Sequence record: PQ309151.1 | Length of the DNA stretch: 64,000 bases | Reading direction: 5' to 3' (one strand) | Part shown: positions 1 to 64,000 of the stretch, piece by piece | How the letters are laid out: every line of letters starts with the position of its first letter | Position numbering within the stretch: position 1 is the first letter of the stretch | The notes under the pieces: generated by a model | What the model was told of the DNA's origin: nothing | Database searches by the model: none | Seen by the model: only the letters and a program-made list of their open reading frames with translations | Translations under genes and position numbers: made by a program

Positions 1-580
1 CTGGGTGGTGGAACATTTGACCGTCAGGTGTGAGATAAGCCCAGGCGACGACTTTGTTCATGTCGACCGGGATGAAGTTGACCTGCGTGATTTCTGCTTC
101 TGCGCCGAATTTCACGGGCGCATTTGCCGAATACTCGAATGCTCCCGTACGAAGGATTTCCATGAACGCATATTCCCTGCGCTCATTGCCGTCTTCCGTA
201 TGAGTCACGGCAGTCACGACCATGCCTTCAGCATAGTTCATGCGACCTTCGATCTGAACGACGATCGGGGTTTCCAGCGGCGGCCATTCGTCGAGAATGA
301 CTTCAGCCATGTTAGCGTTCGACTTGATAACGGCCCATTCGCGCTGCAGCTGTTCCATTTCGAACTTGTTGTTCGGAACCTTGCCCGGAACATACAGACC
401 ATGGGTCACGCCCATCGGTTCGTTCTTCGGGAAGATCGCCGGATGCTTGAATGTCAGCTTCGGCACCGGCTGATCGGTGTATTCCACTCCGAGTTCCACA
501 CGGGGAACAAACGTCAGAAGTGCATCTGCACGAGGCGTCTTGTGCATTTCTTTTTCTGCGTACTTGGCGTCTTTAATCAT
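1..580 (-). CDS. hypothetical protein, runs off the left edge
   Basis: Hand-translated from ATG at 580 (MIKDAKYAEKEMHKTPRADALLTFVPRVELG...) with no stop to position 1. Absent from the ORF track because there is no stop in the window. Confidence 0.75.
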   Translation of the reverse strand, partial: MIKDAKYAEKEMHKTPRADALLTFVPRVELGVEYTDQPVPKLTFKHPAIFPKNEPMGVTHGLYVPGKVPNNKFEMEQLQREWAVIKSNANMAEVILDEWPPLETPIVVQIEGRMNYAEGMVVTAVTHTEDGNERREYAFMEILRTGAFEYSANAPVKFGAEAEITQVNFIPVDMNKVVAWAYLTPDGQMFHHP

Positions 581-604
581 TGTAAAAAAATTCCAGTTGT
601 GAGA

Positions 605-628
605 CGTAGGCGGGTTGCCCCACCTACG
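605..628 (-). terminator. intrinsic terminator after 640..2094
   Basis: CGTAGG/CCTACG stem, with an A7 run at about 584-590 that reads as a U-tract on the minus strand. Confidence 0.6.
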
Positions 629-639
629 CTCGGTTTCAA

Positions 640-2094
640 TTACAGCTTTTCAGCCTGCTCGGTCAGAGCATCCTTGATTTCGCCGACGTTCTCGTCCGTG
701 AGATAACCTTCACGGTTGAGTTGGTCGATCAGATCGCCCCAGAAGAACGTCGGAGCACCCTTGCCGGTGATGTTGATGAACGCGGCATTGAATTGCTTGT
801 GATCGATGACGTAGTCGATCGGCAGACCTTCCGCCATTTCGGCTTTGTCGATCAGCGGATGCCATTCCTGGAACACGTCGGTGTCTTCCGTCGTGATGAC
901 ATCGTCCGGCATCAGCATCTTCACGATACCGTGCGGCGTGAAATCTGCCGCCGCCATGAAGTCGAGCATCGCCTTACGTTCGTCGCCCTTGCGGCCGGAG
1001 AAGATAAAGATCGCATGACCGTTCTTCTTCAGAGCCTTGAGGGTAGCGATCGCGAAGGGAGATTCAGCGCCAATGGTCGGACGCTGATTTTCGACAATCG
1101 TGCCGTCGAACGACACCACGAACACTGCCGGCTCGTCGACTTCACCGCTGTCGTCTTCGACTTCCGGATCGATCGCCATCATGTCGATTTCCGCCTGAGC
1201 GTCCTTGCGGCCGACGTGCTGGAATTCTTCACCGAAGTTCTCGACACACCAGTCAAACAGATGCTTGTCGGTCTGACCCTTTTCCTTCGCGACGTTGTAG
1301 TAGCCGGTGACTTCAGCCTGCTTGAACTTCACCATCGCGTCGACGTATTCGTCGTCCGGAAGAGCATCGATGCCTGCCAGTTGCTGCAGAGCAATGACGT
1401 TGACCTTCTGATTCTCGACCATCCATTCGTCGAACGACAGTTGCGATCCGCTCGTGACGTGCGCTGCTTCCAGCGTTTCGCGATGGTCTTCGATGGCCTT
1501 GCGGACCATGCGTCGGCCGGAACGGTTGTTCAGCGGGATGTCCTTCAGGTGGATCTTCGGCTTTTCCTGTTCCGGTTCAGCTTCGATCGGTGCTTCCTGC
1601 GCAATCCAGCGATGGCCGCCGCCCCATTGGAACATCACGTTCGTGTCGAGGAATTCCTCCTTCTCGATTTTGACGATGCGGTCGTTGATCGCGAGCGCTT
1701 CGATTTCGATCTCGTTGGCTAACACGATGAAGCGCAGCCACGGCATGTTGGGTTCGTTCACCCAGATGTCGTCCTTGCCGCCGAAGATTGCCGACAGAAC
1801 CGTTGCGTTCAGAGCGATCGCATCTGCGAAACGATCGTTGCCTTCCATGCCGGTTTCAGCCTTCAGCGCGACATAGGTCAGCACGCCATTGGCCGAGAGG
1901 TAGAACTCACGCGGTACTTCGTCGCCGAACAGACGCTTCAGGTCTGCCTTGCGGATCACGATCGTCGCGATCTTGTTCTTGAAATCGGGTTCTTGCGCGA
2001 GCACGCCGACGTGTTGCTGGATTTTCGAATGCTCAGCCAGTCCGAAACCGGGACGGAAGACCTGAGCCTTTGCGTAAGTAATCGGAGTTTTCAT
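640..2094 (-). CDS. multidomain protein with C-terminal degenerate HAD (BT0820-like) domain
   Basis: C-terminal VVSFDGTIVENQRPTIG...AIATLKALKKNGHAIFIFSGR closely parallels AIDFDGTIVTNNFPYIG in 38202..38675, but the first Asp of DxD is Ser. Confidence 0.7.
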   Translation of the reverse strand: MKTPITYAKAQVFRPGFGLAEHSKIQQHVGVLAQEPDFKNKIATIVIRKADLKRLFGDEVPREFYLSANGVLTYVALKAETGMEGNDRFADAIALNATVLSAIFGGKDDIWVNEPNMPWLRFIVLANEIEIEALAINDRIVKIEKEEFLDTNVMFQWGGGHRWIAQEAPIEAEPEQEKPKIHLKDIPLNNRSGRRMVRKAIEDHRETLEAAHVTSGSQLSFDEWMVENQKVNVIALQQLAGIDALPDDEYVDAMVKFKQAEVTGYYNVAKEKGQTDKHLFDWCVENFGEEFQHVGRKDAQAEIDMMAIDPEVEDDSGEVDEPAVFVVSFDGTIVENQRPTIGAESPFAIATLKALKKNGHAIFIFSGRKGDERKAMLDFMAAADFTPHGIVKMLMPDDVITTEDTDVFQEWHPLIDKAEMAEGLPIDYVIDHKQFNAAFINITGKGAPTFFWGDLIDQLNREGYLTDENVGEIKDALTEQAEKL

Positions 2095-2097
2095 AAA

Positions 2098-2769
2098 TTA
2101 CTCGTCGTTGTTGTATTGAGCGAAATTGACGCGGATCGGATTGGAGTGGTTCTTCGAATGGTGGTAATGCTCGATCACCGTACCCGCGAAATCCAGGCGT
2201 TCAATTGCGTTCTTGTCGAAGCGCATGAACGTCATCGGGTAAAACTGCTTTTCGGGAACATCCTCGAACCCATAACTCCGTCTATGGATGTCATCGACAT
2301 CGGTTTTCGAAAGAAGCAACAGTCCCATCACGTTCTGGAACATGACGATATAACAGGACTGTTCCTCGCTGATTTCCAGCAGAGGGTGTCCCGACATTTC
2401 TGCCGCGACAACATCTTTGACCTCCGCAAAGCATGGAGAGTAAAAATAAGGATAAACCTGTTTTTCATCCTCCGACAATTCGTGGTTGAGATACCGCATG
2501 AAGAATGCGACATCATCCACTACGATGTGCTTCAGGATCTGGAAATCCACAAACAGATCGTCCTGGTGTCTCCAGAATAAAGGATCTCCATAACCCTCCC
2601 CTAGAAACTGTTCCGCTGGAGGGATATCCCCCAGCGGTTGAGGCACAATCTCAGGCACGAACTTCTGCCATTGTCCGTTTTGCTTCAGATGAACCGCTTC
2701 GATCTTGCGCTCTCTTGAAAGCGCTGGGGCAATAAGTCGCGTCAGAACGTCCTGAATTTTTGCAAACAT
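2098..2769 (-). CDS. hypothetical protein
   Basis: 223-aa ORF tiled with 3-nt gaps to both neighbours. Confidence 0.75.
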   Translation of the reverse strand: MFAKIQDVLTRLIAPALSRERKIEAVHLKQNGQWQKFVPEIVPQPLGDIPPAEQFLGEGYGDPLFWRHQDDLFVDFQILKHIVVDDVAFFMRYLNHELSEDEKQVYPYFYSPCFAEVKDVVAAEMSGHPLLEISEEQSCYIVMFQNVMGLLLLSKTDVDDIHRRSYGFEDVPEKQFYPMTFMRFDKNAIERLDFAGTVIEHYHHSKNHSNPIRVNFAQYNNDE

Positions 2770-2772
2770 TTT

Positions 2773-3177
2773 TTAGCCCTTTACATATTGGTTGAGTTGA
2801 TCTGGCAACTCATACGTGAACTGTCCTTTGTGCGTGCCGGTGATGCGAATGTATGAGTCCGCGGCGGCGCAGTAGAACAGACTGAAGTTGTGATTCAGCC
2901 AATCGTAGAAAACCGCTTCCGCGATTCCTTGTGCTGCATACGTAGCCCCTTGACCGCCATTGGAATAGGCGAGATCCGTCAAAGCGGCACGCAGCAACGC
3001 CTGGAGTTCTTTTACTGCTTTCCTGCGCTTCTGATCCAGGCCATCTCTCTTAACCTGAATCTGGTATTGATAGTGATAATTTCTTTTCTTTTTCTGGCGA
3101 GCACGATAAGCTACCATGCAGGCCAAACATGTTGCTGAAGCGCTACCGAGACCGATAAACATTTCAAGCGCGCCCAT
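2773..3177 (-). CDS. hypothetical protein with N-terminal membrane anchor
   Basis: GAGGA SD. Hydrophobic N-terminus followed by a basic RARQKKKR stretch. First gene after the promoter motif at 3239. Confidence 0.7.
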   Translation of the reverse strand: MGALEMFIGLGSASATCLACMVAYRARQKKKRNYHYQYQIQVKRDGLDQKRRKAVKELQALLRAALTDLAYSNGGQGATYAAQGIAEAVFYDWLNHNFSLFYCAAADSYIRITGTHKGQFTYELPDQLNQYVKG

Positions 3178-3238
3178 TCTTTCCTCAATTTTAAAAGTTA
3201 GAGATTGTTGTTGAGCTTCGTTGGAGAAGTTCTAATGA

Positions 3239-3260
3239 ATGATATATTTCTCTAAAAAAA
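3239..3260 (-). promoter_or_regulatory. phiKZ-type early promoter (TATATCAT)
   Basis: Minus strand reads TTTTTAGAGAAATATATCAT, matching the phiKZ early consensus TATATTAC with an upstream T-rich element. Confidence 0.6.
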
Positions 3261-3318
3261 TATAAGGTTATAGGCAGATTTTATGCTAACCTTCCATTTA
3301 TGCTGATAAGAGATAACA

Positions 3319-4020
3319 ATGGGTTTTGACCTGACTAAGCTGAATACAGCCGTTTCGGGTTTGACCGACTGGGTCAAAGCCGGATTCACAAAACAAGCGG
3401 GAAGACTGAGTACGCTCGAAAGCAATCAGATCATCGTCGCTACTTTTGCTACGTTACCGACAACCAACAAAGGTCCGGTATTGCTGACTGATCTCAATGA
3501 GATCTGGACGTGGTATGCCAGCGCCTATTACACGGGTTACCGTGCAATGGAGTGTGGTGAGCCTGTTCTGTCAGCACGCAATACGAATTCGCCTCGACAT
3601 CTGAATCTGGATGGCTCTGGAGGCATCTCCAAAACAACGTATGCTGCTCTGTGGGGCTTTGCTCAAGAACAGAGTCTCGTGGTAGCATCGGGAGCATGGG
3701 TAGCAGGTGACTACCATTTCGTAGATTTGGGCGGAGATAACTTCCGGCTTCCCGATCTTCGCAATACGTTCTTCCGGGCAACTGGTACGAACGCAGATAC
3801 GTCTGCTGCTCGGGCGATCGGTAGTTCACAGGCTGATGCGATCCGTTCACACACCCACAATGTTCAGATTCGTACCGGCACGGACGATGGTAACTGGATG
3901 TTCAATGGGGGTTTTGAATCGGACTCCAATACTGACGGCGGTAAGTTTGCGACCGACCCCACGGGCGGCGCGGAAACTCGTCCGTTCAACACGGCATTTG
4001 CACCACGAATCCATATTTAA
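3319..4020 (+). CDS. short tail-fibre / tail-collar domain protein
   Basis: Tail-collar signature ...GGDNFRLPDLRNTFFRATG... and fibre-tip motifs GSSQADAIRSHTH and GGAETRPFNTAFAPRIHI. Confidence 0.8.
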   Translation: MGFDLTKLNTAVSGLTDWVKAGFTKQAGRLSTLESNQIIVATFATLPTTNKGPVLLTDLNEIWTWYASAYYTGYRAMECGEPVLSARNTNSPRHLNLDGSGGISKTTYAALWGFAQEQSLVVASGAWVAGDYHFVDLGGDNFRLPDLRNTFFRATGTNADTSAARAIGSSQADAIRSHTHNVQIRTGTDDGNWMFNGGFESDSNTDGGKFATDPTGGAETRPFNTAFAPRIHI

Positions 4021-4030
4021 CGGCATAAGT

Positions 4031-4066
4031 CATAATCCACTCTCCCGTGGGGGAGAGTGGATTATG
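4031..4066. terminator. bidirectional terminator between convergent genes
   Basis: Perfect 16-bp inverted repeat CATAATCCACTCTCCC-gtgg-GGGAGAGTGGATTATG. Confidence 0.8.
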
Positions 4067-4074
4067 TTCGTCTG

Positions 4075-5217
4075 TTATTCGTCGTCGAGATCGAAGTCGA
4101 ATACTTTACCAGCATCGTCACGCGTCACCGCATTGACCATGTACGCAACAGGCGGAGCTTCCTGAGGAGAAGCTTGCGTCTTGCGCAGGTTCACGCGGCT
4201 ATTCATGTACGGCAGCGGGTTGTCCATCACCATCGGGAAGTTCACATCGTTCTCGATGCCCAGGAAGTACGCAACATCCGTACCTCCGAAGTAGTTGAAA
4301 CGCTTCAGCGATGAAGGCGACATGCCGGTGTGCTCATGTCCGTCTTCATGCATCACGTCCACCCAGCGGTCTTCACCGGCGATTGCTTCGTTAAGCATCG
4401 CGATGATGACATGCTTGTTGTTCTTGAACGCTTCACGGCCGCGATCGGTCGACAGGAGCGATTCGATGTTCGCCTTGCCAAACGGTACGTGGATTTCGAC
4501 TTCGTCCTGTGCGATACGCTGCACAGCATCGCCGATCGGCTGGAACAACATCATCGCGCAGATGCCGAACGTAACAGCAAACGACGGCATGAACTGGCAA
4601 CGTTCCATAATCAGCAGTGCGACGATGTACAGGAAGATCGCATCGAAGATCTCGTAGCGTTCACGATCGGTGAGTGGGTACGCTTTCGGGTTGAACTGAT
4701 ACAGCGCCCAACGGTGCGAAGCGCAGTATGCATCGCCGAATACCTTGGCGACAACATGCAACCGCAGGTGAGCATCCGAATCGTTCTTGAACTGCTCCAT
4801 TGCAGCGACCGGATCGTCAAACGACTGACGAACGATTTCTGCATAGGTACGAGCGTGGATGGACTCGTTATCCGAGATGCGCTGATAACCAGTCCAGACT
4901 TCAGACGACGAGCACACGCCCGACATGATGCCAGAGATCGTCGATGAGGCCACAGAATCCGTTTCCCACTGCCAGGCGAGGGTACGGATCATGTCCTTCG
5001 CGATGAGCGGGTCTACGGTCTTGAATTCGACGCGACAGAGTTCAAATACGAACTCTTTTTCAGTCCAGTCCTGTCCCCGCAGTTTTTCGTAAAGCTCGTT
5101 CTGCTTGGGGTACTGGCGGTTGATAGTGTCCAGCAGACCACGCGGCTGGCCAAGAATGATCGGAGTCTTCTCATAGTCCGTCTTTGCGGCATTGAAAATG
5201 GCTTGGTTAATGGTCAT
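4075..5217 (-). CDS. nrdB: ribonucleotide reductase class Ia beta subunit
   Basis: Di-iron ligands and radical Tyr: WETDS, NESIHARTY, MERCQF, IAQDEVEIH. Real start is MTINQ at 5217; the track start at 5412 lies inside nrdA. Confidence 0.93.
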   Translation of the reverse strand: MTINQAIFNAAKTDYEKTPIILGQPRGLLDTINRQYPKQNELYEKLRGQDWTEKEFVFELCRVEFKTVDPLIAKDMIRTLAWQWETDSVASSTISGIMSGVCSSSEVWTGYQRISDNESIHARTYAEIVRQSFDDPVAAMEQFKNDSDAHLRLHVVAKVFGDAYCASHRWALYQFNPKAYPLTDRERYEIFDAIFLYIVALLIMERCQFMPSFAVTFGICAMMLFQPIGDAVQRIAQDEVEIHVPFGKANIESLLSTDRGREAFKNNKHVIIAMLNEAIAGEDRWVDVMHEDGHEHTGMSPSSLKRFNYFGGTDVAYFLGIENDVNFPMVMDNPLPYMNSRVNLRKTQASPQEAPPVAYMVNAVTRDDAGKVFDFDLDDE

Positions 5218-5284
5218 TTTGAAATTCGAGCCTATAGAGGATGTTGAAACTGGGACTACAGAATAGTCCCAGTCTCTTACTTTT

Positions 5285-8200
5285 TTACAGCGAACAGCCT
5301 TCGCATTCCATGTGACCATCGCCACCGGTTTGTTCAGTCTGGAACGTGATGCCTTCCAACCCAGCCAGTTCTTCGCTATGTGCGAGAGCAGCAGCTGCGG
5401 CTGACGCCACATCAGCTGCCGAATGGGCAGACTTCGAGATCTTCATCGAGTCTTCCGAGCCAGGCATGAGTGTGTTGACGTAGTAGCGCGTCTTCACGCC
5501 CTTTTCCACACGGTCCATTTCCGCTTCCATGATTTCCGTCGAACTGACTTCCAGGCGGTTCGTAAAGTCCAGATACCAGTCGGCCGAAATCGACTGATCG
5601 CAGAACTTCTGCGGAATCGCATAGATGCTGTTCTGTTCCGGCAGGGTGAGTTCCCACATGCGTTGGTACAGATACGCAGGATCGTCACCGTACGGTGCGG
5701 CCCAACGCAGCATGTTGTTCGCATCGCCCTTGAGCAGCACGAGTTCGCGAATGCCGTAGATGCTGTTCGTTGCACCCAATGCTTTCGACGAGCTTTCGCC
5801 CGGCATGAAGTTGATCAGGCAGCTGTGTGCCAGACCACCATTTGCCTTGATCTGCTCGGACACTTCGTCCCAGTCATGCTGGTATTCGAAGTTTGCCAGC
5901 GAGTCGACCTTCTTGCGATAGGTCTTGAGCGGCGTCCAGCCATCGGGCCACTTCGTACGCTGAATCCACGGAGCCAAACCACGTTCCTTGGAGATAGCGA
6001 GTGAAGCCTGGATTGCGTAGTACAGATGACGCTCGTACACGCGGTGGAGTTCTTGCAGACCCTCCGTCGAGTTGAACTTCAGACGCTTACGCGCCATGTG
6101 CGTTGCGACGCCCATCATGCCGACGCCAGCGTTCATGCGAGCCTTCGCAGTCACGCCCATGTGCGGCAGGATGTATTCGTTTTCGAGGATACAGTAGTCG
6201 ATCATCTTGTACGCGTAGTACATGACGTCTTCATACTCAGCGTCCGACATCTCTTCGGTGATGTTGGTTGCAGCCAACGAACACAAAGCGACTTCCGGTT
6301 CCTTCTTGACGGAGACGACGTGCGTCACAGTCAGAGTACCGTATGCTTCGGTGTAATGCTGGTGTCCCACCTTCACCGACTGAGCAACCCAGCGACCATT
6401 CGGACCCGACACGACTTCCGATGCTTTCGTGTTGACTTCGTGTTGCATACCGTCGATCGATTCGGCGATCCAGTGAGCATGACCCACTTCGACTTCCGAG
6501 AACAGATCCTTCATCGCGTCTTTGCCGTCGTACGGCTGAGTCGGTTCCGATACTTCCAGACACTGACCCGTGACGATGCCGTTGAACCATGCACGATGAC
6601 GCTTCGGTTCGTTGAAGCAGTACACTGAGTTCTGAACGCCGAGGTCTTCCACGTCCAGAATGCGAACGTTGTTCAACGGATCCTTACCCGGATGCTGACT
6701 GAACGGAGCAAGGACATCGCCCTTCTTCAGTTCATGAGTACGGACTTCGGTTTCCAGACCATCGCGCATCACATACCACTTGTGATAGGCGGTGCAATCC
6801 AGGTAACCCTTGCCGTCAGTCACGTAAACGCGCAGGAGCTTCTCCAGCGGGCTCGTCTGACGAACGGTCACCCGAGTCCATTCATAGCCGTTCCAGAGCT
6901 CTACGTTGCGATCTCGGTACTCGGAGATAGCACGTACGCCATCCTTCGTCAGGATCTCGGTGCCAGGAGCGACACAGAGGTTCGACGAATGGATCGGATC
7001 CAGGAACGGCGTGTTGCGGTTCATCTCGTCGATGGAGGCCGCATAGATCGTGCCGGTCTGAATACCTTGCTGGACTGCATGGACGATGAGGTCACGTGCC
7101 GGAGCGTAGGTCTTCTTGTAGTTCGGATCAGCTTCGTACTTCGCATACAACTTGGCGAAAGCCTGGATGTCCGGACCATAGAACGCTTCGTGAAGATCCG
7201 GTGCGTTCTTGATGTTCCACGAGAAGATGTCTTCACCCTTGGCCGCTTTCATGGTCAGGAAGCGGTTCGACATGTACGCATAATGCGCATCACGGTTACG
7301 GGCCGTGTCTGACGCACGCGTATCACGCAGGCCGGCGATGACCTTGGCTTCCGGATCGAACAGGTTGAAGTACAACGTACCCGCACCACCACGACCACCC
7401 TGCAGATTCGCACGGATGTTCTTGCCGAAGGTGGCGATATACGGCAGCTTGCCGCGATGAAGGAAACGACCCTTTTGAACCGGGTCACCGATGGAACGTG
7501 TCATCAGGTTCGTACCGATACCTGCGGACTGCGTCGTCATCATGTATGTGATGTGGTCTCCGGCTGCCAAGCTCCAGCGGCTGTCACCAACCGCGATCAG
7601 GCAGCAGCTTGCATACCCCTTGTGGTACGTGCCCAGGTTATTATAATTGGGCGTCGGTGCCGACAAACGTTTGTTCGAGAAGTGGCGATAAATGCGGATC
7701 ACGTGTTCGAGACGCGAGCGCTTCATCTTGTCTTCGTTCTGCAATGGATAGCCCGGCATCGTTTCCGGTGCCGATTCGAACAGAGCCATCGCCATGCGCA
7801 TGTAGATGAACTGCGGAGTCTCGTATTCCGTACGGGAAGAGAAATCCTGCAGCGCATACTTGAAGCGCAGCTGTTCGATCGCGAAGTGGGGATACGTCAG
7901 ATCCTGGTCATGGTTGACCGTAGCTTCGATGACGCTCCATTCGTATTCGCTGTATTCCAGCTTACGAGCAAGACCTGCCTTATGCAGGCGATCTTGAACT
8001 GCACGGACCAGAGGCAGTTCTTTCGTACCGAAGATTTCGATACGATCCAGTACAGCACGCAGTCGACCTGCCATCAGGTAGTGCGACCACGTATCACGCG
8101 CGAGCAGCGTGTCGATGAGTTTCTGCATCAGACGCTGAACGGTTACCTTCTTGGGAAGGTCGCGGACCGTTTCGAGAGCGATGCTGCTCCACTCGTCTTC

Positions 8201-8293
8201 AGCGACGCCGACGGCGTCCTGTACCCAGTGGTTCAGCTTCTTGGCGTCGAATTTTTCTTCTTCGCCCTTGAGGTTGATGACTGTTTCAATCAT
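5285..8293 (-). CDS. nrdA: ribonucleotide reductase class Ia alpha subunit, intein-containing
   Basis: ATP-cone-like N-terminus, SAPTPN, YASCCL, SSNL|C...CLEV, EVALCSLA, FMPGESSS, KTRYYVN, C-terminal CEGC. Likely start MIETV at 8293. Confidence 0.95.
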   Translation of the reverse strand: MIETVINLKGEEEKFDAKKLNHWVQDAVGVAEDEWSSIALETVRDLPKKVTVQRLMQKLIDTLLARDTWSHYLMAGRLRAVLDRIEIFGTKELPLVRAVQDRLHKAGLARKLEYSEYEWSVIEATVNHDQDLTYPHFAIEQLRFKYALQDFSSRTEYETPQFIYMRMAMALFESAPETMPGYPLQNEDKMKRSRLEHVIRIYRHFSNKRLSAPTPNYNNLGTYHKGYASCCLIAVGDSRWSLAAGDHITYMMTTQSAGIGTNLMTRSIGDPVQKGRFLHRGKLPYIATFGKNIRANLQGGRGGAGTLYFNLFDPEAKVIAGLRDTRASDTARNRDAHYAYMSNRFLTMKAAKGEDIFSWNIKNAPDLHEAFYGPDIQAFAKLYAKYEADPNYKKTYAPARDLIVHAVQQGIQTGTIYAASIDEMNRNTPFLDPIHSSNLCVAPGTEILTKDGVRAISEYRDRNVELWNGYEWTRVTVRQTSPLEKLLRVYVTDGKGYLDCTAYHKWYVMRDGLETEVRTHELKKGDVLAPFSQHPGKDPLNNVRILDVEDLGVQNSVYCFNEPKRHRAWFNGIVTGQCLEVSEPTQPYDGKDAMKDLFSEVEVGHAHWIAESIDGMQHEVNTKASEVVSGPNGRWVAQSVKVGHQHYTEAYGTLTVTHVVSVKKEPEVALCSLAATNITEEMSDAEYEDVMYYAYKMIDYCILENEYILPHMGVTAKARMNAGVGMMGVATHMARKRLKFNSTEGLQELHRVYERHLYYAIQASLAISKERGLAPWIQRTKWPDGWTPLKTYRKKVDSLANFEYQHDWDEVSEQIKANGGLAHSCLINFMPGESSSKALGATNSIYGIRELVLLKGDANNMLRWAAPYGDDPAYLYQRMWELTLPEQNSIYAIPQKFCDQSISADWYLDFTNRLEVSSTEIMEAEMDRVEKGVKTRYYVNTLMPGSEDSMKISKSAHSAADVASAAAAALAHSEELAGLEGITFQTEQTGGDGHMECEGCSL
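6563..6976 (-). mobile_element. 138-aa mini-intein in NrdA (no homing endonuclease, C-terminal Gln)
   Basis: Begins CVAPGTEIL, has block B CTAYHKW and block F VYCFNEPKRHRAWFNG, ends IVTGQ before the +1 Cys. It interrupts the NLCxE active-site motif. Confidence 0.92.
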
Positions 8294-8309
8294 GTCAGGT
8301 CCGATTGAG

Positions 8310-8555
8310 TTAAGCGGTTGCTGAGTGTGCCCGGACAATCTTGGTGAAGTTCTGCGGCGTGAAGCCCGACATCCATTCACCGTTGTCTTCGATCACCGGC
8401 AGCTGACGAAAGCCCTTCTCACGCAACATCTGAGCGGATTCAGGCTGCTCTTGGATGTTGATTTCCTGATATTCGATGGCTTTGATGGACAAAGCCTTCT
8501 TCAGGTTCTCGCAATTGGGGCACGAATTGCTGCTGTAGACGATAACAGGGCTCAT
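8310..8555 (-). CDS. glutaredoxin / NrdH-like redoxin
   Basis: IVYS...CPNC...INI...GFRQLPVI...WMSGF thioredoxin-fold pattern, directly upstream of nrdA. Confidence 0.9.
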   Translation of the reverse strand: MSPVIVYSSNSCPNCENLKKALSIKAIEYQEINIQEQPESAQMLREKGFRQLPVIEDNGEWMSGFTPQNFTKIVRAHSATA

Positions 8556-8735
8556 TTTCAAATACTCCAGGGTACTACTTCAGTTAATCGAAGGTGGTGC
8601 TAATTTTTAACGCATTTCGAAAATTGCGAACATAGGTCCTTGCCCTCCAGACGACTCAAAGTCCGTCTGGAGTACGCATTTTTTGAAATGTGTTTTCTCT
8701 CTGTCCAGAGTATAAAAGACCAAAAAAAATAAAAT

Positions 8736-8763
8736 TATCAGAGTGGGGAAAGCCACTCTGATA
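8736..8763 (-). terminator. intrinsic terminator
   Basis: 11-bp stem TATCAGAGTGG/CCACTCTGATA, with an adjacent A8 run (U-tract on minus). Confidence 0.75.
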
Positions 8764-8777
8764 CTATATTTGAGGTC

Positions 8778-9356
8778 TCAAACGTGACGCTCAAATTGGT
8801 AAAAACGACTGGTCAGAGGAGTAACAACACTCATAACGACCTTGATTCGACAGCCTGTTCCATGACGGGCGACGTCGTATAGTTTTGGATCCAGCAGATG
8901 GTCACCGGCAGTCGTCTGAATGTAGAGTTTGATGTTGTTGCGGACTTTATTCTTCTTGATGTCGATGAACGTTCCATGCATGAAGTAGAACTTCTGCTTG
9001 ATCACGTCTAGTGCATCGTGAACTTTTTCGTCAGTGGGTGGTCTGGAGAGCCAAACGGTCGTCTGATACAATACTGCCATGTGACGAATCGCGTGATTAA
9101 CCATCCATTTGCGCTGATACTGCAACCCTTTCACCATCTGGATGACGATTTGCTCGACGATCTCTAATGTCTCCGGATCATATTCGATCGAGTGCTTCTT
9201 GGTCAGAACCTGGTTAGTTGTTATCGCTAGGTGAAACTGTTTCTCGATGAACCGCATTGCAATCCAGTATCTGAAGAGCAGATTGGAACATTTAAGTGCG
9301 ATATAACCTGACATCAAACCAAAACAAAACAAAACGAATTGTCCAAAGACTTCCAT
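8778..9356 (-). CDS. hypothetical membrane-anchored protein
   Basis: GAGGA SD; hydrophobic N-terminal segment FGQFVLFCFGLMSGYIAL. Confidence 0.7.
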   Translation of the reverse strand: MEVFGQFVLFCFGLMSGYIALKCSNLLFRYWIAMRFIEKQFHLAITTNQVLTKKHSIEYDPETLEIVEQIVIQMVKGLQYQRKWMVNHAIRHMAVLYQTTVWLSRPPTDEKVHDALDVIKQKFYFMHGTFIDIKKNKVRNNIKLYIQTTAGDHLLDPKLYDVARHGTGCRIKVVMSVVTPLTSRFYQFERHV

Positions 9357-9386
9357 TATTCTTCCTCATTGTCAAAAAAAGATGAC

Positions 9387-9420
9387 CTAATCACACTGGG
9401 GTTGCCCCCAGTGTGATTAG
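9387..9420 (-). terminator. intrinsic terminator of the RNAP-subunit operon
   Basis: 15-bp perfect stem, GCAA loop on the minus strand, followed by an A7 run at about 9374-9380. Confidence 0.8.
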
Positions 9421-9430
9421 AGTCGATCCG

Positions 9431-11512
9431 TTACTGGACCATACGCAGCAGGATTGCCTTGTCGTTCATATACGAACGGCTGGCTTCGAGCACACGCATG
9501 TCAGCGGTCTGGATATAGAAGCGACCGAACTCGTCACCATTCTTCGTCAGGAGATCCTGAGCGAGGTCATGGAAGAACGGATTCGTTTCAGCCAGAATCT
9601 GCGACGCGACTTCAGGCACCATGTCGATGTCGAGGTTGTAACCCACCTCATTGAGGTAGATGAACTTCGTGGGCATCGACACGACGAACGGCTTCACACC
9701 ACCATTGCCTTCCGGCAGCTGGGTCAGCACATAGATTTCCGCTTCCTGGTCGTAATGGAACAGGTTGCGGATTTCGCGCTCTTGATGCGTTTGGATTGCA
9801 TCGCGATAGCCATCGCCGAACTTCTCGGTGATGTATGAGAACAGTTCCAGCCAGTCGCCCGTGAACGACGTGATCTTCAGGCTGTTGATCGAGAGATGTT
9901 GACGAAGAATACGATTCACTGCCTTCGTGAGGTAGCGATCGAGTTGCAGCCAGAGTTCCGGCGACAGCTTCTTCGAGAGATTCTTCATCTTCTCGGCCAA
10001 CTTCGTGAACGACGACACTTGACGCAGTTCTTCGATCAGGCTCGACTCGTCTTCGGTTGCGATGAACGAATCGATGATCGATGCGCGACCCACTGCGATT
10101 TCCACCGGGTGGAAGGCATCGCCATTGGGCTGCTTGCGTTCCTGCGTGAAGCGACGATAGTTCAGACGCACCAGCACGTCCTTCAGGCCATACGACATGA
10201 AGGTGTGATCGGTGAAGTCCAGGCGATTGTGATACGTCACCGTTTCTTCCGAACCTTCCACATTGAAGGTCTCGCTCGGATTGAGCAAGGCTTCATGCAT
10301 CTTGTTCAGACGAGCCGGCACACCATCGCTGCTGTCGTCGAAACGCGCAAAGTCCTTCGGCGACGTGCCGAACGACATCGACGCGTGAGCATAGTAGTCC
10401 ACGATTTGATCCTTGTCGATGATGCGCGGGATCACCACAGCGTTCTGGATGTCCATTTCATAGAACAGATCCTGATTGTGGTTGAACACGAGCGGGTGTG
10501 GATACTTCTGGCTCGGCACCCACGCATCCAGATTCTGATAAGCCATGAGCATCACGTTGTCGCCTTGTGCGCCCGTTACTTCTTCGCCGCGACCAATTTC
10601 GTTTCGCATGGTCTTCCCTTCTTGTTGTGCTTCGCGAGCCAGTGCGTCCTCGATGTCGCTCTCGTCACGTGTTTGACCCGGCAGGCGCTGAACGCGGCTA
10701 CCACGATTTTCTTCACGACGCAGCGGCGCTGCATCCTGATAGCGGTCGTCTTCACGACGGCTTACACGGCGTTCGTCATCCCGACGTTCGCTGCGACTAT
10801 CAACGCGCGAAGTGCTGGTGCCGTCTTCGAAGCGATCATCCTGATCCGTATTACCGAACCGGTTTTCACGCGTTTCCAAACGACGACGCGGCGAACCGCT
10901 CACACCACCACGAACTGCACCACGGTCCCAACGGTCACGACGATTGCGATCCCGTCCACCACGACGATCGTCACGACGATCATCATAGTCGCGGTCATCG
11001 CGACGATCACGGCTACGGCCGCCGCTCGGAATGCGGTTGCCATTGCGACGATATGCTTCGATTGCGTCCTGATACTTCTTGAACGTACCGATTGCACGAT
11101 CGATATCGCGTTCGCTGCGACGTTCGACATATTCCATCAGTTCCGGATACTCGTCGCACGTATAGCCGATGTGCAACATCAGAACGTCTTCGACACATGC
11201 CGGCACAGCTTCGCGGAAATCACGGAACTTGCCTTCTTGCATCGCGATGTCGATAACGTCACCGATCATGCCAACGATATCCTCGAAGTCACGATTGCGA
11301 TAGTCGTTGTCCGACATCATGTTGAAGTAATGAATGCGCAACTCGTTGTCACGAGCGCGCTCCTGGATAACGTCGATGGCGTTATAGATGATGTCATCCA
11401 TAATTTCATCGATTTCGCGCACCGGGTGGGAGAGCCGGACGGGGAGGTCACCACGACGAAGATTGACTTCGTGACCTTCGATGCGCGTGGGGGAGAATTT
11501 CAGTCTAGCCAT
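9431..11512 (-). CDS. conserved jumbo-phage protein with Arg/Asp-rich disordered region
   Basis: 693 aa, cotranscribed after the nvRNAP subunit. Contains the low-complexity tract RSRDRRDDRDYDDRRDDRRGGRDRNRRDRWDRG. Confidence 0.8.
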   Translation of the reverse strand: MARLKFSPTRIEGHEVNLRRGDLPVRLSHPVREIDEIMDDIIYNAIDVIQERARDNELRIHYFNMMSDNDYRNRDFEDIVGMIGDVIDIAMQEGKFRDFREAVPACVEDVLMLHIGYTCDEYPELMEYVERRSERDIDRAIGTFKKYQDAIEAYRRNGNRIPSGGRSRDRRDDRDYDDRRDDRRGGRDRNRRDRWDRGAVRGGVSGSPRRRLETRENRFGNTDQDDRFEDGTSTSRVDSRSERRDDERRVSRREDDRYQDAAPLRREENRGSRVQRLPGQTRDESDIEDALAREAQQEGKTMRNEIGRGEEVTGAQGDNVMLMAYQNLDAWVPSQKYPHPLVFNHNQDLFYEMDIQNAVVIPRIIDKDQIVDYYAHASMSFGTSPKDFARFDDSSDGVPARLNKMHEALLNPSETFNVEGSEETVTYHNRLDFTDHTFMSYGLKDVLVRLNYRRFTQERKQPNGDAFHPVEIAVGRASIIDSFIATEDESSLIEELRQVSSFTKLAEKMKNLSKKLSPELWLQLDRYLTKAVNRILRQHLSINSLKITSFTGDWLELFSYITEKFGDGYRDAIQTHQEREIRNLFHYDQEAEIYVLTQLPEGNGGVKPFVVSMPTKFIYLNEVGYNLDIDMVPEVASQILAETNPFFHDLAQDLLTKNGDEFGRFYIQTADMRVLEASRSYMNDKAILLRMVQ

Positions 11513-11519
11513 TTTCTAA

Positions 11520-13199
11520 TTACCGCCCTTTAATTTTGTCTTGAGTACGTTTTCGGATTGCAGCAAACACGGGGTTCGGATTCTCCACGGTAATGAAACC
11601 CGGTGAGAGCGTTGCCCACATGCCGATACGAGTCCGGCCGGTTGGTGTCTTCTTCTGAATATTCAGATAGCCACCAATTTCCGCGATAGATTCATCCAGG
11701 ACCTTGGAAGACCCTTGCGAGGAACTATCTCTTCTTGCGCCTTTCTTGCTGCTGCTGGTTTGCGGGACCAACAGAGAAGTCAGCTTCGTGGCCATGTTAT
11801 CGCCAGGTATTGCAATGGACGATACGCCAGGCCGCCCGTTAGTGATCTTGAAAATCGGACCGGGCTTCAACTTCTTTTTGAAAATTTCCTCGATGGTCTT
11901 CTGCGTCAAAGGACGCTTCGGATCAGTAAGGCTCCTGCGATATGCCGTATGAATTGCAAAGTTCGTCTCGACGATCGCGTGAGTGATGTCATAGAGAACA
12001 TAATTCAGAACACTGAGTTCCTTGCCAAACATACTGCTGATCTTGTTCGAGTCCTGCAAGATCCATGCATTGCAATTTTTCATCACATGCATGAAGAAGT
12101 CGTAGGTGCTCGATACGTCGATCGAGATGGACTTGAGCTTTTGCTGCGTGATCAAGTCCATGTACTGGTCGATACTCTTGAAGTGATCGCGCACCTTATC
12201 GTGCAACAGCCCTTCGTTCATATCTCCAGTCCAGAGAATGTGGCCCATCAGAACACGCCACAACCAGAGGTTGTCGATGTCCTTCAAGATCATCCGTCTG
12301 GGGAAGTGGTCGACCAGATAGAACAGAGCACCAACGAGGTTCTCTGCATCCATCGTGAAGTCTTCGCGACGAATCGCTACACGCAACTTGCTACGCACGA
12401 AGTCCATCCGGGGATTTCCTTCAGGCTGCCTGCCGCGTGTTTCGCAAATGACCCACTCCTCTTTCGGAAAACGTTCCGGATCGATATCGTCCGCCGTGCC
12501 AAAGAACGGTTCGATACCGAGATAGTTCTTGAACGTATCCGTTACGCCGTACTTACAAAACAGATAGTGCGCAAGGCACGTTTCCATCTTGATAGTCGGT
12601 TGTAGTTTCAACATGTCCTTGGTCTTGTTATAGATATTGGACCACACGACCTGGACACTTCTTGTTCTGCCGTCGACCATATACGCATAGTCGAGGCGCC
12701 GGAAGATCAGCTTGATACACAACAACTGTGCGAACACGTTGTCATCATCCGGCGAGATCACGATGTCTTGCAAGACAGGACTGATCGCGAACCGCGAACC
12801 AGCAATCGTGATCAATCCACCCTTCGTGACGAAGGGCAGATACAGGAAACGCGGCGGAAGATCCACTCCCTGGAATCGGAAGAAGAACTTCACAAGAAAC
12901 ACATCCGAGCGCGCCACATCAAACGCGGTCTTCGGTGCTTTCTTCAACTTGGTCTCGACTCGCTTGGAGGTTTTTGTCGGTGAACGCTTCTTCGCACCTT
13001 CCCGATATTCATCAGGCGGCAGACAGCGTTCGAAACCCGCATAAACCAGACCTTCCGGGAATTCCCGGGAGATCGATTGCCAAACTTGGTCGATGAACTT
13101 CAAAGCCTTCGGGATATGCGTCGTGGCAATCCCGCTAGCAATCGCATGATTGAATTTTGGAATGATGCGATCTCGGAGTTCAACGAATGTTGGGTCCAT
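11520..13199 (-). CDS. non-virion RNA polymerase subunit, beta N-terminal part (phiKZ gp123-like)
   Basis: LYLPFVTKGGLITIAGSRFAISPVL resembles the RNAP beta first conserved region; late SIAEIGGYLNIQKKTPTGRTRI. About 560 aa, two genes downstream of the MCP as in phiKZ. Confidence 0.8.
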   Translation of the reverse strand: MDPTFVELRDRIIPKFNHAIASGIATTHIPKALKFIDQVWQSISREFPEGLVYAGFERCLPPDEYREGAKKRSPTKTSKRVETKLKKAPKTAFDVARSDVFLVKFFFRFQGVDLPPRFLYLPFVTKGGLITIAGSRFAISPVLQDIVISPDDDNVFAQLLCIKLIFRRLDYAYMVDGRTRSVQVVWSNIYNKTKDMLKLQPTIKMETCLAHYLFCKYGVTDTFKNYLGIEPFFGTADDIDPERFPKEEWVICETRGRQPEGNPRMDFVRSKLRVAIRREDFTMDAENLVGALFYLVDHFPRRMILKDIDNLWLWRVLMGHILWTGDMNEGLLHDKVRDHFKSIDQYMDLITQQKLKSISIDVSSTYDFFMHVMKNCNAWILQDSNKISSMFGKELSVLNYVLYDITHAIVETNFAIHTAYRRSLTDPKRPLTQKTIEEIFKKKLKPGPIFKITNGRPGVSSIAIPGDNMATKLTSLLVPQTSSSKKGARRDSSSQGSSKVLDESIAEIGGYLNIQKKTPTGRTRIGMWATLSPGFITVENPNPVFAAIRKRTQDKIKGR

Positions 13200-13217
13200 G
13201 CACTCTCCGAAAGTTAT

Positions 13218-14369
13218 TCAATTTGAAAACAGACTCTTTAACGCAACGATGGCTGCCCCCGCACCCATTACTACGGTTGGAATGAACTTCCACATCTCGG
13301 AAGAATCTTTTCGTTCAATACTTCTTTCCTCGTAATAGTCCTTTGTTCTTAGGGATTCGGTCTTGATGGCATGATCCTCACGGGCATACCGCCGACTCAT
13401 TTCAGTTTCAAAATACCTGGTTCGCCTTTCTTCTTCTTCCAGTTGAGCTTGGAGTTTCAGATTGCGTTGTTCCAGTTCCAATTTTTCCTTGTCTTGCTCA
13501 GCTTTCAGGTTGCTGGTTTCAGCAGCCGCCTTCTTGCCTTGAAGATCCAGGTGTTTTAACTCATAACCGAGTTCAACTTCATGCTCAGGAGCAGCTCGGG
13601 CCTCGGCGTAAGACCTGAACAACCACTTTGCTTCCGGCATTGACTCGGGCGGGATATAATCCACGACGTCTTCAACAGGACCTTGAGACGACGTCATCAA
13701 TCCCCGATACTTCAGATATACGCCGTCCCTACGAAGCGCATTCTTGACAGCATCGATTTTCATGACCTTCCCAAGTAGCCGCATATACCTGGGTCCAATC
13801 CTTTCTTGATTATCGATTATCTCGACAGACAGTCCATTCTCGCCTAGGGTCCTCGTTCCCTTCGGTGCTCTGGACATCGCCTCGAAACTGAACGGATGCA
13901 ACGGTATATCATTGTGTCTCGTCGATAAGATAATATCTTGCTCGACCAGATAAATGCATCCACCATTGTCATTGATCGTTCGCGGCGTTACTTCATAGTC
14001 GTATCGCATAGTGACGCTATGCGTCTGGTCACGATAGGCGCTGAGGAACATGTCTTCGAAATTCTTCAGATCGTCGCTCTTCAGTCCTTCATGACTTATT
14101 AGTCTGTCTCGCACAGAGTGTTTGATATTGTCGGAGAAATACAACTCTTGACGAATGATAAACGCTTGGCTGCTACGAGACTGTCGACTAGGCACGTCGA
14201 CAACCACTCCCCTTCGGTCACCCAATGTAATCGGTCGCCCGGAATAATTGAGGAACTTCGTGTGAATGGATACATCACAGCTTTCGATTACCGAATGCTG
14301 GTGGGACGTTGATTCTTTTAGTGGAACCGACCAATACGCCGGTTCCAAACTACCCCGGTCAGAATCCAT
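13218..14369 (-). CDS. conserved jumbo-phage protein, coiled coil plus C-terminal membrane anchor
   Basis: Charged heptad region (QDKEKLELEQRNLKLQAQLEEEERR) and terminal WKFIPTVVMGAGAAIVALKSLF. Lies between MCP and the RNAP subunit. Confidence 0.75.
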   Translation of the reverse strand: MDSDRGSLEPAYWSVPLKESTSHQHSVIESCDVSIHTKFLNYSGRPITLGDRRGVVVDVPSRQSRSSQAFIIRQELYFSDNIKHSVRDRLISHEGLKSDDLKNFEDMFLSAYRDQTHSVTMRYDYEVTPRTINDNGGCIYLVEQDIILSTRHNDIPLHPFSFEAMSRAPKGTRTLGENGLSVEIIDNQERIGPRYMRLLGKVMKIDAVKNALRRDGVYLKYRGLMTSSQGPVEDVVDYIPPESMPEAKWLFRSYAEARAAPEHEVELGYELKHLDLQGKKAAAETSNLKAEQDKEKLELEQRNLKLQAQLEEEERRTRYFETEMSRRYAREDHAIKTESLRTKDYYEERSIERKDSSEMWKFIPTVVMGAGAAIVALKSLFSN

Positions 14370-14463
14370 CTTTTTAACGGTCCTACGTTAATTGGCACAT
14401 CATCTTCAAAACGTATAAGCAATTATCTAAAACACTTTGCTTATTCTTCTCAACTTCGAATTA

Positions 14464-14485
14464 ATGATATATTTCTAAAATTTAA
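14464..14485 (-). promoter_or_regulatory. phiKZ-type early promoter (TATATCAT) for the nvRNAP-subunit operon
   Basis: Minus strand ATTTTAGAAATATATCAT, about 95 nt upstream of 14369. Early expression fits a non-virion RNAP subunit. Confidence 0.65.
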
Positions 14486-14501
14486 TAGACGACAGCATAA
14501 G

Positions 14502-14537
14502 CTCCTATCCTCCTAGCTTGCGCTAGGAGGATAGGAG
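14502..14537 (-). terminator. terminator hairpin after MCP
   Basis: 16-bp perfect stem CTCCTATCCTCCTAGC/GCTAGGAGGATAGGAG with GCAA loop on minus, followed by CTTATG. Confidence 0.75.
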
Positions 14538-14600
14538 TCAGTGCTTCTCGTTATAGTTACGATGAGTCAGAAGACTCAATCGTAACGTACAGCCGGACTA

Positions 14601-16844
14601 TTACGGACCAGTCGGCGGAGCGTCGTTGTCGAGGAATGCCGTAGCATTCGTGACTTCGACGCCGAGGACGGCCTGTTGCGACAGGGCTTCCTGGAGGTTC
14701 GTCACGGTCAGCACGCCGAGGATCGGGCACAGGGGGATGTGACGGAACGACGGGTGAACGATCAGTTCACGCGAGTGGCTGGTACGCGACAGGTTCAGCG
14801 CAGCGACGACTTCCGGCTTGTTCAGCATCATGCCGTGGTCGAGCGGATGCGGCACGCCCGGGTTTTGGCTCGGGTAGCCCAGCGCGATGAAGATCTTGCC
14901 ACGCACGCGGCTGTCCGGCGTCCATGCCTTCTCGTACGAGAAGTCGGGACCCATCGTACGCGTATCGCCTTCGACCATCAGGTACTGCGTGAGCACCATG
15001 TCCGTACCGAGCTTGACGACCGGCAGCTGAGCTTCCGTGCCTTCGAGCAGGTTGGCGGCCGCTTGCCAGTTCGACAGCTGCCACAGCTTGTAGGCCATGA
15101 TCTTGCAGGTGTCGGTCAGGATTGCGGTGATGTCCGAGTAGCGCTCGTGTTGAGCGGTCGTCGTAACAGCAGCCAGCAGGTCGATCGAGACTTCTTGCAG
15201 AACCGGCTCGATCAGGTACGACGAGATGCCCATGATCTCCGGCTGACGGCCGATGATGTCCGAGCGCTTCGCGTATTGACGCAGCGAGTCGACTTCCGAC
15301 AGCAGTTGCGTCACAGCCAGGTTCGACTGACGGACCTTGCACAGGTACGACAGAGCGGCTGCGTGCAGTGCGTCTTGCGCATCGCCGTTCGTGATCGGAC
15401 GTTGCACCGACAGCGGGCTGCCGAGCGAGACGCCGTAGATCTGGCGATACGTGTTGAAGTCAGCCAGCTGGCCGAGTTCACGCAAGTTGCTGTTCACGCG
15501 ACGAACGTCGATGTCCACGCCGATGATCTTGCCGCCTTGCAGCAGGTTGACCATTGCAGCTTGACCAGCGTCGGTCACGTCGAGCGACACGCCGTTGATG
15601 TTCTTGATCGTGTTGACGACGATCGAACCCGTGATGATTTCGTAGGACGAATCTTGCAGGTTGATGTCACCGCGGACCGAGAACGACAGCCATGCCGTGT
15701 TTGCCGAAGCACCTTCGAAAGCGCCGAGCAGCGTCGAAGCAGCGTTGTTGAACAGCTTCGTGTTCGGACCCACCACGGCCGAGTCGGTCGTGAATTGCAG
15801 GTCCATACGGCGCGTCTGGCCTTGCAGCGCTTCCGTGAACTGGTTCAGCGGGCTGTTCGACGTATCGAAACGGACCACTTCCTTGACCGAGCCGTCGGCG
15901 TTCGAGAACACCACGTACACGCCCTTCAGGACAGCACCCGGATCCAGCGCATCGGTCTGGTCCAGCACGCCCTTCGCGAGTTGCGTGTCGGTCAGAGCCA
16001 GGCGGAACAGCGACGTGCGGTAGTTCGTCTTCAGCGGAGCCGTCTGGATCGCTTCGCCTTCTTCGGTCGTCGCAGCGTACGGAGCCACGAGTGCCGGATC
16101 GACGAATGCGTCGGCCGTCTGAGCGCGCACGACCGGGATGATCTTCAGCGTGTCGTTCTTCAGGATCGTCGCGTCGATTTCAGCGTTGACGATGTTGCGA
16201 CGGTTGTAGTCCGTCAGGCGCTTTTCGAGTTCGTAGCGCACTTGATCGTACACGGAAATCAGCGGGATTTCCATTTCGATCGCGTACTGGTCCGGCGACA
16301 GGTTCACCGTCTTGTAGAACATTTCGCCGAAGCGGTTCTGCGTGGCGGTCGCGAGCGCGAAAGCAGCCGTGAAGTTCAGCGTTTCGTCGTTCGGCTTCGT
16401 GTCGTATGCTTCCAGCGAGCGCTGGCCGAGCTTTGCCGGATCCAGACCGCTGTTGTCGGGAATGAACACTTCGAAAGCGTTCGAGCCCTTGGCGCCCTTC
16501 ATCGCGATACGGCGTTGGAGCGATTCCTTCGGTGCCATCGCCGAGGCGAGTGCGAAAGCGACTGCTTCTTGTTGCTGTGCGTTCACTTTCACGCCGAGCT
16601 TGGCGCCGTCCATCTTGAAGAAGGACTCGACGCTGGCTTGGACGTTCGTCAGCATGCCATGGGCAGCTTCTTCGATGTCGGGCGAGAAGCCTTCGTTCGA
16701 GACGAGCGCTTTGCCGATTGCCGGATCGTTGCGGAGCGAGCCTTCACGGCTCAGGTGTTCGACCATCTTGAACGCGGCACCAGCAACATTCACATGTTCC
16801 TTGTCTGCGTTCTTGGCGAACTTCGAAGTGGTCACGAAAGACAT
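14601..16844 (-). CDS. major capsid protein (phiKZ gp120-like)
   Basis: 747 aa with very strong GC3 bias. Propeptide with SNE and RSLE|AYD protease-type sites; FGEMFYKTVNLSPDQ; terminal HPSFRHIPLCPILGVLTVTNL. Adjacent to a divergent DnaB. Confidence 0.88.
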   Translation of the reverse strand: MSFVTTSKFAKNADKEHVNVAGAAFKMVEHLSREGSLRNDPAIGKALVSNEGFSPDIEEAAHGMLTNVQASVESFFKMDGAKLGVKVNAQQQEAVAFALASAMAPKESLQRRIAMKGAKGSNAFEVFIPDNSGLDPAKLGQRSLEAYDTKPNDETLNFTAAFALATATQNRFGEMFYKTVNLSPDQYAIEMEIPLISVYDQVRYELEKRLTDYNRRNIVNAEIDATILKNDTLKIIPVVRAQTADAFVDPALVAPYAATTEEGEAIQTAPLKTNYRTSLFRLALTDTQLAKGVLDQTDALDPGAVLKGVYVVFSNADGSVKEVVRFDTSNSPLNQFTEALQGQTRRMDLQFTTDSAVVGPNTKLFNNAASTLLGAFEGASANTAWLSFSVRGDINLQDSSYEIITGSIVVNTIKNINGVSLDVTDAGQAAMVNLLQGGKIIGVDIDVRRVNSNLRELGQLADFNTYRQIYGVSLGSPLSVQRPITNGDAQDALHAAALSYLCKVRQSNLAVTQLLSEVDSLRQYAKRSDIIGRQPEIMGISSYLIEPVLQEVSIDLLAAVTTTAQHERYSDITAILTDTCKIMAYKLWQLSNWQAAANLLEGTEAQLPVVKLGTDMVLTQYLMVEGDTRTMGPDFSYEKAWTPDSRVRGKIFIALGYPSQNPGVPHPLDHGMMLNKPEVVAALNLSRTSHSRELIVHPSFRHIPLCPILGVLTVTNLQEALSQQAVLGVEVTNATAFLDNDAPPTGP

Positions 16845-16952
16845 GTTTATTACCTCTTGTTCCTAGGAAAAAGGTTTTCTGGGAAAACGAAAACTGCGAT
16901 TCTGTACAAAACCGGTTTTGGCAGTGACTACCACCAAACTATTGAGACTGTT

Positions 16953-17594
16953 TTAGTTCAAGCCGTCCAGTTCGGAGAAATACCACTCGAACCAGTTCGT
17001 CTTATGCACTACGTTCAGGTCGTAGTACTGCTGCAACTTCTCGACCACAGACCGCAGGATCGAAAGGCGCAGTTCTTCTTTGCGGTTGAAAATCACCGGC
17101 GACAGAATTCCCTGATTGAGGGCCACTACAATCAGTTTGCTCGATGCCGAATAAACGCTATAAGATTGATGAAGATCAACCTTGTTAGCCGCGTCTTGCT
17201 TGAGGTGATCCAGAACATACTGGTTCACCAGCTTGCCGCTGTATTCTTTTTTGTCTGCGAGTTCCGAGATCTGGTTCTTCGCATACTTATCAGCTTCAGT
17301 TCCATTGACGGACTGCCCGGCTTCTTCCGGGAAGAACCACAGGTAACCGAGACTCTTCGTGTACTTCTGACGGCGATCCGACACATGAGGGATCTGACCA
17401 TTCGTCCAGAAGATGGAGAGGCCATCGCCCGAGAAGGCGTCCAGTGCCACCAGCTGCTCCTGAGTGAACCATTGGCGCATCAGGGAGAAGTTGAGGACAT
17501 CCTCGATCTTGCCTTTCTTGGCAAGCTGCCGGTAAGCCCAGTCCGGAATCACCACGACCTGGTCACCAGGATTCACGTTCATGAACAAGCTCAT
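16953..17594 (-). CDS. putative head-associated protein (phiKZ gp119-like position)
   Basis: Between helicase and MCP. Probable start MSLFMN at 17594 (AAGG SD) rather than 17660. Confidence 0.6.
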   Translation of the reverse strand: MSLFMNVNPGDQVVVIPDWAYRQLAKKGKIEDVLNFSLMRQWFTQEQLVALDAFSGDGLSIFWTNGQIPHVSDRRQKYTKSLGYLWFFPEEAGQSVNGTEADKYAKNQISELADKKEYSGKLVNQYVLDHLKQDAANKVDLHQSYSVYSASSKLIVVALNQGILSPVIFNRKEELRLSILRSVVEKLQQYYDLNVVHKTNWFEWYFSELDGLN

Positions 17595-17693
17595 GCTATC
17601 GCCTTTATCCGGTATGAAAATAAAATAAAAAAGTTGACTGTTCTTCTTTGAACGAAGCAACAGAAAAACCGACTAATTCCGCAGGTCTCGATA

Positions 17694-19217
17694 ATGACCC
17701 CAAGATTACTTCTTCTTAAGATCATCACGCTCTTGCATCTCGAATCCCAGATTGAGGGAGAGAATGCACGATCGTCGGATCTGGCTACCAGCCTGCTCGC
17801 CACAGTCAAAATCCCCGAGGCCGATGTGGGCCTCATAGACAGTGAACGAGAGATTATTGGCTCGCTCTACAACATATGTCGCAAACTCGCCAACGCAACG
17901 CCTGGCGATGAGATGGACAAATCGGACCTGCTTCAAGAGGTTCGACTGCATTGTGGTACAGAGACCGATCTGTTCGAATCCTTCAAAGAAGGAGTCGCGA
18001 TTGAACTATCACAAGATGGTCTCAAAAAGCGTGTCGGCTTTATCCGTAAAGAGCTCAAGTCGTATCTTCATTATGAGGGTACGAAAAAGCGCATTATGGA
18101 CATGGCTCATAAGCTGCGCTTCAAAGAAAATACGATCGAGGACATGGATGCAGAACTCCGTGACTTCTCGACCGACATCGAATCGTCGCTGAGTAAATCC
18201 AGTAAGCAGGATGAAGCTATTCTCGGCACGATCGACTTGCAGGACAAGGAAACGGTCATCAAGGCAGCTTGCGCCGTGTCAGATGAGCAGTCGGGTGCCG
18301 GTAAGCTCAAGACGCATTTGCAAGATCTGAATGACATGATGAATGGCGGCATGCGCCGTGGTGAATTCGTCTGTACTTCTGCTTTGCCGCACAATAACAA
18401 GACCGGTTTCTCGCTGGACATCTTTGCTGGCGTTGCAGTCAACAACGATCCGTATCTGTTTGACGCCAAGAAGAAGCCGATGCTTCTGCGCATCTCGTTC
18501 GAAGATGACGTTGAAATGAACTTCAACCACCTCTACAAACACTTCTGGGAACAGGAGCACGGTGAGGTGGCGGTTATGGTCGGTAAGTCGGAAGACGAAA
18601 TCGCCCAATACGTCATGGACAAGATGTGTGCTCGTGGCTGGCACATTCGGATGTATAAGGTTGACCCTTCATTGTGGTCGATCTTCGATCTGTTTGCATT
18701 TGTGCGGGATCTGGAATCGCAGGGTTATGAAATTGCTCTGTGTATGCTGGATTACATGCGTAAGATGCCGACTACGGGCTGCGTACAGGGCATTGCAGGG
18801 GCTGACGTTCGCGATATGGCTCGTCGTTGTCGTAATTTCTTCAACGCCCGCAAAACGGCTTTCTACACGCCGCACCAGATCTCGACTCAGGCTAAGGAAA
18901 TCCAGCGTTCGGTTCCGAAAGACTTTGTCAAGATGCTGCCGGGTGGTGGTTACTACGACGGCTGTAAGTCTCTGGATGCTGAAATCGATCTGGAAATCTT
19001 CCAGCATATCGAGAAGCACAATGGGCATTCGTATCTGACTCTGCAGCGCGGCAAGCATCGTAACGCTCCGGTACTGGCAGAAGACTTGAAGTACCTCGTC
19101 TATCAATTCTACGACATCGGTGGCATTCCTCCCGACATGGGCGGTGAGCGTACCGGGTTGAAGAAGGTTGGTGGCAAGCGTGCTTCGGAAGCTGAAACCG
19201 ACTTCGACTGGCTGTAA
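17694..19217 (+). CDS. dnaB: DnaB-like replicative helicase (phiKZ gp118-like)
   Basis: LNDMMNGGMRRGE, Walker A variant ALPHNNKT, ISFED, Walker B CMLDY, TPHQIS, arginine finger QRGKHR. Confidence 0.9.
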   Translation: MTPRLLLLKIITLLHLESQIEGENARSSDLATSLLATVKIPEADVGLIDSEREIIGSLYNICRKLANATPGDEMDKSDLLQEVRLHCGTETDLFESFKEGVAIELSQDGLKKRVGFIRKELKSYLHYEGTKKRIMDMAHKLRFKENTIEDMDAELRDFSTDIESSLSKSSKQDEAILGTIDLQDKETVIKAACAVSDEQSGAGKLKTHLQDLNDMMNGGMRRGEFVCTSALPHNNKTGFSLDIFAGVAVNNDPYLFDAKKKPMLLRISFEDDVEMNFNHLYKHFWEQEHGEVAVMVGKSEDEIAQYVMDKMCARGWHIRMYKVDPSLWSIFDLFAFVRDLESQGYEIALCMLDYMRKMPTTGCVQGIAGADVRDMARRCRNFFNARKTAFYTPHQISTQAKEIQRSVPKDFVKMLPGGGYYDGCKSLDAEIDLEIFQHIEKHNGHSYLTLQRGKHRNAPVLAEDLKYLVYQFYDIGGIPPDMGGERTGLKKVGGKRASEAETDFDWL

Positions 19218-19236
19218 AAGCAAAAAAAATAAGAGT

Positions 19237-19260
19237 CCCTACTCCCGCAAGGGAGTAGGG
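19237..19260. terminator. bidirectional terminator
   Basis: CCCTACTCCC-gcaa-GGGAGTAGGG between convergent dnaB and 19271..19588, with an A8 run on the left. Confidence 0.8.
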
Positions 19261-19270
19261 TGCTCTGGCC

Positions 19271-19588
19271 TTATGCTATCGGGTTCACCAGCTTCGGCAT
19301 ATTGTTAACCACCAGCTTGGCGAAGTCATCGGTCAGTCGATACGTTCCATCGCCACGATAATTGGCGATTCCGTTCTCGACTAACCATTTGAGGGTCTCA
19401 TCGACAGGATCCGTAGAAAAGCCCCTTTCCAGGAACTTGTCTTTGATGCCTCGTTGATTCAGATACGTATCGAACATGATGTACCGAATGCAGCGAAGCT
19501 TGGCTTCTTCCGGCTTGGGCCGATGCCCGTACCTGGCACAAAGCTTTGCCAGTTCGATGATTTCTGGATCCTCTTTATTCAGAGACAT
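19271..19588 (-). CDS. putative winged-helix protein (array member 6)
   Basis: VDETLKWLVENGIANYRGDGTYRLTDDFAKL, a recognition helix plus wing pattern. Confidence 0.6.
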   Translation of the reverse strand: MSLNKEDPEIIELAKLCARYGHRPKPEEAKLRCIRYIMFDTYLNQRGIKDKFLERGFSTDPVDETLKWLVENGIANYRGDGTYRLTDDFAKLVVNNMPKLVNPIA

Positions 19589-19979
19589 CTTTCACCTCAG
19601 CCGAAGCCGACGTAGCCGGTTGCACCGGAGCAGCGTATTCCGCCAACAACTCCAACATGCTGTCGGTCAACACGTAACCCTTCTTCGTGGGATGGGCAAC
19701 GCCGTCGACATGCAGATCCACCAGCAGGTTGCTGATGTTCAGCTGCGGCATGAAGACATTGTTTTCACGCATTGCTTTCAGCAGCAGGTTTTCGTTGATG
19801 GGTTTGTTCTCACCCTTGTAAAGAGTGCGAACGATGAAACCCGATGCTGTGATGTTAGCATGCGTTGCCGGATTGCCTTTCTCAACACCCGACATCACAG
19901 ACTCTTCACTGCGAAAGCACGCCGCTGCCATGGACTGGATCCGTCGGAAGCCCTTGCTGTTTCGATCGATTTTTAGCAT
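19575..19979 (-). CDS. putative winged-helix protein (array member 5)
   Basis: ISNLLVDLHVDGVAHPTKKGYVLTDSMLELL. Confidence 0.6.
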   Translation of the reverse strand: MLKIDRNSKGFRRIQSMAAACFRSEESVMSGVEKGNPATHANITASGFIVRTLYKGENKPINENLLLKAMRENNVFMPQLNISNLLVDLHVDGVAHPTKKGYVLTDSMLELLAEYAAPVQPATSASAEVKDVSE

Positions 19980-20307
19980 TTTTAATTGCTACCTCAAAAA
20001 TAAGTTCTTTCATATCCTGCGTGAGGACGAACATGTTGCCAGGATGTTTCACCACCACACCATGTTCACTCAAAAACCGAAATACCTTTTTCACGTTGTA
20101 ATCGGTCGCACAAGAAACTTTGTTATGTCTCAGGTCAATTGCCACCTGAATGCAGTTATGGGGCTGGTCAGGAAAAACTACCAGTCGTTTTAAAACCAGG
20201 ACGTCCAAGTCGCCCCGAAAGCCGTCCACCATTGTTGCCTGTTGAGCCAATTCACGCATCTTCACGCATGCTTTGTTAAGCTTTGGTTTTTCTTTCAGGG
20301 TCGACAT
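19906..20307 (-). CDS. putative winged-helix protein (array member 4)
   Basis: Start MSTLKEK at 20307 with GGAGAGG SD. VKKVFRFLSEHGVVVKHPGNMFVLTQDMKELI. Confidence 0.6.
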   Translation of the reverse strand: MSTLKEKPKLNKACVKMRELAQQATMVDGFRGDLDVLVLKRLVVFPDQPHNCIQVAIDLRHNKVSCATDYNVKKVFRFLSEHGVVVKHPGNMFVLTQDMKELIFEVAIKNAKNRSKQQGLPTDPVHGSGVLSQ

Positions 20308-20315
20308 GACCTCTC

Positions 20316-20645
20316 CTAATGTACAGTCTGCGTCAGCAAATGAATGCTGTCGATCAACGTGGACATTTCCGGGTGAAGACGATACGACACATTCGGAAAT
20401 GCCGTCTTGGTTGCCAGGATGCCTTTTTGCATCAGATCGACACATGCGTCACGCAGCATGTCGGTCGTGTGGATGCTGTCGCAACCGTAGATACCGAACG
20501 CCATGTCTTGCAGCGTTTTGACTTCGGTACCTTTGTCTTTCAGGTAAAACACCACGCGATGCTGGGTATCCCAGTCATCTTGAGGTTTTGCGGCGATGAT
20601 GACGGCTTCTGCCAGTTGGCGACGCCACATTTTTTGTGCGTTCAT
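20316..20645 (-). CDS. putative winged-helix protein (array member 3)
   Basis: LRDACVDLMQKGILATKTAFPNVSYRLHPEMSTLI. Confidence 0.6.
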   Translation of the reverse strand: MNAQKMWRRQLAEAVIIAAKPQDDWDTQHRVVFYLKDKGTEVKTLQDMAFGIYGCDSIHTTDMLRDACVDLMQKGILATKTAFPNVSYRLHPEMSTLIDSIHLLTQTVH

Positions 20646-20648
20646 TCA

Positions 20649-21194
20649 TTATTCTCCGAAAGGATGTTTTTCGACGAGATTGGTCATGAGAGCAGCTGCT
20701 TCTTCACGAGTCAGTCTGCTCGACCCAACCCAAATATATTCCAGGCCAGGTTGGGTTTTTAGTAACCAATTAACGTTCTTGTAAAAGAAATGCAAGTCTT
20801 GCAGGGTAACGTCATTCCCTTTAACCTTGATGCTGATTTCAAAAAGTGCAGACGGTTTGTGTTTCAGTTTTTCAGCCAGAAGTTGCAAAAACTCAAAAGT
20901 CGGCTGATAGTACGTCGGGCGAGTTGTACGCATGGTGCCGCTCGGCTGCCAGGCTTTGAGAATGTCTTCTTTTTGCAAATCACTCAAAGCATTCTCGATC
21001 TCGCCCGTGCTGTAATGCGTATTCGCCTTCACGAGCGTAATGATTTCCTGCAACTCTCGTCCATGCTCGTTATTTGCAGGACGATAGACGGCGTTGCACA
21101 CCGCCTCTTCTACCGTCATTGCCTGAGTGATAACCGGCTCGACAGTCATGCGAATGAGGTTAGCGATGATCGGATTGCTTTTACTGTGTTTCAT
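20649..21194 (-). CDS. putative winged-helix protein with C-terminal extension (array member 2)
   Basis: EIENALSDLQKEDILKAW...YYQPTFEFLQLL. First gene after the promoter at 21246. Confidence 0.58.
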   Translation of the reverse strand: MKHSKSNPIIANLIRMTVEPVITQAMTVEEAVCNAVYRPANNEHGRELQEIITLVKANTHYSTGEIENALSDLQKEDILKAWQPSGTMRTTRPTYYQPTFEFLQLLAEKLKHKPSALFEISIKVKGNDVTLQDLHFFYKNVNWLLKTQPGLEYIWVGSSRLTREEAAALMTNLVEKHPFGE

Positions 21195-21245
21195 TTTGGC
21201 TCCATGAAAACGGAATTGTAAAGGTTACTACAGGTATTCACGACA

Positions 21246-21267
21246 ATTATATATTCGTGAAATAAAC
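21246..21267 (-). promoter_or_regulatory. phiKZ-type early promoter (TATATAAT)
   Basis: Minus strand GTTTATTTCACGAATATATAAT, immediately after the hairpin at 21274. Confidence 0.65.
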
Positions 21268-21273
21268 TGCATA

Positions 21274-21309
21274 ATCAATCCATCCTGGCGCAAGCCAGGA
21301 TGGATTGAT
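21274..21309 (-). terminator. terminator hairpin
   Basis: 16-bp perfect stem ATCAATCCATCCTGGC/GCCAGGATGGATTGAT, followed on minus by TATGCAGTTTATTT. Confidence 0.75.
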
Positions 21310-21313
21310 GGCG

Positions 21314-21637
21314 CTATGCTGCGATTTTAAAATTGCAAATACGGTCGATCTCCAGCCTCGTCCGCAAACGCAGACGCGACTCCTTATGCAGGCGTACGTG
21401 ATCGATGGAAAAGATACGACGTGCAACCACGTATCCTTCCGGTGTCACGAAGCGACTCTTCAGGTAACCCCGTTTTTCAAGAAGCTCCATCATCTCCATC
21501 AGTCCGTCGGAGCTCAGGCGACCCTGTGCGTCTCGGACGATATCGGACGAAGTCTTCTCAACCCCGTAAGGTGCTTTGAGAAGATCCAGGATCATCTCTT
21601 CTTGCACCGTTAATTTTTGTTGTTGGTCCAGTTCCAT
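21314..21637 (-). CDS. putative winged-helix protein (array member 1)
   Basis: LTVQEEMILDLLK...KTSSDIV...LSSDGLMEMMELLEKRGYLKSR, a MarR/PadR-like wHTH pattern. Confidence 0.65.
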   Translation of the reverse strand: MELDQQQKLTVQEEMILDLLKAPYGVEKTSSDIVRDAQGRLSSDGLMEMMELLEKRGYLKSRFVTPEGYVVARRIFSIDHVRLHKESRLRLRTRLEIDRICNFKIAA

Positions 21638-21664
21638 TTTCTAAGGTCTCGTAGATTGTTCTTG

Positions 21665-21841
21665 TTATGCGACCCGTGCGGTGTTGTTCATCGACTTCTG
21701 ATCACCGTGCCTGTTGCGGCTCGTGAGACCATTGGGATGAACATCCGATTTCTCGGTTTGTTTGATGTCCTGCGCTACCGCAGGGGAAATGGGAGACTCA
21801 GCTTTGAAGCTGCCCCATTTGGTTGTGCCGTTTCCTGACAT
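21665..21841 (-). CDS. 58-aa small protein (not in ORF track)
   Basis: Hand-translated MSGNGTTKWGSFKAESPISPAVAQDIKQTEKSDVHPNGLTSRNRHGDQKSMNNTARVA*. AAGGA upstream; fills the gap between genes. Confidence 0.55.
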   Translation of the reverse strand: MSGNGTTKWGSFKAESPISPAVAQDIKQTEKSDVHPNGLTSRNRHGDQKSMNNTARVA

Positions 21842-21934
21842 TTTTATTACCCGTCCTTACTGGTGAAAAACCACAGGATCAGCGAAAAAAAATATACCCG
21901 CCTCTTTCGAAGCGGGCTCTCCAGATAGAGCTAA

Positions 21935-22102
21935 TTACTTGCTCTTTTTAGCTGCCCTGCTTTTGCTGATGTGGGCTTCAATCCGCTTATCTTCTTCCAT
22001 CAGTTTGCGGGCTTGCTCCTGGGTCATGTGGTGCCGTTTCGCAATATCCTCATTGTGAGCGGCTGCTTGAAACAACTTCCTTTGACTCGGTGTATACGGC
22101 AT
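21935..22102 (-). CDS. small basic phage protein (MPxxS/T-xxQ...AAAHN type)
   Basis: MPYTPSQRKLFQAAAHNEDIAKRHHM. Start is GAGGAG-TTTTAAA-ATG at 22102. Recognised from memory as a widespread phage family of unknown function. Confidence 0.75.
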   Translation of the reverse strand: MPYTPSQRKLFQAAAHNEDIAKRHHMTQEQARKLMEEDKRIEAHISKSRAAKKSK

Positions 22103-22199
22103 TTTAAAACTCCTCAAGAAAAAGTGGGACCGACTTCTTGGAGTAAGCCGGTCCCTCGAACTTGCCAGGCTGAGGCTCCCGGCAATCCTTTACTTACTG

Positions 22200-23243
22200 C
22201 TACTGCTGTTCGCCATCCGGACCCGGATAGTCGATCATCGACTTGCGAATTCCATCTTCATTGACTGCAGGCGTCATCAGGTGGTCAACAAGCCCCTTCT
22301 TGAATTCCGCCACGAAGGCTTCAGGCGACTGATCGCTCGGTTTGAACTTGAAGAACGACGCGTCGACGTAAAGGTCGACAATGCGGGTGATGTTTTCACG
22401 ACGTTGCGCCAAAGCACGCGATTCGGAAGTATTGCCGTTTTCGTCGATCAGGGCGAAGTAATGTTTGTCGCCACGATGCTTGATTTCAGCCGCCTTGAAC
22501 TCGAACTCCTTGGGCATCCTGGAAGGAACCAGATTGCGTTCCACGATCCTGACCGTGCCGCCGACCAGCAGTTCTTGCAATTCGACTTCCCACGGACGAT
22601 CCTGACGGTTCGATTCGTACTCTTGTTCATTCCAGGTGACATGGATGCCCAGAGCCTTCATCTTCTCTGCGATGATGCCGCACAGAGCTGACTTACCCAC
22701 GCCTGTACGACCTTCGACGACTACACGGATATCGCCGCCGTTCAGGTAATCGCGCGACATGCCCAGATGGCCCATCACTGCAACGGTCCAGGCAACAGCA
22801 CCGTCCCAGATAACACGAGCATTCGCCGTATCGTAGTGGCCGTACTTGCCAGCCTTGTGCTTGTCTGGATGCTTGAAGTCGTAACGCTGTACGTCTTTGA
22901 TGAAATTCTGACGCAAAGCGAATGCTTCGAACGCCTGGGAATCGTCGACAATGATGTCCGGACCCATGTGAACCAGACCGACCTGCCAACCATACGGCTC
23001 GACCTTGACGCCGAGTTCCTTGCTGATGATCTTCGCTTCACGAACCGCCGCAGCTTCGGTTTCGTAATCGCGGTTATGAACCGCCATGCCGTTTTCATGG
23101 CGCGTATAGATACCGTAACCCTTGGTTTCCTGATCCGCACCTTCCATCTGGATTTCGATGGAGCCTTCGGGCGAACCATCTGCCACGTACTTCCACGGTG
23201 CGACTTGAATAGCGATAACTTTGCCCAGATCTTTGTTCGACAT
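22200..23243 (-). CDS. mosaic protein with P-loop-like segment
   Basis: IRVVVEGRTGVGKS Walker A. Start MSNKDLG at 23243; the track start 23306 lies in a terminator hairpin. Confidence 0.7.
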   Translation of the reverse strand: MSNKDLGKVIAIQVAPWKYVADGSPEGSIEIQMEGADQETKGYGIYTRHENGMAVHNRDYETEAAAVREAKIISKELGVKVEPYGWQVGLVHMGPDIIVDDSQAFEAFALRQNFIKDVQRYDFKHPDKHKAGKYGHYDTANARVIWDGAVAWTVAVMGHLGMSRDYLNGGDIRVVVEGRTGVGKSALCGIIAEKMKALGIHVTWNEQEYESNRQDRPWEVELQELLVGGTVRIVERNLVPSRMPKEFEFKAAEIKHRGDKHYFALIDENGNTSESRALAQRRENITRIVDLYVDASFFKFKPSDQSPEAFVAEFKKGLVDHLMTPAVNEDGIRKSMIDYPGPDGEQQ

Positions 23244-23272
23244 GTTGTAACCTTTTAAAAAGAGACATAGAC

Positions 23273-23302
23273 ATAGACAGATGCCTTCGGGCATCTGTCT
23301 AT
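23273..23302 (-). terminator. terminator hairpin
   Basis: 13-bp perfect stem ATAGACAGATGCC/GGCATCTGTCTAT. On minus the 3' arm ends TAT and continues GTCTATGTC. Confidence 0.75.
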
Positions 23303-23316
23303 TCACTTATCGACGA

Positions 23317-24543
23317 TTAGTCGTTGCTTTGCGGTTTACTGCGGACGATGCGCTTGGCAGCCGGCTTCTTGACAGGAGCCGATGCACGCGATGCAGCCTT
23401 CTTCGCCACCGGAGCCTTGGTGGTCGTGGACGATGCGCCGCCTTCGCCCAGCAGCGTCACCTTGTAGCCGAACTTCTCGGCGACGAACTGCGCTTGCTTC
23501 TGGTTCAGCCTGGTCGACATCATCGGGTTCTGCACGCCCGAACCCGCCACCATGCGGATGAAGAGAGCATGTTCGACCACGCCGAGCGAACGCATCAGTT
23601 GTTCAACCTTGATGGTCTTCGGAATGTCGATCGTCGGTTGCTTCTTGCCGACGCCAGCCAGACGACTGATCGCCTTCTTCAGTTCCGAGTCAGGCTTTAC
23701 GGCCATCTTGGACAGGTCCAGCTTCGACACCGGCGAAATGCCAACTGCCGCACTCGTCGGAGCAACAGTTTCCGACGAAGCCAGCGAAACGTCCAGACCC
23801 GACATCACAGCCATACCGGCTCCAGAAGACGACGAGATATCAGCACCGCCTTCGGTCTGTCCGCCTTCTGCGAAGCCCGCCATGGCCGTTTTAAGCCCTT
23901 CTGCGAACGTTCCTTGCTGGCCTTCGGTCAATACCTTCGTGTCTTTGAAGATCACGACCACGACCATGCCCAGCGGACCGACTTCCATGTACTGCACGCG
24001 GTCGACGTTTTCCGGATTTTCGTTGGCGTTGCCTTCTTCGACGCGAATGATTTCCTTCTGCTTCGTATCGTAGCCGACCCACACTGCCTTGGAGCTGACC
24101 TTGTGCAAGCCGTCGGATTGCGAAGCCTTCGGATCCGGATCACGGGTCGTGATGTCGTGTTCGACAACGAGACGACGCTTCCAGTACGAGACCGGAACTT
24201 CGACCGGCGTGTTGCTACCTTCTTCCGGTTCCATCTTGACCGAACGGATGGTCGGCGGGAAAACTTCGTTGACCATCTTGCCATTGATGAGTTCGAACAT
24301 CATGGCGTAATGCGGTTCCTGCGCCGAGCGAGCCTGGCCGTGGAAGACCGTCGGTTCGTCAGAGTTGAACGCGATTGCGTATTGCAGATACGGCAGTGCC
24401 GCGCCTTCTTCGCGGCCGATCGTGGTCGTGAGTTTCAGGCCCTGACGCAGGCAGGCAAAAGCCAACTGTTGCTGCATCGAGACGACGGTTGCGAATTGGC
24501 CGGTGACTTCCGGGGTGTTGGCGTTTTTGTTCAGGCTTTTCAA
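23317..24543 (-). CDS. hypothetical protein with C-terminal IF2-N-like domain and Lys/Ala-rich tail
   Basis: IPKTIKVEQLMRSLGV...MMSTRLNQKQAQFVAEKFGYKV resembles the IF2 N-domain repeat. Tail KAPVAKKAASRASAPVKKPAAKR. Strong GC3 bias. Confidence 0.7.
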   Translation of the reverse strand: MKSLNKNANTPEVTGQFATVVSMQQQLAFACLRQGLKLTTTIGREEGAALPYLQYAIAFNSDEPTVFHGQARSAQEPHYAMMFELINGKMVNEVFPPTIRSVKMEPEEGSNTPVEVPVSYWKRRLVVEHDITTRDPDPKASQSDGLHKVSSKAVWVGYDTKQKEIIRVEEGNANENPENVDRVQYMEVGPLGMVVVVIFKDTKVLTEGQQGTFAEGLKTAMAGFAEGGQTEGGADISSSSGAGMAVMSGLDVSLASSETVAPTSAAVGISPVSKLDLSKMAVKPDSELKKAISRLAGVGKKQPTIDIPKTIKVEQLMRSLGVVEHALFIRMVAGSGVQNPMMSTRLNQKQAQFVAEKFGYKVTLLGEGGASSTTTKAPVAKKAASRASAPVKKPAAKRIVRSKPQSND

Positions 24544-24554
24544 GGTAATGCTCC

Positions 24555-24887
24555 TCAGTTTTGATAGTGCAGGTCCGTCAGGCGAACGTATTTTTCGATG
24601 AACTGTTCGTCCGTGAGGATCTGGGTTGCTTCTTCAGTCACGACGATCCAGTCGCCCTTCTTGCAGAGGACGATCTGGTCATCGATCTTGAATTCGAGCT
24701 CAACGACAGGCTTGCCGATGAGACCAGTGAGTTTGCGGCTGGCGAGATGTTTGCAGAAAAGGAAGGGAATCTCGTCAGCATAGCCACGGTAGCGGAAGGC
24801 ATACACCTTCTGAACCGTCTTGGGGACGAAAGCATATTTCAGCATTTCGTCCTCTTCTTTCGTTGTCAAATAACGTTCTTGAGACAT
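24555..24887 (-). CDS. hypothetical protein (GDWIV / PGDYG-like family)
   Basis: ...CKKGDWIVVTEE...ILTDEQFIEKY pattern common in small phage proteins. Confidence 0.6.
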   Translation of the reverse strand: MSQERYLTTKEEDEMLKYAFVPKTVQKVYAFRYRGYADEIPFLFCKHLASRKLTGLIGKPVVELEFKIDDQIVLCKKGDWIVVTEEATQILTDEQFIEKYVRLTDLHYQN

Positions 24888-25114
24888 TACTCTCCCTTCA
24901 AGGGCGGAACGGTTTGATATTTGGCCAGATCATGAACGTACGTCAATATCTGGTCGTTGAGGCCGTGCAGGTAGTACATCAGAAAGACTGTACAGACCAT
25001 CACGATTGCGCCGCATGCGCTGATCCGCTTGCGGAAATACAACTCGTTGCAGAACAATACGAGACTGGTCAGCAACAAGAACCCGAGTGCGATGATGGCG
25101 AAGACTGCTAGCAT
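24887..25114 (-). CDS. small membrane protein (2 TM)
   Basis: Two hydrophobic segments separated by ELYFRKR. AGGAAG SD. First gene after the promoter at 25193. Confidence 0.75.
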   Translation of the reverse strand: MLAVFAIIALGFLLLTSLVLFCNELYFRKRISACGAIVMVCTVFLMYYLHGLNDQILTYVHDLAKYQTVPPLKGE

Positions 25115-25192
25115 TTTCCACTTCCTTTCTAATAACTCTTATCAACGGATTACGGACGCCAATTGCTTTTTATCTACAGGTTCATCACGTAA

Positions 25193-25214
25193 GTAATATA
25201 TCTCCGAAATAAAC
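25193..25214 (-). promoter_or_regulatory. phiKZ-type early promoter (exact TATATTAC)
   Basis: Minus strand GTTTATTTCGGAGATATATTAC, preceded by a C(UUCG)G hairpin at about 25231-25246. Confidence 0.75.
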
Positions 25215-25252
25215 TGCATAGCAACATACAGGGAGCCGAAGCTCCCCGTACG

Positions 25253-26263
25253 TTAGAACAGATCTTCAGAGAACAACGGCACAACTGCAACGCGAAAACC
25301 ACCCCAGCCAGCATCCTGATCTCGCAGAATACCACCCATCTTTTCTTCTTCCGGATGGAAAGCTTTCTGCTCATGCCGACCGAGATTCACAGCCATCTCA
25401 GGCGTGTCGACAATCATTCGGTTGTCAAGTGCCATGAGCATTGCACGATAGCGCGTAACGAAGTTGCCGTGGTTCGTCAGAAAACCCTGAATGATGCCGT
25501 CGTGACTACGACCAGCAACTGCTTCCTGGAACTCCTGAGACTGCAAAATGTGATGATGGCGATGTGGACGATCGACGTACCACACCACACCATCAAGATA
25601 ATTAGCAGCCGCAATCGGGTATTCGTTATCGATCGTGTTCGTCGCTTCCACTGCACGAACGATCGCCGAACCATAGTCACGCAACAGATTGAAGTTCGTC
25701 GAACTGAAGATCGCATTGCGCAGTTTGTGAAGAAGCGATACATCACTATCGTTCGGACTGAGTTCGAAGATCGTAACTTGCATCGCCGATTCAACGATCT
25801 GTGACCATTGGGTGTTGCCCTGAGTCCACTTGCGAGGACCTGTCACGATCGAGACAACCGCGCTGTCCAATTTCCAGAACACGCAGATGTAAAGAATGTC
25901 ATAGCCGAACAACTCACTACTCACCACATCCTTCCATTGCGTGCCGTCCATGATGACGAAATCTCGCCCGCGCTTGGTCGGATTCAGTTCCAGGAAATTA
26001 CCCAGGAACTGGACTGCACGAAGACACAGTTGTTCCGTCGTCTGAGGATTCACCTCGTAGACAGGACTCGACAACCCTTCGAGCCGATAGACGTATTTCG
26101 ACGCATGGACAAACCGGTAGATCAGTTCGCTTACCTTCGGACCCATTCCGACATTACCCGACGGGTTAGCTGCCCAATGACCAGCAGTTCCAGCCGGGTA
26201 ACGGAAGCTAGTCTTCTTTACGATTCCGCGTATCGGCATCGAGGTGGAGTTGTTTTGCGACAT
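25253..26263 (-). CDS. hypothetical protein with C-terminal RH...QGFLT...LFSEDL phage domain
   Basis: C-terminal PHRHHHIL...QGFLTNHGNFVTRYRAM...LFSEDLF motif of a widespread phage family, fused to about 200 extra N-terminal residues. Confidence 0.75.
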   Translation of the reverse strand: MSQNNSTSMPIRGIVKKTSFRYPAGTAGHWAANPSGNVGMGPKVSELIYRFVHASKYVYRLEGLSSPVYEVNPQTTEQLCLRAVQFLGNFLELNPTKRGRDFVIMDGTQWKDVVSSELFGYDILYICVFWKLDSAVVSIVTGPRKWTQGNTQWSQIVESAMQVTIFELSPNDSDVSLLHKLRNAIFSSTNFNLLRDYGSAIVRAVEATNTIDNEYPIAAANYLDGVVWYVDRPHRHHHILQSQEFQEAVAGRSHDGIIQGFLTNHGNFVTRYRAMLMALDNRMIVDTPEMAVNLGRHEQKAFHPEEEKMGGILRDQDAGWGGFRVAVVPLFSEDLF

Positions 26264-26723
26264 GAGGAGTATGCTTCCGATTGATCGCTTTACACCATGC
26301 GTTGTAGGCTTGCCGTGCTGCCGGGAAAGCGAACAATCCGCTGCGTACAGCTTTTGTTAGGGAGATGTGGCCTTTCATCGCCACTTCGAAATCGGCGAGG
26401 TTCTGCGCTTCGTTCGGGTTATACGGAAGCACACCCAGGCGATAAACCATGTCATGAACGAAGTCCACGAATTCAGGCTCAGGCCACCCCGTTCCACGGG
26501 CGACATCCATGAGAATGTCCTGGCGCCACTTCCATCCCATCAGATAGGCCATTGCGAAATAATTCTCGACCTTCGGATGGTTGGGATCTTCCTCGACAAC
26601 TGCTCCGCCATTGAAGCGAACCGCAACATCGCAGAGGTTCGCGAATTCATGACAGAAGCGCTGTTTGACTTCTTCCGACAACGGCGGGTTGTTGGTGTTG
26701 ACTTTGGCTTCTTTGTAAAACAC
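26208..26723 (-). CDS. hypothetical protein
   Basis: GTG start at 26723 with GGAGG SD; the track start at 26780 crosses the terminator hairpin at about 26752-26776. Confidence 0.7.
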   Translation of the reverse strand: MFYKEAKVNTNNPPLSEEVKQRFCHEFANLCDVAVRFNGGAVVEEDPNHPKVENYFAMAYLMGWKWRQDILMDVARGTGWPEPEFVDFVHDMVYRLGVLPYNPNEAQNLADFEVAMKGHISLTKAVRSGLFAFPAARQAYNAWCKAINRKHTPHVAKQLHLDADTRNRKED

Positions 26724-26792
26724 GGTTCGCCTCCAAATGAAGCAAAAAAAATGGTGAGAGGATTTCCCTCTCACCACCAACGCGCTTCTCGC

Positions 26793-28217
26793 TTAAGCGC
26801 GGAGGAAAGCGTTCATGCCGTAGAACTTCAGTTCCGGGCCGAAGATCTGCGAGATCGTGCCGATCTTCCAGCGGTCAGCAGGATGGATCTTGGCGATGAA
26901 CTCGGGATCGCTCGGATGCGAACCACCATTGGACATGGAGTCCATGACGAAGCGGCTCTTGATTGCCGGACGATGCTGGTTCAAGTTGATCATTTCCAGC
27001 GTACCAACGAGCGAGTCGATGATCGAACGCGACCAGCATTCGATCGGAGTCGGCACGTTCGAGTCGTCAGTCAGATCTTCCAGCCACTTGAAACCGACGT
27101 CTTCGAGTTCTTCTTCGTTCGTACGGATCTCGCAATCGGCCGGAACTTCGATGCCGATCATCATTGCCAGGTGAGCCTTCTCGACGTCGCCCGAAGCGTA
27201 ATCCAGGAAGAATGCAGTGCGTTGGTGCAGCCATTGTTCCGGCGTCATCATTTCAGCTTGCGCCGACGACTCGATGATGCCTTGAACACTGATGGCGAGT
27301 TCCAACGATTGGCTCGACTGGAGGTTCGGCGGGAACGTGATGAGGATTTCCTCACGTCCTTCACGGAACACGTTGTTCAGGATGCCAGACCAGAAACCTT
27401 CGACCAGCATACGGCCCGAGAATTCCTTGTCGAAATTGCCCTTCGTGCGACTGCCGAACTTCGCTTGCATCGACAAGAAGTCGAGCGGATTGATGTGACC
27501 GCCGATACCGATCGAGCAACCGCCTGCCAGACGTTCTTCGCCGACGCCCTTGCCGCGCTGATACACGAAGATCTGGTAGCGCTTGCCGACCTTCTTGTAG
27601 AAGACGATGTACGGCAGCAGCTGGACGTAGCGAGTATCCTTCTCGCACCAGCCGCGACGAATGAAGTTCAGCGCCAGATAGATCGCTTCGTTCAGTTCGT
27701 TCGGACGCACTTCTTCTTGCGGCACCATCGTCATCATGTCGATGAGGTCACGCGCCGAAACAGCCAGCACTTGTTCGACGGGCTTGTCCTGGCCCTCGAC
27801 CGAGCTCACGTAGTCGGAATAGTTCGGCAGGCGGCCGAAATCGTGTTCTTTCATCAGGTCATGTTCGACCGGCGGCTGTTCATCGACCATCAGCGGGATC
27901 TGGTTCGGATAGAGCAGCGTGCCGAACTTCGGAACCGGCGCGAGATCGTCGAGAATCTGTTCGCCGAACTGGTTCTTGAAGCCGAGCGATACTTGCCCAC
28001 CGATCGGCGTGACGACTGCGTTTTCGTCGTCACGCATGGAAGCTGCACGACGGATGACTTCGAGCTCGACCGGCATGAGCGGTACGTAGGAACGAGCCGA
28101 CAGCGGCGGTGTTTGCGGCGTTTCGATTTCGTCGAGTTGATTTGTAGCGGGCGTGATCAGAACGCGGGTATTCAGTTCTGCAGCTTCTGCTTGGTCGAAT
28201 TTGTCTTGCAGAGACAT
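26793..28217 (-). CDS. NUDIX-family hydrolase (COG4112/YmaB-like) with extensions
   Basis: EKDTRYVQLLPY...YQRGKGVGEERLAGGCSIGIGGHIN...REGREE...VEKAHLA. 474 aa with strong GC3 bias. Confidence 0.8.
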   Translation of the reverse strand: MSLQDKFDQAEAAELNTRVLITPATNQLDEIETPQTPPLSARSYVPLMPVELEVIRRAASMRDDENAVVTPIGGQVSLGFKNQFGEQILDDLAPVPKFGTLLYPNQIPLMVDEQPPVEHDLMKEHDFGRLPNYSDYVSSVEGQDKPVEQVLAVSARDLIDMMTMVPQEEVRPNELNEAIYLALNFIRRGWCEKDTRYVQLLPYIVFYKKVGKRYQIFVYQRGKGVGEERLAGGCSIGIGGHINPLDFLSMQAKFGSRTKGNFDKEFSGRMLVEGFWSGILNNVFREGREEILITFPPNLQSSQSLELAISVQGIIESSAQAEMMTPEQWLHQRTAFFLDYASGDVEKAHLAMMIGIEVPADCEIRTNEEELEDVGFKWLEDLTDDSNVPTPIECWSRSIIDSLVGTLEMINLNQHRPAIKSRFVMDSMSNGGSHPSDPEFIAKIHPADRWKIGTISQIFGPELKFYGMNAFLRA

Positions 28218-28328
28218 GGAAAATCCTTATCTAAAAAGTACTACCGGTTTAGGTCAAACCATCCGGTCTTGTGATAAAAAATAAATTGAGTCGAGATAGC
28301 CGAAGCTATCCCGATCTCTTTTCAAAGT

Positions 28329-28910
28329 TTACGTCTTAGGGAATTCAACGCGTTCCCCACGCTGCTTCTTGGACAGATACATCCTGAACGAGATGATCTG
28401 CTGGGAAAGTCGATCACGAAGCTGTTGAGTTTGCCCATAATTGATCGCAATAGAGGTGCATGCATTCACCAGCTTTGCGAAATCGTTATCGAACTTCTTG
28501 TCAGCAAACGAAGCACGAATCCGAGCAACACCCTCTTCTTCTTCCTGGTTATCAATGCCGTAACGCATCTGCATGGTCTTGCCTAACTTAGAGGCAGCCA
28601 TGTCATGCCCGTCACGCCACTGGCGCTGTGAGAGGTCATATAGGTCATCTGCACGAATCAGGACGATGAGTTCCTTGTTCGCAGGTGCCTTATTGAAATG
28701 CTCACGCATTCCCGGGTTATAGACGACGTGATCTTCGTCCATGTAAGAGCGCAATGTTTCGTTATCCGCCCACGTCTGCTGGTAGAACTTTTGCTCGCTA
28801 GCATAGTTCTTCCTGATCTGGTCCAACTCACGTTTGTGGTATTTTCGGACAATGATGAGCAGAACGATAAAAACGAGGCTGAGTCCTCCGAACATCAGTC
28901 CATTTTGCAT
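28329..28910 (-). CDS. membrane-anchored hypothetical protein
   Basis: N-terminal TM (LSLVFIVLLIIV). C-terminal LVN...IAINYGQTQQLRDRLS motif seen in small phage proteins. Confidence 0.7.
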   Translation of the reverse strand: MQNGLMFGGLSLVFIVLLIIVRKYHKRELDQIRKNYASEQKFYQQTWADNETLRSYMDEDHVVYNPGMREHFNKAPANKELIVLIRADDLYDLSQRQWRDGHDMAASKLGKTMQMRYGIDNQEEEEGVARIRASFADKKFDNDFAKLVNACTSIAINYGQTQQLRDRLSQQIISFRMYLSKKQRGERVEFPKT

Positions 28911-28985
28911 ATTTACATCTCCAGTTGTAAAAGAAAAACATAATCCACAGGATGAGGCAATGCCTCATCCTGGGAGTACTCGTAT

Positions 28986-29411
28986 TTACTTCTTCTTCAC
29001 CAGCTTCGGTGTAGACGGAATAGCGCCCGTCACGATTCCCGAACGGATGCCTTCCGAACGCATCTTGATGAGGATGCGATTGCTGCCAGTCATCGGTGGC
29101 AGGAACATGATGTTTTCCCAACCATCAGCTTCCAGCTTCTCGCGCACGACGTTCGCAATCAGTCGATCGTCCGTACCAGACAGACGCTGATACAGATCGA
29201 TCTCGTGTTCCTTACCGATATACCAGGCGATTTCGCCGATCGTGGGATCGTAAGAATACATGCCGAGCTTGAGAGCACGGGCCATGAGGTCGTGGAATAC
29301 ATCCAGGACTTCTTGTTCCGTCTTGAAAACACGGAACGGCTTGGAAGAGAACTCCGTGAGTTCTTTCTTCAGATGACGCTTTGTTGCGTCGAGTGAATTC
29401 ATGTCAACCAT
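28986..29411 (-). CDS. hypothetical protein
   Basis: 141-aa ORF overlapping the upstream gene end; terminator hairpin downstream. Confidence 0.7.
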   Translation of the reverse strand: MVDMNSLDATKRHLKKELTEFSSKPFRVFKTEQEVLDVFHDLMARALKLGMYSYDPTIGEIAWYIGKEHEIDLYQRLSGTDDRLIANVVREKLEADGWENIMFLPPMTGSNRILIKMRSEGIRSGIVTGAIPSTPKLVKKK

Positions 29412-29685
29412 TTTCCTGGCCGCCCTTCTTGTCTTCTTCGGGTTTCTTGACGCGGATACGTTCGGTATCCGGATGAATCGGCACGTAGTTCACACCGAAT
29501 TCGAGAAGCACGCGAGTCGCTTCGTCGATGTATTTCTTCTTGCCTTCGTCCGAGAGTTGTTCGAAACTCTCTTCCGAGATTACGTGCAGGTTGTAATCGC
29601 GCCGCACGTTCTGCTCAGCCGCTTTCTGAATGGCTTCTTCCAGCGGATATTCCTTATCTTCAATTGCGAGGATTTCGCAAGGCAT
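29404..29685 (-). CDS. hypothetical protein
   Basis: GAGGAG SD with TTTTAAAA box; 93 aa. Confidence 0.7.
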   Translation of the reverse strand: MPCEILAIEDKEYPLEEAIQKAAEQNVRRDYNLHVISEESFEQLSDEGKKKYIDEATRVLLEFGVNYVPIHPDTERIRVKKPEEDKKGGQENG

Positions 29686-29776
29686 TAGTTTCGCTCCTCA
29701 TTTTAAAAAGTTGGTATTCAGGTACAAAATAAAAAGCCCCGTCATGAAAAATAACGGGGCTACTACACTTCCCTAA

Positions 29777-30151
29777 CTACTGGAAGGTCGGTTGCTGTTG
29801 TTGGAATCGTTTATCGGGCGGAGTGGGTAAATCATGAACCGCCACTTGCCAACGCCGGCTGAGTACATCCGGTAAGAACAGCGAGCGTTTTTCGTAATAG
29901 ACGTTTTTCCAGTGATCCTGCTTCTGGACGTCTTCCCAACCGAATTCGATTTTCGGAGCTTCAAACGACAACGGGTCATTTGCAACCGTGCCGTTTGTCG
30001 TGTCCACTTTGCTTTGGAAAGCAAAGGGATATCCGCAGTGAACGCAGAACAGCCCCTGCGATTCACGTCCTTCGAAGTTTTCGTTGCTGGCTCTTACCGT
30101 CCAGTAATGTCCGTTATCGCAGAGGTACTCTGTGTAACCTTCGTAAGACAT
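29777..30151 (-). CDS. putative Zn-binding protein
   Basis: CxxGH (LCDNGH) and CxxC (FCVHCG) motifs. Confidence 0.6.
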   Translation of the reverse strand: MSYEGYTEYLCDNGHYWTVRASNENFEGRESQGLFCVHCGYPFAFQSKVDTTNGTVANDPLSFEAPKIEFGWEDVQKQDHWKNVYYEKRSLFLPDVLSRRWQVAVHDLPTPPDKRFQQQQPTFQ

Positions 30152-30196
30152 TTCTTAGCTCCTTATCCGCACAGATCTATCCGTGCAGACTTTCGT

Positions 30197-30550
30197 TTAA
30201 ATGAAGTTGTTACAAGGGTAATACTCCAATTGCCCGGTACGACGATCCGGATATACTTCGTGACTACTCGTACCACGAAACCCCGAGTACGATACCGATT
30301 TAAGCTTGAAGACTTCTTCCCTGGTCAGGGGATTACCATGCTCATCCATCTCAGCATGGATTTGGAAACGACGGAATGATTCGTCGGCTGCTTTTTTCGT
30401 GTCCTCAGCTGCAATGAGTCCACGTGACTCTGCGGTCAGCTTGTAAAGAAAACCACCTGGCTGAGCCGACTCCCAATGTTGTTTCTCTTGGGCAAACCGT
30501 AGCCGGAAGCGATCAATCGATTCCTGCCTTTTCTGTTCCTTAGTCTTCAT
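30197..30550 (-). CDS. hypothetical protein
   Basis: TTTTAAA-ATG start; 117 aa. Confidence 0.65.
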   Translation of the reverse strand: MKTKEQKRQESIDRFRLRFAQEKQHWESAQPGGFLYKLTAESRGLIAAEDTKKAADESFRRFQIHAEMDEHGNPLTREEVFKLKSVSYSGFRGTSSHEVYPDRRTGQLEYYPCNNFI

Positions 30551-30708
30551 TTTAAAAGGTATTCCTTTTCAAACGTTTCAGGATATGACGGATTGTCCCC
30601 GTCATACCAGATTACTTCAGGTGGTTCTTCTTCAGTTGCTTTTTAATCCGAGCCTGTCTCGCAAGCAGGACTGGATCCACGTAGTGAGCAACCACGTTGT
30701 GGGTTACA

Positions 30709-31248
30709 TCATGGCGCAAGTGCGAAGGTTTCGTCGTGCGCCGAGTCTTCACGGTCTGCATCGTCCATTTCCTTTTGAAGGGTCTGACGGGAACGCTCTG
30801 CGGACTCGCGATTTATTTGCCTTGTCCGCATATGCACTTTCCGTTTGTTACCTTGGTGCGATGCGATTGCGGGATGGCGATTATACAAACGGCGCATTCG
30901 CCGGATGTACTGCAAGGCATGCCATTCGCTGATGAAAACGGATTGTATTGCCTCCGGGTAGAGTTCAGATGTGGCCGGCTCCGCCTTTGCAAAAGGCGTG
31001 TCGATACCGACATCCGAGAAGTGATACGAGTCGGTGTACGCAGTCTTCTTTCGCCCAACCATCTCGACGACTTCGAACCATTCGTACGTATCCGGAAATG
31101 CGGTGCCTTCGCCTTCGACAGAGCGCTCGTAGCCGCTCGTGACGAAAAGCTTTATGATGTCCTGTGAAAAATTGAAACCGTTAACGAAGAAAAGCTTGGC
31201 ACCTTTTTTGACATCTTCGAATTTGGCACGACCAGCTTTAGTTGCCAT
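30709..31248 (-). CDS. hypothetical protein
   Basis: GGAGGAA SD, coupled to the upstream gene; 179 aa. Confidence 0.7.
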   Translation of the reverse strand: MATKAGRAKFEDVKKGAKLFFVNGFNFSQDIIKLFVTSGYERSVEGEGTAFPDTYEWFEVVEMVGRKKTAYTDSYHFSDVGIDTPFAKAEPATSELYPEAIQSVFISEWHALQYIRRMRRLYNRHPAIASHQGNKRKVHMRTRQINRESAERSRQTLQKEMDDADREDSAHDETFALAP

Positions 31249-31486
31249 TGCTAGTTTCCTCCGAAGTACTGTTCGTCTTGTTAACGAACTCGTTGTACTG
31301 CTCGATCAGCAGGTTGATCGGGTTGCGTTCGAGCGAGAGTCCTTTGTTATCCAGATCCCGCGTTACTTGCAACTCACGAATGTAGTGTCCCGGTCCATTC
31401 AGTGCACGCAACACCTGACCAAGCGCATCTGCGTCCACCGACACCATCAAACGTTCTTCAACAACTGCTGGGCTTGTGTTGCTCAT
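31238..31486 (-). CDS. small conserved phage protein
   Basis: GAGGAG SD. VDADALGQVLRALNGPGHYIRELQVTR...NPINLLIEQYN pattern. Confidence 0.75.
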   Translation of the reverse strand: MSNTSPAVVEERLMVSVDADALGQVLRALNGPGHYIRELQVTRDLDNKGLSLERNPINLLIEQYNEFVNKTNSTSEETSNGN

Positions 31487-31515
31487 TGTTCTCTCCTCTA
31501 CTGCATTGTAAAAGG

Positions 31516-32787
31516 TTAATCGTGGTAGTACATGAGTTCCGACGCGTTCTTCTTATCGATCTCGTCTTCGATCTTCTCGCACTCGTCTTTCGAGCGGAAA
31601 ATCAGGCGCTGATACTTGCGCATGAAGTCGACGAGCTTCTGGACGTCGAAGATCCAGAAGTGCATCCAGTCATCATTGAGAGGACTGAATTGCGAGATCG
31701 TGCGGCCGAAATTGCGCTGATGCATGATGTCGAAGATTCGATCCTGATTGACCCACTTACCATAGTGGTCAGGATGAGTTCCGACTTCTTCCATGATGCG
31801 AGCAATCAGCGTGTCGTATTGACCAAACAGATACTCGCCCTTACGCATCTTCGGCCTCGGGTATTCCGGATGCACGTTGTAGAAGTCGTTGACCTGAAGT
31901 TCGTTCTCGGCCAAATACTCCTTCAACGTTTGCGGCTGAAATCCGCAAACACGATCTTCGATGAGTTTCACCTTGCCTTCGCCGCGCTTGATGATTTTGC
32001 GCACATGGCCCAGGTTATACTCTTCAGGCTCGCCACCAAAGAGCCCGCCTTCCGGCTTCTTTTCCTTCATGGTCAGAAGGTAGTTACGAGCACCCAACAC
32101 GAAGATCGAATCGACCGTCATCTGGACCGGTTCCTTCATGTTGCCATCGACGAATATCTCGACGACGGTGCCTTCCGGGAAATGCGCTGGACCGAACTTG
32201 ATGTCGTGTTCAGTCTTGCCAGAACGACCGTAACGCTTTTCCTTCGAGAAGAATTCGTAGCCGGGATAGGTTTTCTGAAACTCCCAGAATGATTCGCGGG
32301 ATTCGACGTCAGTACCGAACGGGTCACGCAATACCCAGCAACCGAATTCGGTGTCGTTCATCTGCCAGAAAATCGACCAACCATCCTTACTCGTGAAGTT
32401 GTCCACCTGCTTCTCGACGAATGTACGATGCCAGCCGCGCTTGAAAAGCATGTTACTGAAATACTCTTCAGCACGCGCAACCGACGACTGATCCCACATG
32501 TCCAGATGACGCTCGAACAACTTCAGTTGATCGGAGGAATAACAATGCTTCCAGCGATTCAGGAAATACTGATCGGTCTGGTATTCCCCTTTCGGACGAC
32601 CGACATACTTCCTGTCCATATAACGCAGAATTTTCGAATCGATGCGCTCGCGGAGCTTCTGCTCCCGCATAAGTTTCTTGCGCCCACCGAACATCGTGAA
32701 ACGATCATCGCCATGACTTGTATCTCTCCACGGGTCAAGATCCATCACGTTCATCAATTCAGGATAAAGCGAATTCTGTTCCGGCAT
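31516..32787 (-). CDS. hypothetical protein
   Basis: 423-aa ORF with GAGG SD and TTTTAAAA box. Confidence 0.8.
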   Translation of the reverse strand: MPEQNSLYPELMNVMDLDPWRDTSHGDDRFTMFGGRKKLMREQKLRERIDSKILRYMDRKYVGRPKGEYQTDQYFLNRWKHCYSSDQLKLFERHLDMWDQSSVARAEEYFSNMLFKRGWHRTFVEKQVDNFTSKDGWSIFWQMNDTEFGCWVLRDPFGTDVESRESFWEFQKTYPGYEFFSKEKRYGRSGKTEHDIKFGPAHFPEGTVVEIFVDGNMKEPVQMTVDSIFVLGARNYLLTMKEKKPEGGLFGGEPEEYNLGHVRKIIKRGEGKVKLIEDRVCGFQPQTLKEYLAENELQVNDFYNVHPEYPRPKMRKGEYLFGQYDTLIARIMEEVGTHPDHYGKWVNQDRIFDIMHQRNFGRTISQFSPLNDDWMHFWIFDVQKLVDFMRKYQRLIFRSKDECEKIEDEIDKKNASELMYYHD

Positions 32788-32809
32788 TCTTTACCTCATT
32801 TTAAAAGTT

Positions 32810-33235
32810 TTACTGCTTATGGAACCGAGCGATGGATACGCTCGGAACGTCTTTGACTGATTCGTAGAAGTCGCGCTTTTGCACGCACTTCATTTCACTC
32901 GGAGTAGTCAGGTGTGTTGTGTGGATATTTGGATCCACGAGGATGAAGCCGACCTCACCGATGGTCGTATACTTGCCTTCATCCTTCTCGGCACTTCCGA
33001 GAACAACGCCTAACACGCGCTGCGTCAATTTCTCGACGACAGTCTTATAGCACATCGGCGGAAGTCGGTACGGCTTCAGAGCTGCGCAATACTCCGACTG
33101 GCTCACTATCTTCCCATTTACCAGAAACTCCTGTCCCATCGGACCCATCCGATGTCCGTAGTTCGGCTTCTCCGCATTCTCCACTCTGCTTCGTGCCGCA
33201 TCCGACAACTTCATTGGAATTCTTTCCTTCGACAT
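32810..33235 (-). CDS. hypothetical protein overlapping the QueC-like gene tail
   Basis: GAGG SD 6 nt before ATG at 33235 (MSKERIP). About 190 nt same-strand overlap with the upstream ORF. Confidence 0.6.
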   Translation of the reverse strand: MSKERIPMKLSDAARSRVENAEKPNYGHRMGPMGQEFLVNGKIVSQSEYCAALKPYRLPPMCYKTVVEKLTQRVLGVVLGSAEKDEGKYTTIGEVGFILVDPNIHTTHLTTPSEMKCVQKRDFYESVKDVPSVSIARFHKQ

Positions 33236-33983
33236 CGCTTGCCTCATTAGCGAGAGTTGTTGAGTTCAAGTACTCCATCCGTTCGTCGATGGCTTCCTTG
33301 AGCGTGCGTTTATTACGGCGCTCCCAGATGAAAACTGTTTTAGCCATCGTTTCACATGCCGCACAACGTTCACATGGAACAAACTGAACGTCATCCGGCA
33401 CGTCATCGCCAGCTTGCGCTGGAAGTTCACAAATCCAGAGATCCCGGATAATCTCCAGCGGCATCTCTCTGAGAATTGCGTCTTTAGACTTATGCATCAG
33501 GGGGAATTCAAGCGGTACAGGTTCATACCGCGAGAATGCAGAAGTATGTTGCCATGCTAGCGCCAGATCGCCTAAATGCATCGAGATCTGATCCCCCATC
33601 ACGACACCCATGCAAATCTTGGAGTGTCGTGTCCCATCTGCCGCAAACTGCATACCGAACTGCCACAACGGCGCCTGACCAAACGTGTGGTCAGGAATGA
33701 CGTTGTTCCAACTTCGTTTTGTAGAGCCGTCGGTCGGATCAGTTTCCTTCACGAGAAACGAGTTACCCAGATTCACGATAATGTCTGAGATAACGCGATT
33801 ACCCGTCTTGGACTCGAAGAACCTGATGATCTTCTTTCTGGCAGCAAGTTCCATCGGAATCTTGTCCTGGCTTTGAGACGCCTTGATGTAACAGGTGTAA
33901 ACATCGCCCTGTTCCAATTGTTTCCAGAGCATGTACGAGCTGTCCATGCCGCCAGAGAAGACCAGAAGGGGGTGCTTACTCAT
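33045..33983 (-). CDS. QueC-like (7-cyano-7-deazaguanine synthase family) PP-loop ATPase
   Basis: LLVFSGGMDS PP-loop; PLEFPL...SKDAI; Zn site WICELP...PCERCAAC. Confidence 0.8.
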   Translation of the reverse strand: MSKHPLLVFSGGMDSSYMLWKQLEQGDVYTCYIKASQSQDKIPMELAARKKIIRFFESKTGNRVISDIIVNLGNSFLVKETDPTDGSTKRSWNNVIPDHTFGQAPLWQFGMQFAADGTRHSKICMGVVMGDQISMHLGDLALAWQHTSAFSRYEPVPLEFPLMHKSKDAILREMPLEIIRDLWICELPAQAGDDVPDDVQFVPCERCAACETMAKTVFIWERRNKRTLKEAIDERMEYLNSTTLANEASDVEGKNSNEVVGCGTKQSGECGEAELRTSDGSDGTGVSGKWEDSEPVGVLRSSEAVPTSADVL

Positions 33984-33984
33984 G

Positions 33985-34749
33985 TTACTCGCCCTCCTTC
34001 TTGTTCTTGTCGAGTTCCTGAGCCAGGATCGGATCCAGTTTGTGTTCCGGCCGCAGCTTGGCGCGACCGCCGAGACTACGATACAAAGCCATGAGATCTA
34101 AATCACTCCTGACTCCGGTCGGAACTTCAACTTCGCCTTCCCTTTTGGGAGTGAGTCGCGGACCACCCACTTCCATGATGTCCGTCGTCATACCCTTACC
34201 AGCTTCCGGATCCAACTTCAGAAGACTCACGAGCAGACTCGAAGGTTTCGGTTTCAACCTGGCGGTTGCTTTGTGAAGACCTTCAGCAGTACGCTCGCCA
34301 GTCAATTGAATATCAGTAATTTCTGCACCGTCCTTTGAATCAGACGAAACAAATTCGCTGAACGAATCGATCGTAGCGAACGTCCCTTTTCCTTCGGCTT
34401 TTGCTTCGAGAAAGTGCTGCATTCGTTGCTGCATTTCTTCATCAGAAATTTCCATTGGAATTTTAGCCGTCATTCCAGCTTTTACCGCCTCATCCCACGA
34501 CAACATCGATTTTCGTTCCGGCATAGAACGTACGATAAGTGAAGGAAGGGCGTTACGATGGATTTCCGGATCACGCGGGACGAAGGGTGCAACACCGCTT
34601 CCCGAGAAGATCACCATTTCGCCAGGCCGGATACCGCCGGCCACCGGGAGATCTGGAGGAAGACCCCAGTCCTTGGCAATCTGCTCTCGAATGATCGAAT
34701 CAGACAGGGAAGTGTTGTTTTCTTTCTTATCCATTTTTTTATCCTTCAT
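33985..34749 (-). CDS. hypothetical protein with DnaB/RecA-like motif remnants
   Basis: GGIRPGEMVIFSG resembles the helicase GGMRRGE segment, but no GKS/T follows. Confidence 0.65.
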   Translation of the reverse strand: MKDKKMDKKENNTSLSDSIIREQIAKDWGLPPDLPVAGGIRPGEMVIFSGSGVAPFVPRDPEIHRNALPSLIVRSMPERKSMLSWDEAVKAGMTAKIPMEISDEEMQQRMQHFLEAKAEGKGTFATIDSFSEFVSSDSKDGAEITDIQLTGERTAEGLHKATARLKPKPSSLLVSLLKLDPEAGKGMTTDIMEVGGPRLTPKREGEVEVPTGVRSDLDLMALYRSLGGRAKLRPEHKLDPILAQELDKNKKEGE

Positions 34750-35198
34750 TTTAAAAAGATTGATGTCAGTGCGGCAATGACATATCTGTCACCTGCCATA
34801 CTTTCGCATGTTGCTCGAAGTGCTTCCTGGTTACAAGCGTGTTCCTCGGCCAGACGTTCGTCATCCGACTTCATCTGCAGGAACTTCATCTTCGCACGAA
34901 TGGTGCGGTAGTACGGCCGGATCTCGTCCATACAAGCCCTCAGCACAGTCAGGATGTCTCTGCCTGGTCCATCTTCGTGGAACAGCTTATGAAGCAGAGG
35001 CGTATTTTCATCGGATGGCGGCAGCAACAGCAATTCCCGACATACCGCCATGCGTATGTATTCGTAGCGCGCGTGAACCGCGGCTACGCTAATGCCGAAG
35101 TCTTTGCCGACACGGGCGAACCCTTTCATCTCAAACACGATCTGTTCGAAGATGTCGAAATAGCCGTTCAGGTTTTCCAATGTCTGCATGATGATCAC
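34746..35198 (-). CDS. hypothetical protein
   Basis: ATGA-coupled at both ends; 150 aa. Confidence 0.7.
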   Translation of the reverse strand: MIIMQTLENLNGYFDIFEQIVFEMKGFARVGKDFGISVAAVHARYEYIRMAVCRELLLLPPSDENTPLLHKLFHEDGPGRDILTVLRACMDEIRPYYRTIRAKMKFLQMKSDDERLAEEHACNQEALRATCESMAGDRYVIAALTSIFLK

Positions 35199-35389
35199 CG
35201 ATTCAGATGTGAGACGAGAGCTTCTGCGTCGGACTGCGAAGTAACAATCGCAATCTGGTCGCCATCGTCATCGATGATTTCAAACTGATCCATCTCCCTT
35301 AGATCGTCGACACTGACAGGCTCATCAGTGTCGCTTTCAAACAGATGTCCTTCACGAACATCCTTGTCGATCTTAGCCCATGTGTACAT
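35195..35389 (-). CDS. small acidic protein
   Basis: GAGGAG SD; 64 aa; FEIIDDDGDQIAIV...AEALVSHLNR. Confidence 0.7.
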   Translation of the reverse strand: MYTWAKIDKDVREGHLFESDTDEPVSVDDLREMDQFEIIDDDGDQIAIVTSQSDAEALVSHLNR

Positions 35390-35424
35390 TTTGTTGCTCC
35401 TCAGATTTTAAAAAGCCCTGGTAA

Positions 35425-35667
35425 CTACTTCGACCGTTGAGGCACTTTCGGAAACTCTACTTCTTTACCATCCGCATCGCGAATGATAATGGTCTTCCCG
35501 CTTGCCTGAAGGCTAACGATGTAGTCGTACGTACCAAGCGAATGACGGATGACTTCACCGATGCTCTGCGCTGCGGTTTTCAACTGCAACTTCTCAAGCT
35601 CTTTTTGAACCTCAGGCGACATGTCGAGCTTGAAGCCTGTGTTCTTTGGCTTTCTCTTAAACATCAC
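35425..35667 (-). CDS. ribbon-helix-helix (CopG-like) DNA-binding protein
   Basis: FKLDMSPEVQKELEKL...SIGEVIRHSL strand-helix-helix pattern plus the GKTIIIRDADG C-terminal extension. Confidence 0.7.
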   Translation of the reverse strand: MMFKRKPKNTGFKLDMSPEVQKELEKLQLKTAAQSIGEVIRHSLGTYDYIVSLQASGKTIIIRDADGKEVEFPKVPQRSK

Positions 35668-35714
35668 ATCTCCTCAAACTGAATAGGGAGGGGAGTCGTA
35701 ACTCCCCATCGGGC

Positions 35715-36347
35715 TTATCGGTAGCCGTAGTAGCGAGGTGCTTGGCGATAAGCATAGTTGGGCGGATCATAGCGCGGCCCGTAACCACGCGGATAGAACT
35801 GCCCAGGATAGCCACGCATTGCCGGTTGGATCACGATCGGTGTCGGACCATACCACGGCTGTTCATATTGCTGAACGTATTGTGCGGGCGGTCTGCCGTA
35901 ATACACAGGCGCAGGAGACCTGACGAGGTGCGGTGGTTCCTGGTAATACGGATCTTGTTGCGCGTACTGAGGCGGCGGGTAACCCGGCTGATCCGTATAG
36001 ACTTCTTGCACTTGGTTGGGATCGTACTGCGGCTGCTGTTGCATGCGAGGTAAGGGCTGCGTATAGTCGCGTGCAACTGGAGGCAGAGGAGGCGGCTGTT
36101 GAGGCTGCATCTGCTTGGCATCATAGTCTCCACGCTGAATCCATCCATTGCGAAATGCCCGAGCCGTCGTCGACATCGGATTGTCCGGGTCTTCGGCCCG
36201 TCCATCCGCATTACGTGTCCAATCGTCGGGCGTCATTTGCCGAGGCTGGCCATTTTGATCCGGGATGTCATAGGCGTATTCCGGACCATCGGCCCAAGCT
36301 GAGGCGCTGGCAAACAGCAACACAAGCATTGCGATGCGTGTTTTCAT
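35715..36347 (-). CDS. secreted Pro/Gln/Tyr-rich low-complexity protein
   Basis: Sec signal MKTRIAMLVLLFASASAWA|D, then QPQQPPPLPP, PAPVYYGRPP and GYGPRY tracts. Confidence 0.75.
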   Translation of the reverse strand: MKTRIAMLVLLFASASAWADGPEYAYDIPDQNGQPRQMTPDDWTRNADGRAEDPDNPMSTTARAFRNGWIQRGDYDAKQMQPQQPPPLPPVARDYTQPLPRMQQQPQYDPNQVQEVYTDQPGYPPPQYAQQDPYYQEPPHLVRSPAPVYYGRPPAQYVQQYEQPWYGPTPIVIQPAMRGYPGQFYPRGYGPRYDPPNYAYRQAPRYYGYR

Positions 36348-36372
36348 TTTTCTTCCCCGATTTTAAAAAGGG

Positions 36373-36927
36373 TTACTTCTGTTTCGGATAAAGATAGAAG
36401 ACCGACAGAAGTCGGCAGTCTTTATCCAGCTTGATGGACTGGTTGCCAAGCAGGATACGCGAGGCGTTTTCAAAACCACGACTGCATGCCGAGATATAGT
36501 CGTCCATGGACATTATCATCGTGCCAAAGCACTCAGCCGTTCGGACCACCGAGTCATCTGAGTCTGACGCAAAATTCAGCGGACAGACTTTTTGATCGAT
36601 GGGATCCGAGTCAGTATGGACCGGACAGATCCAGTTACTACCCCGATGATCCTGGACCACAATGAAAGCCGTAAGGTCTCGGATTTTATTGGTATCTTTG
36701 TCCAGATACTCCAGATACTCACCCTGTTCACGACACTTGAGGATATCCTCATAGATCGTGGAGAAAGTATCGGAGTCCGTGATCAACTTCCCGAAGAAGA
36801 TCAGTGGATTCTGAAGAGGCTCAGGATCTTCCTTGAGCAGAAGAGAATTCTTCCATGGAAGAGGCTGAGCGCCGGGTACGGGTTTGTCTTTGTCATTAGG
36901 TTTATTGACAACAGGATTCATGATCAC
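36373..36927 (-). CDS. hypothetical protein
   Basis: 184 aa; first gene after the promoter at 37048; TTTTAAAA box. Confidence 0.7.
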   Translation of the reverse strand: MIMNPVVNKPNDKDKPVPGAQPLPWKNSLLLKEDPEPLQNPLIFFGKLITDSDTFSTIYEDILKCREQGEYLEYLDKDTNKIRDLTAFIVVQDHRGSNWICPVHTDSDPIDQKVCPLNFASDSDDSVVRTAECFGTMIMSMDDYISACSRGFENASRILLGNQSIKLDKDCRLLSVFYLYPKQK

Positions 36928-37047
36928 TCACCTGTAATTATTTTAAAAACAGAACTGCCTTATGTTAGGCAGGCTTTTCCCCCCAGGTTAAAGCATTATC
37001 GCAGACGAGTTATCGATTTACTCGCTTGTCTACAGAACTTCAGATGG

Positions 37048-37069
37048 ATGATATATTTCTCAAATAAAC
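37048..37069 (-). promoter_or_regulatory. phiKZ-type early promoter (TATATCAT)
   Basis: Minus strand GTTTATTTGAGAAATATATCAT directly after the hairpin at 37079-37117. Confidence 0.7.
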
Positions 37070-37078
37070 CAAAGCGAA

Positions 37079-37117
37079 CATAATCCCAGGGAACCCTTTC
37101 GGGCCCCTGGGATTATG
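37079..37117 (-). terminator. terminator hairpin
   Basis: 13-bp arms CATAATCCCAGGG/CCCTGGGATTATG. Confidence 0.75.
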
Positions 37118-37140
37118 TCATGGTAGTTACAGCAGCCTAC

Positions 37141-37581
37141 TTACGCAGCAGGAGGCGGTACCCCAGCGGCCGGTTGTGCCGGCGTTTGGGGCGCGGCAGC
37201 TACAGGCGGTGCTGCGGCTGCGGTTACTGCGGAACTGATAGCCTGGGATACAGCGGAAAGGGCGGCTTCAGCGGATTGCGTATCCGTAGCATCGGATGCG
37301 GCTTGTCGCAATGTATCGAGCTTCTTCTGCTTCACCAGACGCGAAGCCGCGCCGAAGAAGGAGATGAGCGCGATCAGGTGCGCGAGTTGCGGCGGAGCGC
37401 TTGCACCGGTCAGCAGACCCGACTGGAGAGCCAGGTTATACAGATCCGGAGCGGCGCCGACGATGGCGAAGAACCACACCGAGTACATCGTGTAGAACTT
37501 GCGCCATTCGGTGACCAGTTCGAGACCGATCTTGTTCAGACCGGCTTCGAGCTTGTCCCCTAGTGCGGAGAAAAAGCCCAT
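37141..37581 (-). CDS. holin-like membrane protein
   Basis: EWRKFYTMYSVW...TM1...TM2...AASRLVKQKKL pattern typical of small 2-TM phage holins, with an Ala/Pro-rich tail. No endolysin adjacent. Confidence 0.55.
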   Translation of the reverse strand: MGFFSALGDKLEAGLNKIGLELVTEWRKFYTMYSVWFFAIVGAAPDLYNLALQSGLLTGASAPPQLAHLIALISFFGAASRLVKQKKLDTLRQAASDATDTQSAEAALSAVSQAISSAVTAAAAPPVAAAPQTPAQPAAGVPPPAA

Positions 37582-37599
37582 TTGAAGCTCCTTGTTAAA

Positions 37600-38202
37600 C
37601 TACGAAATAACAACAATGCCAACGTCCTTCACTTTCAGTTCTCCCAGCGGAGGGTAGACCATTACGTGAGGAACGTTAGCAGCATACTGACGAAGCGTTT
37701 CATCCGCATCATCTCTTTGCCTGGCTTGCTCGTAAAACGACTTCGTCTTGCCGAGATACTTCTTGCACTTAGCCTCCATTGCGGCGGGGCCAGTACCAAT
37801 GAAACCACGCTTGTTCATTTCTTTATAGAAAGCACGAAGCGCCATTTCACGTTGTTGTTTTGTCATGTGATACCAATCGAACTGATCAGACCACGCATCC
37901 ATCTCCGGAGTCTCTACGACTTCGAATTTCATATCGTGAGGCATGTCAGCCGAATCCACGATATGCATGTAAAGCTTTTGCCCAGACTTCCAGAACTCAT
38001 GCTGGTGCTTGAAGATTCCGGCAATCTCTTTTTCAGGAATCGGTTCGATGAAAAGCGAGATGTGGTCATAGTAACCACCTGGCATTCCATAGAGAACCTG
38101 ATCGGTCACATCCTTCTTGATTGCTTCAGGAGAAAGATGATGAGTCAAACGGCTCGTCTTTAGGATTGCGTATTTCGCTTTCGAGTAATGATAGAACAGC
38201 AT
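37600..38202 (-). CDS. conserved jumbo-phage hypothetical protein
   Basis: Start MLFYHYS at 38202 overlaps the upstream stop (TAATG). YYDHISLFIEPIP...YAANVPHVMVYP. Confidence 0.75.
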   Translation of the reverse strand: MLFYHYSKAKYAILKTSRLTHHLSPEAIKKDVTDQVLYGMPGGYYDHISLFIEPIPEKEIAGIFKHQHEFWKSGQKLYMHIVDSADMPHDMKFEVVETPEMDAWSDQFDWYHMTKQQREMALRAFYKEMNKRGFIGTGPAAMEAKCKKYLGKTKSFYEQARQRDDADETLRQYAANVPHVMVYPPLGELKVKDVGIVVIS

Positions 38203-38675
38203 TACTTGATTTCGAACGTCTTCGTTCCATCGCCTGCTTCGAGGGGAGGCAACACTTCCCACGAAACAAACAGTTCACGCAACTTTGTCCAGTCGACACA
38301 CGGTTTCTGGTTCTCGTCGTGCATCAACGGAATACCAGCACCTGCATCGTCAACATAGACGTTTGCGTAGACCTTAGGAGAATTACTCCACTTCTCCTGT
38401 TCGGGGTTCTCGTTGTAACCCCAGAAGTTGATTCCGGCTTTGTTGCAGTAGACGATAGCCTCGTGTAACTTTTCATCTGAACGCATTGTCAGAAGAATCA
38501 AGCGATAGCCGAGCTTCTGCAATTCCTGCAGTACCTCGATCGCTCCTGGATTGGGTTTTCCGATGTAAGGGAAATTGTTCGTCACAATCGTCCCATCGAA
38601 ATCTATTGCGAAGATGGCCTTGGGTTTCTCTGCCGGTTCTTCGTCGGTAATCGTTCTGGTATCAAGCCACGGCAT
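38202..38675 (-). CDS. HAD-superfamily phosphatase (BT0820-like)
   Basis: AIDFDGTIV (motif I), LILLTMR (motif II), KVYANVYVDD (motifs III/IV). Confidence 0.88.
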   Translation of the reverse strand: MPWLDTRTITDEEPAEKPKAIFAIDFDGTIVTNNFPYIGKPNPGAIEVLQELQKLGYRLILLTMRSDEKLHEAIVYCNKAGINFWGYNENPEQEKWSNSPKVYANVYVDDAGAGIPLMHDENQKPCVDWTKLRELFVSWEVLPPLEAGDGTKTFEIK

Positions 38676-38728
38676 ATCTGCACCCTGTTATTTGTCACAA
38701 GATCAGGCCAAAAAAAATATAGGACATA

Positions 38729-38754
38729 GGATGATGGGCTTTCGCCCATCATCC
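38729..38754 (-). terminator. terminator hairpin
   Basis: 11-bp stem with GAAA loop on minus, followed by TATGTCCTATATTTTTTTT. Confidence 0.75.
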
Positions 38755-38764
38755 AGTCCGTGAC

Positions 38765-39232
38765 TTAGTCCTGAGTAATCAGGACATATTCCCACTTATC
38801 GGCGTTGGGGATACACCGGTCCTCTGCTGCCTTGTAAGCTGCTGCCTGATCCCAGAGAGACGACTGTTCAATCAGCGTATGAACGATCGCACAGGCAGTG
38901 CCGATCTTGTCCTGATCTTCCTTCGTCAGGATTTTGATCTGCTTGTTCTTCGAGTCCCAGGACGCATGGATGATCGCCTGAGCTTCTTCCAGGATTTCCT
39001 GAATCCCAGTCGACTCGAAGTTCTTCAGCAATTCCAGACCCACAAACATCCGGATCTTCAGCGTGATGCGATCGCCCAGGTTGGCGAAACCATCACGATA
39101 GGCGAGAAGCCTGAAATAGCAGTTCAACGTCATCGTGATCGAATCGTCTTCCGAATACTCGAACGTCTTTGCCGAGTACTCAACGATGCCTTCTTGCTTC
39201 GGACGGAAGCCTTTGCGGATAGTCTTAGCCAT
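38765..39232 (-). CDS. hypothetical protein
   Basis: 155-aa ORF in a tightly packed operon. Confidence 0.7.
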   Translation of the reverse strand: MAKTIRKGFRPKQEGIVEYSAKTFEYSEDDSITMTLNCYFRLLAYRDGFANLGDRITLKIRMFVGLELLKNFESTGIQEILEEAQAIIHASWDSKNKQIKILTKEDQDKIGTACAIVHTLIEQSSLWDQAAAYKAAEDRCIPNADKWEYVLITQD

Positions 39233-39249
39233 GTTTTTGATGTTGTCTG

Positions 39250-40131
39250 TTAAACAGTTTTGAAAAGTGATACGACGTTTTGGGGTTTGGGACGAACCTT
39301 GAGGTCGGGAATGTTATTCTTCACCGTCGTCAAGACTTTGAATGCCCAGTGGAACACCTTCGTGGTATTGTCTTCGATATATCCTCGCGGAATCGAGACC
39401 CCACACGCCATGCTGAATGCCATGGCGCACTGCCGGAAGAAAGATTCATCCAGCAGATTGTAGAACTTGACCAGGTGTTTGGGATCCTGATACAGACCAT
39501 GCAACTCTGCCTGATGGATACTGCCGATGATCCGATCGAGTTCGATGGTACTGAACATCTTGATCGGCCAGTCAGCGCCTGCTTCTTCGTCGGTATGGTA
39601 GATTGCCCGATCACGCTGGGTGATTACCATCGAAACGAGATAATCCAGGGTTTGCAAACCTTCGTATGCCATGCGTTGCGGGATATGAGAACCCGTGAAC
39701 ATTGCATTGGCGTTGAAGTACGAGATCTGCGAAATCTTGGCCATGACATTGGCTGCGGTTTGCTGCAGAGCTTCTCCAAACTCTGCATCTCCCGGACGAG
39801 TACTACGGGCCTCGATCTCATCGAGGAGAAGCTGACTCATCGCAGGTCGAGCCATCACCAGTTGTTCGATTTCCAGCAACCAGCCCGGTTGAACATGGGT
39901 CGGATAGATTGCTGAACCCACACCGAGAGTACGATGGGCAAACGTCGAATCGCGCCCGGCCTTTACCGCTTCGAGCGTGGGAGGATTAACCTCAAGACCT
40001 CCCAGCCATTCATGTATGCGAACGGCATTAGATGTTGAATGGAACTTCCCATCGAAGTCCTTAATGCATCCTTCAACGCTTGGTAGTACATATTCTTGTT
40101 GTCCGATATTGATTGTCAAATGGGTTTTCAT
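39250..40131 (-). CDS. conserved jumbo-phage hypothetical protein
   Basis: 293 aa; TAATG coupling to the upstream gene. Confidence 0.75.
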   Translation of the reverse strand: MKTHLTINIGQQEYVLPSVEGCIKDFDGKFHSTSNAVRIHEWLGGLEVNPPTLEAVKAGRDSTFAHRTLGVGSAIYPTHVQPGWLLEIEQLVMARPAMSQLLLDEIEARSTRPGDAEFGEALQQTAANVMAKISQISYFNANAMFTGSHIPQRMAYEGLQTLDYLVSMVITQRDRAIYHTDEEAGADWPIKMFSTIELDRIIGSIHQAELHGLYQDPKHLVKFYNLLDESFFRQCAMAFSMACGVSIPRGYIEDNTTKVFHWAFKVLTTVKNNIPDLKVRPKPQNVVSLFKTV

Positions 40132-40694
40132 TAATAGCTCCTGTTCGACAGCCTCTGGGCTGTCACTGCGTTTTGCGGAAAGTCATTCAGTTCGTCGAAG
40201 TGACTTTCATGTACGTCCACCCTGAAGGTGAAATTATTGATTTTCGTGATTTCAGTTACTGCACTGAGGTCACTGATGAAATGCGGATCATCTTCGTGTC
40301 CGCGCGGCATCTGGTGAGGCAGGAAGTAATAGCCAGCACCTTGCAGATTCTGAAAAACTTCATTACCGCAATACAGGATGAGATCTCTCAAGCGCTCGCG
40401 ATCCAGATGGGACAGGTGATACCTGCCGATCCCAAACTGATTCAGGATGCTATATGACAGATCTTCGAGATTCTGTTCACAGTCAGACATTGAGCGCGGG
40501 AACATTGCGCATGCAGTCATGACCTCCTCAATGAAAGCATAGAACGTCAACGCTTTCAGAAACCGGCAGTACTCAGGCCAAGGCTTTCTCTCTGCCCGTT
40601 TGATTTCCTCAACGAATTCGTCGTAGGAACGTTTTAGCCTTATTACAAAGGAAAGGTGGCTCATTTCGCAGTGGATGTTTAACAACGATTGCAA
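40131..40694 (-). CDS. hypothetical protein
   Basis: Coupled ORF; the true start may be slightly downstream (MSHLSF, about 40664). Confidence 0.65.
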   Translation of the reverse strand: MQSLLNIHCEMSHLSFVIRLKRSYDEFVEEIKRAERKPWPEYCRFLKALTFYAFIEEVMTACAMFPRSMSDCEQNLEDLSYSILNQFGIGRYHLSHLDRERLRDLILYCGNEVFQNLQGAGYYFLPHQMPRGHEDDPHFISDLSAVTEITKINNFTFRVDVHESHFDELNDFPQNAVTAQRLSNRSY

Positions 40695-41073
40695 AATTTG
40701 AACGAGACACGGGAATGACTCTTACAGGTCGGCTTCCGCGCTCACGTAGATAGTCGAAGAGACGGATGTCATCAAACATCTCCACGACGGATTCACAGAT
40801 TGCGAAAAGAATTCCGCAGATCTTCACATACGGTTCATCTTGATGAAAGATGTAATCCGGGATGATACCCTTATCGTTAAGCCTGCCGATAAAGTATTCG
40901 ATCTCGTTTATTTGTTGCCTCGCTTCCTGAATGTTTTCCATTCCTTCAGTGAGGAACTTGACCAACTCTTCCAACAGATCGCGACGATTAACGTCCTCGA
41001 ACATTCCGGTTGTATCGAAACGACGTATATGGCGATCAATGTTGAAGATAACACCGAATCTGTATTTCGCCAT
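40609..41073 (-). CDS. hypothetical protein
   Basis: 154-aa ORF after the hairpin at about 41094-41128. Confidence 0.65.
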   Translation of the reverse strand: MAKYRFGVIFNIDRHIRRFDTTGMFEDVNRRDLLEELVKFLTEGMENIQEARQQINEIEYFIGRLNDKGIIPDYIFHQDEPYVKICGILFAICESVVEMFDDIRLFDYLRERGSRPVRVIPVSRSNFAIVVKHPLRNEPPFLCNKAKTFLRRIR

Positions 41074-41249
41074 GATGTACCTAATTGAAAAAGATCCCCG
41101 TCCACTCCCTAGTGGGAGTGGATCGGGGCGACACTAATGACACAAGCAGGATCAACGGCTAAATCGGATCACTCTCCCATGCCATTAGTCCCGAGAGAAT
41201 AACCACCGAGACGAGGAGATGTCTCTGGAGATGGTGGCTATTCAATTAG

Positions 41250-41270
41250 GTAATATATCGGTGAAATCAA
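41250..41270 (-). promoter_or_regulatory. phiKZ-type early promoter (exact TATATTAC)
   Basis: Minus strand TTGATTTCACCGATATATTAC, directly after the thyA stop. Confidence 0.7.
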
Positions 41271-42512
41271 TTACACCGCGGCGGGCTTGAACTTGATCGG
41301 CGGATGCGACTTGTAGTACACCGTCAGATTTTCAGCCTTGAACTGGGTCACATCTTCCAGAGTCGGATCGACGATGATTCGAGCCGGTGCCATGGGAGTG
41401 CGATCGAGTTGGGTCTTCACGCCTTCATGCTGGTCGTGGTAGATGTGGTAGTCGCCCATGAAGTGGGTGTATTCCCATGCCACGAAACCAGTGACTTCTG
41501 CCAGCAGATGAGCAAGCAGCGAGTACATGCCGACGTTGAACACAGTGCCGAGCGGCACGTCTTGCGAACGCGCGAAGCAGGCGAGCGAGAGCTTGCGTGC
41601 AACGAATCCGCCGTCGAGGATCTTGTCGACTTCCAGCTGACCGGCTTCCGTGAGTTCCAGATCACGATCGTCGCCCAGGTTGTACTGCATTTCCTTGCCA
41701 GCGAGAAGGCCGCGAGTCACCAGTTCACTGTTGATGCGCGTCTTGTAGTACAGTTCCTGCGCCGTGTGATCCAGTCCACGCATACCTTCGAAGACTTCCT
41801 TGAAAATAGCTTGTGCGAAGTCTTCCTGATCCATCGAGTAGCGCAGAACTTCGAACGCGGTCATCGGGGCCGTATTGACTTGCCACATCGAATGACACGG
41901 AGCGAGCGCCATGCGACCAGCATCTGCATTGTCTGCCGGCGACATCGACGTATCGGGCAGGAGACCAGCATGCCACACGTTCACGACGAGACGACGGCTG
42001 TCCGGATTGTTCTTCAGTTCGTTGACGATGTTCATCAGCTGGTCAACACCACCACGACCACCCTTCTCGAAGGTCTTGGTCTTTTCGGCGATTTCCTTCT
42101 CCATGAAATCACGAATGTCCTGGACATTGATGTCGACCGAACCGACTTCTTCGGAGAACTTGTCGAGCATTGCCGTCACGTCTTCCTGAGTCAGACCAGT
42201 AGTCCAGTTACGCCACTGTTCGCCGTACATCGGTCCGATCGTGCCGCTTTCCGGACCCGTCCAGGCATTCCAGATCTTGTTGTCACGGTCTTGCAACCAG
42301 TCGACGGAAATGATGCCCTTGAGCATCCATTCCAGTTCTTCGGCAATCTTCTTGTACGCCACTTCGCGTGTGGTCGGAATCGGCCAGATGCCGTGACGAA
42401 GCGAGAACTTCATCATGCCGCCGAACTTCGAAGTCGTACCCGTGCCGGTACGATCGGTCTTCACATCGCCCGATTCCAGGATGTCTTTCAGAGTGTCCAG
42501 ATACTGTTTCAT
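41271..42512 (-). CDS. thyA: thymidylate synthase with two large insertions
   Basis: DRTGTGT, GPMYGEQWR, NPDSRR, catalytic ALAPCH, RSQD, FNVGMY (Asn indicates dUMP specificity), GDYHIY. Confidence 0.95.
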   Translation of the reverse strand: MKQYLDTLKDILESGDVKTDRTGTGTTSKFGGMMKFSLRHGIWPIPTTREVAYKKIAEELEWMLKGIISVDWLQDRDNKIWNAWTGPESGTIGPMYGEQWRNWTTGLTQEDVTAMLDKFSEEVGSVDINVQDIRDFMEKEIAEKTKTFEKGGRGGVDQLMNIVNELKNNPDSRRLVVNVWHAGLLPDTSMSPADNADAGRMALAPCHSMWQVNTAPMTAFEVLRYSMDQEDFAQAIFKEVFEGMRGLDHTAQELYYKTRINSELVTRGLLAGKEMQYNLGDDRDLELTEAGQLEVDKILDGGFVARKLSLACFARSQDVPLGTVFNVGMYSLLAHLLAEVTGFVAWEYTHFMGDYHIYHDQHEGVKTQLDRTPMAPARIIVDPTLEDVTQFKAENLTVYYKSHPPIKFKPAAV

Positions 42513-42546
42513 TTATTTTTCACCAAAAAAAAAATACTGCAGTTAA

Positions 42547-42927
42547 TCAAAGGGAAATTTCCATGACCGACAATGCGGTGCCTTTACGGACTTCCATCCA
42601 GCCAGGCATCGGAATGCAGTCAATTTGTTCGAGGTACTTTTTGAAGTATTGTAGTGCTTCTTCGACTCGCAGCAGATAAGACATTACATCTGCTGGAAGT
42701 TTTCCTAAGCGTTCCCGAATATCCAGTTCAATGTCATCCAGGAAATCGCATAAGACATAATCGAAATCATCACCGTTTGCAACATTTCCGTCCTGCAGTT
42801 GCTCGATGAGGTCGTTACAGAGCTCATGGTAATCGTACTCAATGAAAATCGGTTGCTCTTCCGTAAGAAGTCTTCTTATTCTTTTCTTTTCGTAAGTATC
42901 ACCGACGAGATAACGGGTTGTTCGCAT
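42547..42927 (-). CDS. hypothetical acidic protein
   Basis: 126-aa ORF upstream of thyA. Confidence 0.65.
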   Translation of the reverse strand: MRTTRYLVGDTYEKKRIRRLLTEEQPIFIEYDYHELCNDLIEQLQDGNVANGDDFDYVLCDFLDDIELDIRERLGKLPADVMSYLLRVEEALQYFKKYLEQIDCIPMPGWMEVRKGTALSVMEISL

Positions 42928-43277
42928 GTGCGTATCAGCCCAAATAGGGACATGGGTGAAACGTTGTGAATTTCGAAATCTCCCAGAGAGTCTAGAAGTT
43001 CGAACTGTGACAGCTGTCTGACCATTTGCTTAGCCAGTTTCGCAAGCTTCCGTAGAATCTTGTTGGCCTTTTCAAAAGTATTTCCCTGAGCATAGAGATA
43101 ACGGCGAGTGCCTTCCAAATAGTACCTTAGACTTTTGGAAGACTTCTTAACTCCGAACACTCGGGAAACTCTAAGGTGTTCGTAAAATCCTTCCAGAAGT
43201 TTAAAATACCTCCGCTTAAAACGGAGAAGCTTTGGGGTTGGCTTTTTAAAGCCAAAAAGAAGAATGTCAGTTTGCAT
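42876..43277 (-). CDS. hypothetical basic protein
   Basis: 133 aa; first gene after the promoter at 43318. Confidence 0.6.
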   Translation of the reverse strand: MQTDILLFGFKKPTPKLLRFKRRYFKLLEGFYEHLRVSRVFGVKKSSKSLRYYLEGTRRYLYAQGNTFEKANKILRKLAKLAKQMVRQLSQFELLDSLGDFEIHNVSPMSLFGLIRTCEQPVISSVILTKRKE

Positions 43278-43317
43278 GCAATGAAAGGTTGATATGAAAT
43301 CAACTTACAACAAAGTT

Positions 43318-43340
43318 GTAATATATGCCTGACCAAAACT
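43318..43340 (-). promoter_or_regulatory. phiKZ-type early promoter (exact TATATTAC)
   Basis: Minus strand GTTTTGGTCAGGCATATATTAC, after the hairpin at 43363-43388. Confidence 0.7.
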
Positions 43341-43362
43341 GGAATTAAATGGACATAAAGGA

Positions 43363-43388
43363 TACCAGAGAGCCGAAGCTCTCTGGTA
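43363..43388 (-). terminator. terminator hairpin
   Basis: 11-bp stem, C(UUCG)G loop on minus, followed by TCCTTTATGTCC. Confidence 0.75.
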
Positions 43389-43413
43389 CTCTCACTCAAG
43401 CCTGGCTAGCAGG

Positions 43414-43503
43414 TTACTTCACGAACAACCACGGGAAGCACATTTCCCAACATGCTTGAACCATGATGCCGTAGGCAAGGCCCATCTGTGCAGGAAGCCA
43501 CAT
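43414..43503 (-). CDS. 29-aa hydrophobic small protein (not in ORF track)
   Basis: AAGGAG SD 7 nt before the ATG. MWLPAQMGLAYGIMVQACWEMCFPWLFVK*. Last ORF before a terminator. Confidence 0.6.
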   Translation of the reverse strand: MWLPAQMGLAYGIMVQACWEMCFPWLFVK

Positions 43504-43513
43504 GTCGTTCTCC

Positions 43514-43801
43514 TTACGAGACGAGATAACGCGGACCGAGAAGATCATGACACTGACTGGGCGTGAACTTGAGGATTACGTGAGCCAGCCAGTATGCATG
43601 CGTGTACCAGGTATCCGAATGCGACTTCTCGCTTTCGACGTATTCCTTGTACTCGTCTTCCAGGATTCCCGAACTCAAGATCGAGATAAGCTCGTTGCGC
43701 TGAGTCGGACTACCATTCGTCAGAAACCCAGCATCTACCAGGTAATGTGCTTGGTCGCCCAGACTCAGCGCCGCGAATTCCTCTTTGGTAAGAATCTTCA
43801 C
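43514..43801 (-). CDS. hypothetical protein
   Basis: AAGGAG SD; 95 aa. Confidence 0.7.
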   Translation of the reverse strand: MKILTKEEFAALSLGDQAHYLVDAGFLTNGSPTQRNELISILSSGILEDEYKEYVESEKSHSDTWYTHAYWLAHVILKFTPSQCHDLLGPRYLVS

Positions 43802-43810
43802 GGCATCTCC

Positions 43811-45055
43811 TTACGCTTTGGCGAGTTCCGCTTCGCCGACGATGCTGGCGTACTGGTCGTTGGTCATCTGGAAGATGACGCGAGCGATGTACAGCGCCTG
43901 CGTGATCTTCTCACCTTCGTCCAGCGTGTCGTTCAGGTTCTTGTACGGCTCGGCGAGAATGCCCGAATTCAGAACCTTCTTCACGAACGGCCATTGCGCC
44001 GGATCGGCGATCTTGCGCTCGACGGACGCCAGATACACGCCCTTGTCTTCGTTCGACAGTTCTTCGAACACCGATGCTGCCAGCACGACCGTACCCAGTT
44101 CAGCAATGCGTTGTGCATCGCGAGCATCCGATGCGATCTGCGCAGCTTGCGGAGCCGTCAGCGTATCGCCAGCGAAGTCGTCTGCCGGAATTTCGACGTT
44201 CAGGTCGACCGTGTTGGCCTGAGGCGTTTCGACGATCTCGTCTGCATGGAGATCGAACTTCGTCGGTTCAGCGATTTCCGATGCCGGGTTCTGGGGAGCA
44301 GGCTGTTCCTTCTTGGCCTTTTCCTTCTTCTTGCCCACGGCATTGCCGTTGTTGAACTTCTCGCCGAGAGCTTGCAGGCCCGCGCCGACGTAGTTCTTGA
44401 ACTGGCCGTCTGCGAACGTCAGCTTCGGATTGAACGCGAGTGCCGGCAGGTTCTGCTTGATCTTCGACAGGATTTCCGCTTGCAGGCGATCGGGGCCAAT
44501 GAAGTCTGCGAGATCGACGACAGGCGAGACGATCGTGAATTCGAAAGCTTGATCAGCGTCGCTGCCTTCCTTCAACCAGAGCTTGCCCTTGATGCCGTCG
44601 ACCTTCGGGCCGTTCTGCACGCCGCGGATGGCGTTGAACCACACGAGGTTGCCCAACGGAACCTGGATCGTTTCGACGAGCGGCTTGTTGCGGCCATGCG
44701 AGACCGACGAGTAGTCGACGCGGTTCGTGTTCAGTTGCAGCAGGTTGCGAAAGAGCGTGACCAGCTGGCTTTCCGACGGGATCGACGGCGCTTCGGTCAG
44801 ACCGTAGTGGTTCTTGAACGAGTCGCTGTTGACGAGAGCTTGCAGCGCGTTCGCGAGCTTCGCGGTCAATTCCTTCAGGTTCTTGCGATACTTCTTCAGC
44901 TCTGCCAGGTTGCGATGCAGACGCCAGTGAGCGACTTCACCGTTGGGCAGCTTGACGGCGCCCGAAGGCAGGTCAGCGGAGAGCGTGTTGAAGATCTTCG
45001 GCAGCGGCAGGAACTGGATGGTTTGGCCGTCGACGGTGCGTTGGAGTTTGCTCAT
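43811..45055 (-). CDS. hypothetical protein, probably highly expressed
   Basis: 414 aa with MCP-like extreme GC3 bias. Folded N-terminal part, Lys/Pro/Ala linker, acidic C-terminal part. Confidence 0.8.
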   Translation of the reverse strand: MSKLQRTVDGQTIQFLPLPKIFNTLSADLPSGAVKLPNGEVAHWRLHRNLAELKKYRKNLKELTAKLANALQALVNSDSFKNHYGLTEAPSIPSESQLVTLFRNLLQLNTNRVDYSSVSHGRNKPLVETIQVPLGNLVWFNAIRGVQNGPKVDGIKGKLWLKEGSDADQAFEFTIVSPVVDLADFIGPDRLQAEILSKIKQNLPALAFNPKLTFADGQFKNYVGAGLQALGEKFNNGNAVGKKKEKAKKEQPAPQNPASEIAEPTKFDLHADEIVETPQANTVDLNVEIPADDFAGDTLTAPQAAQIASDARDAQRIAELGTVVLAASVFEELSNEDKGVYLASVERKIADPAQWPFVKKVLNSGILAEPYKNLNDTLDEGEKITQALYIARVIFQMTNDQYASIVGEAELAKA

Positions 45056-45249
45056 GATGTACCTTGAGTGAGTTTTTTGAAAGTCCCTGATTGGGCACGG
45101 TAAATGACTGGATACGCTCAGTCAGCTTTTCCAGCGAATGGATCGGTTTTAAGTCAGCACGTGAAACAGATGCGTATCATGCCAAATCATAACGAACACT
45201 CAATAGAAAATAACTTAGACGAAGAGGCCGAAGCCTCCTCGTCTTTTTG

Positions 45250-45663
45250 TTATAATGAGTGGTACAAGTGCACGGCCCAGTACATGATCTTTCGTTTCCA
45301 CCACGGAGTACCGAGCACTTTCATGGCCTTTTCGAAAATCAGATCAACATCGTCTTGCGATTGCTTCAGAACCGGATTATCCCCGTTTCTCGTCAGCGCC
45401 AGAGTCGTGCACAAGTAATCGTGCAAAACTGCTGCCTGACCGTACACGCCCCACGGAGGAAAGATTCCCCACAGAAGACGCGGAACCGTCGCGCCATCAG
45501 TGATGAACCCCTTGGGTACGGTAACGTACTTTTGGTCTGTGACCTCTCCGATGAAGAACGTGAACGCATCATCGGTTTTCCAGAGGTCTTTGTCTTTTGC
45601 TTTCGACTGCGCTTCGTCGTAAATGATACCGACGTCATTGTCGAATGAACCCACAGTTGCCAT
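45250..45663 (-). CDS. DUF1353-family protein
   Basis: TVPKGFITDGATVPRLLW...AAVLHDYLC...DLIF...M signature. Confidence 0.85.
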   Translation of the reverse strand: MATVGSFDNDVGIIYDEAQSKAKDKDLWKTDDAFTFFIGEVTDQKYVTVPKGFITDGATVPRLLWGIFPPWGVYGQAAVLHDYLCTTLALTRNGDNPVLKQSQDDVDLIFEKAMKVLGTPWWKRKIMYWAVHLYHSL

Positions 45664-45741
45664 ATTCTCTCACTTGGCTGTTAAACCAAATGATCATAAA
45701 CTAGAGAGGGCAAAAGCCCTCTCTAGTCTACGTTTCGTTGA

Positions 45742-46410
45742 TTACGACGGGAGTGTGATCTCTTCCGGGACCACCGGGAGGTCAGCTGCCGTAGCAGCAT
45801 TCGTCACAGCGTCCTTCAATGCCCAGCCTGCACCCAAGAAGCCAAGATACGCTTCGTAGGCATCATCCGACAGGGTCACGATTTGTTCAGGAGTACACAT
45901 GTGCGTCACGTTCTCCCAGTCACGGAACGGCATGACTGCATCCGTTACGCCCTGAGTCACCAGTTTGTCCGCGCGAATGCGAGCGCTGGCGATATTACCG
46001 CGATCGCCATCACGCAACTGCACGTGACCAGGAACGTCTGAGAACGCGAACGAGAAGCCCTTCTCCAGGGCCGCCGTCAGTTTGTTTGCGATGTCGCTCA
46101 TCATCGTCGACTTCGTGGAAGCCAACTGCGATGCCACTTCATCGGTCGTGAAGGAACGTACGTTCCAGGCTTGCGACCAAACACCAGCCGCGAAGACAGG
46201 ATCGCCTTCGGTCACGACATCGCCAGCCGGTTGAGCTACATCTTGAACGACGAAGTAGCCCAGACCGTTGAGGTATTCCTCTTCGGTCTCGTCCGGGAAC
46301 GAGATGTTGGGGTTGTCTTGCCGCACCTGACCCATGAAAACCGGGTAGGTATTGGGTTGACCTTCCGCTCCGATCTTGATCAGGCGGGTAGACGCATTGA
46401 TGGTCGTCAT
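45742..46410 (-). CDS. tail-fibre assembly/chaperone-like protein (DUF4376-like C-terminus)
   Basis: NPNISFP...LGYFVV...VWSQAWNV N-terminus and VQLRDGDRGNI...FRDWENVTH...ALKDAV C-terminus. Follows the fibre gene. Confidence 0.75.
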   Translation of the reverse strand: MTTINASTRLIKIGAEGQPNTYPVFMGQVRQDNPNISFPDETEEEYLNGLGYFVVQDVAQPAGDVVTEGDPVFAAGVWSQAWNVRSFTTDEVASQLASTKSTMMSDIANKLTAALEKGFSFAFSDVPGHVQLRDGDRGNIASARIRADKLVTQGVTDAVMPFRDWENVTHMCTPEQIVTLSDDAYEAYLGFLGAGWALKDAVTNAATAADLPVVPEEITLPS

Positions 46411-46425
46411 GTTTGTTAGCTCCTA

Positions 46426-49400
46426 TTAGTTCGGAACCGAGCCGACCCATTCCGTACCGTCCCAGTTCAGGACAACGGTGGTCGTGCTGTTGGTCAGCGG
46501 AGGCGCCGAGCCATCGAACCAGCGGATCGTATTGGTCCACGTGAAGGCGTTCGTCTTCCCGTAGATTTTGACGATCACAGTGGTCGTACGGTCGGATGCC
46601 GGCAGGTTGGTCATGGTGACCGCTGCGGCTGCCGTGTTCTGGATGCGGAACGTACGCGCAACCGAAAGGTCACACGTAGCCACACCGCCCGTGATCGCCA
46701 CGTCGACAGCCTTCAAGGTATAGGTATCCAGACGAGTCCAGACACCGCTCTTGAGGATGTACGTGCCCGAGTCAACCGGGATCGTATCGAGCAGGGCTTG
46801 TTCCACCCACGCGCCATTCGACAGAGCGTACACTTTGCCGGTGTTGTCGGTCGGAATCGCGTTGATGACATTCGAGCCCAGCGTCCACTCGCCGTTGACC
46901 AGCAAATACTTCTTGCCGTCGTTGGGCGGGAGAACGTTCACAACGTCAGGCAGGTTGACCCAGCCGGAATCGTTGTAGCCCTGATACTTGCCCGTTTGCG
47001 ACGGAGCATTCAGGTTCCCACCACCGATATGGCCCAGCGAGGCCCACGTTGCCGTGTCGGTCTTGGTGAAGAATTCCTGCGTGTTGCTGTTGAAGAAGTA
47101 ATCGCCAACGCGACCATCGAGGGCTTGCGGATTGCGTGCGAACACGATCCAGATCGTACCCTGCGGACCTTGCGGACCTTGAGCACCCGTGAGACCTTGC
47201 AGACCACGCAGACCTTGAATACCCTGCGGGCCTTGAGCACCAACCACGTGACCGAGGTTGAACCACTGCGACGTGGTCGTCAACCAGATCCAGCAGTTGT
47301 AAGTGCCAGGCGTACCCGAATCAGGAATCGCATAACCCGTACCTGCCGTACCCGTTCCCGGGAGTTGCGAGGAATCGGACAGCGTACCGATGATCGAGAT
47401 CGCCGGACCAGTCTGGCCTTGCGGACCAGTTGCACCATCAGCACCTGCGGGACCTCGCGGACCAGTCGTCAGGGTGACGTAGTCGGTGATGGTGGCTCCT
47501 GAGGGGAGGAGTCCTGATTTGATTGCGGCCTGGACTGCAGAATCGCCGGCAGGACCGACGAGGCTTTGGAGCCAGGCGGCTTGCGTACCCACAAATCCGC
47601 CAGCGACGGCTGCTTGGTATGCGCTTTGGCCAGTTGCGCCAGTGTTACCTTGGACACCTTGAATCCCCTGAATACCCTGAGGACCTTGAGCAACTGGACC
47701 TGCGTCCACCCAGGTCGTACCGTTGTTGATAAAGATGTGTCCGCCAGCAGTTGCCACTTGGGACAACGTACCAGCCGGGATCGCACCGGAGTTTGCGAAA
47801 TCGCCGATGTAGGCAAGCGACGTACCAGACGGACCGGTATTACCCTGAACGCCCTGGACGCCTTGGATACCCTGAATACCTTGGGCTCCTTGAGGACCGA
47901 CGAGCGATGCGAGCCACTGGGCCTTCGTACCAGCGAAACCTTGCTGGACTGCAACCGTGTAAGCCGAATCGCCCTGCAGACCCTTCAGCGACGCAAGCCA
48001 TGCCGTAACATCGCCAGCGAAGCCGCCGTCCACAGCAACCTGGTATGCCGATTTACCAGCAACACCTTGAATACCCTGGAAGCCTTGCGGACCTTGCACG
48101 CCGATCGGACCGTTATCGACCCAGTTGCTACCTGCGACCCACAGGTAAATGTGGTTCGTGTCTGCGGTGGTAGCAGCAGCACCGGTATGGGTACCAGCCG
48201 GCAGAGCAGCAGCATTCGCGAACTGACCGATGTACGTGAAGCTCACGCCATCCGCACCCTTGAGCGAAGCCAGCCATTCCGTGACCGAACCTGCGAAACC
48301 AGCTGCTTGAGCCTGTTGGTAAGCGCTCAGGCCGTTGGTACCATTCGTACCGTTCGTGCCATTCGCACCACGCCATTGACCCATGTTCACCCACTGCGCG
48401 GAAGTCGAATTCCACACGTAGATGAAGCCATTAACTTCATAAGCATCGCCATTGGCGTTGCCCGAAGCTGGGAGGTTTGCCACAGCAGCGACAGAACCCT
48501 TTGCGTTGACAGGTTGACCCACAGGACCCGTAGCACCAGTAGCGCCTTGAGCGCCCATGAAGTTGCCGAGATCTTGCCAGGCAGCACCATCCCACGAGTA
48601 CAGATGACCCGCCACGCCATATGCGTCACCCAGCTGGTTACCCGAAGCAGGAAGCGCGCCGACGTTTGCGACGTTACCCTTCGGCGTCATCTTACCGGCG
48701 ACACCGGGGCTGCCTTGAACGCCTTGGATACCTTGCGGGCCTTGCGGGCCTGCGTTGTTACCCATGTTGACGAACTGCGTGTTCACCCAGACCCAGAAGT
48801 TGAAGTTCGGCGCAGTGCCGACCAGGTAACCATGGTTCTGAGTGCCAGTTGCAGGCAGATCAGCCACTGTAGCAACCGTACCATCAACGACGAACGAAAT
48901 AGCTGCATCGCCCTTGTCGCCCTTTGCGCCCTTGATGTAAGCAGCGAAGAGGTCGACTGTGTTGACTTCCGGATGAGCGCTTCGGATTACATCCCATGCG
49001 GATTGGCCGGCAACGCCCTGAGGACCTTGCGGACCCACGGGACCTTGGAGACCTTCCTGACCCTGCAGCTGCCAGTCGGTACCGTTCCACACGTACATGA
49101 CCTTACCGATCAGCCACGAGTCGCCATTGCGGGCACCCGAGACAGGCAGGTAGTCAGGCGAAGGCAATTCGCCCAGCACAGTGATACCCGAGCCGTCTTG
49201 ACCCGGAATACCCTGGAAGTTACCCATGTCGGTCCATTCACCGTTCAGGTTCATCCAGATGTGCGTGCCGACCATGAAGTAGTCAGCTTGTTCGAAGCCC
49301 GAGACATCCGGCAGATCTGCCGAAGTCGAGACAGCGCCAACCAGGTGACCCAGCACTGCAGTCTGACCTGCGGGACCTACAGCACCTTGGTCGCCCTTGG

Positions 49401-50109
49401 GACCCTTCAGGCTTGCCAGCCAGGTCGTGAGATTACCCACGAAACCATTGGTGACTGCATCCTGATAGGCAGACGCGCCGTGCAGCGACAGCAACCATGC
49501 GGTTTCATCACCAACGAAACCATCGTCGACTGCCGTCTGATAAGCCGACTTGCCAACAGCGCCATCGGCGCCTTTGAGCGAAGCCAACCATTGGGCCTGG
49601 GTTCCGGCGAATCCACCAGCCACCGCAGCAGCGTAAGCAGATTGACCATCAGCACCGGTGTTACCGGTATCACCCTTTACACCTTTGAGGCTAGCGAGCC
49701 ATGCAGTGATGTCGCCGACGAAACCACCTGCCACAGCTGCCTGATACGCGCTTTGACCCTGGACGCCTTGGACACCTTGATTGCCTGGGTCGCCCTTCGC
49801 TCCCTTGAGCGATGTAACCCAGGCGCTTTCGGTACCCACGAAGCCTTGATCAAGAGCCGACTGGTAAGCGGACTTACCGTTCTGCCCTTGGAGACTTGCC
49901 AACCACTGTGCCTGAGTACCGGGGTAACCAGCAGCCTGTGCGACCTGATAGGCCGACTTACCGTCTGTGGTCACACCGCCCAGGGGAACCTTCACACTGC
50001 CAAGCTGCCCGACAACATGGACTTCGATGTACGAATTCGCAGCGTCGATCTGGCCAGTCAGCAGGTCGAGTTCGAGGATGGTTTTACCCACCACTTGAGT
50101 ATCCGACAT
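46426..50109 (-). CDS. collagen-like tail fibre / fibre protein
   Basis: 1227 aa with Gly-X-Y runs (GPQGIQG) interleaved with about 12 SAYQ.A...GF.G...WL.SL repeats and about 9 LP..G..GD.Y.V...W.G..W modules; globular C-terminal domain. Confidence 0.85.
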   Translation of the reverse strand: MSDTQVVGKTILELDLLTGQIDAANSYIEVHVVGQLGSVKVPLGGVTTDGKSAYQVAQAAGYPGTQAQWLASLQGQNGKSAYQSALDQGFVGTESAWVTSLKGAKGDPGNQGVQGVQGQSAYQAAVAGGFVGDITAWLASLKGVKGDTGNTGADGQSAYAAAVAGGFAGTQAQWLASLKGADGAVGKSAYQTAVDDGFVGDETAWLLSLHGASAYQDAVTNGFVGNLTTWLASLKGPKGDQGAVGPAGQTAVLGHLVGAVSTSADLPDVSGFEQADYFMVGTHIWMNLNGEWTDMGNFQGIPGQDGSGITVLGELPSPDYLPVSGARNGDSWLIGKVMYVWNGTDWQLQGQEGLQGPVGPQGPQGVAGQSAWDVIRSAHPEVNTVDLFAAYIKGAKGDKGDAAISFVVDGTVATVADLPATGTQNHGYLVGTAPNFNFWVWVNTQFVNMGNNAGPQGPQGIQGVQGSPGVAGKMTPKGNVANVGALPASGNQLGDAYGVAGHLYSWDGAAWQDLGNFMGAQGATGATGPVGQPVNAKGSVAAVANLPASGNANGDAYEVNGFIYVWNSTSAQWVNMGQWRGANGTNGTNGTNGLSAYQQAQAAGFAGSVTEWLASLKGADGVSFTYIGQFANAAALPAGTHTGAAATTADTNHIYLWVAGSNWVDNGPIGVQGPQGFQGIQGVAGKSAYQVAVDGGFAGDVTAWLASLKGLQGDSAYTVAVQQGFAGTKAQWLASLVGPQGAQGIQGIQGVQGVQGNTGPSGTSLAYIGDFANSGAIPAGTLSQVATAGGHIFINNGTTWVDAGPVAQGPQGIQGIQGVQGNTGATGQSAYQAAVAGGFVGTQAAWLQSLVGPAGDSAVQAAIKSGLLPSGATITDYVTLTTGPRGPAGADGATGPQGQTGPAISIIGTLSDSSQLPGTGTAGTGYAIPDSGTPGTYNCWIWLTTTSQWFNLGHVVGAQGPQGIQGLRGLQGLTGAQGPQGPQGTIWIVFARNPQALDGRVGDYFFNSNTQEFFTKTDTATWASLGHIGGGNLNAPSQTGKYQGYNDSGWVNLPDVVNVLPPNDGKKYLLVNGEWTLGSNVINAIPTDNTGKVYALSNGAWVEQALLDTIPVDSGTYILKSGVWTRLDTYTLKAVDVAITGGVATCDLSVARTFRIQNTAAAAVTMTNLPASDRTTTVIVKIYGKTNAFTWTNTIRWFDGSAPPLTNSTTTVVLNWDGTEWVGSVPN
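46900..49960 (-). repeat. modular coding repeats within the fibre gene
   Basis: Repeated peptide modules give recurring DNA units such as AGCGAAGCCA(A/G)CCA and CTTGGATACCCTGAATACC. Confidence 0.8.
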
Positions 50110-50159
50110 GGAGAACTCCCATTTCCTGTAAAAAATTACTTTGTTTTTTGCGAAAAAAA

Positions 50160-51221
50160 TTAGAGGTAAGTACGCGCGTCGCCGCCAGAGGAGCGAACGC
50201 GATAGCTACCATCTCCTACGAGCCGAACGTTGTTCAACGTAACCACATCGTAGGTAACCTGAAGAGTGTACGTACCCGGCAACCAAGCGAGAGACGTCTT
50301 TTTAAACGTGATCGGATACGACGTGAGTCCAGGCTCGAAAGCCGTGTTCTCGATGTCGTCTGCCGTGAGATTCAAATTCAAGGCAGCGTTGATCTGATCG
50401 AGTATGCTGTATACCGTGAACGGTTGGTTGGGTACGAGCACCTTGGGGATGTTCCCATCGGTGAACTGGTCATTGATCGTGCTAGGACTGACGCGAGTGT
50501 AGTACAACCACTGATCGATATACCCTTGTTTATGCGCATACACAAAAATTCGGGTATTACGACCGGCAGGAGCGACCGTGACTGATTCCAATGCACCGAA
50601 ATCGAAGTCGATCATCTCTCGCCAATTCACGGCGCTGTCGTGATTGGCAATGCTCGTCAGCTGCGCTTTTTTGTCATCCTGAATAACGCTCGGAGAAGTC
50701 AAAGCGAAAAGCAGGTAGTTCGGGAACAACAGGTTTTTCTTTCCGCCACCGAGGACATTGATGTAGCGCCATCCTGTCCAGATTTTCGAAGTCGGCAACG
50801 CCGTGATGATGAAGTCATCATCCAGTGTGGTGTACTCGGTATTTACCAGATCGTTTTCCGTCAGCTGGACACCCAGCTGGCGATTGATTTGGTCGAGTAT
50901 GTCATACGTTTTGAAAGGTACTGCGGGAGGCGTGATAACCGAGTTATCTACGACACGCAATGCTGCGAGAGGAATACGGTGGTACAGAAAGCCGGTTTCC
51001 CTCGGTACCAGACGATGGTCGAACTTCTGATTGACCTTCGCCGGGATGTAGGTGTTTGGATCGTCTTCGATGTCGGGACGCTGATCCAGTACCTGTGGAG
51101 TACCGAATACCACCATCGGCGGCGGCAGTTTGTACTTGTTGGTAACGTAGACCAGGTCGCAGAGAACTTCGGTCTCCGGACGATCGAAGTCGTATGTCAA
51201 GATGAACTGGAAGATCGACAT
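50160..51221 (-). CDS. virion structural protein with internal duplication (fibre/baseplate adaptor-like)
   Basis: Two similar halves: PFKTYDILDQINRQLGVQLTENDLVNTEY and PFTVYSILDQINAALNLNLTADDIENTAF. Directly upstream of the fibre. Confidence 0.7.
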   Translation of the reverse strand: MSIFQFILTYDFDRPETEVLCDLVYVTNKYKLPPPMVVFGTPQVLDQRPDIEDDPNTYIPAKVNQKFDHRLVPRETGFLYHRIPLAALRVVDNSVITPPAVPFKTYDILDQINRQLGVQLTENDLVNTEYTTLDDDFIITALPTSKIWTGWRYINVLGGGKKNLLFPNYLLFALTSPSVIQDDKKAQLTSIANHDSAVNWREMIDFDFGALESVTVAPAGRNTRIFVYAHKQGYIDQWLYYTRVSPSTINDQFTDGNIPKVLVPNQPFTVYSILDQINAALNLNLTADDIENTAFEPGLTSYPITFKKTSLAWLPGTYTLQVTYDVVTLNNVRLVGDGSYRVRSSGGDARTYL

Positions 51222-51290
51222 ATGACTCCGTTCCTGGGTTAAAAAATCGAAAAAAAATTATACTCGGCTCAAACGATTAAGGCCGCAGAC

Positions 51291-51322
51291 ATAGTATCCG
51301 GGATCGAAATCCCGGATACTAT
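51291..51322 (-). terminator. terminator hairpin
   Basis: 14-bp perfect stem ATAGTATCCGGGAT/ATCCCGGATACTAT with UUCG loop on minus. The 3' arm ends TAT and continues GTC. Confidence 0.75.
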
Positions 51323-51332
51323 TCAGCGATGT

Positions 51333-51656
51333 TTATCGAGCAGCTTTACGCGGTTGTGCGAGATTGCCGTACGAATAAAGATGCTGCGGATCGATGCCAG
51401 CCATCTTGGCATGGTGGAACAGTTCGTCGATGACCTTCGGTTCCATCTTCGGAGCGTGAGTGTGTCCGCGGAAGAAGAACGAGATGGTGATCGGCTGACG
51501 TGCGCCTTCCTTGAGCCAGGTGCCGACGATAGCACCGTGTTCACCTTTACCAGCTGCTTCGTGACCGAAGAGAACTTCGTGCTTGAGTTCACGATCGGTA
51601 TTGATAAAACCCAGAGCGCCCAGAATCTTTTTCATGATAGTTTCCTTTTGAGACAT
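51333..51656 (-). CDS. hypothetical protein
   Basis: Start TTTTAAA-ATG at 51656 (MSQKET) or 51635 (MKKILG). Confidence 0.65.
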   Translation of the reverse strand: MSQKETIMKKILGALGFINTDRELKHEVLFGHEAAGKGEHGAIVGTWLKEGARQPITISFFFRGHTHAPKMEPKVIDELFHHAKMAGIDPQHLYSYGNLAQPRKAAR

Positions 51657-51691
51657 TTTAAAAGTAGGGGCCGAAGCCCCCGGTTTACTAC

Positions 51692-52252
51692 TTACGCACG
51701 CTTCGTGTGGCAAGGCGTGCAGATGGAGGCAGGATAGTCATCATGCTCATGACCAGCATCCTCACCCGGAATACTACTCCCGCAACAAGAACACGCCCAC
51801 CATGCGTTCGGGTCGTCTTCGTTGGAGTCGTCCCAATCACCACTGTCGTTGTCGTAATCGTCGCCGAGTTCCTCCTGACGATTGCGATCATCGTTCGCAA
51901 CGCGATTCAGGTGCGTAGGAAGCACCTTACATGCATTGCAAATGAAGATCGCTTCATCGCCTTGAGCAGCGTAGAAGTCGTACCATTTCCACTCGATGCC
52001 GTCTTTCTTCTTGACGATCATCTTGCAGTCACGGCAACCACGCTCCTCATTGTCCTCTTCTTCTTGTGCCTTCGTATCGCACGCTTGACAGCACACGTAC
52101 GACGACACAGGACCGAAGGTATCCATCTCACGACGCAATACTTGCGCCAGATTGATGTCCGCCTCCGCATGCTCACAGCCGCCGTCTTCATTTAGCAACT
52201 TCTGACGGTATTCGGGGGAGCCCATAATCAAACCGCGAGTGAACCAATTCAT
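51692..52252 (-). CDS. Cys-rich multi-Zn-finger protein
   Basis: CEH, CCQAC, CRDC, ICNAC, CSCC, CTPC motifs with an acidic linker; AAGGAG SD. Confidence 0.7.
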   Translation of the reverse strand: MNWFTRGLIMGSPEYRQKLLNEDGGCEHAEADINLAQVLRREMDTFGPVSSYVCCQACDTKAQEEEDNEERGCRDCKMIVKKKDGIEWKWYDFYAAQGDEAIFICNACKVLPTHLNRVANDDRNRQEELGDDYDNDSGDWDDSNEDDPNAWWACSCCGSSIPGEDAGHEHDDYPASICTPCHTKRA

Positions 52253-52313
52253 GTCCTGCTCCTTTAAAAGGTTTTATGCGCCGGAGTGATTACCGGCATT
52301 TTGGTCAAGCTGT

Positions 52314-52781
52314 TTACATCCCGTACTTCACGAGGAAGTTATCGAACTTCTCGTAGAACGTCGAGCGTTCCATGATTTCGCCATGAAAAGCACGAGGCGA
52401 GATACGTGCATCGACATCGACTTTGAATGCCTGAAGCATGACTTCGGCAATCATCGGTTCAATGCGCTGAACGAAATTGCGATTGTAATCCGCTTCGAAT
52501 CCGAAGTGATCCAGAATCGTCAGATACGCATTGACGTCTGCGTCCGAATCGAACCGACCGAGTTGGAAACGGTTTTGATGACATTGGCTGCGGAACCGAT
52601 GCGACATCACCCAGTTATCTACCTTCACGATAACTTTCGGGGCACCTTCGCGTTCGTCATTCATGACGAGGAACGGATTCCACCTCAGATCGACAACGCC
52701 GTTTTCGGCGCCAGCGAATAATGCCATCGACTTCAGAACTTCGCCACCGAATTCCACGACGACGATAGGTTTCTTATCCAT
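52314..52781 (-). CDS. hypothetical protein
   Basis: GGAG SD; first gene after the promoter at 52836. Confidence 0.7.
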   Translation of the reverse strand: MDKKPIVVVEFGGEVLKSMALFAGAENGVVDLRWNPFLVMNDEREGAPKVIVKVDNWVMSHRFRSQCHQNRFQLGRFDSDADVNAYLTILDHFGFEADYNRNFVQRIEPMIAEVMLQAFKVDVDARISPRAFHGEIMERSTFYEKFDNFLVKYGM

Positions 52782-52835
52782 TCAAAACTCCGTTGTAAAA
52801 GGAAGTCAAAGCCTTTGATTGGCTTTATCCTTTTC

Positions 52836-52860
52836 GTTATATATCTTTGAAAAAATCTAA
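52836..52860 (-). promoter_or_regulatory. phiKZ-type early promoter (TATATAAC)
   Basis: Minus strand TTTTTTCAAAGATATATAAC, after the hairpin at 52875-52898. Confidence 0.6.
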
Positions 52861-52874
52861 AACGGCATATGACG

Positions 52875-52898
52875 AGGATAGGGCTTTCGCCCTATCCT
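52875..52898 (-). terminator. terminator hairpin closing the structural operon
   Basis: 10-bp stem with GAAA loop on minus, then CGTCATATGCC. Confidence 0.7.
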
Positions 52899-52907
52899 GT
52901 CTTTCAT

Positions 52908-54290
52908 TTAGTCCAATCCAGTCAGACCAGCCTGATTGGGATCGTCCGCTTTCACGAAGATCACCATCGCGACGAATGAACGGAAACCATTCGCCAGCAA
53001 ACCAACTCCATTCATCTTGGTTTGGATATGCGCTTTGAGCAACACGCCATTGACTTGTTTCACTTCGCCCTGATCCAGGAACATGATCTTCACATTCAGA
53101 CCAGGCTTGATGAGTTCGGGATTAGCATTCTCCCATTCGACCGTGTAGAAGTGTCCTTGTCCACGAGCCAAACGTGAAGTAGCCAGATACGGATTTGCCG
53201 TAATCCCTTCAGGCGACAGACGAACGTTGTTCTTTCCGTTAGCAGCTTGCTCGCCAACGAATTCACTGTTGTTCTGACTACGCCTTGCCAATGCCGTATT
53301 GTTACCGCCCTTGGAGAATCCCTGAACGATCTGGTTTGCATCTGCGAACATGACGCCATTACCAGCATTGTTCTGAATCTGACTTTTGTCAGATGTGATT
53401 CTCTTGTTACCTGTCGACAGGATGGTCGTGATGCCGTTCTGCGTGAGGTAAGTCTTTTCGACCTGAGGGAAGCGTTTAGCAGGAACAGAGATGATGACGA
53501 GCTTTTCCTTCGCATCATCAAAGCCCGCTGTGTCGTACGGAGGATACACGTACCAGATACGCTCATGAACAAACTGAGCCATGCCGGTCGGAAAGATACC
53601 GCCGCACTTCGTTTGTACGTAATCCGCCAAGTCTGAAAGCATGACGCCGTGTTCGATCACTACCTGAGACTGCTTATCGGTAGCGGCTGTCGGATGGATA
53701 TTTACACCCAACAACTTCTCGTCGTCATTGACTTCAATCTGACCACAGTTCATGGTGATCAGGTGCTTAACGAGATCCGCATTCGTAGTGTTGGTAAAAT
53801 TACCACCAACACTACACTTACTGATGTCGTCCAGCAACTTGGGTTTCAACTGGATATCCACGGTCACAAAGTCGAGCAGGTTCTGCACCTCTCGACTCAG
53901 GTTCTCCGCGTTGTTGTCTTCCGACATGAAAGGACGAGCCTTCGGGTCGATAGAGACATTGAACGTTTCAACAGTCACGGATCCAGCAGCACTGGATTTA
54001 TCGTAACTGTTGGGATTGAGCAATTCCGTTTTCAGAATGAACTCAAGATTTTCTTTGGCCGGGTAGATGTAAGACGTGTAGTCACCCAACATCATGACCA
54101 CACGAATCATCTTGATCGCCCCGTAGTTCAGTTCGTAATCGGCATGCTCGTCAATGTCCGTGATCTTGATCACGTCATGGGTTTGAGAACCAATCTTGAA
54201 CTGACCCGTATAGCTGTAGAAGTTGGGCTGGAAACTGGAATTCAATACCCGCTGGATATCAAAGTCCAATGGAGTGCTGTCGATGTTCAT
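52908..54290 (-). CDS. putative baseplate hub protein (phiKZ gp101-like)
   Basis: 460 aa; YVQTKCGGIFPTG...WYVYPPY; WENANPELIKPGLNVKI. Last gene of a structural block with phiKZ gp98-101-like order (synteny-based). Confidence 0.6.
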   Translation of the reverse strand: MNIDSTPLDFDIQRVLNSSFQPNFYSYTGQFKIGSQTHDVIKITDIDEHADYELNYGAIKMIRVVMMLGDYTSYIYPAKENLEFILKTELLNPNSYDKSSAAGSVTVETFNVSIDPKARPFMSEDNNAENLSREVQNLLDFVTVDIQLKPKLLDDISKCSVGGNFTNTTNADLVKHLITMNCGQIEVNDDEKLLGVNIHPTAATDKQSQVVIEHGVMLSDLADYVQTKCGGIFPTGMAQFVHERIWYVYPPYDTAGFDDAKEKLVIISVPAKRFPQVEKTYLTQNGITTILSTGNKRITSDKSQIQNNAGNGVMFADANQIVQGFSKGGNNTALARRSQNNSEFVGEQAANGKNNVRLSPEGITANPYLATSRLARGQGHFYTVEWENANPELIKPGLNVKIMFLDQGEVKQVNGVLLKAHIQTKMNGVGLLANGFRSFVAMVIFVKADDPNQAGLTGLD

Positions 54291-54988
54291 TGATAGCGAC
54301 TTCCCTTGTTATCCATGTACGACAGGAAGATGTCTCGCATGGACGGACGATCCGGCAGTTTCTTCGCTTCGGTGTCTTCTTTGGCTTCCGGCTTGTCGAT
54401 AACAGGCACCGTCGAGTACTTGTTGCGAACAGTGTATGCGTCGTGCTTTTCCTTGCCACGATCTTTGACGCGCTTGTCGACCGCCTCGAACATCGCATGG
54501 AGATTGATGATTTCTCGCTGAACACCTTCGGGGATGAACGTGCGAGCAAACTCCTCACCATACTCGTGACCTGCGTACTGGTACACAGCTTCAGCGAATT
54601 CGTCAATCTGTACCAGATCTTCAAACGGTACGTTGTGGTTGAACACCGTTCCCTGGATCCGCTTGGCCCAGTCGAACGTATAGTCCTGGCAGATCTCGTA
54701 GATCGCCTTCGTATCGTCACGCTTAACGATACTGACCATCGTGTGTTCGTGATAGTACTCCACCATCTGAGCGATGGGAATGTACACGGGAGCCTGCTGT
54801 TTCATCAGTTCCCGGTCTACGTTTTGATTACCCGATGTATGCAGGCCGTAGCGTTCCAGGTACGCCGTACCGTATCGAGCGATACGAGGTACCTTGCACA
54901 GCCAGACCCGACCCCACAACGGATACCGAGGATCATCGAAAGGGATGCTACTCGGATTAGGTGCAGGACGTTTCTTTTGTTCTGTCAT
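54287..54988 (-). CDS. conserved jumbo-phage protein (phiKZ gp100-like position)
   Basis: ATGA-coupled within the structural operon. Confidence 0.65.
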   Translation of the reverse strand: MTEQKKRPAPNPSSIPFDDPRYPLWGRVWLCKVPRIARYGTAYLERYGLHTSGNQNVDRELMKQQAPVYIPIAQMVEYYHEHTMVSIVKRDDTKAIYEICQDYTFDWAKRIQGTVFNHNVPFEDLVQIDEFAEAVYQYAGHEYGEEFARTFIPEGVQREIINLHAMFEAVDKRVKDRGKEKHDAYTVRNKYSTVPVIDKPEAKEDTEAKKLPDRPSMRDIFLSYMDNKGSRYQ

Positions 54989-56334
54989 AGCCTTCTGAGG
55001 TTGTACTTGATCAACAACAGGAGCAGCGGAATGTAGTAGAACCGTTCCACATGTCCCCAGTTGAGAATGTCGTCACACACTTTCAGAATATCGCGCGCGG
55101 CGATAATTTTAAAGTCGATGTAGTCCAGCAGCAGACTTTCGAGCAACGACAGATTCGTGTTGTCGCGCGTATAGAAGGCGCTGGAGAGGACGTAACCGTT
55201 GTCCATGTCGATGGGCTTGATGATCGGCATGGGAGCAATGGAGCCGTCCGTAGGAGGCGTGGGAGGTACGTACGCAGGCATTGTCGACTCGATGTTGATC
55301 GGAAGCAGAGGTTTCTGACATTCCTTGGCCATCATGAAGTCAACATTGGTCTTGGCGTCGACCGGATACACCACCTGAGCAATGCCCGAGTAGCGCATCG
55401 ATGCGAGCAGTGCCGAGCGATGGAAGTTCACACGTGACGTCAAACCAGTCTTCGTGTAGATGAAATTCATCAACTTCGGATCGCGATTGGAGAGCATCGT
55501 CCACAGACTCATGGAATTGATTGCCCCGTCGTCACCCACGTTTAGTTCGCGAATCGACTGGATGTGAACATCGTCGAACGAGTTCATGATCGACTTGACG
55601 AAATCCACGATGCCGTGGTCGTAAGTCGGCACATCCTGCATCGGTACGACGATCGTCATAAACTCACGACTGAAGTACTGGTTAAAGTACAACTGGATGT
55701 AGTCGTACCAGTAACCAGCGAGCTTCTTGCTGTTGGCGTAGTCGTCCTCAGTCAGCAGAGGGTTCTGCAGGTTGAGGAGGAAGTCCTTGACGAAGTAGTA
55801 CGTGATCTGGGTCTTCTGATCCAGGTCATAGATACGTGCCTTGTCGTTGATGGCAATCAGCTGATACTCGATCTGGTGGGCATGATCCACGAAGATCTGC
55901 ATCGCTTGCACCTTCGTTACTTTGAAGATGCCTTCACGACCATCGGCAATGCCGGCACGGAACATGTCGCCTTCCTGAGGAACCAGGAAAGGATAAACGT
56001 TCGCACCACCCATCAGCGTCATTTCGTTGGTGCCAGGATCTTGAGAAACCTGCGTCAAGTCCTGAGTCACTTTCAGTTCCATCGACCAGATGCGACGGTA
56101 CTGTTGGAGAGGGGCAGGCAGATCTGTGTCCTGTCCTTTGATCTCGCTATTCTTGTCGAGGATCTGCGAATAGTAATCCACTACCCACGGTGAACCTTCG
56201 ATATACGCAATCAGATCACTCTGCGGCGTATACTCAGTATCGATGACAGCGGTCTTCACCCCCGGCTGGAACGCACGGACGATGTCCGGCTTAGGCTGGG
56301 AGGGGGACTTGTCGGTATCTTCCCAAAGTGGCAT
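54985..56334 (-). CDS. virion structural protein (phiKZ gp99-like)
   Basis: YIEGSPWVVDYYSQ...PFLVPQEGDMFRAGIADGREGIFKVT, a conserved phiKZ-like virion pattern. Confidence 0.7.
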   Translation of the reverse strand: MPLWEDTDKSPSQPKPDIVRAFQPGVKTAVIDTEYTPQSDLIAYIEGSPWVVDYYSQILDKNSEIKGQDTDLPAPLQQYRRIWSMELKVTQDLTQVSQDPGTNEMTLMGGANVYPFLVPQEGDMFRAGIADGREGIFKVTKVQAMQIFVDHAHQIEYQLIAINDKARIYDLDQKTQITYYFVKDFLLNLQNPLLTEDDYANSKKLAGYWYDYIQLYFNQYFSREFMTIVVPMQDVPTYDHGIVDFVKSIMNSFDDVHIQSIRELNVGDDGAINSMSLWTMLSNRDPKLMNFIYTKTGLTSRVNFHRSALLASMRYSGIAQVVYPVDAKTNVDFMMAKECQKPLLPINIESTMPAYVPPTPPTDGSIAPMPIIKPIDMDNGYVLSSAFYTRDNTNLSLLESLLLDYIDFKIIAARDILKVCDDILNWGHVERFYYIPLLLLLIKYNLRRL

Positions 56335-56342
56335 TGCGACCT

Positions 56343-57905
56343 CTATTTCTTCGTGATTTCGTAAACGCCATTGACAGTCGTGAACTGCACAGTCTTCATG
56401 GCACGGTTAATGGTTCGCCCTTTGAGACACTCTGCGAACTTGTCGTACGTTTGCGGAGTAAGACCCTTGGCGATGATCTGGTCACACGGACGACCCGGCT
56501 GATTACCAGACGTCTTGGGCAGAATGTAATCCACGATCTGGTCGAATGCACAACGACTGTTACGCAGCCGTGCTTTCGCAGCTTCCGTGATGTACGTGAG
56601 GTCTGTGGCCACCGAGATACGCAGATGGTAGACCTTACGTTTGTTCAGAGGCTTCGTGCTCCAGATGTTCAGATTCTCATCCATGCGCAGCCAGGAACCA
56701 TCCATCAGGAGACGTCCCATGTAAAGCGAGACATTCACAGCTGACTGACGCTGGTTGGTACAGTAAGGAGCTTCTGAAGCGAAGAACTGTTTCATGCAGT
56801 CACTGAACTTGAAACCGTACGCATCTCCTTCGAGATCCGCCAGATTCATGAGCAGGTTGGGTTCACCATCCGGCTCATCCCCCACGAGCACAAGAGTCGT
56901 GACCACGCGCATCGTGTTCTCAGGAACATTACGCGGCATGAATTCATCGAACGTCGGGAAATAGCGGCCCGGGAAGTCACGATAGACTTCATTGACGTTG
57001 TTCATCGACTCGAATGACTTCAGATGTGCCATCGACCAGCTACGAGACTGCTGGTGATCCTGAAGACGCTGGAAGCCTTCTTCATTACGGAACATCTTGG
57101 GCAGGATCTGGTTGTGAACCGAGATCGGATACATGAAGTGGATATCCTTCGGCTTCTCATAACGCAGCACGTAAGGAATCTCGACTTCCCACACATCCGT
57201 TTCATCTTTACGCTGACCGAAGTCAGGCTCAGAGCCGATGTCAAAGAAACCAAGACAACGCATCTGGGTTTCACGGAAGACACCAATCTCATTCTTACCG
57301 GCCTGATCCGTGAGCAGACCATAACGCGGGTTCACCCACTGACCGAAGAAATCTTCAAATGTCTGACCGTAGCCAGCCACAGCTTCAGTCATCTCGTAGA
57401 TCTGTTTCAGGATGACCATGTACGATTCCGGCATACCGTACGAATACTTCAGGGTATGCAACCAGGTATCTTCCCGGTTGGGGATCTTCATGATCATGTA
57501 ATCGTACCAGCGGCGAGCGTCTGTTTTGTTCTTGGCGCGATAATGAATCGAGAACTTCATTTCCACCGATGCATAAATCGGACGCATCTCGATTTCGAGG
57601 TCGCGATTCAGAAAGAGTGGAATCTGTTCAGGCTGTTTGGTCACCATTGCAGGCAACCAGTCATTCACGTAGTTCTCCGAGACTTCGATGAAGATCTTGT
57701 CGGTCGTCGGCAGGCGAATGGTTTCGTATTTGTTCGAGATGTAACCGTGAGGCTGAGCCACCGTATCCGCATAACCCGGATAGTTGATGTTCATGTCTGC
57801 AGGCAGACCCAAACGGTCAATCAGAATTTCTTGGATCACAGCTACTGCGATCGCGCGAGTTACCGACTGATCGGATTCGCGGATAGGTCGTTGAATCTTG
57901 GGCAT
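56343..57905 (-). CDS. virion structural protein (phiKZ gp98-like)
   Basis: 520 aa; paired with the gp99-like gene; YHLRISVATDL near the C-terminus. Confidence 0.68.
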   Translation of the reverse strand: MPKIQRPIRESDQSVTRAIAVAVIQEILIDRLGLPADMNINYPGYADTVAQPHGYISNKYETIRLPTTDKIFIEVSENYVNDWLPAMVTKQPEQIPLFLNRDLEIEMRPIYASVEMKFSIHYRAKNKTDARRWYDYMIMKIPNREDTWLHTLKYSYGMPESYMVILKQIYEMTEAVAGYGQTFEDFFGQWVNPRYGLLTDQAGKNEIGVFRETQMRCLGFFDIGSEPDFGQRKDETDVWEVEIPYVLRYEKPKDIHFMYPISVHNQILPKMFRNEEGFQRLQDHQQSRSWSMAHLKSFESMNNVNEVYRDFPGRYFPTFDEFMPRNVPENTMRVVTTLVLVGDEPDGEPNLLMNLADLEGDAYGFKFSDCMKQFFASEAPYCTNQRQSAVNVSLYMGRLLMDGSWLRMDENLNIWSTKPLNKRKVYHLRISVATDLTYITEAAKARLRNSRCAFDQIVDYILPKTSGNQPGRPCDQIIAKGLTPQTYDKFAECLKGRTINRAMKTVQFTTVNGVYEITKK

Positions 57906-57947
57906 AAGTGGTCCCGTGTTGGTTCTATGTCAAAAGATCAGACGATA

Positions 57948-57977
57948 TACTACTCCTGGCTAATGCCAGGAGTAGTA
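57948..57977 (-). terminator. terminator hairpin
   Basis: 13-bp stem TACTACTCCTGGC/GCCAGGAGTAGTA. Confidence 0.7.
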
Positions 57978-57981
57978 TCGC

Positions 57982-58401
57982 TTATGCTTGTCGTTGCATG
58001 TAGTCAGGCAGATCCGGGAACGGCTGGATCGTTCCTTTCAATTCATGGGAGCAATCGGCCAGGAAATAGACTTCTCCAGGCATAGCTCCATTGCATCCGA
58101 CGAACGTATGGCAATGCATACATTCGAAATCTCGCTCTTCGTCAGGATGTTTTTCGTAGTACGTGCACCAGCAGCTATCGCCAGGCTTATGAGTCCTCAT
58201 GTAATGCCCGCTCGTGACATCTACGCTCGGACTGAAGACTGGTTTGTCCACGTCTCCATTCCATGACCAGTTCTGTCCTGGTTTACCACCTGCAGTGGTA
58301 ATGGAATGTGTCTCTTTACAACCCTGACACCAGTACGTCACACCGCTTCGACCACTGGTCTCATCTTTCCAGCTACGCAACTTGCTTGACAACAGTCCCA
58401 T
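57982..58401 (-). CDS. DUF6527-like Cys/His-rich protein
   Basis: YWCQGCKETH...WSWNGDVDKPVFSPSV...CHTFV...FLADCSHELKG signature. Confidence 0.75.
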   Translation of the reverse strand: MGLLSSKLRSWKDETSGRSGVTYWCQGCKETHSITTAGGKPGQNWSWNGDVDKPVFSPSVDVTSGHYMRTHKPGDSCWCTYYEKHPDEERDFECMHCHTFVGCNGAMPGEVYFLADCSHELKGTIQPFPDLPDYMQRQA

Positions 58402-58467
58402 GATGTTCTCGATAAAGATAATCCAAATGATCTACCAGTGGCCGAAGCCACTGGTAGGATCTTTCGT

Positions 58468-58746
58468 TTAGTCGTCGTGACTGCGAGTACGCTCACGGAA
58501 CCCGCTATGGCCGCGCATCTTGGCCTTCAGGTCCTTGTTGTTGCTGCTGACGCCTTGCCAGTCTGCAACGCTTTTAACGGCTCGTACGGCGGCATGACCG
58601 ACGTTCTTGGCCGAACCCACGACAGCTTCCTTCACGTCGTGTGCAGCGTTCTTTGCACCTTGCTTGGCATCATCTTTCCAGGAGTTCAGAGATACCTGAC
58701 TCTTGGTCGGACGGTTGCGTTGATCGAAGCCCATGTCAGTGTCCAT
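58468..58746 (-). CDS. small basic Lys/Ala-rich protein
   Basis: Overlaps the stop of the upstream head-protein gene; amphipathic AKQGAKNAAHDVKEAVVG repeats. Confidence 0.6.
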   Translation of the reverse strand: MDTDMGFDQRNRPTKSQVSLNSWKDDAKQGAKNAAHDVKEAVVGSAKNVGHAAVRAVKSVADWQGVSSNNKDLKAKMRGHSGFRERTRSHDD

Positions 58747-60046
58747 CCTTCTTCAGTTGCGCATGGTTGCCATTCGTGTGATTGAAATGGACAACGTACG
58801 TGCAAAGGTTCATGAAGGCATTGACGATACCGTCGACCAGACCGTAGTACATCAGGCCAGGCTGATCCATCGTCTTCTGGAAGAACTTCAGATCGTACAT
58901 CAGGAAGTTGCGCTGATCCTTCTTCTCATTCTTCGAGAAGAGACTTGCGCCGACCTTCTTGATCTTGGCCTCCATCGCAGCAATGAACGCAGCCTTGTCG
59001 CGTTGATACTGCTCCATCTTGTCGGCGGTAGCCTTCAGCTGCTTGTTCAGGAAGTTGATGTTCTCCAGCAGCTTCTCGGGATCCGCAAAGTTGCCTTCGA
59101 GGACCGCGTACTTGTTCAGGTTGATGACACCTTCGAGTTTCGTCTTCTTGATGACGAGACCGTCAACCCAACGCAAGTTCTGCTTCATCACGTCCTTGTC
59201 GGAGCTTCCGTACTTCGGAGGCTCAGGCATCTGGATGGTAATGAAGGTATTGTCGCCGAACTCTTCCGACGCATACACCTTGACATTGCCATTCTTGCCA
59301 CGAGTAGCCGCGAGGATCTTGCCGTCTTTCGTTTCCTGCAACGACATGGGCATCGGCTTGGAGGATTGTGAGTCGCCAATGATGCTTTCCTTGGCCGACT
59401 TGTTCATCTCATCCTGAGCCGAGAACACCTTCACCATTTCCGCGCCGATCTTGGCCAGATACGGACCATCCATCAGACCGTGGTTCGTGACGATGTGCTT
59501 CAGGATCTCGGGCTTGGAGACGTCGCACTTGACGAAGAAGCCATGTGCGCCAATCGGGTAAGGACCAGACTTCTTTTCCTCATCCGACTTCTTCGAGTTG
59601 GCTTCCTTGACTTCAGCAGCCTTCGTCGCCAGTTCGCTCGCCTTCTCTTCGTGGTCCTTGTTGCGCGTGAAGATGCGCTTGATCAGACCCCATACCCATT
59701 GGAACGCTTTCTTGATCGCATTGATGATCGACATGAAAACGTTCTTGATACCTTCACCGATATCCTTCAACGCCTCATTACTGATTTCATGCGGCGTGAA
59801 AGACTGCAGGTCAGGAATCGACTTGTTCGGATTTCCGCCGATACGTCCCAGACGCAGGAACGATTCCACGGAATGCTGGACGAGTTTATACGCCGTCTCA
59901 TCGAGTCCCTTATCGCCGTCAACCATCAGGTCCTGGGTGTACGTCAAGGATTCCAGGGTCTGAATAGCGGTTTCGACTTTCTCGTTATCGTGAGCATAAG
60001 CCTGGAGGTCCAGATCCAAGCTATCGTTATAGGTGAGTGAGCTCAT
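58736..60046 (-). CDS. internal head (inner-body) protein, paralog 2
   Basis: Acidic propeptide with TLE and SNE sites, then the amphipathic IINAIKKAFQWVWGLIKRIF helix shared with 60154..61470. Confidence 0.78.
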   Translation of the reverse strand: MSSLTYNDSLDLDLQAYAHDNEKVETAIQTLESLTYTQDLMVDGDKGLDETAYKLVQHSVESFLRLGRIGGNPNKSIPDLQSFTPHEISNEALKDIGEGIKNVFMSIINAIKKAFQWVWGLIKRIFTRNKDHEEKASELATKAAEVKEANSKKSDEEKKSGPYPIGAHGFFVKCDVSKPEILKHIVTNHGLMDGPYLAKIGAEMVKVFSAQDEMNKSAKESIIGDSQSSKPMPMSLQETKDGKILAATRGKNGNVKVYASEEFGDNTFITIQMPEPPKYGSSDKDVMKQNLRWVDGLVIKKTKLEGVINLNKYAVLEGNFADPEKLLENINFLNKQLKATADKMEQYQRDKAAFIAAMEAKIKKVGASLFSKNEKKDQRNFLMYDLKFFQKTMDQPGLMYYGLVDGIVNAFMNLCTYVVHFNHTNGNHAQLKKDGH

Positions 60047-60071
60047 CGGTTTCCTTAATTAGACGTCATAA

Positions 60072-60109
60072 GAGAATACCCAGGAGCCCGAAGGCTCCCG
60101 GATATTCTC
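60072..60109 (-). terminator. terminator hairpin between inner-body paralogs
   Basis: GGAGCC-cgaa-GGCTCC core with GAGAATA/TATTCTC outer stem, followed on minus by TTATGAC. Confidence 0.65.
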
Positions 60110-60153
60110 AGTGACTAACTAACCGAAGTCAGTTACCGGCACGAAGCCAAGGA

Positions 60154-61470
60154 TTACTCCTTGTTTTCGTACTGGCGAGCCGACAGCTCAGCGTACTGCA
60201 GCGAAGCAGCCATGCCACGGATCGAGTGCGACGCGAACGAAGCAGCCGGTTCGTCCATCAACTTGCGGAACAGCGTTGCCGAAGCCTTGGCCTTCTTCTC
60301 GGCGTCGCCCTTGGTGTCGCCGGCTTCGCGCGAAGCGCCCGACGCGAACTTTTCCAGCTTCGCGATGAACTTCGACTTGTTGTTGTTGATGTCCGTCAGG
60401 TTGCGCTTGTACTCGCTGACTTCGCCTGCGAACTTCTCGACAGCTTCTGCGAAGCCGCGGATTTCGTCCGGCGTCAGGACCTTCAGCGTCTTGCCTTCGT
60501 CCTTCTTGTCGGACAGGCTGACCGAGCCGGCCTTGACCTTCGCAGCAGCTTCTTGAGCAGCCTTGACGTCGCCGCCTTGACCTGCCTTCGGAACCGCGAT
60601 GTACACGACGGACTCGCCCGGGAAGCGCGAGGTCACGAACACTTGCACGTCGCTTTCAGCCGTCACGCGCTTCGCGGTGCCAGCGTCAGCTTGCTTCAGG
60701 CCGTATTCAGCCGGCGACACGCCTTCCGTACGGTCGTTCGCGAGGTCCGTTGCCTTGCCGAAGACGTCCGAGAACGCCTTTTGCTGGCTGAACAGCTTCT
60801 TCGCTTCTGCTGCCAGACCTTGCAGGTCGGCGACCTTGACCGGCTGGCCGTTCACGCGCACGCTGTTGTACAGGCTGTCGTTTTCGAGGTTCGGCTCGGT
60901 GGCTTGGCCGCTGAGCTTGGTCGTCGATTCCTTCAGCTTCGCAGCGCGAGCTTGCAGACGTTCGGCCGCGCCGAAGATCTTGTTGAAGAAGTTGCGCACC
61001 CACTCGATCGACTTCTTGATCGCGTCGACGATCGATTGCCAGATCTTCTTGGCGGAGACTTCGAGGGCTTCGACCGTGGCCTTGCCCAGCGCAGCGCGGT
61101 TCGAACGCGTACGGAACGATTCCGCCGACGGGATGCCGAGTTGCTTGTACGTCACGCCGATGCGGGCGACCTTGAGCAGCGTTTCGACGGACGTTTCGAT
61201 GATCTCGGCCGTGTTCTCGTCGATGCCTTCGCCTTCGTTCGCTTCCGCGACTTGTTCGGCGATGGTTTCCAGGCCGTCGGCTGCAACAGCAGCTGCGTCG
61301 ATCTGGTCGTTGCCCGTGTTGATCGCTGCTTCGTCGGCGTTGATTTCGCTGACGGCCGATGCCAGGGTGTTGGTTTCGTCCGGAGCGATTGCGTCAGCGC
61401 CGGTCATGGTGTCTGCGGCGTCGAAGTTTTCGTTCGAGTGCAGGATGCCGCTTTGCGGAAGGAAAGACAT
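60154..61470 (-). CDS. internal head (inner-body) protein, paralog 1 (phiKZ gp93/gp162/gp163 type)
   Basis: Multiple (S/A/G)xE sites (SNE, GLE, SAE, ALE), then VDAIKKSIEWVRNFFNKIF. Extreme GC3 bias. Confidence 0.82.
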   Translation of the reverse strand: MSFLPQSGILHSNENFDAADTMTGADAIAPDETNTLASAVSEINADEAAINTGNDQIDAAAVAADGLETIAEQVAEANEGEGIDENTAEIIETSVETLLKVARIGVTYKQLGIPSAESFRTRSNRAALGKATVEALEVSAKKIWQSIVDAIKKSIEWVRNFFNKIFGAAERLQARAAKLKESTTKLSGQATEPNLENDSLYNSVRVNGQPVKVADLQGLAAEAKKLFSQQKAFSDVFGKATDLANDRTEGVSPAEYGLKQADAGTAKRVTAESDVQVFVTSRFPGESVVYIAVPKAGQGGDVKAAQEAAAKVKAGSVSLSDKKDEGKTLKVLTPDEIRGFAEAVEKFAGEVSEYKRNLTDINNNKSKFIAKLEKFASGASREAGDTKGDAEKKAKASATLFRKLMDEPAASFASHSIRGMAASLQYAELSARQYENKE

Positions 61471-61602
61471 GTGGATTACTCCATTGCAATGAAGGTTACT
61501 AAGAGGCCCTTAGTTTAAAACACCTACTCTCGTAGGATCCTGAAAAACGTGCATTCTAAACTATATGCCTAAAAACACACGTTTTAGTTTCTCACCAAAC
61601 AA

Positions 61603-62187
61603 TTAAGAGCCAAAGAGGACGCGAAGGGTGAAAAGCATGTCGCTCAGACCATCCCGTTGTCCCAGCCAGCTACGCAGGAAGTCCCGGATGAGGACGGGTT
61701 CGTTGTTATACCGGCCGAGCAGGTATTCGCGCGTGGCAACTCCGATCGTCCAGGCATTGTGCTTACCGATGTCCAGTGTGTCCACGTAGATCATCGGATG
61801 GTACTTCCGGAAACCCGTATACACGTAACAGACCGTCTCGTCAACGAAGCGGTTCTGCATCGTGTCAAAATATGGGTTGTGTTTTTGTTTTTCGATCCAT
61901 TCGTTGATGGTCAAGGTGCCGAAAGCGCCGAGGGCTGAGCGATACAGGCGTTCGCGAAATGCGAAATCCCGCTTGAGCAAGTCCTCGTGCTTCGTGATCT
62001 CTTTCCAGAGTTCCTCGATGTCCGAATTTGGAGTGATGTCGTTTGCTTCCGACTCCAAAGTGATACGTCGAGTTGCAGCACCTATAAGATCCACCTGAAT
62101 GGGTTTGTTGACCTGAGCCTTACGGTACTCGATGGGTGCACCGAGAAAACCGTTCGGATAGAGTTTCAACCCACCGAAGATTTTCAT
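61603..62187 (-). CDS. conserved head-region protein
   Basis: TAATG coupling; ITLESE site; lies in the gp89-93-like block. Confidence 0.7.
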   Translation of the reverse strand: MKIFGGLKLYPNGFLGAPIEYRKAQVNKPIQVDLIGAATRRITLESEANDITPNSDIEELWKEITKHEDLLKRDFAFRERLYRSALGAFGTLTINEWIEKQKHNPYFDTMQNRFVDETVCYVYTGFRKYHPMIYVDTLDIGKHNAWTIGVATREYLLGRYNNEPVLIRDFLRSWLGQRDGLSDMLFTLRVLFGS

Positions 62188-63077
62188 TACCGCATCTCCT
62201 CTTCGGCCTTGTTGATTTTGTAAATCAAACCTTCCGACTTGTCGCGCAGGAGTTTGATCTCCTTCTCGACGCTCGGGTTCGACTTACCGGCCTGAGCTTC
62301 TTCCAGGAGCAGGATACGCGACTGGATGCGACGGAGGTCTTCCTGTGCTTCCTTGTAGCGCCATGCCTGGAATTCGACGATCCACTTGCCGATGTGGAAG
62401 AACGGGTTCAGGCTGACCGGGATGAAACCCATCTTGAACGGGTCCATCTTCAGTTTGCCAAACAGCGCGTTGTTATCGTCGCTGTCCACGTCCACCTTCA
62501 CGTTGGGGATGTCGTCGAACTTCGCCTTAAACTTGTCATCCGACAGCGATGCGAGGACTTCCAGGAAGAACGGGAAACGCGAATCGACCCAGGCAGCTTC
62601 GCCTTTGGTCATGTTGTCCTTCTGATAGTCCTCGTACATGCCGATAGCATCGGTCTCGTACACCGTGACTGCTTCGATGAACTTGCGGCTGAAGCGATTC
62701 AGGAACGAAGCGCTGTCCACCAGTTGCATCATCACAGCCGAGCGGTGATCGATCGTTGCTTGCGACACGGTGTCAGGCATCGACTTGCGGATTTCCTGAG
62801 CCAGGATATCCAGGTTCTTGGCGACGTGGTGGAGACGTTCCTTCAGGTCTTCGATGACAGCCGCGTTGCGTCCCAGACGGAATGCTTCGCGATACTTTTC
62901 TTCGTAACCGAGGACCATCTCCGACTTCGGCTTGTGGGTTTTGAACGCCGCAGCAGCAGTAGTGACGATCGGCAAGGTCTTGGTGCTCAGATCCTGCTGG
63001 ACCACATCCAGCGCGGTAAGCACTTCGTCCTTGCTCGTCACACCTTTGAGCGACTTGACGTAAGCGTTGATGTTCAT
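62187..63077 (-). CDS. virion head protein (phiKZ gp90-like position)
   Basis: 296 aa; MDPFKMGFIPVSLNPFFHIGKWIVEFQAWRY followed by a coiled-coil C-terminus. Confidence 0.7.
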   Translation of the reverse strand: MNINAYVKSLKGVTSKDEVLTALDVVQQDLSTKTLPIVTTAAAAFKTHKPKSEMVLGYEEKYREAFRLGRNAAVIEDLKERLHHVAKNLDILAQEIRKSMPDTVSQATIDHRSAVMMQLVDSASFLNRFSRKFIEAVTVYETDAIGMYEDYQKDNMTKGEAAWVDSRFPFFLEVLASLSDDKFKAKFDDIPNVKVDVDSDDNNALFGKLKMDPFKMGFIPVSLNPFFHIGKWIVEFQAWRYKEAQEDLRRIQSRILLLEEAQAGKSNPSVEKEIKLLRDKSEGLIYKINKAEEEMR

Positions 63078-63090
63078 GGTGGCGTGCCTT

Positions 63091-64000
63091 TTAGAAACTC
63101 GGTGCGTTGCCGAGCTGGTAAGCTTTCAGAATATCGGTGATCGACGTGCTTTCCTTCTGGTTGGCTGCCTTGCACTCACGGATCGACAGATCCGACACCG
63201 ACGGGATACCGGTCGTGTAAAACTGCACACGGTCGTATTCCGTATCCATCACCGCCACGATGAACAGACCCGTTGCGTCGAACAGCCGCTGGCGCGCCTT
63301 GAAGTTGCTGAACTTGTCGTTCATCGCCAGTTCAACCTTCTTGATGGTTTCCGTCGTGGTCACCACCAGGTTCGTCGAATTGGCCACCGACGGGTTGAGC
63401 GACAGCATGCCGGCAAACTTGTTGTTGCGGCGCTGATTCGCCAATGCCGTGTAGACGCCCGTCTTGTCCTGCATCAGGGTCTTCTTGTGTTCCTTCACGA
63501 GGTCACGTGCCGTGAGCAGATCGACCAGATTGATCTGACCGCTACGGTACTTGATCCAGCGCGAGGACACATCGTTGTCGACGTGACCGGTCGAGAGCAG
63601 CTTCGACAGCAGGTCCGGGACCATCGTCGAGGCTTGCAGGCGGATCATGATCGGCAGTGTGCCCTTGTTGCCACCGGCCGAGATCTGCACTTCCAGGAGC
63701 TTGCCCACCGACAGGTTGGACGCTTCCTTGATCACCTCCGTCGAACGTGCTGCCAGGCCACCCGGTTCCGAGATTTCATTCTCGCCACCGAGCATCTGCG
63801 TAGCTTCGTTCGAAATCGACTTGAACGACGGCAACTTGTGCTTGAAGCTTTCGTTGGACATCGTCCAGATTGCGCCAGCAGTATCGATGGCACTGTCTTT
63901 GGGCGAACGGTTCGGATTGAGCTTGTCCAGGTGACGCGCGACCGCGATGTTGTCGATGCTAGCCTGGAGCATGTTCCAGGACAGCAGATAGTATGCCGAA
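63091..64000 (-). CDS. virion head protein (phiKZ gp89-like), 5' end outside the window
   Basis: The frame stays open to the right edge (...SAYYLLSWNMLQASIDNIAVARHLDKLNPNR), so the track Met at 63972 is internal. Confidence 0.72.
   Translation of the reverse strand, partial: SAYYLLSWNMLQASIDNIAVARHLDKLNPNRSPKDSAIDTAGAIWTMSNESFKHKLPSFKSISNEATQMLGGENEISEPGGLAARSTEVIKEASNLSVGKLLEVQISAGGNKGTLPIMIRLQASTMVPDLLSKLLSTGHVDNDVSSRWIKYRSGQINLVDLLTARDLVKEHKKTLMQDKTGVYTALANQRRNNKFAGMLSLNPSVANSTNLVVTTTETIKKVELAMNDKFSNFKARQRLFDATGLFIVAVMDTEYDRVQFYTTGIPSVSDLSIRECKAANQKESTSITDILKAYQLGNAPSF

Follow-up and report, generated by a model that had tools for sequence, protein, structure and literature searches.

Six small open reading frames (ORFs) lie side by side next to a DnaB-like helicase gene in the genome of Ralstonia phage RsoM3USA (225.6 kb), and the question raised by this locus is whether they encode one family of related proteins and what such a family might do in the infected cell. 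RsoM3USA is a jumbo phage of the Chiangmaivirus group (Chimalliviridae). Nucleus-forming jumbo phages carry out their own transcription, almost no specific factors are known for it, and most of their early genes are unannotated. The sequence analysed here, referred to as the window, is a stretch of 64,000 nt of record PQ309151.1, in which all six ORFs are situated on the minus strand (19271-21637). An earlier note, made from the sequence letters, had described six small adjacent ORFs and quoted a peptide string from each; the ORFs are present and the strings were found in their translations. In the public record g85 to g90 are all annotated as "hypothetical protein", and the literature search returned nothing on these genes or on RsoM3USA, nor any transcript data from the phage or from phages closely related to it.

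Gene content, paralogy and predicted fold

The operon begins with g89 (20649..21194, minus strand, 181 aa), which comprises a winged-helix paralog at about residues 1-113 and a C-terminal domain at about residues 114-181; the latter is also present in relatives and forms part of a 452 aa protein encoded at the distant locus L012, and gave no informative match against solved structures. It is followed on the same strand by three further winged-helix paralogs, namely g88 (20316..20645, 109 aa), the most diverged among g85-g89; g87 (19906..20307, 133 aa); and g86 (19575..19979), which overlaps the 3' end of g87; the last gene, g85 (19271..19588, minus strand, 105 aa), encodes a winged-helix paralog as well. 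The spacing from g89 to g85 is tight and overlaps are present. For g86, annotated from 19895 (106 aa), a start at 19979 (134 aa) is more probable; distant homologs have kept the additional N-terminal residues. On the other side of g89, g90 (21314..21637, minus strand, 107 aa) encodes a distinct winged-helix protein that is conserved and ends in a long basic helix.

Pairwise BLASTP among the six proteins gave nothing significant, and profiles were therefore needed. With leave-one-out HMMs, the omitted gene ranked first of the 697 ORFs of the window in 6/6 cases, with E-values of 0.0017-0.049 for g85-g89 and 1.5 for g90. In leave-one-family-out profile comparison, where the merged profile of the other four families was used to recover the omitted one, g85-g89 were recovered at 82-96% probability with P from 1e-5 to 8e-10, that is 89.9% for g85 (P 1.7e-6), 96.5% for g86, 93.4% for g87, 82.3% for g88 (P 1e-5, over 90 columns) and 96.1% for g89 (P 3.3e-9). 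Single profiles matched one another as well: g85 matched g89 at 87-92% and g87 at 90%, and g87 matched g86 at 91% and g85 at 90%. By comparison g90 reached only 2.2% (P 0.022), the best among 60 control ORFs being 1.3%. On the strength of the leave-one-out ranks and the leave-one-family-out probabilities, g85-g89 are demonstrable, at the level of sequence profiles, as one paralogous family, and g90 appears to have only the fold in common with them, its paralogy not being demonstrable. The six-member family of the earlier note, for which a lack of mutual profile similarity had been named beforehand as the refuting outcome, is thus supported for five members and not demonstrated for the sixth.

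The missing BLASTP matches would agree with a resemblance due to chance, or with some of the ORFs not being genes; this is exceedingly improbable in view of the leave-one-out ranks and profile probabilities, the dN/dS ratios well under 1, the orthologs known in seven phages and in metagenomes, and the confident fold models. For g85-g89 it is ruled out by the leave-one-out HMMs, dN/dS and the leave-one-family-out profiles, and g85-g90 are real genes.

The AlphaFold2 model of g86, in its 106 aa form, exhibits a helix-strand-helix-helix order, a two-strand wing and a C-terminal helix with core pLDDT of 88-96, and its Foldseek matches (MarR, PadR, the RuvB winged helix and AspA) have a probability of 0.9-1.0 and weak E-values of 0.05-0.3. 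The public model of the g85 ortholog of phage RSL2 (A0A0A8J9C6) matches the g86 model with a probability of 0.97, and that of the RSL2 g88 ortholog (A0A0A8J8B2) aligns to it with TM 0.53 and rmsd 3.5 over 82 columns, while the topology of g87 and g89 is taken from profile homology to g85 and g86 only. Taken together, models and profile homology show g85-g89 as winged helices. For g90 the model displays winged-helix topology and a further helix at residues 80-106, with a core pLDDT of about 77 (moderate confidence). The winged helix-turn-helix (wHTH) fold proposed in the earlier note is accordingly borne out by the g86 and g90 models, which were part of the check foreseen and of which neither adopted another fold, by the Foldseek matches and by the RSL2 ortholog models.

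LmrR (PadR subfamily 2; PDB 3f8b, 3f8c) was aligned by Foldseek to the full length of g90 (E 7e-4, probability 1.0), with further matches to the winged helices of TFE-alpha and TFIIE, the LmrR, PadR, TFE and TFIIE matches together ranging in E from 7e-4 to 6e-3 at probability 1.0. LmrR and g90 (107 aa) have the same size, and the g90 model likewise consists of an N-terminal winged helix and then a single long C-terminal helix, so that the architecture of PadR subfamily 2 (about 110 aa, winged HTH and one long C-terminal helix) is reproduced. However, the identity is about 20%, g90 has no match to Pfam PadR at E up to 1, and it resides in a lytic jumbo phage and not beside an efflux or detoxification gene. 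Among relatives, g90 retains 83-91% identity.

None of g85-g90 reached a winged-HTH model of Pfam or NCBIfam. Pfam MarR and MarR_2 gave no match at E up to 1 for the six window proteins and for 38 sequences of the g85-g89 family, an alignment without g90 orthologs (g90 itself was scanned against Pfam). No match was obtained in the PADLOC library, whose content is defence and not counter-defence proteins, and in PHROGs g86, g88, g89 and g90 each belong to their own orphan family of function unknown there, none being named, with weak matches only for g87 and none for g85. Word-indexed protein searches returned nothing beyond close orthologs; with exhaustive profile search, distant orthologs were gained for g86, g87 and g88, along with a single canonical winged-HTH protein and no named relative. 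That protein, P0047, is a triple winged-HTH protein with Pfam RepL, TrmB and HTH_24, and sits on an unrelated, conjugative-element-like contig. Among the sequences of solved structures the family profile matched best to the WH-B domain of the cullin Cdc53 (E 0.013) and then to the RNA polymerase III subunit RPC6/C34 (E 0.019); the alignment spans helix 1 to the wing, yet the E-values miss the tool's default cutoff of 0.001, and the matches support the fold only, because they come from eukaryotic multi-domain proteins. Weak sub-threshold matches to the MCM5 C-terminal and ScpB winged-helix models were also observed.

Predicted promoter, terminators and the neighbouring helicase gene

A predicted early promoter element of the virion RNA polymerase type is located at 21247..21266 on the minus strand, upstream of g89. 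Its 8-mer, ATATAT[A/T]A at 21247-21254, is present in 13 copies in the 225.6 kb genome, all of which are on the minus strand and have their wider context in common; nine of the ten copies compared with the annotation are intergenic, just upstream of a minus-strand gene. A first promoter pattern, drawn from the window alone, was not recurrent. The conserved element was derived from an alignment of relatives; the 20-base pattern matches the window at 5 sites, against 0.05 expected, and the element is kept in seven relatives, the distant L012 among them. A sigma-70 promoter scan showed no enrichment. Conserved AT-rich motifs of about 10 bases upstream of early operons have been described for phiKZ-like jumbo phages (PMC7598289), and by analogy the AT-rich element here is predicted to be a virion-RNA-polymerase early promoter, so that g89-g85 would be expressed early. 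The proposal that five genes stand behind one early promoter (placed at 21246) agrees well with the motif and its recurrence.

A terminator-like hairpin at 21277..21306 (minus strand) separates g90 from the g89-g85 unit, and 7 of its 14 predicted pairs show compensatory changes in a six-sequence alignment made up of the window, four related phages and the distant contig L012. A second one, at 19237..19260 (minus strand), lies between g85 and the DnaB-like gene, and comprises a 10-pair stem with 7 G-C pairs, then a T-rich tail.

The DnaB-like helicase gene (17694-19217, Pfam divDNAB) is on the opposite strand and convergent with the array, as had been noted, with the second hairpin in between. 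In each of the seven close relatives, as well as in the distant L012, the array adjoins the divergent DnaB gene. Winged helices are present in many replication initiators and loaders. These two points, along with the sub-threshold MCM5 and ScpB matches, could be taken to mean that the array encodes origin-binding proteins or helicase loaders working with the DnaB-like helicase, which is nevertheless very unlikely. The array comes from the opposite strand and is separated by the terminator-like hairpin; in the FLC phages and SURPRISE13 the helicase gene is parted from the array by unrelated genes; FLC1-1B and Noxifer have no detectable family member next to the helicase, despite the same helicase and synteny; and such variation between near-identical phages is not expected of replisome parts. 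Among the relatives compared, no link of the array to the helicase other than adjacency was found. The adjacency appears incidental, and the helicase-partner idea was rejected on the grounds of convergence, terminator, intervening genes, absence of the family in FLC1-1B and Noxifer, and variability of the array.

Distribution and mosaic evolution of the family

Further members of the family were found neither in the rest of the window nor in the rest of the genome, and the family is absent from other Chimalliviridae with the same polymerases. A search with the g86 family alone led to the distant contig L012, and most contigs with distant homologs are too short for informative gene context. The family is confined to Chiangmaivirus-like jumbo phages, and its lineage-specific expansion is real.

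Differential evolution was observed between the array and its surroundings. Among relatives, g85-g89 exhibit 39-85% identity versus 88-97% for the flanking core genes, and their copy number varies, as revealed by the comparison in related phages that the earlier note had suggested. Homing-endonuclease-like and AAA ATPase genes are inserted at the locus in the FLC phages. The locus shows itself as a recombination hotspot with allele-like variation, where g85-g89 are accessory and mosaic between otherwise near-identical phages. They are also under purifying selection, with dN/dS of 0.1-0.43. For g85 and g89, dS is above 2 (saturated) versus 0.2-1.2 in the flanking genes, and dN/dS is 0.24-0.29 where dS is estimable; this combination speaks for old alleles that phages have passed among themselves as the source of the divergence of g85 and g89, rather than for fast adaptive evolution. 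The family had been called fast-diverging, which holds in so far as its divergence is strong relative to the genome backbone, but appears not to hold in the sense of fast adaptive evolution, in view of the saturated dS and low dN/dS.

Possible functions and comparable known systems

The third-helix-plus-wing segments of the proteins carry a net charge of -2 to +2, which is negative in g85, g86 and g89 and neutral in g88, and every wing contains 1-4 Lys or Arg residues. The sole clearly basic member among g85-g89 is g87 (pI 9.5), while g90 has a pI of 8.8 and a basic C-terminal helix. The invariant polar residues of the g86 family are situated at the start of helix 2 and not in helix 3.

The explanation considered best, which has about an even chance of being right, is that of a lineage-specific tandem winged-helix family in one early-promoter unit, nucleic-acid-binding, with g90 as a separate regulator. 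Tandem duplication would have given rise to g85-g89, packed in one transcription unit behind the predicted virion-RNA-polymerase early promoter, and their products would be synthesised during the first minutes of infection. The g85-g90 proteins would dimerise and contact nucleic acid with helix 3 and the wing, as do the small MarR and PadR regulators that they resemble; as a diversifying set the five paralogs may differ in their targets on host or phage DNA, and g90 would be a conserved regulator behind its own terminator. In favour of this explanation stand the basic character of g87 and g90, the Lys and Arg residues of the wings, the link to P0047 and the frequency with which jumbo phages are reported to encode HTH-class factors of their own. 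Against DNA binding stand the net negative helix 3 and wing of g85, g86 and g89 and the position of the polar residues of the g86 family outside helix 3; against regulators of the phage's own promoters, mosaic turnover at backbones that are about 90% identical is more typical of host-interaction genes; and the explanation as a whole is weakened by the missing Pfam and NCBIfam winged-HTH matches, the weak Foldseek E-values of g86 and the moderate g90 model.

The same features of charge and residue position agree with another reading, a possible one that falls clearly short of even, in which g85-g89 are protein-binding winged-helix modules serving as early host-takeover or counter-defence factors. 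Each might, with that same limited likelihood, dock on a different host protein or on one another, and be swapped as host populations change. It draws on the net negative third helix and wing in g85, g86 and g89 (neutral in g88), the conserved polar positions outside the recognition helix, and the predicted early expression; on the strong mosaicism and variable copy number set against flanks of 88-97% identity, with saturated dS for g85 and g89; and on the hotspot character of the locus with its FLC-phage insertions. The best solved-structure matches of the profile also include the protein-binding Cdc53 WH-B and RPC6, and the second Foldseek match of g86 is the N-terminal activation domain of T4 MotA (PDB 1bja; E 0.059, probability 1.0, TM 0.52/0.57). 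The T4 domain is a small pre-late phage protein module that binds protein and not DNA; it differs from the proteins here in that sequence similarity is absent, no MotA-type DNA-binding C-terminal domain is found here, and RsoM3USA has a different transcription system with the phage's own polymerases. No partner is known for such modules, PADLOC gave no match (its library being one of defence proteins), basic residues are kept in the wings, and most of the nearest structural neighbours are regulators that bind DNA. For the g86 model the best of them belong to the MarR family (HpaR, PDB 7el2; CouR; MepR; MexR), in which 79-98 columns were aligned across the winged helix and flanking helices at a probability of 0.6-0.99. 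The differences from MarR are E-values of 0.05-0.3 and TM of about 0.45-0.5, shorter proteins here (105-134 versus about 140-150 aa), no Pfam MarR match in 38 family members, and the net negative helix 3 and wing of g86. Small dimeric nucleic-acid-binding early factors would be the first choice of function, and protein-binding adaptors the second.

The TFE-alpha and TFIIE matches of the g90 model, and RPC6 as second-best solved-structure match of the family profile (E 0.019), bring in the idea that the phage's own multisubunit RNA polymerases use the winged-helix proteins as accessory or specificity factors; the proteins would then be analogous to the clamp-binding winged helices of TFE, TFIIE and RPC34. 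The factors for middle and late specificity of jumbo-phage RNA polymerases are largely unknown (PMC7598289), and Iyer et al. suggested that in group 1 jumbo phages the polymerases may be accompanied by transcription factors of the phage's own (PMC7824862), both of which favour the idea. It is unlikely all the same: the TFE, TFIIE and RPC6 matches are marginal and, because the fold is too common, not specific; other Chimalliviridae with the same polymerases lack the family; and the five paralogs are accessory and mosaic. A broader and rather doubtful proposal is a swappable early "toolkit" of winged-helix adaptors, each docking on a different host or phage machine; equally doubtful examples of such a machine would be a defence sensor of the host, or the non-canonical RNA polymerases of the phage, to which they would attach as TFE or RPC34 does. 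If true, the mosaic exchange between near-identical phages would be the record of an arms race, and nucleus-forming phages would have, in these adaptors, a new class of early effectors.

Six "hypothetical proteins" become a defined winged-helix family and a PadR-like protein, and with a predicted early promoter class now available for the whole genome they offer a starting point for asking how such phages spend the first minutes of infection. The interest is bounded by the confinement of the family to one small clade; fold and phenomenon are familiar, and the family has no Pfam, NCBIfam, PADLOC or named PHROG match. The description of the array as an "undescribed system" was overstated, because HTH or winged-HTH factors of their own have been reported in 92% of jumbo phages, and expansions of HTH-type factors within single lineages, such as the Myb-type HTH and zinc-ribbon proteins of Bacillus phage G, have already been described (Iyer et al. 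2021, PMC7824862). Those expansions and the present array are alike in being lineage-restricted, multi-copy families of small HTH-class proteins in a jumbo phage; the present one differs in consisting of winged helices, in lying outside Pfam, and in being arranged as one tandem predicted early operon that is mosaic between near-identical phages.

Kinship and fold of the six genes

The five genes g85–g89 represent a previously unannotated winged-helix family which, together with a PadR-like gene g90, belongs to a small jumbo-phage clade. The six ORFs lie on the minus strand and are all annotated as hypothetical proteins, namely g85 (19271–19588), g86 (19575–19895, probably to 19979), g87 (19906–20307), g88 (20316–20645), g89 (20649–21194) and g90 (21314–21637), and all peptide strings quoted for them in the earlier note were found in the translations. 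Window coordinates equal those of record PQ309151.1 (225,638 bp) minus 62,000; the region is 100% identical to the RsoM3USA record and displays 83–86% identity to RSL2, RSF1, the FLC phages and Burkholderia phage SURPRISE13. Two Chiangmaivirus species are named, RSL2 and RSF1, within the family Chimalliviridae (nucleus-forming jumbo phages).

Pairwise BLASTP among g85–g90 gave no significant match, and Pfam, NCBIfam and PADLOC scans of the six assigned no family. Among PHROGs, g86, g88, g89 and g90 each fell into a separate orphan family, g87 had weak matches and g85 had none. Per-gene alignments were built from seven related phages and extended by metagenomic proteins from word-indexed and exhaustive profile searches, and the mutual similarity proposed earlier was present among the profiles of g85–g89 (g86–g87 91%, g85–g87 90%, g85–g89 87%, g85–g86 62%, g86–g88 35%), with long alignments in constant register throughout. 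When each family was left out and compared with a merged profile of the other four plus g90, the probabilities were 89.9% for g85 (P 1.7e-6), 96.5% for g86 (P 7.7e-10), 93.4% for g87 (P 2.4e-7), 82.3% for g88 (P 1e-5) and 96.1% for g89 (P 3.3e-9). In the corresponding HMM test, the omitted gene ranked first among the 697 window ORFs in six of six cases, with E-values of 0.0017–0.049 for g85–g89 and 1.5 for g90. These profile comparisons and leave-one-out tests therefore establish g85–g89 as five paralogs. The expanded paralog family suggested previously holds for these five, but g90 is not demonstrably a member, as it reached 2.2% (P 0.022) against the merged g85–g89 profile, where the best of 60 control ORFs gave 1.3%; judged by sequence, g90 would be at best a very distant relative. 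Neither the rest of the window nor the other 160 kb of the genome holds a further member.

The winged-helix fold anticipated from the ORF endings was corroborated by models of g86 and g90, by models of the RSL2 orthologs of g85 and g88, and by profile matches. The g86 model, for which 38 sequences were aligned (mean pLDDT 79.5, core blocks 88–96), shows the element order of a canonical winged helix followed by a C-terminal helix, and its best solved-structure matches were MarR regulators, the T4 MotA N-terminal domain, PadR proteins, the RuvB winged-helix domain and the centromere-binding AspA, at probabilities of 0.9–1.0 with E-values of only 0.05–0.3. The g90 model (mean pLDDT 67.5, core about 77) shares the g86 topology, but its wing is longer and residues 80–106 form a helix; it aligns over its full length with small PadR proteins such as LmrR (E 7e-4, probability 1.0), and TFE-alpha and TFIIE are further matches. 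In a viral structure library, the g86 model matched two independently modelled RSL2 proteins, whose accessions identify one as the g85 ortholog (probability 0.97) and the other as the g88 ortholog (0.94, TM 0.53). The family profile gave marginal matches to solved-structure sequences, nearly all of them winged helices (Cdc53 WH-B, RPC6, an Rrf2-like regulator, S10e, ETS), and in exhaustive search reached P0047, a canonical triple winged-HTH protein. Based on these predicted models and profiles, the fold assignment is well supported, while Pfam scans did not support membership of g85–g90 in curated families, MarR and PadR included.

Divergence, copy number and possible function

Differential divergence was observed along the locus. 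Protein identity to the relatives was 84–97% for the major head protein, g83 and DnaB (88–97% for the head protein and DnaB), 83–91% for g90, 58–85% for g86, 58–77% for g87, 42–81% for g88, 40–49% for g85 and 39–42% for g89. All array genes are under purifying selection (dN/dS 0.1–0.43), and synonymous divergence is saturated in g85 and g89 (>2), whereas flanking genes show 0.2–1.2, which together suggests old alleles moved by recombination. The description of the family as fast-diverging is appropriate for its low identity relative to flanking genes, but the saturation in g85 and g89 speaks against rapid adaptive change.

Copy number also varies among related phages, a comparison the earlier note had proposed: RSL2 has no annotated g87, FLC4-4C carries two g89-type genes, RSF1 encodes an additional 213 aa g89-like protein plus three shortened ORFs, and several phages have a 61–64 aa ORF with a 41% match to the domain's C-terminal half. 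In the distant contig L012, the array adjoins a convergent helicase gene and comprises g90-like, g86-like and g89-like genes, a 117 aa member and a 452 aa protein, the last joining a g85-like domain to a g89-type C-terminal domain. This C-terminal domain (about 65 aa; window 20649–20855) recurs in relatives, with two copies in the 213 aa RSF1 protein (L004 6711–7352) and a terminal one in the 452 aa protein (L012 6821–8179); it had no informative match among solved structures. In FLC4-5C and FLC6, a homing-endonuclease-like gene of the I-TevI/NUMOD3 type and one for an AAA ATPase are inserted where the helicase gene meets the array (L002 4773–6203 and L007 2768–4189), and SURPRISE13 and FLC4-4C have other orphan genes (286–329 aa) at this junction, a pattern that identifies it as an insertion hotspot. 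FLC1-1B and Noxifer have the head–helicase synteny with no detectable family member.

The proteins may be DNA-binding early factors, a reading we put at about an even chance. Nucleic-acid binding agrees with the winged-helix fold and with the likeness to MarR and PadR regulators, which are dimeric; each wing also has basic residues, g87 and g90 are basic proteins, and according to published work most jumbo phages encode HTH-class factors of their own (PMC7824862). However, helix 3 and the wing together carry a net negative charge in g85, g86 and g89, the g86 family has its invariant polar residues at the start of helix 2, and allele-like turnover of this kind is seen more typically among host-interaction genes. 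That the paralogs act as protein adaptors is a tentative, less likely alternative, and roles as helicase partners or polymerase factors rank well below both the DNA-binding and adaptor readings. The winged-helix fold is familiar, as are HTH-class factors encoded by phages and their expansion within particular lineages (PMC7824862).

Gene order and transcription signals

The helicase gene next to the array (17694–19217, plus strand) matches Pfam divDNAB at 1e-108. Directly upstream of it are the genes for the major head protein and for a conserved protein of 213 aa (14601–16844 and 16953–17594), and this head–helicase synteny also occurs in FLC1-1B and Noxifer. Beyond g90, g91 (21665–21841; 58 aa) is an orphan, and g92 (21935–22102; 55 aa, pI 10) matches PHROGs (E 5e-5 to 2e-4) of which some bear the label virion structural protein. 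The next gene, g93 (22200–23243; 347 aa), falls into an orphan PHROG and has only weak P-loop NTPase matches around residues 174–234; the completely annotated FLC phages have a longer counterpart. Terminator-like hairpins close two units, at 21896–21917 after g92 and at 21277–21306 after g91 and g90. The public annotation starts g86 at 19895 (106 aa), and an alternative ATG at 19979 adds 28 N-terminal residues; since this extension is kept in distant homologs, g86 probably overlaps the final 74 bases of g87. In a metagenomic contig, a g87-like gene likewise overlaps its downstream neighbour's start, by 29 bases.

Alignment of the g90–g89 spacer from seven relatives, L012 among them, revealed two elements, a hairpin (21277–21306) whose 14 pairs are preserved in a six-sequence alignment with 7 of 14 compensatory, and a nearly invariant AT-rich block. 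A 20-base pattern derived from this block has five window matches against 0.05 expected, and the 225.6 kb genome has 13 copies of its core, ATATAT[A/T]A, all of them on the minus strand and in a common wider flanking context: five in the window, at 21254, 25201, 41258, 43326 and 52844, and eight elsewhere in the record. The window also has a variant at 37068. By eye, comparing coordinates with the annotation, most copies closely precede minus-strand genes, those for ligase and PhuZ among them. The 13 copies are a candidate genome-wide early promoter set. AT-rich, phage-specific motifs precede early operons according to a review of jumbo-phage RNA polymerases; in transcript-profiled jumbo phages such a motif is the early promoter consensus, its recognition by the virion polymerase being inferred by the authors (PMC7598289). 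A block of short shared sequence was also seen about 18 bases downstream at three of the 8-mer sites.

The promoter proposed earlier for the five genes was borne out as a motif, through the 20-base pattern, the recurrence of the 8-mer and conservation in relatives. From g89 to g85, neighbouring genes either overlap or lie 3 or 8 bases apart, and they end at a hairpin common to the array and the convergent helicase gene; from the promoter-like motif, this tight spacing and the shared hairpin, a single predicted early operon of the five paralogs is a reasonable inference. In the stretch that leads from the promoter element to g89 (21217–21232, minus strand), a perfect 6+6 inverted repeat with a one-base spacer is present in most of the six close relatives aligned, the window version being palindromic only at the outer four bases per side; the repeat may serve as an operator or belong to the 5' UTR.

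Follow-up and report, generated by a model that had tools for sequence, protein, structure and literature searches.

How do nucleus-forming jumbo phages pass their exported mRNAs to the ribosomes of the host? For this hand-over, one export-facilitating factor (ChmC) and one tight ribosome binder (PhiKZ014) have been named (PMC12908238), and the locus analysed here may bear on the same question. Within the window, by which we mean the whole 64,000-nucleotide stretch, a sequence-only reading had picked out a 408-aa open reading frame carrying, near its C-terminus, a segment that resembles the N-domain of translation initiation factor IF2. It had proposed a captured ribosome-docking module that delivers the N-terminal part of the protein to initiating ribosomes. 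Here we ask whether the module is what it resembles, what family the protein belongs to, and what role at the host ribosome might follow.

Source genome and gene

Positions 22000-26000 of the window are 100% identical to Ralstonia phage RsoM3USA (PQ309151.1, 225.6 kb), and window position 1 is record position 62001. RsoM3USA is a Chiangmaivirus of the nucleus-forming family Chimalliviridae; its nearest relatives are RSL2, RSF1, FLC6/FLC8 and SURPRISE13, and its genome encodes PhuZ and multisubunit RNA polymerases. RSL2, RSF1, FLC6 and FLC8 have been placed in the genus Chiangmaivirus of the Chimalliviridae, and S13 (SURPRISE13) was presented as a novel phage related to these four (PMC11898562). 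The gene of interest, ACEO27_00094, is present as a single copy in the RsoM3USA genome. Its counterpart by orthology in RSL2 is ORF129, and it falls in phrog_36087, which is annotated 'unknown function'; the genes on either side, scanned with Pfam and PHROG, likewise gave 'unknown function' alone. No tRNA genes were found in the window, and none of the genes concerned is broken. The gene and its ribosome-binding site lie as follows:

23317..24543, minus strand: whole gene ACEO27_00094, 408 codons plus stop, TTG start
24551..24556, minus strand: Shine-Dalgarno sequence GAGGAG, 7 nt upstream of the TTG, overlapping the stop codon of the upstream gene

Given this GAGGAG and the conservation, in homologues that start with ATG, of the 22 residues preceding the first internal Met, we regard the TTG start as genuine. 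The codon bias of the gene (Nc 34.8) ranks fourth by strength among the 48 CDS in window positions 1-49000, against an Nc of 29.5 for the major head gene. The suggestion that codon bias points to high expression thus holds in relative terms, as a reasonable though indirect argument, and together with the strong Shine-Dalgarno sequence it indicates that the product is probably abundant.

The sequence-only reading had also linked the protein to a start-proximal box, TTTTAAAA. The box itself is real and enriched, with 13 copies against 0.55 expected, 10 of them located 0-20 nt upstream of minus-strand start codons. No copy lies upstream of ACEO27_00094, however; the one closest to it (23253-23260) goes with the gene that follows downstream, and we reject the link on position.

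Architecture of the protein

A high-confidence AlphaFold model of the 408-aa protein was built from a 41-sequence alignment and has a mean pLDDT of 79.5. It divides the protein into the following parts:

23860..24543, minus strand: N-domain, residues 1-228, predicted to begin with a long helix and to continue as a beta-rich alpha/beta domain
23695..23859, minus strand: linker, residues 229-283, Gly/Ser/Ala/Thr-rich and disordered, pLDDT <50 (AlphaFold)
23446..23694, minus strand: short conserved helix (residues 287-296) and IF2_N-type module, from AlphaFold and profile comparisons
23446..23637, minus strand: core of the IF2_N-type module, residues 303-366 (64 aa), pLDDT 93-97
23320..23445, minus strand: basic tail, residues 367-408, disordered, Lys/Ala/Pro-rich, net charge +8

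The N-domain is predicted to be ordered from about residue 10 to residue 228, with pLDDT mostly >90. The peptide quoted in the sequence-only reading is present as described: window positions 23455-23631 on the minus strand (residues 305-363) translate to it, the peptide proper spanning residues 307-362. Its flanks were also correctly recognised, since a Gly/Ser/Ala linker does precede the module (G/S/A/T make up 53% of residues 229-283) and a histone-like tail does follow it (48% K/A/P over residues 367-408). The linker varies in length and is poorly conserved across the family, and the tail ends in a conserved KPQ(S/T)ND motif. The module core is predicted to adopt a beta-alpha-alpha-beta-alpha-beta topology (E-H-H-E-H-E), and with its preceding helix it carries a net charge of +7. 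Neither the protein nor its family gave a Pfam match to the G domain, domain II, C1 or the fMet-tRNA-binding C2 of IF2. Judged by its sequence, the protein is not an IF2 (infB); of that factor it has the N-terminal type of repeat and nothing else.

The module is a diverged IF2_N domain

Pfam sets the gathering score of IF2_N (PF04760) at 25.3 bits. The 408-aa protein and four sub-pieces of it gave no Pfam match at E<=10, to IF2_N or to any other family, and the only close orthologue to reach IF2_N, P0004, does so with 15.2 bits (E 0.018), which falls short of the gathering score. The Pfam comparison that was to decide the matter is therefore negative for the RsoM3USA protein itself and positive for its more distant orthologues. 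When 1.84 billion representatives were searched exhaustively with a profile, 33 proteins that share the N-domain were obtained, and in 3 of these 33 the equivalent C-terminal region lies at or above the Pfam IF2_N threshold:

P0019: three IF2_N repeats, 81.6 bits, E 3.4e-23
P0017: two IF2_N repeats, 56.5 bits
P0020: one IF2_N repeat, 25.7 bits

P0019, like the family member P0024, is encoded at the syntenic locus of a related jumbo-phage contig, where the flanking genes stand in the same order as those of the window and are 35-70% identical to them. An HMM built from the Chiangmaivirus-type modules alone picks out, in P0017 and P0019, the canonical repeats where Pfam annotates them. Comparison by hhalign of the module core with the canonical repeats and one real IF2 gave a probability of 96% (E 4.7e-9) over 55 columns, against a probability of <=0.89% in 20 column-shuffled controls. 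When the 41-sequence family profile was run against all PDB sequences, the best match was P. aeruginosa IF2 (E 0.0022), on its N2 sub-domain; IF2 was reached with this profile alone, a 14-sequence profile having returned noise. Single-sequence searches are weak throughout. Against PDB sequences, phmmer with the protein or the module returned noise (for example Mn-SOD at E 0.4-0.55), and pairwise BLASTP of the module gave E 0.2 for P0019, E 26 for P0017 and E 0.33 for P0043, a real Chloroflexota IF2 that had been retrieved with the P0019 repeats at E 2e-3 from a 5.8-billion-sequence database. In the hhalign comparison of the family with P0043, the match (E 0.0026) is confined to the IF2_N domain of P0043.

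The predicted fold leads to the same place. For two AlphaFold models made from different alignments, the top Foldseek match in the PDB was 7uiu, whose entry describes the 'N2 sub-domain of IF2 bound to the 30S subunit', with probability 1.00, target TM 0.63-0.65, rmsd 2.3-3.1 Å and identity 28-29%. Two further IF2 chains, 7unv_x and 9h9h_Y, fall within the top 10. With the 41-sequence model all three are matched at probability 1.00 and rmsd 2.3-2.9 Å over 63-66 columns, and the shallower-alignment model has the same top matches. The E-values of these matches are modest (5e-3), as the domain is short. Among known structures, the modelled fold of the module is closest to IF2 N2.

Because the repeats of the orthologues, the profile comparisons and the predicted folds agree, we conclude on the combined sequence and model evidence that the module, though diverged, truly belongs to the IF2_N family and is homologous to the N1/N2 repeats of IF2. 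The earlier identification is thus upheld, with the qualification of divergence. The idea that the module was captured from the host, at least recently, finds no support here: identity to the P. aeruginosa N2 is about 29%, and the one real IF2 retrieved with the P0019 repeats, which is their best match, comes from Chloroflexota and not from Burkholderiales.

A mosaic family around a constant N-domain

The N-domain is the constant element of the family: P0022, a C-terminal fragment, is the only one of the 42 collected proteins that lacks it. The remainder of the protein is a mosaic. IF2_N-type modules occur in 17 of the 42, in 1-3 copies, and a helical 'module B' of roughly 100 aa occurs in 12, in one or two copies; P0019, P0020 and P0027 have both kinds. 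Orthologues at the same locus may thus carry 1-3 canonical IF2_N repeats, module B, or both. Two close relatives of the RsoM3USA protein, P0010 and P0011, have unrelated sequence in place of the module, and P0024 is without it, from which it follows that the IF2_N module is dispensable for the core role of the family. A strongly basic tail, with at least 9 K+R in the last 40 residues, is present in 25 of the 42. Modules exchanged like cassettes at a syntenic locus would suit an adaptor with its core activity in the N-domain and its targeting in the C-terminal modules.

The N-domain itself has no Pfam, PDB-sequence, PDB-fold or BFVD relative outside its own family. Foldseek against PDB and BFVD gave no credible match except the RSF1 orthologue; weak matches to T7 Gp1.2 and to dsRBD were not placed on any region of the protein. 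We also considered whether the N-domain might be a diverged form of ChmC, the mRNA-binding Whirly protein of chimalliviruses (PMC11077065), and rejected this. Against an alignment of ten ChmC orthologues, including Goslar gp176 (accession from PMC11077065), hhalign gave a probability of 0.3% (E 0.2), and RsoM3USA encodes a separate ChmC orthologue elsewhere in the genome, at record positions 168655..169422 (E 7.3e-35); on these two grounds the N-domain is not ChmC.

A possible adaptor for the host small subunit

In P. aeruginosa, the N2 sub-domain anchors IF2 on helix 16 (h16) of 16S rRNA, with an extension that wraps the h16 minor groove, and N2 with its extension buries about 1173 Å2 (PMC9192638). 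In the 30S initiation complex of E. coli, N2 (residues 295-370) is attached to h16 near uS4 (PMC12820379). That IF2 N2 binds helix 16 is what makes the idea of ribosome docking a reasonable one. For the residues that make this contact, we compared the phage family with P. aeruginosa IF2, in which Ser277-Val278-Lys279 form the main contact and Arg259 is a further contact residue. In the alignment of the family profile with P. aeruginosa IF2, Ser277-Val278-Lys279 map to the loop between helix 1 and helix 2. Since this loop varies in length and sequence within the phage family, the h16 interface of IF2 cannot be transferred to the phage module; since it also differs between the real IF2s seen, the comparison does not discriminate. 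Nor is the fold alone proof of 30S binding, because the N1 repeat of IF2 has the same fold as N2.

By analogy with IF2, then, the module may dock on host ribosomes, and the +7 charge of module and helix, followed by the +8 disordered tail, is compatible with RNA binding of the N2 kind. The joint reading that we tentatively put forward, and to which we give a probability somewhat short of even, is a modular adaptor in which the IF2_N module and the tail bind host 30S rRNA and tether the N-domain near initiation; the adaptor family would be specific to a clade of nucleus-forming jumbo phages with genomes of roughly 220-230 kb. The steps can be set out as follows. The IF2_N module and the basic tail would bind structured RNA of the host small ribosomal subunit, at a site analogous to that of IF2 N2, namely helix 16 on the 30S shoulder adjoining uS4, with the extension in the minor groove. 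The N-domain would thereby be tethered to host ribosomes at or near initiation, possibly in competition with the N2 anchor of IF2 itself. The outcome would be translation shifted in the phage's favour, or ribosomes concentrated locally. There is precedent in the chimalliviruses for abundant ribosome-binding proteins, namely PhiKZ014 and Churi gp335 (PMC10914614, PMC11849849). A more specific version, which we think distinctly unlikely, is that the phage makes a partial initiation-factor mimic, with 1-3 N2-like modules per protein occupying the helix-16 site of the 30S subunit, displacing or supplementing the IF2 anchor and bringing the orphan domain to the mRNA-entry side.

Alternative explanations

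The resemblance to IF2_N might in principle have arisen by chance or by convergence, the domain being small and helical, and be void of evolutionary or functional meaning. The missing Pfam match of the 408-aa protein, the weak BLASTP values against canonical repeats (E 0.2-0.33) and the Foldseek E-value of 5e-3 speak for this. Against this stand the Pfam-significant IF2_N repeats at the same position in syntenic orthologues, the profile-profile probability of 96% where shuffles reach at most 0.89%, and the convergence of independent sequence and fold searches on IF2 N2; we consider the explanation largely refuted and very improbable. A weightier alternative accepts the IF2 ancestry and holds it uninformative on the target: the product would bind DNA in the manner of a histone, in the phage nucleus or in the virion, with a tail that coats DNA and a three-helix module serving as a DNA-binding domain of the winged-helix kind. 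Lys/Ala/Pro tails also bind DNA, and the PAKKA-type tails of Ralstonia and Cupriavidus proteins such as PhaM, which bind nucleoid DNA, offer a lead in this direction. The K/A/P tail (48%, net +8) is kept across members with differing middle modules, one family member has a weak Pfam match to the histone H1-like HC2 (E 0.28), and in codon bias ACEO27_00094 resembles structural genes. In P0019 and P0020 the IF2_N repeats also match HTH_Crp_2 (E 0.001), MarR, Rv2175c_wHTH and HTH_11, but every one of these matches lies below its Pfam threshold, and the best sequence and structure matches of the module are consistently to IF2 and not to HTH proteins. We found no entry for the product as a virion protein in the open texts and supplements searched. 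On balance we judge a DNA-binding role unlikely.

One may also read the protein as a general RNA-binding or condensate-forming protein for phage mRNA, active for example in stabilisation or post-export hand-over, which would act by way of its tail, linker and IF2_N module with no specific ribosomal site, and be an analogue rather than a homologue of ChmC. In architecture it does resemble ChmC, with a globular domain that leads into long disordered stretches and a charged tail, the repeats of the orthologues are multivalent, and the codon bias makes high expression likely. RsoM3USA, however, already has a ChmC orthologue of its own, to which the N-domain is unrelated, and general RNA binding leaves the specific likeness to the 30S-anchoring N2 unexplained. 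We regard this explanation as quite improbable.

Comparison with known systems

The likeness of the phage module to IF2 N2 lies in its similar size (a 64-aa core), in a beta-alpha-alpha-beta-alpha-beta/three-helix-bundle topology (PMC9192638), in collinearity over 55-65 positions at 28-29% identity, and in the basic, flexible sequence that adjoins it. The differences are equally clear. The phage protein has neither the G domain nor the tRNA-binding C2 of IF2, and its module sits at the C-terminal end of an orphan protein; the RsoM3USA module falls below the Pfam threshold, the loop homologous to the h16-contact loop is unconserved, and the basic extension is C-terminal and of the Lys/Ala/Pro type.

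With the early proteins PhiKZ014 and Churi gp335, the latter of which clusters around the phage nucleus (PMC10914614, PMC11849849), the ACEO27_00094 product shares its origin in a nucleus-forming jumbo phage, a probable abundance and a possible affinity for host ribosomes. The target of PhiKZ014 is on the 50S subunit, where it clamps 5S rRNA, while the module described here points to the 30S shoulder, and ribosome binding is proven for PhiKZ014, whereas we infer it for the ACEO27_00094 product. No PhiKZ014 structure appears among the best 50 PDB/BFVD fold matches listed, nor did one emerge from the PDB sequence searches. With ChmC (PhiPA3 gp61/PhiKZ gp67/Goslar gp176) the product has in common a chimallivirus origin, a globular nucleic-acid-related domain, a long disordered C-terminus and a role that may lie between the export of mRNA and its translation (PMC11077065); the ChmC tail, in contrast, is Asn/Gly-rich and then acidic, whereas that of the ACEO27_00094 product is basic. 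The tail also recalls the histone H1-like and AlgP-type Lys-Ala-Pro tails of Burkholderiales and Pseudomonas in composition and disorder, with the weak HC2 match in one member; this likeness is compositional alone and has no bearing on whether the target is RNA or DNA.

Novelty and significance

The IF2_N domain and ribosome-targeting phage proteins are both already known. In the full-text literature searched, IF2_N is described solely as a part of IF2 and in no phage protein; the searches also yielded neither data on RSL2 ORF129 nor an account of the ACEO27_00094 family. Relative to that literature, what is new is a syntenic jumbo-phage family in which IF2_N repeats are fused to an orphan domain and a basic tail. 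The analysis provides the first domain assignment for phrog_36087 and for the hypothetical proteins in all 11 matching phage records, which come from Chiangmaivirus-type jumbo phages that infect Ralstonia and Burkholderia; some of these phages are under study as biocontrol agents.

The family also shows viruses putting a component of the initiation machinery to a second use. The analogy with IF2 makes the family a concrete candidate for 30S targeting in nucleus-forming jumbo phages, with a precise hypothesis for the site, h16/uS4. Were the initiation-factor mimic to prove true, the phage would re-programme or spatially organise the translation of its exported mRNAs, possibly including those with short TTTTAAAA-type leaders, and the C-terminal modules swapped between phages would be host-adaptation cassettes.

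Modular architecture of the family

The N-domain of the target protein is well conserved in its metagenomic relatives P0010 and P0011, whose identity to the window protein, taken across the full alignment, is 53% and 52%. At residues ~300-430, however, both carry an unrelated segment of ~130 amino acids in place of the IF2_N-type module, a segment without a Pfam match that sits between the conserved N-domain and a basic tail like that of the window protein. Judged from these alignments, a conserved N-domain and the same tail around an unrelated segment show that a recent module exchange took place. Part of the family also shares its extreme C-terminus:

Window 23320..23340, minus strand: KPQ(S/T)ND motif, final seven residues of the target protein

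The motif is kept in seven family members and occurs in variant forms (SND, KTQTND) in two others, and this conservation, variants included, takes in P0010 and P0011 despite their unrelated middle module. KPQ(S/T)ND may be a short docking motif.

Among 1183 ORFs, an HMM for module B (~100 aa), derived from proteins related to the target, gives weak matches to two adjacent genes (E 6.5e-6 and 1.6e-4), and the 414-aa member of the pair ranks second in the window for strength of codon bias (Nc 32.0):

Window 43517..43801 and 43811..45055, minus strand: phrog_34631 gene pair

Start codons and upstream boxes

Codon 23 of the target gene (window 23317..24543, minus strand) is an in-frame ATG (Met23-Gln24), invariant in 14 of 14 close homologues, and no Shine-Dalgarno sequence is present at this ATG. 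The RSL2 orthologue is annotated from an internal ATG:

L002 (RSL2, NC_028950.1) 8001..9164: RSL2 ORF129, 387 aa

Upstream of that start (record 129950-130016) lies the coding sequence for a conserved N-terminal extension of 22 residues, and because the tblastn match reaches record 130016, covering this extension, the annotated start is probably wrong.

A palindromic 8-nt box is strongly enriched in the window, with 13 copies observed against 0.55 expected:

Window 3189, 22102, 23253, 29701, 30550, 32799, 34749, 35406, 36361, 36941: TTTTAAAA boxes

Ten of the 13 copies precede a minus-strand start codon by 0-20 nt, frequently in the context c-TTTTAAAA-tGAGGa...ATG, and at two sites the box directly abuts the ATG. 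The motif probably marks a phage promoter, a transcription start or a short leader.

Neighbouring and related genes

Five genes upstream of the target gene lies a strongly codon-biased gene (Nc 34.4), whose product is kept syntenic with the target gene in the related loci L003 and L004 (45-46% identity):

Window 26793..28217, minus strand: 474-aa protein, phrog_37383/phrog_8902, function unknown

A ChmC HMM recovers a further RsoM3USA protein (E 7.3e-35), outside the window; tblastn with Goslar ChmC as query gave no Chiangmaivirus match:

PQ309151.1 168655..169422 (L019:43656-44423): ACEO27_00189, 255 aa, phrog_3284

By profile homology, ACEO27_00189 is the ChmC orthologue of RsoM3USA, and module B, from its matches to the phrog_34631 pair, may be a more widespread phage domain.
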